A DNA stretch of 16,208 nucleotides from Promethearchaeota archaeon Loki_b31 (GTDB lineage: Archaea > Asgardarchaeota > Lokiarchaeia > Sigyniarchaeales > SOKP01): the NCBI GenBank assembly GCA_005222975.1, contig NJBI01000065.1:1-16208 (forward strand), given 5' to 3'. Both the position numbers and the translations under genes were made by a program. Shown here piece after piece: positions 1 through 16,208 of this stretch (the stretch's first letter is position 1; each line of letters opens with the position of its first letter). Below the pieces are notes generated by a model. The model had not been told where the DNA came from, did no database searches, and saw only the letters and a list, made by a program, of their open reading frames with translations.

Positions 1-87
1 ATAGAAAATAAAAAAAAAGAGATAGGGTATAGAACCCTTGAGGGCAAGCGAAAATCCATTCAAACTGTTTTAAGCGCATTCGACTAA
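1..87 (+). CDS. 3' end of an upstream gene (partial), ending in a PIP-box-like motif
   Basis: Frame 1 is open from base 1 to TAA at 85-87 (IENKKKEIGYRTLEGKRKSIQTVLSAFD*) and is followed by AT/T-rich intergenic sequence. Terminal QTVLSAF resembles QxxLxxF. Confidence 0.6.
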   Translation: MENKKKEIGYRTLEGKRKSIQTVLSAFD

Positions 88-272
88 AACTTTAAATTTC
101 TTTATGACCTAAAAAGCATTATACCCAACAATTTAGTTTTTTTTTATTTCATTTCTTTTATGTGTTATTTCTTTTTGTAATAGGCATTTTCCTTATTATC
201 CATTAGAAAAGTATACTTTTTTAGTTTAATAAATAATATTAAATAATTAAAATAAAAAAAAAATGAAAGAAA

Positions 273-1772
273 ATGAATAAAACATCTATTATAGAAACTA
301 AAACTGGAAAGATACAAGGCATTAAGGAAAGTGGATTAGAAATATTTAAAGGAATACCTTATGGAGAACCTCCTTTAGGTGACTTACGATTCTCCCCTCC
401 CGTTGCGAAAAAGAATTGGGATGATGTGCTTGATACTACCAAATATGGTTCTTGTGCTTTTCAAGGATATACTCAGCTCGAAGATATTACGGGCAAACTT
501 AAACCCGAAAGTGAGGCTTGCTTAACTCTTAATATTTGGACGCCCGCCGCAGATAATAATAAACGCCCAGTAATGTTCTGGATACATGGTGGTGCTTTTA
601 TTATGGGAGGTGGGATCGACCCTATGTATAATGGTTCAACCTTAGCACAGCGTGGGGATATTGTAGTGGTTACTATTAATTATCGGTTAGGAACTTTAGG
701 TTATCTATATATTCCTGGTGTTACTGCTAATGTAGGACAACTTGATCAAATATTAGCTTTAGAATGGGTCCAGGAGAATATTGAATTATTTGGCGGTGAT
801 CCCTCTAATGTTACGATTTTTGGTGAATCTGCTGGAGGTTATGCTGTTGTGTCATTACCCGCAATGCCCGCTGCTAAAGGACTTTTTCGGCGTGTTATTG
901 CTCAAAGTGCCCCTGCTATTGATCCAAAGGTAACCAAGAAACCTACAAAACGATTGATGCGCATATTAGGAATTCAAAAGGGTGATCTTAATGCGTTGCG
1001 TGAAATATCACCCGAAAAAATTATTGAAGCACAAAACAAACTTATCGCAGAAGACCCTACAAACCTCCTTGCTTTTCGACCTTTAATTGATGGCGATACA
1101 CTACCCATACACCCATTAAAAGCGTTTCAAAACGGTAATTTTGGGAATATTGAATTTATGATAGGCACTAATCTAGAAGAGGCTAAGTTGTTTACAGCTC
1201 TTGATCCAGAGATAAGCAAAATGGGTGATATTGATGGAGAAAAACTCTTAATCGGATATTTAGGCAGACTAGGCATTGATATGAACAAGAGCAAAGTAAT
1301 AATCGATACTTACAGAAAAGCGAGGGAGGAAAAATTTTCTACAGAACCCAAAGAGATAATGAACGCTCTTATCACGGATTATATTTTTCGCATTTCAACG
1401 ATACAATTACTTGAAGCGCAGAGTACGCATCAGGTCAATACTTACAATTACTTATTTACTTGGTCATCCCCCGCATTCGACGGAAAGTTAGGAGCTTGTC
1501 ACGCTCTTGAAATACCATTCGTTTTTAACACGTTTGATGTTCCTGGAATGGCAGATTTTGCCGGTAAAAATCCTGAAACTGAAGCCATTAGCAATAAAAT
1601 AATGGATGCTTGGATTGCATTTGCTCGTACTGGAAATCCTAATCACGATGGTATTCCTAAATGGCCCTCTTACGATATTGAGAAGAGATCGACAATGTTA
1701 ATCGGTAAGGAATTTAAAGTAGTTGAAAATTTTCTCGATAAAGAACGAGCTGCTTGGGATGATATTATTTAA
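273..1772 (+). CDS. Type-B carboxylesterase/lipase (para-nitrobenzyl esterase-like)
   Basis: FKGIPYG, SEACLTLNIW, WIHGGAF oxyanion hole, GESAG nucleophile elbow, GTNLEE (acid) and CHALEI (His). Confidence 0.95.
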   Translation: MNKTSIIETKTGKIQGIKESGLEIFKGIPYGEPPLGDLRFSPPVAKKNWDDVLDTTKYGSCAFQGYTQLEDITGKLKPESEACLTLNIWTPAADNNKRPVMFWIHGGAFIMGGGIDPMYNGSTLAQRGDIVVVTINYRLGTLGYLYIPGVTANVGQLDQILALEWVQENIELFGGDPSNVTIFGESAGGYAVVSLPAMPAAKGLFRRVIAQSAPAIDPKVTKKPTKRLMRILGIQKGDLNALREISPEKIIEAQNKLIAEDPTNLLAFRPLIDGDTLPIHPLKAFQNGNFGNIEFMIGTNLEEAKLFTALDPEISKMGDIDGEKLLIGYLGRLGIDMNKSKVIIDTYRKAREEKFSTEPKEIMNALITDYIFRISTIQLLEAQSTHQVNTYNYLFTWSSPAFDGKLGACHALEIPFVFNTFDVPGMADFAGKNPETEAISNKIMDAWIAFARTGNPNHDGIPKWPSYDIEKRSTMLIGKEFKVVENFLDKERAAWDDII

Positions 1773-1787
1773 TGTATTTAGATATCT

Positions 1788-1806
1788 AACTTTTTTTTAA
1801 AAAGTT
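1788..1806. terminator. Possible bidirectional terminator between convergent genes
   Basis: AACTTTTT-TTT-AAAAAGTT inverted repeat containing a T8 tract, between the stops at 1772 and 1816. Confidence 0.4.
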
Positions 1807-1815
1807 TATATAATT

Positions 1816-2604
1816 TTATTCTTTTTTAATCCATTCTTTAATTGCTACCTTGACAGAACGACGCATTTCTAATGAATAGTCTGCTCCTAGCTTAGCAAGA
1901 TAAAGATTCTGTCCCAGATTTTGCGCATCTTTTATGTGTATTCTTCTCTTTTCATTTTTAATCATTTCCGTAAAATTCTGTTCGCTTAACCTTGAATATT
2001 TGTTGGTAAAATGGATAAATTTTTGAGGAAAGCGTGAGGTAAGCGGTATTTTATTTTTATCTCCTTTTGGATATCCAAAACACAGCAATGTTATGGGAAA
2101 TACCCATCTGGGAAGATTAAACATCTCTCGATGAATTTCATAGTTTTCCATAATATCTCCGATATAACACGACCCAATACTTAAAGCCTCAGCAGCAATA
2201 ACTGCGTTTTGGGCCGCGATCAATGCGTCGCAACAAGCGAGAAGCAAGTCCGATTCTTGTGGTGTTTGAAAATCTTTACCCATTTCTTGGCACAATTCTT
2301 CTACTTTGCAAACCTTAAAATAATCCCACCAGCGTTGCATATCTGCTAAAAACAATAGAACTAGCGGCGCTTTCGCAATATGCGGTTGGTTATCACAGGT
2401 TACTACTAATCTATCCTTTAATTTCTGGTCGGATACTTGTATGATGGAATAAAACATCATGTTTCCTGCCGTAGGTGCCCTCATTGCGCCTTGAACGATT
2501 GCATCAATCTCGTCTTGAGTTAGTGGTTTTGGATCATATGTGCGAATCGTTCTTCTATTCTTAATTAGCTCTATAGTTTGATTTTTTTTATTTTTTTCAT
2601 CCAT
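1816..2604 (-). CDS. Nitroreductase family flavoprotein (NfsA/NfrA-like)
   Basis: RRTIRTY FMN-binding motif, APTAGNMM, DALIAAQNAVIAAEALSIGSCYIG, LCFGYP. Confidence 0.92.
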   Translation of the reverse strand: MDEKNKKNQTIELIKNRRTIRTYDPKPLTQDEIDAIVQGAMRAPTAGNMMFYSIIQVSDQKLKDRLVVTCDNQPHIAKAPLVLLFLADMQRWWDYFKVCKVEELCQEMGKDFQTPQESDLLLACCDALIAAQNAVIAAEALSIGSCYIGDIMENYEIHREMFNLPRWVFPITLLCFGYPKGDKNKIPLTSRFPQKFIHFTNKYSRLSEQNFTEMIKNEKRRIHIKDAQNLGQNLYLAKLGADYSLEMRRSVKVAIKEWIKKE

Positions 2605-2738
2605 AAGAAATTCACATTAATACATATTATTAATAATTTAAAAGTTTAGGGAACCTACTCTCTATTATTAATTCTTTTTGGATAATTTCGTTTATTAAAT
2701 CTTCTCGCTTTTAATTGATCAACATAAAGATATCAAAT

Positions 2739-2933
2739 TTAAATAAAAAGAAATTTAATTATTATTTTGGTGATCCATAAAATGGGAGATATTGAAAAAA
2801 TAGAAAAAATAATCAGAATTATTTGGTTAGTCATTTTAGTATTTTTGTAGATGTTCTGATGTTCTACACTTTCTTTCCGGGGGATATATTTTTTTGTAAA
2901 AAATCGTACCTTATCAATTTTAATATCACTCAT
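2739..2933 (-). CDS. Possible small protein with C-terminal hydrophobic segment (uncertain)
   Basis: 64-aa ATG ORF with a polar/basic N-half and hydrophobic C-half. No recognisable family or SD, and it could be a chance ORF in AT-rich DNA. Confidence 0.35.
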   Translation of the reverse strand: MSDIKIDKVRFFTKKYIPRKESVEHQNIYKNTKMTNQIILIIFSIFSISPILWITKIIIKFLFI

Positions 2934-2976
2934 AGAATGTGATACTTAAAGTAATTTCGTTAAATTTTATAATAAA

Positions 2977-2986
2977 GAGGAGGTGA
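2977..2986 (+). promoter_or_regulatory. Strong Shine-Dalgarno site
   Basis: GAGGAGGTGA 5 nt upstream of the ATG at 2992. Confidence 0.8.
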
Positions 2987-2991
2987 ATCTA

Positions 2992-3090
2992 ATGAAATTA
3001 GGTGCTAAAATAGTGGTTGCAATTCTCGGAGTCGTTCTGATAATTTATGGTATTTATCAGATCATAAAAGGAATGGGCATGATCGGTTAA
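2992..3090 (+). CDS. 32-aa single-pass membrane microprotein (not in ORF track)
   Basis: MKLGAKIVVAILGVVLIIYGIYQIIKGMGMIG*. Near-perfect SD, GC content above the flanks, and a downstream T-tract. Confidence 0.8.
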   Translation: MKLGAKIVVAILGVVLIIYGIYQIIKGMGMIG

Positions 3091-3115
3091 TCTACATCAA
3101 ATCCCTTAAAAATAA

Positions 3116-3132
3116 TTTTTTTTTATTTTTTT
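3116..3132 (+). terminator. Oligo-T terminator after the microprotein gene
   Basis: T9-A-T7 run 25 nt after the stop codon, typical of archaeal intrinsic terminators. Confidence 0.5.
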
Positions 3133-3377
3133 GATGTATTATCAAAAAATAACGCTGAAAATCAGCATTAAAGCATAGATCATATTAAGTAATACATTTA
3201 AGAATAAATATGATAAACCTTCAATATAAAGGAATAAGGAAAGGCAATTCCACCCTAGGCGCATGAAGAAAATATAATGTATCTTATTTATTTCTATAGA
3301 TTATGTGATTAAGGTGCAAATCATGTTCTCATTTTTAAAGCCAAACAAAAGAGAAGACATTCTTCTGATATTTACAA

Positions 3378-4259
3378 TTAACTAATTAGTAATTTTGGAA
3401 ATTTATTTTGCTTTGCTAATTCTTTTTGAATTATATCATCTAATAGCTCTTCTCGTTCATTGCCTGAAAGAACTTCTAATTTTCTTATATTTAAAGGATC
3501 AACCTTCTCTCTTAATAGGTCTATTTCTTTAATGGTAGGAGGTTTAGTTTCTTTTAAATCATTCGGAATAATCAAATCAAATCCTGTTGATTCTTTAATG
3601 GTATCAATATCGACCCCCGGATGATTTGATGCCAACCTCATTCTTTTGCTTTTTCCATCAAAATCTAAATATGCTAGATTAGTTACGACACATTGAGGAC
3701 CAGATCCTCCACATATTGATGGTTTTCCTTCAGGGAATCCTGCTCCGGAGATAAAGAAGAGCCTATCTGTTGATACAAAAGTTCTTGAATCATGTCGGGG
3801 GGTATATAAAAAAGATCCTCTTTTATAGAACATACTAAAATCTAAAATTCCTGCGGCTCCAGGTAGCCTTATTTTTGGACTTTTCCAATCTCCTATACAT
3901 ACATTATTAGTATTTCCAAATTGGTCTATCTGAGCGGGTCGAAAAAATTCTATGGTTGTCAATTTTTCAGATGGAAGCGACTCCAAGGTACATTCAACAG
4001 AATTTTGGAATCTATACGCTCGTGCTGTATTCATTTCTAAATAAAGAAGAGAAACCTGTCGTGGTTCAATAACGAAAGTATTCCCCATAATGTAATGATA
4101 AATAGCATCAGGGGCATGTGCTAATTTTGCTAGAGTAAAAGCTGCCCAGACCATTGGTGTTGCCACCCCAACGATCATAACATCATCATTTCTGACTTCT
4201 CTCGCCATTAAAACTGTCATTAATTCATCTATAGTATAATCTTTTAAAAACTCAGTCAT
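3378..4259 (-). CDS. Family I CoA-transferase-fold protein, beta subunit (GctB/IpdB-like)
   Basis: AQIDQFGNTN, RLPGAAG, VVTNLAYLDFD, HPGV...TGF motifs. SD GGAGGT overlaps the alpha-subunit stop. The canonical catalytic Glu appears absent. Confidence 0.9.
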   Translation of the reverse strand: MTEFLKDYTIDELMTVLMAREVRNDDVMIVGVATPMVWAAFTLAKLAHAPDAIYHYIMGNTFVIEPRQVSLLYLEMNTARAYRFQNSVECTLESLPSEKLTTIEFFRPAQIDQFGNTNNVCIGDWKSPKIRLPGAAGILDFSMFYKRGSFLYTPRHDSRTFVSTDRLFFISGAGFPEGKPSICGGSGPQCVVTNLAYLDFDGKSKRMRLASNHPGVDIDTIKESTGFDLIIPNDLKETKPPTIKEIDLLREKVDPLNIRKLEVLSGNEREELLDDIIQKELAKQNKFPKLLIS

Positions 4260-4270
4260 AATTTTACCTC

Positions 4271-5146
4271 CTATAGTAATATATTTAAAATAGTTTGAAC
4301 TCCTCCAGCTTCCTCTAAATATTGAGCTGAATTTTTTCCAGTAATATATTTCTCTTTATAATTTTTAAAATCTGTTTTTAAATATGCTTGAAAATGAAGG
4401 GGATCGAATGTATAGAACGGATAACAACTTGTAGGGTGTGCTCCGAAAGGGATCTTAACTACCGCGGTTGTTGTTTGCATTGGTAATTGCGCTTTCCCTG
4501 GTAAATACCTAATATCCTCTGTTTCGACTAATTTTTCCGTTATTATAATCGTTTTTTTAGCGGTTTTTGCCATATCGTCATCCATCCAAACAGCTCCAGC
4601 AATATTTCCATTTCCATATTCATCTGCATAAGGAATATGTAAGATAGCCACATCCAAATCTATTCTGGGCAATGCCATTAACTCTGTATCTGAGCCCAAG
4701 GGATCTTTAAATTGTTTAATATCATTCCTTACTTTTGGCATATCAGTTCCTATAATACCTTTTAAAGGCATGAAAGGTACTTTCAAATAGGATGCTCTTA
4801 ATCCTAAAGCAATAGAAGCTTCACTTTCCTCAGAAATCTTTATTGATCTGGACTCAACAGCTTTCCTATAATTTGGAGCCATACCAAAAATTTCCATACC
4901 TACGAAACTGGCTCTCACATTAAACGCACAACCTGCAGCTACAAGCATATCAATTTCGATACCTCCAACAAAAGTGCAAAGAGATAAGTCCTTTTTATTT
5001 TGTCTAATTATCTCTCTACATGCTTCTATCGGTTTTCTCCAAAACGAAAGTCCCCCAAAACCAACTAGATCACCATCTTGAACATAAGTAGAAATTGCAT
5101 CATCTAAGGTCATTAATTTACTTTTTCGAATTTTTGATCTCCTCAC
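4271..5146 (-). CDS. Family I CoA-transferase-fold protein, alpha subunit (GctA/IpdA-like)
   Basis: DGDLVGFGG, RKP, PFMP, DVAILH..ADEYGN, PFGAHPTSC. The start codon is uncertain. Confidence 0.9.
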   Translation of the reverse strand: MRRSKIRKSKLMTLDDAISTYVQDGDLVGFGGLSFWRKPIEACREIIRQNKKDLSLCTFVGGIEIDMLVAAGCAFNVRASFVGMEIFGMAPNYRKAVESRSIKISEESEASIALGLRASYLKVPFMPLKGIIGTDMPKVRNDIKQFKDPLGSDTELMALPRIDLDVAILHIPYADEYGNGNIAGAVWMDDDMAKTAKKTIIITEKLVETEDIRYLPGKAQLPMQTTTAVVKIPFGAHPTSCYPFYTFDPLHFQAYLKTDFKNYKEKYITGKNSAQYLEEAGGVQTILNILL

Positions 5147-5276
5147 TTCATAGAATATTGAATTTTAGATATTAAAACAATATTTAGAAACAATTTTTGT
5201 TATGTTAAAAATATTGTATATTAAACTCATTGGAATATAGAAAAAAGAGAAATAGAATTCAAAATAATCTAGTGAC

Positions 5277-6044
5277 TTAATTTTTTTTTGCTTTTTCTAA
5301 TTGCTTCTTTAATTTTACAAAGAATTCTGGGGTCGACATTTGATATGGTATAGGGTACCTAGTTCCAGCTCTGTGAGTTTTTTCCATACCTTCTATTATT
5401 TCGTCAATAATTCCCATAGGTATTGAGGCAATTAAATCCGTATCAGTTGCCATACCAAAACGGCGATCGCCAAGACATGGAAACGCAATCTGTAGTTCAC
5501 CCGTAAGAATGGCATTTGAAATAGTATCGGCACAAACTCCATCACAAAAAGTTGACATTGAAACTCTACCTCCTTTTTTCCATAAAGAACCTTGGATTAT
5601 TCTCATAATCTGAGCAGAATTACCCCAAATTAGAATCAAATCAGGATCAAAATCAACGCGACTTAAAGCGCCAGAAACAATCGCAGAATATTGTCCAAAT
5701 GGTAATTTAGGCATTGTAGCAGTGGTTTTCTTTGCTGCTTCTTTTGTCTCATTATATCTTCCTACAAAAAAAGCGCCCTCTTCGAAAAGTTTGTGCGATT
5801 TTTCAAATCCGAGACTTATTTCGGCTAGCGGGCATAAATTATCCTCCTTTACACATCCCATAGTCCATCCATAATACCTTGCATAGCTGAAAATTTGACA
5901 AAGCGCTAATTGTTTTTCTGTTTTTTTTAGAAATCTAATATCATTTAATTCTTCGGGATTCCGTAGTAATTTTACGGCAACGGGGAAAGTAGCTAACCGA
6001 AGATATTTATTTAGTCTATCATCTGTTTTTTCGTATTTACCCAT
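5277..6044 (-). CDS. DUF169 family protein
   Basis: PVAVK, CQ, CP...LG, PDL, C.D and PC.GDR pattern characteristic of DUF169. Confidence 0.85.
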   Translation of the reverse strand: MGKYEKTDDRLNKYLRLATFPVAVKLLRNPEELNDIRFLKKTEKQLALCQIFSYARYYGWTMGCVKEDNLCPLAEISLGFEKSHKLFEEGAFFVGRYNETKEAAKKTTATMPKLPFGQYSAIVSGALSRVDFDPDLILIWGNSAQIMRIIQGSLWKKGGRVSMSTFCDGVCADTISNAILTGELQIAFPCLGDRRFGMATDTDLIASIPMGIIDEIIEGMEKTHRAGTRYPIPYQMSTPEFFVKLKKQLEKAKKN

Positions 6045-6073
6045 ATTTATTTTACCATTTTTACGAATTTTAA

Positions 6074-7213
6074 TTAATTACCTGCACTAGACTCATGTAA
6101 TTTAGCACATCGTAAGCCTGGAGTAACTGTCGTAGCTAAACAACCATTGCAGAATATGCAATCTACTTTTTGGTTTCCAGTACCCTTCATCCATCTATTA
6201 GGAAGATCTGGTTCTCGGATTAAGGGTCTAGAAAATGACACGAAGTCAGCACTTTCATTAGTTAATATTTGTTCTACTAGATCGAGGGAGTTAATACCTC
6301 CAATTAGAATAACGGGTATATCAAGAACTCTCTTGAATTCTTTTGCATAAGCTAGATTATACGCAGGTTCATTCATCGTTCCAATAAAGATTCGACTTTC
6401 TGGTAAAAAGGTTGGTTTCCAACCAAGATCTTTCTTTTTTAATTTTGCAACTTCCCATATTCCTGCACTGACTTCAATTGCGGCATACCCTATATTTTCT
6501 AACCTTTTGGCAACTTCAGTAGATTCACTTATAGTAGTTCCTCCCTCTATAAAATCAACACCATTCATTTTTATAAAGATTGGAAATTCCTTTCCAACCA
6601 ACTCAACACTTTTATTATAAATTTCTTCAAGGAATCTAGTTCTATTCTCTATACTCCCCCCATAATCATCCGTTCTTTTGTTTATATAAGGAGAAAGAAA
6701 TTGAGTTATGATATATCCATGAGCTCCATGTAACTGCACAGCATCGAAACCAGCTTCTTTTGCTCTTCTGATCGCTTGGGAGAAAGCATCAACAGTATCT
6801 CGTATTTCTTCTCTAGTCATTTCGCGTGGTATTTTTCTGGTTAACTTTTCCTCCAGAGCAGAAGGAGCTATTGTATTTTCAAGAAATCTAGATTGACGCC
6901 CACAATGTGCAATTTGTAAAGCAACCTTACAATTATCTCCATTTTTATGAACTGTTTCAGCAATTCTACTTAATCCTGGGATATATTCGTCTTTATTAAC
7001 GCCCATTTGTTTGTCAAAAGCCTTTCCACTTTCTTGGATATAAGAATAACCCGTAATTATTAAACCTACTCCTCCTTTAGCTAAAGTTTTATAAAGTTCG
7101 ACGTGCTGATCAGTAACATAACCTTCTTCAGTTGCCATTCCTTCATATGTTGCTGATCTTATAAATCGATTTTTAATCTCTATTGAACCTATTTTTTTTG
7201 GTTTTGAATACAT
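6074..7213 (-). CDS. NADH:flavin oxidoreductase (old yellow enzyme family) with C-terminal Fe-S motif
   Basis: KNRFIRSAT, GGVGLIITG, QIAHCGR, AGFDAVQLHGAHGY, NKRTDDYGGSIENR, RPLIREPDLP and CxxCxxC-x10-C. Confidence 0.93.
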   Translation of the reverse strand: MYSKPKKIGSIEIKNRFIRSATYEGMATEEGYVTDQHVELYKTLAKGGVGLIITGYSYIQESGKAFDKQMGVNKDEYIPGLSRIAETVHKNGDNCKVALQIAHCGRQSRFLENTIAPSALEEKLTRKIPREMTREEIRDTVDAFSQAIRRAKEAGFDAVQLHGAHGYIITQFLSPYINKRTDDYGGSIENRTRFLEEIYNKSVELVGKEFPIFIKMNGVDFIEGGTTISESTEVAKRLENIGYAAIEVSAGIWEVAKLKKKDLGWKPTFLPESRIFIGTMNEPAYNLAYAKEFKRVLDIPVILIGGINSLDLVEQILTNESADFVSFSRPLIREPDLPNRWMKGTGNQKVDCIFCNGCLATTVTPGLRCAKLHESSAGN

Positions 7214-7330
7214 ATTAATACCACATTAAAATTTGAATTACAAATACAAACAATAATTGAACTTGACTGTTTTTAAACATTTATTCTCATATTTAAGAAT
7301 ACGTAAAAATTTCATTTTGTATAAAATTTC

Positions 7331-8462
7331 TTATCTTTCTAAAGCTTTTTCTTTAAGTTTTACTTTTCTTTCCATTATTTTATCGTAAAGGTCATCCATT
7401 GTCGGATAAGAAATGAATTGTCTTTCTCTTTTATGGAGTTTAATTGCTTCAGAGGGACATTTAATAACACAATTTCCACATCCTATACAACGTTTCCGCA
7501 TGATCGAGGATATATCATCAATGAGCGTTATTGCCTCCATTGGGCAAATCTCAACGCAAGTTCCACAACCTGAGCATAGATCAGATTCCACATCAGCGTA
7601 AAAGTTAGTTATTGTAAGATCTCCGGGATTTGGTAATAATTTAATTTTTGATAAGCCTTCACAGCAACAACTACAGCAACTACAAATGATTGTTAAATTT
7701 TGTGAGTTGTCAGGTTGAAGCACTAGTCCTTCTTCCTTATTTTTTCGTAGAATTTCAAGAACTTCATCTTTACTTATAGAACGACCCCCATCCTTGCTCT
7801 ATATATAGTTCTGCTGCAAATCCAAACGCTAAACATACTTCTCTCCGAGAAGTCGCTTTACATGGTTGTTCTAAGATGTCCTTTATTTGCCTACAAAGAC
7901 AATTAGTTACCATATATGGTCCATCAGTTGTATCAAGAAGTTTTATGACATCATCGTAATTACTAATATTATGTTCAGATTCTATACTTTGCTCAACTGG
8001 AATTACCCGTAATTGAGCACCCTTCACTTTTATAGCTTCCGCAAGCCATTTATTACCAAAATAATCGTGAAAATCTTCTATAAATTCCTTTGTTAGCTTG
8101 TTTACTTGGAACTCAGACATTCCAATCATGAGTAAAGCGTTACCGTAATATTTCTTTTCTGCCTCCCTTTTAAACATAAGAAGTCCTTTTTGAACCATTT
8201 TATCCAAAATCTGTTCTAATTCTTCTTTTGAAATTCCAGACTCTTTCGCACGCTCGTAAATGGTATTTAAAGGTTCAAGGTCTCTCTCCCATCCAAATTT
8301 TAAAAACATAGCAATTTTCGCTTCTTGGGGCGCGAATAGACGCTTTAATAACTTAATATCGGACCCAGATTTTGTTGAAGGAAATCCTAATGGCATTTTA
8401 TCAAGATGCTCCTGTAATTTTCGATACAGGGCAATGTTTTCGTTGTTTAAACTCATAATCAT
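7331..8462 (-). pseudogene. 4Fe-4S dicluster-domain protein (~376 aa) split by a 1-nt frameshift
   Basis: ORFs 7770..8462 and 7331..7723 join seamlessly (EQGWG-RSISKDEVLEILRKNKEEGLVLQPDN) if one G of the G5 run (C5 at 7785-7789) is removed. Contains CxCR, CSCCSCCC and two CxxCxxCxxxCP motifs. Either a real frameshift or a homopolymer error. Confidence 0.85.
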
Positions 8463-8580
8463 TCCTTTAATTTTTTTATTTTAATCTTAATGCTGAAAAT
8501 TATCAAAACAACTAGTTAAAGAATGTCTTAATGATAAAAAATATATCCTAATGTAATAAATAAAAGGTTGTTTATTATTC

Positions 8581-8695
8581 GAAAAAGATTAAAGTAAGGA
8601 TTTGTGCAAGTTTATTTTTATAGATTAATTAAAGGAACTTGATAATTATGGTCGAAAGAAAAAGATTAAATGTTGGCCTTGTACAAGTTTATTTT
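8581..8695 (+). repeat. Imperfect 38-nt direct repeat (8581-8618 and 8658-8695)
   Basis: GAAAAAGATTAAAgtaaGGatTTGTgCAAGTTTATTTT versus GAAAAAGATTAAAtgttGGccTTGTaCAAGTTTATTTT, 31/38 identical by hand alignment. The second copy is cobO coding sequence. Confidence 0.8.
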
Positions 8696-9216
8696 GGTCG
8701 GGGTAAAATTGCTATTAATAAATAGTAATGCCTATAGGCAAGACCACTGCAGCTTTAGGACAAGGCCTTCGGGCTACAGGTCATGGTTTTAAAGTATTTA
8801 TGATTCAATTTATGAAAGGATACCCTCAATATGGGGAAGTTATGGCTGTAAAAGGAATTCAAAATTTCGAATTGAAACAGTTTGGAACGCCAGATTTAAT
8901 CGCAACTCCCGGAGAAATTGACTTTGAAGAAGGAAAAAAAGGTATGGCGTTTGCTGAGAAGGTGATTATGAGCGATGATTACGATGTCGTTATTCTTGAT
9001 GAAATTGGTGTTGCAGTCGAATATGGAATTGTAAATGTTGACGATGTATTAAAATTGATTGATAATAAACCTGAAAAAGTTGAATTAATTATGACTGGTG
9101 GACCTAAGATGCATCCTAAAATTAAGGAGCGCGCAGATTTGATCACTGAAATGAGAATGATTAAACACTACTACGCTTCAAAAGGGATTAAAGCTCGTCT
9201 TGGCATTGAATATTAA
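8648..9216 (+). CDS. cobO: Cob(I)alamin/cob(I)yrinate diamide adenosyltransferase, interrupted: join(8648..8706,8736..9216), 179 aa
   Basis: Upstream segment MVERKRLNVGLVQVYFGRGK plus downstream GKTTAALG...IQFMKG...ILDEI...ELIMTG...ADLITEM..IKHYY..GIKARLGIEY gives a full CobO/BtuR. The ORF-track start at 8728 lacks half of the P-loop. Confidence 0.92.
8707..8735 (+). other. Candidate 29-nt bulge-helix-bulge/loop (archaeal tRNA-type) intron in cobO mRNA
   Basis: 4-bp helix GGGU(8701-04)/GCCU(8730-33), 3-nt bulges AAA(8705-07) and AUA(8734-36), 9-bp inner stem 8708-16/8721-29. Removal restores GRGKGKTT in frame. Confidence 0.72.
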
Positions 9217-9236
9217 GAAAAGAAGAAGAATTAATA

Positions 9237-10397
9237 ATGGGCGTTATAAAGAAATTATCGTCAGCGTTTATAAAGCTGTATAATGTAAAGATAAAAGATG
9301 TCGTTGTAGATCACCACAAATATCTTGGTAAAAGAAATAATTCGCTAAAAATTTACGAATCTTCGCCTAAAAATATGATTTTCTCACCATTTAACATAAC
9401 TACTGATCATATAGATCGTTTAATACTAATTAATTTCGAAGAAGACCCTATTTATTACGCAATTGAACTCCAGATTTTTTGTATAGCTGGTGAAAAATTG
9501 CCTATGGTGATTATGTACAGAAAAGATGACTTGATAGACATCTATTATACCAATGAAGCAATTATCGAATATAGAAAGAAATTGATTGAGAATTTATTAA
9601 CTAATGTTTCGTTTAATCAACTTGAAGAAATTGATTTTAGATTTCAAACAGACGATATGGGTTTAGACGCTTATCTGTTTTTGAAAGACAAGTTAGAAAA
9701 AAATATCGAATTTAAAATTAAGGAAAATACGCCTGGAAGAGAATTAACTGCGATGTTAACTCCAATCGGTGCCGCTAGCAAAAAGCCACAGTATTTTCCA
9801 ATAGTATATCTCAATAAATTTGGAATGGTAATAAAGAAAGACACAGAAATTTTTATAAATATTCATGGAGTTTTGAGAAAACCCGTTGAAATGCCATTCC
9901 GAATGAACGGGATGTATATTTATTTAGCGCGATATTCTTTGGAACCGATTATCAGTAATTGGAATAATGCCTATAGTGGGTGTTTAAATTCAATATTAAT
10001 AGATCCCGCTAATATAGATGTAAAAAATGAGAATTTATCATACAAAATTTTAAACAATGGTGGTTATTACGAAATAAAAAAGATTTCGGGAAAAGATGAG
10101 TTTGGTCATACTATCTCTTTTGAATTTTCTCCCGCAATCCCTAATTTAATTACCCTCAAAAGTAACGTGAATATTAAAGGTAAATTCTCTTGTTGTATTG
10201 ACGATAGAAAGGGTATATTTGCCGGGGAATTCTATATTAATCGTGTAGGCGATATAATTTCATTTAGCATTCAACCAATAAAAGGATGGCAACCGTTTCC
10301 AGGAAAAATATGGCTTAAAACTTATAAATGGAATGCAGATATAGATATTCTTGAAAAGAATAATATAAGAATTCAATCAAATTGGTATAGAATTTAA
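9237..10397 (+). CDS. Hypothetical protein (386 aa)
   Basis: Long ORF 20 nt downstream of cobO. No motif recognised. Confidence 0.8.
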   Translation: MGVIKKLSSAFIKLYNVKIKDVVVDHHKYLGKRNNSLKIYESSPKNMIFSPFNITTDHIDRLILINFEEDPIYYAIELQIFCIAGEKLPMVIMYRKDDLIDIYYTNEAIIEYRKKLIENLLTNVSFNQLEEIDFRFQTDDMGLDAYLFLKDKLEKNIEFKIKENTPGRELTAMLTPIGAASKKPQYFPIVYLNKFGMVIKKDTEIFINIHGVLRKPVEMPFRMNGMYIYLARYSLEPIISNWNNAYSGCLNSILIDPANIDVKNENLSYKILNNGGYYEIKKISGKDEFGHTISFEFSPAIPNLITLKSNVNIKGKFSCCIDDRKGIFAGEFYINRVGDIISFSIQPIKGWQPFPGKIWLKTYKWNADIDILEKNNIRIQSNWYRI

Positions 10398-10462
10398 ATT
10401 GGGATTAACATAATTTTTCATTATGTTTTTCTTTTAATAACACACCGAAAGTGGTAACTACT

Positions 10463-10828
10463 ATGAATAGTAAAAGTATTGATAAAAATTCTAAATTAAT
10501 AGCTGTATGTGGTCTGAACTGTGATGAATGCAAAATTTATCTTGCTCCAAAGAATCACGAAATTGCTAAAAGATTAGTTAAACGATTTGATGGCATGTGG
10601 GAGGATGTAAAAGTCACTGATTTTCATTGTAGCACTTGTAGAGGGGATCAAGCAAAATATTGGACAGAAGAATGTTGGATTCGGGACTGTTGTGTAATTA
10701 ATAAGAAATTAGAATTTTGTTATGAGTGCAAAGAATTCCCATGTATTAAATTAATAGAATGGTCAAAAAAGAGCGAAAATTACGCTAAAGCATTACAAAA
10801 CCTTAACTATATGAAAAAAAATATATAG
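10463..10828 (+). CDS. DUF3795 family Cys-rich protein
   Basis: CGLNCxxC, CxxCR, CxIRxCC, CxxCxxFPC. ATG 10463 is preferred over GTG 10451 because GTGGT can act as its SD. Confidence 0.85.
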   Translation: MNSKSIDKNSKLIAVCGLNCDECKIYLAPKNHEIAKRLVKRFDGMWEDVKVTDFHCSTCRGDQAKYWTEECWIRDCCVINKKLEFCYECKEFPCIKLIEWSKKSENYAKALQNLNYMKKNI

Positions 10829-10854
10829 ATTTAGTAGAAATTAATAATTTATTG

Positions 10855-11298
10855 TTAATTTAATAGTAAAACGACAGCTTCACCATCAGTGACAAGATCT
10901 TCGTTTTGATTATAAACCTTGGTATCACATCTAATGAACTTTAGCTTTCCGTCTTTTTTAGTAAATTTTTCCTTGACTGTAGCTACGGCCGTTAATTTAT
11001 CGCCAAAAAATACGGGTTTAATGAATCTAACGGTTTGTTCACCATAAAGTATACCTGGACCAAATAACTCTACGCCTAGCGATGCTGAAATTAAACCAAC
11101 ACTAATAACTCCGTGAGCAACTTGTTTCCCAAACATTTGAGTTTTCGCATATTCCGGATTCACATGTATAGGGTTGTAATCACCAGAAACTTCTGCAAAT
11201 TTCATAACATCTTCTTCAGTGATCGTTTTTGTGAATTTCGCAGAATCCCCTACCTTATAATCATCAAATTTAACTGGTTCTAAATTTGAATTCGTCAT
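10855..11298 (-). CDS. MaoC/PhaJ-like (R)-specific enoyl-CoA hydratase
   Basis: FAEVSGDYNPIH (Asp-His dyad), AHG, FIKPVFFGD hot-dog fold motifs. Confidence 0.92.
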   Translation of the reverse strand: MTNSNLEPVKFDDYKVGDSAKFTKTITEEDVMKFAEVSGDYNPIHVNPEYAKTQMFGKQVAHGVISVGLISASLGVELFGPGILYGEQTVRFIKPVFFGDKLTAVATVKEKFTKKDGKLKFIRCDTKVYNQNEDLVTDGEAVVLLLN

Positions 11299-11425
11299 AA
11301 TTATAAATTAATGAAAAAATAGATAAAAACATTAATGTTCCAATTTTATAAGAATAAAAAATTTAATTTCTTAATAATTCAATTTAATAAAAAATAGTTA
11401 ATTATAAAAAAAGTGAAAAAAAAAA

Positions 11426-12685
11426 ATGAATAAATTAGCGAGAAAAGTCGCTTTAGTTGGAGCAGGTATGTGTAAGTTTGGAAGAAATTTTCCATTTCAA
11501 CGAAATCCCGATATGTGGGTTGAAGCGTGGTTAAATGCTGTCAAGACCGTAGATAATGGTATTGAACCTAAAGATATTGACGCGTGCTATGTCGGTAATT
11601 ATTCTTCAGATTTATTTAACCATCAAGGACATTTAGGTCCTCAGATGGCAAATCTGGTTGGACTCACTCCAAAACCTGCACCTAGATTTGAAGGTGCGTG
11701 TGCTAGCAGTGGCATTGCCTTAAGACAAGCGGTTATTGCTATTGCCTCAGGCGTACATGATGTAATTGCAGTAAGCGGAGTGGAATGTATGACGGAAGTA
11801 TCAACAACTTTAGTCACAGACACTTTAGCTACAGCCTCCGATTCTATTTTCGAATATCCCGCAGGGGCAACATTTCCAGGGCTTTATGCGGCAATTGCTT
11901 CGGCACATTTCCATAAATATGGAACTACAGCGGAAGATTTGATGAGAGTTGGAATAAAAAACCATGAAAATGGTAGAGAAAATCCCTTTGCTCAAATGCA
12001 ACAATCAATAAAAGAAATGATTGTCAGTAAAAAAGCTAGATATAAAGAACAAGGTAGAGATATTCCCGATTGGAAAGATGAATTTGACTTTCTTAAAAGT
12101 TCTTCGAACCCAATGATAGCATCTCCTTTAAGATTATTTGATTGTTCTTTGATTACAGATGGCGCAGCATGTCTATTTCTAGCGGCCGGCGATGTAGCAA
12201 AGAGATTTACTGATACTCCAATTTGGATAACAGGGACGGGTCAAGGAAGTGCTGCTTTATCATTACATGATAGAGATGATCTAACGAGTTTTATAGCTAC
12301 AAGAGAAGCAGCAAGGCAAGCGTACGAAATGTCCGGTCTGAAACCAAAAGATATTCAAATCTGTGAGGTACACGATTGTTTTACTATAGCTGAAATTGTT
12401 GCTATTGAAGACCTAGGTTTTTACGAGAAAGGTAAAGCTGTTGAAGCTATAAAAAATGGAGAAACTAAACTAGATGGAAGACTCCCAATTAACACTTCTG
12501 GTGGACTTAAGTCAAAAGGACATCCAGTAGGAGCTACAGGGGCAGCTCATGCTGTAGAAACTTTTAAACAGATGCGAGGTATTGCTGAGAGAAACAGACA
12601 AGTAAAATTTGATGTTGAAAGAGCTATGACACACAATTTAGGTGGATCTGGTGGTACATGCGTGGTTCATATTTATGAAAAATAG
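11426..12685 (+). CDS. SCP2-type (archaeal) thiolase / acetyl-CoA acyltransferase
   Basis: EGACASS (catalytic Cys92), DCSLITDGAA, EVHDCF, NTSGGLKSKGHPVGATG, HNLGG. Confidence 0.95.
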   Translation: MNKLARKVALVGAGMCKFGRNFPFQRNPDMWVEAWLNAVKTVDNGIEPKDIDACYVGNYSSDLFNHQGHLGPQMANLVGLTPKPAPRFEGACASSGIALRQAVIAIASGVHDVIAVSGVECMTEVSTTLVTDTLATASDSIFEYPAGATFPGLYAAIASAHFHKYGTTAEDLMRVGIKNHENGRENPFAQMQQSIKEMIVSKKARYKEQGRDIPDWKDEFDFLKSSSNPMIASPLRLFDCSLITDGAACLFLAAGDVAKRFTDTPIWITGTGQGSAALSLHDRDDLTSFIATREAARQAYEMSGLKPKDIQICEVHDCFTIAEIVAIEDLGFYEKGKAVEAIKNGETKLDGRLPINTSGGLKSKGHPVGATGAAHAVETFKQMRGIAERNRQVKFDVERAMTHNLGGSGGTCVVHIYEK

Positions 12686-12699
12686 AGGTGAAAAGAAAA

Positions 12700-13122
12700 A
12701 TGACAGAAGCAGATAAAGATTTTACAATAGAAAGTTATTTGGATTATATTCGTAATAAAAAATTGATGGGTTCAAGATGCAAAGATTGTGGCGAACAATA
12801 TGTACCTGTTAGAAGATTATGCATAAAATGTAATTCAACTAATATGGAATGGGTTGAGATGTCAGGAAAAGGTAAAATTGCTGCCTTTACATGCATTACT
12901 GTAGGTACACCTTTTTTTGTAGAGAAAGGCTACGATAGAAATAAACCATATTGTTTTTCGGTTATTAAGCTTGACGAAGGACCAATGGTTAGTGGTCAAT
13001 TAGTAGGTGTAGATGAAAGTAAACCAGAAACAATTAGCGTTGGTATGCCAGTAAAAGTCAGATTTTTAGAGACGGAAATGAAAGGTGAAACAAAAATAGA
13101 TTTAGGTTTTGAACCACTCTAA
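12700..13122 (+). CDS. DUF35 Zn-ribbon/OB-fold thiolase partner
   Basis: CxxCG...CxxC, SGKGKI, LDEGP, VGMPV, directly after the thiolase. The track's GTG at 12688 lies within an SD (GAGGTGA), so ATG 12700 is the likelier start. Confidence 0.92.
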   Translation: MTEADKDFTIESYLDYIRNKKLMGSRCKDCGEQYVPVRRLCIKCNSTNMEWVEMSGKGKIAAFTCITVGTPFFVEKGYDRNKPYCFSVIKLDEGPMVSGQLVGVDESKPETISVGMPVKVRFLETEMKGETKIDLGFEPL

Positions 13123-13174
13123 ACAAAATAAATATATTTTTTATTTTTAATTTTTATTAATAATATAAAGTCAT

Positions 13175-14359
13175 TTGAATGTATCTTATTATTGGTGGAT
13201 TCTTATAAAAAAATTTCACAAACTAATCTTAATTATATCGATTGTGCTAATCGTGGTAATACCGATTACGATCTCAATTATTTTTTTATCGAATAGTAAT
13301 ACATTCACAAATTTAGATGTTGATTTATATTTTAACGGTGATAATGCGTATACATATGTAGAAGATCAGTTAAATATTAATACAACGCATTATAGAAAAC
13401 CTGGAACTCAAGGTAGAGAAGATTGTGCTAAATATTTCGTCTCAAAATTTCAAGAAATCGATCCTTCGATAAACTACACTCTTCATAACTTTACAATTCA
13501 TTCGGTAGACTGCCAAAATGTATTGTTTAAAATGAACGAAAACTTTACAAATATTTTGATTTTAGGCGCTCATTACGACTCAAGAGCGAGAGCCACAAAA
13601 GATAGCGTAAATCAGAACTCACCCGTTCCAGGAGCCAACGATGGTGCTAGTGGTAGCGCTGTTTTAATAGAACTTGCTAAAGTTTTATATAACAGAAGAC
13701 AAAATCTGTCTGTACAAATTTGGTTTTTGTTTTTTGATGCGGAAGATCAAGGTTATGATTATAGCCATGGAATTTTAGGTTGGGACTGGTGCGAAGGATC
13801 TACAAAATTTGTACAAGACATTGAAGACTTTTATAATTCTTCTGAAGAGCATTTTGATGCGATGATATTATTAGATATGGTTGGCGGAGCAAATTTAAAA
13901 TTTATTAGCGAACAACATTCAACCTCCTCACTTTTAAATGAACTGTTCGAGACTGGAAGGCAATTGGGATATACAAGCGCGTTTCCTTCTGATCCAATAA
14001 TCAATTCCATTACTGATGATCATGTGCCATTTGTAAGTTATGGAATTCCCTCAGCAGATTTAATCATTAACTTTTGGGATAACCCCGCTTGGCCTTACCA
14101 TCACACGACCGAAGATATTATGTCTCATATTTCAAATTATAGTCTCGAAGTAACGGGAAAAACAGTAGAACAATTTATTTATAATAATTACTTAGAAACT
14201 AACGACCAATTTCAAGGAAATTTTCCGTGGAACGACGATTTTAACCTTCCTGATTCTGATTTATTGACTTTAATTATGATTTTTTTACCAATCATCGGTA
14301 TAGCATCTGTTTTATTAATCGTTCGTTCAAGGTTGATTAAATCGAAAAATTCAACCTAA
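13175..14359 (+). CDS. Membrane-anchored M28-family Zn enzyme (glutaminyl-cyclase-like)
   Basis: GAHYDSR, GANDGASG, FFDAED, LDMVG, DDHVPF, YHHT. Hydrophobic helices at both termini. The start codon is uncertain. Confidence 0.88.
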   Translation: MNVSYYWWILIKKFHKLILIISIVLIVVIPITISIIFLSNSNTFTNLDVDLYFNGDNAYTYVEDQLNINTTHYRKPGTQGREDCAKYFVSKFQEIDPSINYTLHNFTIHSVDCQNVLFKMNENFTNILILGAHYDSRARATKDSVNQNSPVPGANDGASGSAVLIELAKVLYNRRQNLSVQIWFLFFDAEDQGYDYSHGILGWDWCEGSTKFVQDIEDFYNSSEEHFDAMILLDMVGGANLKFISEQHSTSSLLNELFETGRQLGYTSAFPSDPIINSITDDHVPFVSYGIPSADLIINFWDNPAWPYHHTTEDIMSHISNYSLEVTGKTVEQFIYNNYLETNDQFQGNFPWNDDFNLPDSDLLTLIMIFLPIIGIASVLLIVRSRLIKSKNST

Positions 14360-14373
14360 ACGAATATTACATT

Positions 14374-14994
14374 TTATTTCTTTTTTCCTAAGATTGCACG
14401 ATGATTGGTTTTGTCTATATATATTTCTAACAATTCAAAAGCGCTAAAAACACGTTTTAGTTCTGCTATTGTAAAGAAATGATGAGGAAGCCCCTTCTCT
14501 GGACCAGATTGAGGAATATAGGTTCTTTTTTCGACTTTTTTCAATTCCCACTTATTTACGTTGAAAGCTTGAAGAAAAGGAACTGTGATAAAAATAAATC
14601 CTTTTGGTTTTAAAACTCGCTCAATTTCTTTAACGGAAAAGAGTATCTCTTTCATTAAATTATGATGAATTACTTGAATTGAGATAATTACATCAAAAAA
14701 ATCATTCTCATAAGGAAATTCTTGATCAATTCTCTGATGCGTTAGTTTTGCTGATAGTTTTTCTTCGTCTAACCAATTTTTAGCAATCTCTAAACCTTTT
14801 GGCGATCCATCGAGACCGTAAACATCAAACCCTTTCTTTGAGAAAAACAATAGATGCCGGCCGGTTCCACATCCTAAGTCTAAAACTCGCTGAATGCCAC
14901 TTTCCTTAAAGATTTTGGTTAATCTTTCCATATCTTGATGTGGATTTGTAAAAACTTTACCTCGTTTTGTGAATATATCGTCCCAGTCAGGCAT
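14374..14994 (-). CDS. Class I SAM-dependent methyltransferase
   Basis: VLDLGCGTGRH, GLDGS, FDVIIS..VIHH, RVLKPKG. Confidence 0.92.
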   Translation of the reverse strand: MPDWDDIFTKRGKVFTNPHQDMERLTKIFKESGIQRVLDLGCGTGRHLLFFSKKGFDVYGLDGSPKGLEIAKNWLDEEKLSAKLTHQRIDQEFPYENDFFDVIISIQVIHHNLMKEILFSVKEIERVLKPKGFIFITVPFLQAFNVNKWELKKVEKRTYIPQSGPEKGLPHHFFTIAELKRVFSAFELLEIYIDKTNHRAILGKKK

Positions 14995-15040
14995 ATCAAT
15001 ACTTAAGTAATTAAATTCTCAAAAGAAAAAAAAATATTAT

Positions 15041-16000
15041 TTAATGTTCACATATATAGAAGTATCTTCCATACTTCTCTTTAAATGCTTCTGCGACTTC
15101 GTCTATTTTGGGACGAATAAATTCATAGCCGTCTTTAATACTTTCATATGTAATTGGAAGGGTTCCTAAAACCTCACCGTCAACTTGACACACGTAAGGT
15201 TCATCTTCAGGATTTTTCATTTCAACTCTCACTTTTTTGCTTTGATATTCAGAAATATTAGGATGGGGTAAAAGCGATGCGTTATACATCCTTTTAAATT
15301 GAAGAAGAAGTTTAAATTTTCCAATATTTACTACGCTTATATCAAATAACCCATCATCAACCTTTGCTCTTTGACATACATACATTCCGCCCCCATAAGC
15401 TCCTCCATTACCTACTGCAGCCAAGTTTGCCATTCCTTCGTAAATATCGTTATCCATCGTGACCCTTATCTCTCTATTTTTCCACGAGAATAATGTTTTT
15501 AGAATAATAGCATTATAATTTTTATCTTTATTTTCATTTGATCTCCTAGCCACCTCACCGTCAAATCCCTGACTTCCAATGCCCAGAAAGTACCGCTCCA
15601 CTCCTTCGTCCGTTTTGGCGAACCCAATATCTGATTTACTAGTATGATTTTCTGCTATAATTTCGCATGCTCTTTTAATGTCAGGTGTGATTCCAATTGC
15701 CGCAGGGATGTCGTTTCCAGAACCCATTGGGATAAAACCGCATAAAGCTCCTGAATTAGAGCTAATAACTCCGTGAAAAATTTCATTACAAGTTCCATCT
15801 CCGCCAGCTCCAATGACTCGATATCCTTCTTTTGCTAACTGGTTAGCCAGATTAATAGCATGTCCTGCAAATTCTGTTTTGAATAACTTGTAAGAAATCT
15901 TAAAATCATCTAAACACTTTTTTGCATATTCTATGTCTTTCTCGGTCTGTTTTGGTTTTCCAGCAATAGGATTATAAATTATTGCATAATTTGCTTCCAT
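15041..16000 (-). CDS. Diacylglycerol/lipid kinase family protein (YegS/DgkB-like)
   Basis: NPIAG, GGDGT..E, PMGSGND, GFDG, YGGG, DDGLFD, VDGE. ATG at 16000 is preferred to GTG at 16009. Confidence 0.92.
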   Translation of the reverse strand: MEANYAIIYNPIAGKPKQTEKDIEYAKKCLDDFKISYKLFKTEFAGHAINLANQLAKEGYRVIGAGGDGTCNEIFHGVISSNSGALCGFIPMGSGNDIPAAIGITPDIKRACEIIAENHTSKSDIGFAKTDEGVERYFLGIGSQGFDGEVARRSNENKDKNYNAIILKTLFSWKNREIRVTMDNDIYEGMANLAAVGNGGAYGGGMYVCQRAKVDDGLFDISVVNIGKFKLLLQFKRMYNASLLPHPNISEYQSKKVRVEMKNPEDEPYVCQVDGEVLGTLPITYESIKDGYEFIRPKIDEVAEAFKEKYGRYFYICEH

Positions 16001-16082
16001 AATTAACACATTTATTTTTTAATAAAAGAAAGTCAATTTTTTATTTTAATTTAATTTTAAACATCGAACTATTTAAAACTTC

Positions 16083-16208
16083 TAGTACATAATTCACTTA
16101 ATTCGGTTTATTTTTAATCTTGAATTTTACCTCTGCTTGTTTTCTGCTAAATTTCCAATTTATTCCAATTTTTTCCCTATTTCGTTCATGTACCCAAGCT
16201 TGGACCTC
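16083..16208 (-). mobile_element. Downstream end of an IS630-family-like insertion sequence (partial)
   Basis: A transposase-like C-terminus followed 12 nt later by CTAG (TA at 16083-84), consistent with the IS630 TA target dinucleotide. Confidence 0.7.
16098..16208 (-). CDS. IS630-family transposase C-terminus (partial)
   Basis: EVQAWVHERNREKIGINWKFSRKQAEVKFKIKNKPN* matches the E-x-x-A-W-x3-R-N-x5-I-x-W-x-F-[TS]-x3-A-x-x-K tail I recall for IS630 transposases. Confidence 0.72.
   Translation of the reverse strand, partial: EVQAWVHERNREKIGINWKFSRKQAEVKFKIKNKPN

What the first reader, a model, noticed from the sequence alone, without database searches (positions are those of the whole stretch)
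8692..8746. Candidate bulge-helix-bulge intron splitting the P-loop of cobO: tRNA-type splicing of a metabolic mRNA
Seen: the gene starts at ATG 8648, reads ...VQVYFGRGK, runs into TAG TAA at 8723-8728, and resumes in another frame as GKTTAALG at 8737. The 29 extra nt fold into a 9-bp stem (AUUGCUAUU/AAUAGUAAU, one G-U, loop AAUA). This stacks on a 4-bp helix GGGU/GCCU flanked on opposite strands by 3-nt bulges AAA and AUA. Exon-exon pairing UGGUC(8695-99)/GACCA(8742-46) closes it after an internal loop, so the motif is a relaxed BHB/BHL. Established: archaeal splicing endonuclease EndA cuts after the second nt of each bulge and RtcB ligates, and such introns are known in tRNA, rRNA and crenarchaeal cbf5 mRNA. 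Applying that rule (AA^A, AU^A) removes 8707-8735 and gives GGT AAA GGC AAG ACC ACT, the exact CobO/BtuR GxGKGKTT motif in an otherwise intact 179-aa protein. Inference: a spliced protein-coding gene, possibly in an Asgard archaeon, linking adenosylcobalamin synthesis to RNA splicing. I know of no described cobO intron but cannot check novelty.
Basis: partly seen in the sequence, partly recalled or inferred. Interest (0 to 1): 0.95.

Follow-up and report, generated by a model that had tools for sequence, protein, structure and literature searches.

The report
tRNA-type mini-intron in Asgard cobO
The only cobalamin adenosyltransferase gene (cobO) found in this Asgard archaeon is broken in its ATP-binding loop by a 29-base hairpin shaped like a tRNA intron. 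Comparison with dozens of relatives indicates the hairpin is cut out of the mRNA, a kind of splicing that the papers I could search report inside an archaeal coding sequence only for cbf5.

Summary
cobO (PF02572) of this Lokiarchaeia-type Asgard MAG carries a 29-nt insert (8707-8735) inside its P-loop codons. Removing it restores GRGKGKTT and a 179-aa protein.

- **Distribution:** same-site inserts of 29-33 nt occur in 19 distinct genome-derived genes and on 33 metagenome contigs. They are absent from 65 close homologues.
- **Selection:** every insert holds an in-frame stop. Both exons are under purifying selection (pN/pS 0.17 and 0.21).
- **Structure:** the inner stem keeps pairing through compensatory changes. 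The 4-bp helix between exon 1 and the intron's 3' end pairs in 98.6% of cells.
- **Cut site:** two species fix the 5' cut after the second bulge base, as the EndA rule predicts.
- **Machinery:** the genome encodes a catalytic and a structural EndA subunit, plus RtcB. I verified three more genes with similar inserts.
- **Not supported:** Nothing ties splicing specifically to B12.
- **Mobility:** identical 33-nt introns sit in genes no more than 76% identical, so the intron moves laterally.

No RNA read bridged the junction, so splicing is inferred. This scan has already reported this kind of intron on other DNA of this genome and of other Asgard genomes.

The parts
8648..8706 (+). cobO exon 1 (19 codons plus 2 bases of the Lys codon): M..LNVGLVQVYFGRG-K
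   Evidence: Conserved as coding sequence among intron-bearing genes (pN/pS 0.17).
8707..8735 (+). 29-nt intron (the equivalent excision 8708-8736 gives the same product)
   Evidence: same-site inserts of 29-33 nt in 36 distinct sequences. Intronless homologues read exactly as the predicted junction.
8736..9216 (+). cobO exon 2, including the stop codon at 9214-9216
   Evidence: PF02572 positions 14-172. pN/pS 0.21.
8701..8704 (+). Central helix, 5' strand (GGGU, exon 1)
   Evidence: Pairs with 8730-8733 in 98.6% of cells. The first pair shows G-U, A-U and G-C. The Arg codon's third base is G in 18/19 intron-bearing versus 8/65 intronless genes.
8705..8707 (+). 5' bulge AAA, predicted cut after 8706
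   Evidence: AA is invariant in 36 sequences. L112/L119 read AAU and allow only the cut after the second base.
8708..8729 (+). Inner hairpin: stem 8708-8716/8721-8729, loop 8717-8720
   Evidence: Eight conserved pairs are 96% paired, and 5 of them show changes on both sides.
8730..8733 (+). Central helix, 3' strand (GCCU, intron)
   Evidence: An alternative 3-bp pairing with GGC 8737-8739 fits equally well.
8734..8736 (+). 3' unpaired triplet AUA, predicted cut after 8735
   Evidence: The first A is invariant. The triplet is not closed by a conserved outer helix.
8723..8728 (+). In-frame stops TAG and TAA that end the unspliced exon-1 frame
   Evidence: An in-frame stop lies inside the insert in 36 of 36 sequences, including all inserts of 30 and 33 nt.
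8728..8730 (+). ATG inside the intron, in frame with exon 2 (a decoy start that yields the 162-aa annotation)
   Evidence: An NTG is present at this spot in 36 of 36 sequences. Many database entries are 162 aa long.
8611..8623 (+). A/T-rich TATA-like box about 25-35 nt upstream of ATG 8648 (inferred promoter of a leaderless or near-leaderless mRNA)
   Evidence: Read directly from the sequence. Conserved in the nearest relatives. This is inference only.

Best explanation
The 29 bases at 8707-8735 are a small archaeal intron of the tRNA type inside the cobO coding sequence. It has the relaxed bulge-helix-bulge form HBh'.

In the pre-mRNA, four exon-1 bases (GGGU, 8701-04) pair with the last paired bases of the intron (GCCU, 8730-33). 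A 9-bp intron hairpin stacks on this helix. The 5' cut site lies in the 3-nt bulge AAA between the two helices. The 3' cut site lies in the unpaired AUA just after the central helix.

The host's heterotetrameric splicing endonuclease would cut after the second base of each triplet. This enzyme consists of a catalytic subunit with the crenarchaeal-type loop plus a structural subunit. RtcB would then join the exons, giving an mRNA for a 179-aa CobO with an intact P-loop (GRGKGKTT).

Unspliced mRNA cannot give that protein. The exon-1 frame stops inside the intron, and the internal ATG gives a product that lacks strand 1 and half the P-loop.

At the DNA level the intron is polymorphic among close relatives. 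It moves between cobO alleles by recombination that carries a few flanking exon bases with it.

- **Shown here:** the anatomy, the conservation, the covariation, the selection, the presence of the enzymes, and the lateral transfer.
- **Inferred:** the cleavage and ligation themselves.
For: 1. **Conserved site.** Inserts of 29, 30, 31, 32 or 33 nt sit at the identical codon position in 19 distinct genome-derived genes. They are also on 33 of 34 metagenome contigs found with a pattern that fixed only exon bases. The assemblies come from many studies, so this is not an assembly error.
2. **Exact junction.** 65 close homologues lack the insert and read exactly as the predicted junction.
3. **The gene is alive.** Among intron-bearers, pN/pS is 0.17 for exon 1 and 0.21 for exon 2, with synonymous sites near saturation. 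No match to a second cobO was found in the genome, and no PduO-type enzyme was found (genome 92% complete).
4. **The insert must be removed.** All 36 distinct inserts hold an in-frame stop, including those whose length is a multiple of three.
5. **RNA structure is conserved.** The inner stem is 96% paired, with changes on both sides at 5 of 8 pairs. L110 has an entirely different 9-bp stem. No shuffle and no slid register reaches these values. The central helix is 98.6% paired, and its first pair occurs as G-U, A-U and G-C.
6. **Exon bases are constrained.** The Arg codon ends in G in 18/19 intron-bearing versus 8/65 intronless genes. The Gly codon ends in a pyrimidine in 19/19 versus 43/65.
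7. **The cut rule fits.** L112 and L119 read GGTAAT at the 5' border. Only a cut after the second bulge base keeps the invariant Lys.
8. **The machinery is present.** There are two EndA paralogues. One has the Tyr, His and Lys triad and aligns full length, without a gap in the specific-loop region, to the Aeropyrum catalytic subunit 3p1z_B. The other lacks the His. RtcB is present. PMC5829648 reports (alpha-beta)2 EndA with the L1 loop in Asgard archaea.
9. **Not an isolated case.** My own scan plus Pfam searches on single exons confirmed similar 30-32-nt inserts in an AAA_5 ATPase, a thiolase and a DeoC aldolase of this genome. It also exposed one false positive.
Against: - No RNA evidence. 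In four runs laid on the locus, no contig bridged the junction in spliced form. The one contig that crosses it (X1) carries the insert and comes from a run that is probably DNA.
- The single-sequence fold is not more stable than shuffles (z = -1.1) and prefers a GCC/GGC mini-hairpin over the central helix. That alternative pairing is as well conserved (98.1%).
- The 3' bulge is not closed by a conserved outer helix, so the strict BHB definition is not met.
- Central-helix variation is one-sided only. Its exon strand is also constrained by Gly and Arg codons.
- Flanking exon bases travel with the intron. Part of the association between the intron and flanking codon choice may therefore be linkage and not selection.
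- An in-frame NTG start 8 nt before exon 2 is present in 36 of 36 sequences. This would also suit a two-ORF reading.
Confidence: 0.85

Rival explanations
1. The gene is not spliced. It is expressed as two pieces (a 25-aa peptide and a 162-aa protein started at the internal ATG 8728), or only as the truncated 162-aa protein. The hairpin serves translation restart or has no role.
For: The stop and the start nearly abut (TAG TAA TG). An in-frame NTG sits at the same spot in 36 of 36 inserts, with the first base never C. Gene callers annotate the 162-aa form.
Against: - The 162-aa form lacks Pfam positions 1-13, meaning strand 1 and the first half of the Walker A loop. Exon 1 is nevertheless under purifying selection as strong as exon 2.
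- A break inside a P-loop with extra residues on both sides is unlikely to bind ATP. This rests on my knowledge of P-loop folds.
- The reading does not explain the pairing of exon-1 bases with the intron end, the codon-choice constraint, the variable insert length and frame, or the exact deletion in 65 homologues.
- The U and G of the NTG are themselves paired bases of the conserved helices, which explains their invariance.
Confidence: 0.07
2. The insert is removed from the RNA, but not by EndA at the proposed bulges. Another nuclease or ligase pathway, or a self-processing activity, recognises the hairpin.
For: The 3' site is not in a closed 3-nt bulge. An alternative hairpin would put it in a 4-nt loop. 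No cleavage assay exists.
Against: - The geometry matches the relaxed HBh' motif: a 4-bp helix, a 3-nt bulge and an inner helix, with cuts two bases into each unpaired triplet. Heterotetrameric EndA with the specific loop is reported to cut this motif (PMC5829648, PMC2738675).
- The genome encodes that enzyme type.
- 29 nt is far too small for a self-splicing intron, and no Rfam family matches.
Confidence: 0.05
3. Ribosomes bypass the 29 nt during translation, a programmed hop of the phage T4 gene 60 type.
For: There is a hairpin at the start of a coding gap and a stop codon inside it.
Against: - No matched take-off and landing codons would give GKGKTT. The triplet before exon 2 varies (AUA, ACA, AAA, AGA, AUG, AAG).
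- Hops between the two Gly codons or the two Lys codons would delete two invariant residues.
- The stop is not adjacent to the take-off codon.
- The conserved pairing of exon-1 bases with the end of the gap is not a feature of bypassing.
Confidence: 0.02
4. The gene is a decaying pseudogene hit by a small insertion.
For: The frame is broken, and the automatic annotation is truncated.
Against: There are no other lesions in 36 distinct copies. Purifying selection acts on both exons, with synonymous divergence up to 0.7-0.8. The insert's structure is conserved through compensatory changes.
Confidence: 0.01

Closest known systems
BHB intron in the cbf5 (pseudouridine synthase) pre-mRNA of Desulfurococcales and Sulfolobales (Watanabe 2002; Yokobori 2009, PMC2738675)
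   Same: - It is a small tRNA-type intron inside a coding sequence, at the codons of a catalytic motif.
- The BHB is mostly unconventional or relaxed, and the cut falls between the second and third bulge base.
- It depends on hetero-oligomeric EndA.
- Its presence in the gene tree is patchy, read as gain and loss.
- Annotation mistakes it for a frameshift.
   Different: The gene is different (a metabolic P-loop enzyme) and so is the lineage (Lokiarchaeia-type Asgard). For cbf5 there is cDNA and in vitro cleavage evidence, and here there is none. Here the sequences also show lateral transfer of the intron with co-converted flanks.
Archaeal pre-tRNA introns at non-canonical positions with relaxed HBh' motifs (Marck and Grosjean 2003; PMC5829648)
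   Same: The size range is the same, and so is the motif: a 4-bp helix, a 3-nt bulge and an inner helix, with no closed second bulge. The same enzymes (EndA, RtcB) are implied.
   Different: The substrate is an mRNA with no tRNA body. One strand of the central helix is made of Arg and Gly codons, so coding and structure constrain the same bases.
46-nt BHB intron in the 5' UTR of Haloferax volcanii HVO_1309 (PMC7714728)
   Same: EndA acts on an mRNA outside tRNA and rRNA.
   Different: That intron lies in the untranslated leader and does not interrupt the reading frame. It has been shown by circRNA-seq and in vitro assay.
HAC1/XBP1 unconventional mRNA splicing in eukaryotes (from my own knowledge)
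   Same: This is non-spliceosomal excision of a short piece of mRNA that changes the reading frame, with the exons joined by the tRNA ligase (RtcB in animals).
   Different: The nuclease is Ire1, which recognises two stem-loops, and the event is a regulated stress switch. No regulation is shown here.
Translational bypass of the 50-nt gap in phage T4 gene 60 (from my own knowledge)
   Same: A short coding gap with a hairpin and a stop codon.
   Different: Matched take-off and landing codons are lacking here, and the helix that joins exon 1 to the end of the gap has no counterpart there.

Membership tests
Archaeal EndA-dependent (bulge-helix-bulge) intron, strict hBHBh' form | [quoted passage not shown] | tested here: not met
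   The 4-bp helix, the 5' bulge and the inner helix are present and conserved. The base after the 3' triplet (G8737) faces G8700. The only exon-exon pairing lies 5 nt further on and is not conserved (83% paired, no covariation).
Archaeal EndA-dependent intron, relaxed HBh' form | A 4-bp central helix, one closed 3-nt bulge, an inner helix, and the second cut site in an unpaired stretch directly 3' of the central helix | tested here: met
   central helix 98.6% paired, bulge AA(A/U), inner stem 96% paired with compensatory changes, and a 3' triplet that always starts with A.
Archaeal EndA-dependent intron | Cuts after the second base of each bulge give the functional junction | tested here: met
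   Excising 8707-8735 restores GRGKGKTT, identical to the 65 intronless homologues. L112/L119 allow only this 5' cut.
Archaeal EndA-dependent intron | The host encodes a splicing endonuclease able to cut relaxed motifs, and an RtcB ligase | tested here: met
   A catalytic and a structural EndA paralogue are present. The catalytic one aligns full length to Aeropyrum 3p1z_B, including the specific-loop region. RtcB scores 562 bits. Activity was not assayed.
Archaeal EndA-dependent intron | Spliced RNA, or an excised (often circular) intron, is observed | tested here: inconclusive
   Four runs were laid, and no contig bridges the junction in spliced form. Contiguous 179/184-aa proteins with the predicted junction exist in public assemblies.
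CobA/CobO/BtuR ATP:corrinoid adenosyltransferase (PF02572) | Full-length match to the family profile, including the N-terminal P-loop | tested here: met
   Exon 2 matches profile positions 14-172 (E 5e-48). Exon 1 supplies ..VQVYFGRGK, which is contiguous with GKTT in the intronless homologues.
Programmed translational bypass (T4 gene 60 type) | Matched take-off and landing codons flank the gap, with a stop next to the take-off codon | tested here: not met
   The triplet before exon 2 varies among six forms, and the stop lies 5-9 codons into the gap.
Self-splicing group I or group II intron | A ribozyme core of hundreds of nucleotides | tested here: not met
   The insert is 29-33 nt long, and no Rfam family matches.

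The most novel reading that the evidence does not exclude
This cobO intron is one member of a genome-wide population of mobile, EndA-dependent mini-introns in ordinary protein-coding genes of Lokiarchaeia-type Asgard archaea. These introns settle in the most conserved motifs and spread between diverged alleles by short-tract gene conversion. The closest prokaryotic relatives of eukaryotes would then routinely splice mRNAs with the tRNA-splicing machinery.
Probability: 0.6. Interest if true: 0.88.

Novelty: new member of a known kind. Interest (0 to 1): 0.7.

Why it matters
In the papers I could search, splicing inside an archaeal coding sequence is documented only for cbf5 of Crenarchaeota (PMC2738675, PMC7714728). 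None of them describes it in Asgard archaea.

A conserved, mobile tRNA-type intron in a metabolic gene of an Asgard archaeon would matter in three ways:

- **Annotation.** Gene calling in these genomes is systematically wrong. Databases hold dozens of truncated 162-aa CobO entries, so pathway reconstructions may misjudge or miss interrupted genes.
- **Enzyme range.** The substrate range of the archaeal splicing endonuclease would be wider than thought.
- **Origin of split genes.** The question of how interrupted protein genes arose near the origin of eukaryotes would gain a system that can be tested at the bench.

Tried and rejected
- **RNA evidence.** One run search and one laying of four runs gave no contig bridging 8706|8736 in spliced form. 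The one contig that crosses the insert (X1) comes from a run that is probably DNA. This says nothing either way about splicing.
The origin (DNA or RNA) of the Logan contigs that encode contiguous proteins P0004, P0122 and P0135 could not be checked.
- **Single-sequence folding** was not informative (z = -1.1).
- **Central helix versus the alternative GCC/GGC mini-hairpin.** Pair counts could not tell them apart.
- **Genome-wide structural descriptor.** Used alone it was far too noisy: 110,535 motif hits, 6,815 after a loose ORF filter and 600 groups after a stricter one. Only a narrow filter plus Pfam searches on single exons gave usable candidates, and one of four tested was a pair of adjacent TldD/PmbA genes.
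- **ARAGORN** found only 23 tRNAs, so tRNA introns of this genome could not be compared properly.
- **Rfam** gave nothing above threshold.
- **Rejected readings:** ribosomal bypass, pseudogene and assembly error. The reasons are given under the rival explanations.
- **A B12-specific regulatory link** was considered and dropped for lack of any evidence.

Full report
**Observation**

A frame opens at ATG 8648, encodes ...LNVGLVQVYFGRGK, runs on as IAINK and stops at TAG 8723 and TAA 8726. A second frame from ATG 8728 reads MPI-GKTTAALG... to the stop at 9214-9216. It matches Pfam PF02572 (CobA/CobO/BtuR) from profile position 14 to the end (E 5e-48). The first strand and half of the P-loop are therefore missing from it.

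Removing 8707-8735 joins GGT AA to A GGC AAG ACC and gives a 179-codon gene. Removing 8708-8736 gives the same product.

The 9-bp hairpin is in the minimum-energy fold. That fold is no more stable than shuffles (z = -1.1), and it pairs GCC 8730-32 with GGC 8737-39 and not with exon 1. On this one sequence alone the motif would not be convincing.

**Organism and machinery**

The window is contig 39 of a 3.5-Mb, 99-contig MAG, 92% complete. Its nearest relatives are deposited as Promethearchaeota or Promethearchaeia MAGs, meaning Lokiarchaeia-type Asgard archaea.

The genome encodes two EndA paralogues:
- One has the Tyr, His and Lys triad. It aligns over its full length, without a gap in the region of the crenarchaeal specific loop, to the catalytic subunit of the Aeropyrum pernix heterotetramer (3p1z_B, E 3e-34).
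- The other lacks the His and looks structural.

RtcB is present. This fits the published statement that Asgard archaea have (alpha-beta)2 EndA with the L1 loop that gives broad substrate range (PMC5829648).

**Comparative evidence**

Searches with exon 2 in relatives, the genus and the species-representative genomes gave 84 distinct cobO genes of at least 66% identity. Nineteen carry an insert at exactly this position. Sixty-five read TAYTTYGG-NGN-GGN-AAR-GGN-AAR-ACN without interruption.

A metagenome scan used a pattern that fixed only exon bases and left 28-40 free bases. It returned 34 contigs, and 33 of them are cobO with such an insert. Together this gives 36 distinct sequences with inserts of 29 (10), 30 (16), 31 (1), 32 (2) and 33 (7) nt.

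All 36 have an in-frame stop inside the insert, including every insert whose length is a multiple of three. The insert can therefore never be read through.

Among intron-bearing genes, pN/pS is 0.17 for exon 1 and 0.21 for exon 2, with synonymous differences of 0.5-0.8. Both pieces are kept as protein. This excludes a pseudogene. It is also hard to reconcile with use of the internal start alone.

**RNA structure**

On the 36-sequence alignment (A2) the three proposed helices behave differently:
- **Inner stem.** The eight aligned pairs are 96% paired, and five of them change on both sides: U-A to C-G or A-U, A-U to G-C, and so on. L110 has a wholly different 9-bp stem. No shuffle and no slid register comes near these values.
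- **Central helix** (exon GGGY with intron GYYY). It is 98.6% paired. Its variation is one-sided (G-C/G-U, U-G/C-G), except that the first pair occurs as G-U (32), A-U (1), G-C (1) and A.C (2).
It shows no covariation and is broken in a third of the sequences at two of its five pairs.

I therefore read the motif as HBh', the relaxed form, and not as a closed BHB.

One caveat remains. A 3-bp pairing of the same intron bases with the first Gly codon of exon 2 is equally well kept (98.1%). Counts cannot decide between the two pairings.

Two observations favour involvement of exon 1. The Arg codon ends in G in 18 of 19 intron-bearing genes against 8 of 65 intronless ones. The following Gly codon ends in a pyrimidine in 19 of 19 against 43 of 65. 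These tests overstate significance, because relatives are not independent and because flanks travel with the intron (see below).

**Splice points**

Homology fixes the excised segment to one of two equivalent positions in the window. In L112 and L119 the 5' border reads GGTAAT. Only a cut after the second bulge base, with the 3' cut after the second base of AGA, keeps the Lys that is invariant in all 65 intronless genes. This is the EndA rule, also reported for cbf5 (PMC2738675). Both unpaired triplets always begin with A.

**Gain, loss and transfer**

On a maximum-likelihood tree of the exons, the presence of the intron needs about 10 changes, 9 of them forced by well-supported branches. Three observations point to lateral movement:
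- L086 (33-nt intron) and L109 (no intron) are 88-98% identical in their flanks. They differ by the intron plus six synonymous changes within about 10 nt on either side, and those changes make L086 identical to the L001-type flank. The intron itself is also L001-like.
- The same 33-nt intron sequence occurs in L152 and in the L141/L146 group, whose exon 2 sequences are at most 76% identical.
- Contiguous 179- and 184-aa proteins with exactly the predicted junction occur in the cluster at 90% identity or more, one of them on a 23-kb contig.

The intron is thus polymorphic at shallow depth. It has been passed between diverged alleles together with short flanks, meaning by recombination at the DNA level. 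Precise losses probably occur too.

Its seat in the most conserved motif of the gene would help such transfer. This last point is my inference, by analogy with homing introns and inteins.

**Other genes of the genome**

A structural descriptor alone was too noisy. A narrow filter plus Pfam searches on single exons confirmed three further cases:
- A 30-nt insert cutting an AAA_5 domain at profile position 126 of 139, with the junction ..GTFE|LSHPFLDRF.
- A 30-nt insert after position 52 of Thiolase_N.
- A 32-nt insert near the end of a DeoC-family aldolase.

A fourth candidate was two complete adjacent TldD/PmbA genes, a useful negative control.

Earlier notes of this scan list more such genes in this genome and in many other Asgard genomes. 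I treat them as leads. My own check overlaps at most two of them.

**RNA data**

Four runs were laid on the locus. A contig from a run that is probably DNA carries the insert with four extra bases, a 33-nt variant in an L001-like background. Contigs from true RNA runs cover parts of exon 2 and of the next gene, at 90-99% identity. None crosses the junction, so splicing itself remains an inference.

**Rivals**

- **A two-piece or truncated protein** is suggested by the NTG that sits 8 nt before exon 2 in all 36 inserts. Its U and G are paired bases of the conserved helices, however. This reading also explains neither the exon-intron pairing nor the variable frame.
- **Ribosomal bypass** lacks matched take-off and landing codons.
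- **Self-splicing** is excluded by size, and no Rfam family matches.

**Comparison with what is known**

The closest known case is the cbf5 pre-mRNA intron of Crenarchaeota. It shares the enzyme type, the relaxed motif, the cut rule, a seat at a catalytic motif and a patchy distribution (PMC2738675). The Haloferax HVO_1309 intron is in a 5' UTR (PMC7714728).

Searches of the paper library found no report of such introns in Asgard protein genes. The one Asgard intron paper deals with tRNA genes.

I file this as a new member of a known kind. No specific tie to cobalamin metabolism is indicated, beyond the fact that this is the only cobO match and that no PduO-type enzyme was found in a 92% complete genome.

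**Verdict**

My confidence is 0.85 that this is an EndA/RtcB-spliced mRNA intron. Interest is 0.7.

Noticed in passing
window 8740-8943: A contig of a true RNA run (X4, depth about 20) joins 8943 back to 8740 ('goes back 204'), and a second contig joins opposite strands at 8817/8989. The back-joint starts 4 nt into exon 2. In a relative with AGGT at 8736-39 the two sides would share AGGT, or AAAGGT if the partner were the spliced mRNA. It could be a circular RNA, a template-switch chimera or an assembly artefact.
   Followed up: partly
window 8728-8730, and the same spot in 35 other sequences: An in-frame ATG, GTG or TTG (never CTG) lies 8 nt before the 3' splice site in all 36 inserts. Gene callers use it, so public databases hold many truncated 162-aa CobO entries. 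Whether it is ever used as a start on unspliced mRNA is open.
   Followed up: partly
window 8721 (run X1): A contig about 97% identical to the window over 8515-8753 carries CTAG inserted after 8721. This gives a 33-nt intron like the one found in the distant L086/L141 group. Such an L001-like genome is a possible donor lineage for the transferred intron.
   Followed up: partly
G000:C45:8619-8648, G000:C58:47823-47852, G000:C99:11800-11834 (minus strand): Three more genes of this genome are interrupted by hairpin inserts with the same helix-bulge layout: an AAA_5 ATPase (30 nt), a thiolase (30 nt) and a DeoC-family aldolase (32 nt). The exons match consecutive parts of one Pfam family, or the domain is cut at the exon end.
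   Followed up: partly
whole genome G000: ARAGORN finds only 23 tRNA genes in a 92% complete genome, and 12 of them are flagged with introns, some implausibly. This fits the heavily interrupted tRNA genes reported for Asgard archaea (bioRxiv 10.64898/2026.10.13.758758).
   Followed up: no
L006, L007, L010 (upstream of the cobO coding start): In several relatives the position of the cobO start codon reads ATC ATT AGA AAA AGA..., with a stop just upstream and no ATG, GTG or TTG in frame. This suggests either an unusual start codon or a start I did not find.
   Followed up: no
proteins P0131, P0135, P0004, P0122: Contiguous 179/184-aa CobO proteins with exactly the predicted spliced junction sit in the cluster at 90% identity or more, alongside intron-bearing genes. 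P0131 lies on a 23-kb contig (probably DNA, meaning an intronless allele). The three that occur only in Logan assemblies could be RNA-derived.
   Followed up: partly
window 7770-8462 (minus) and 9237-10397 (plus): The two ORFs flanking cobO (230 and 386 aa) have no Pfam family at E 0.001.
   Followed up: no
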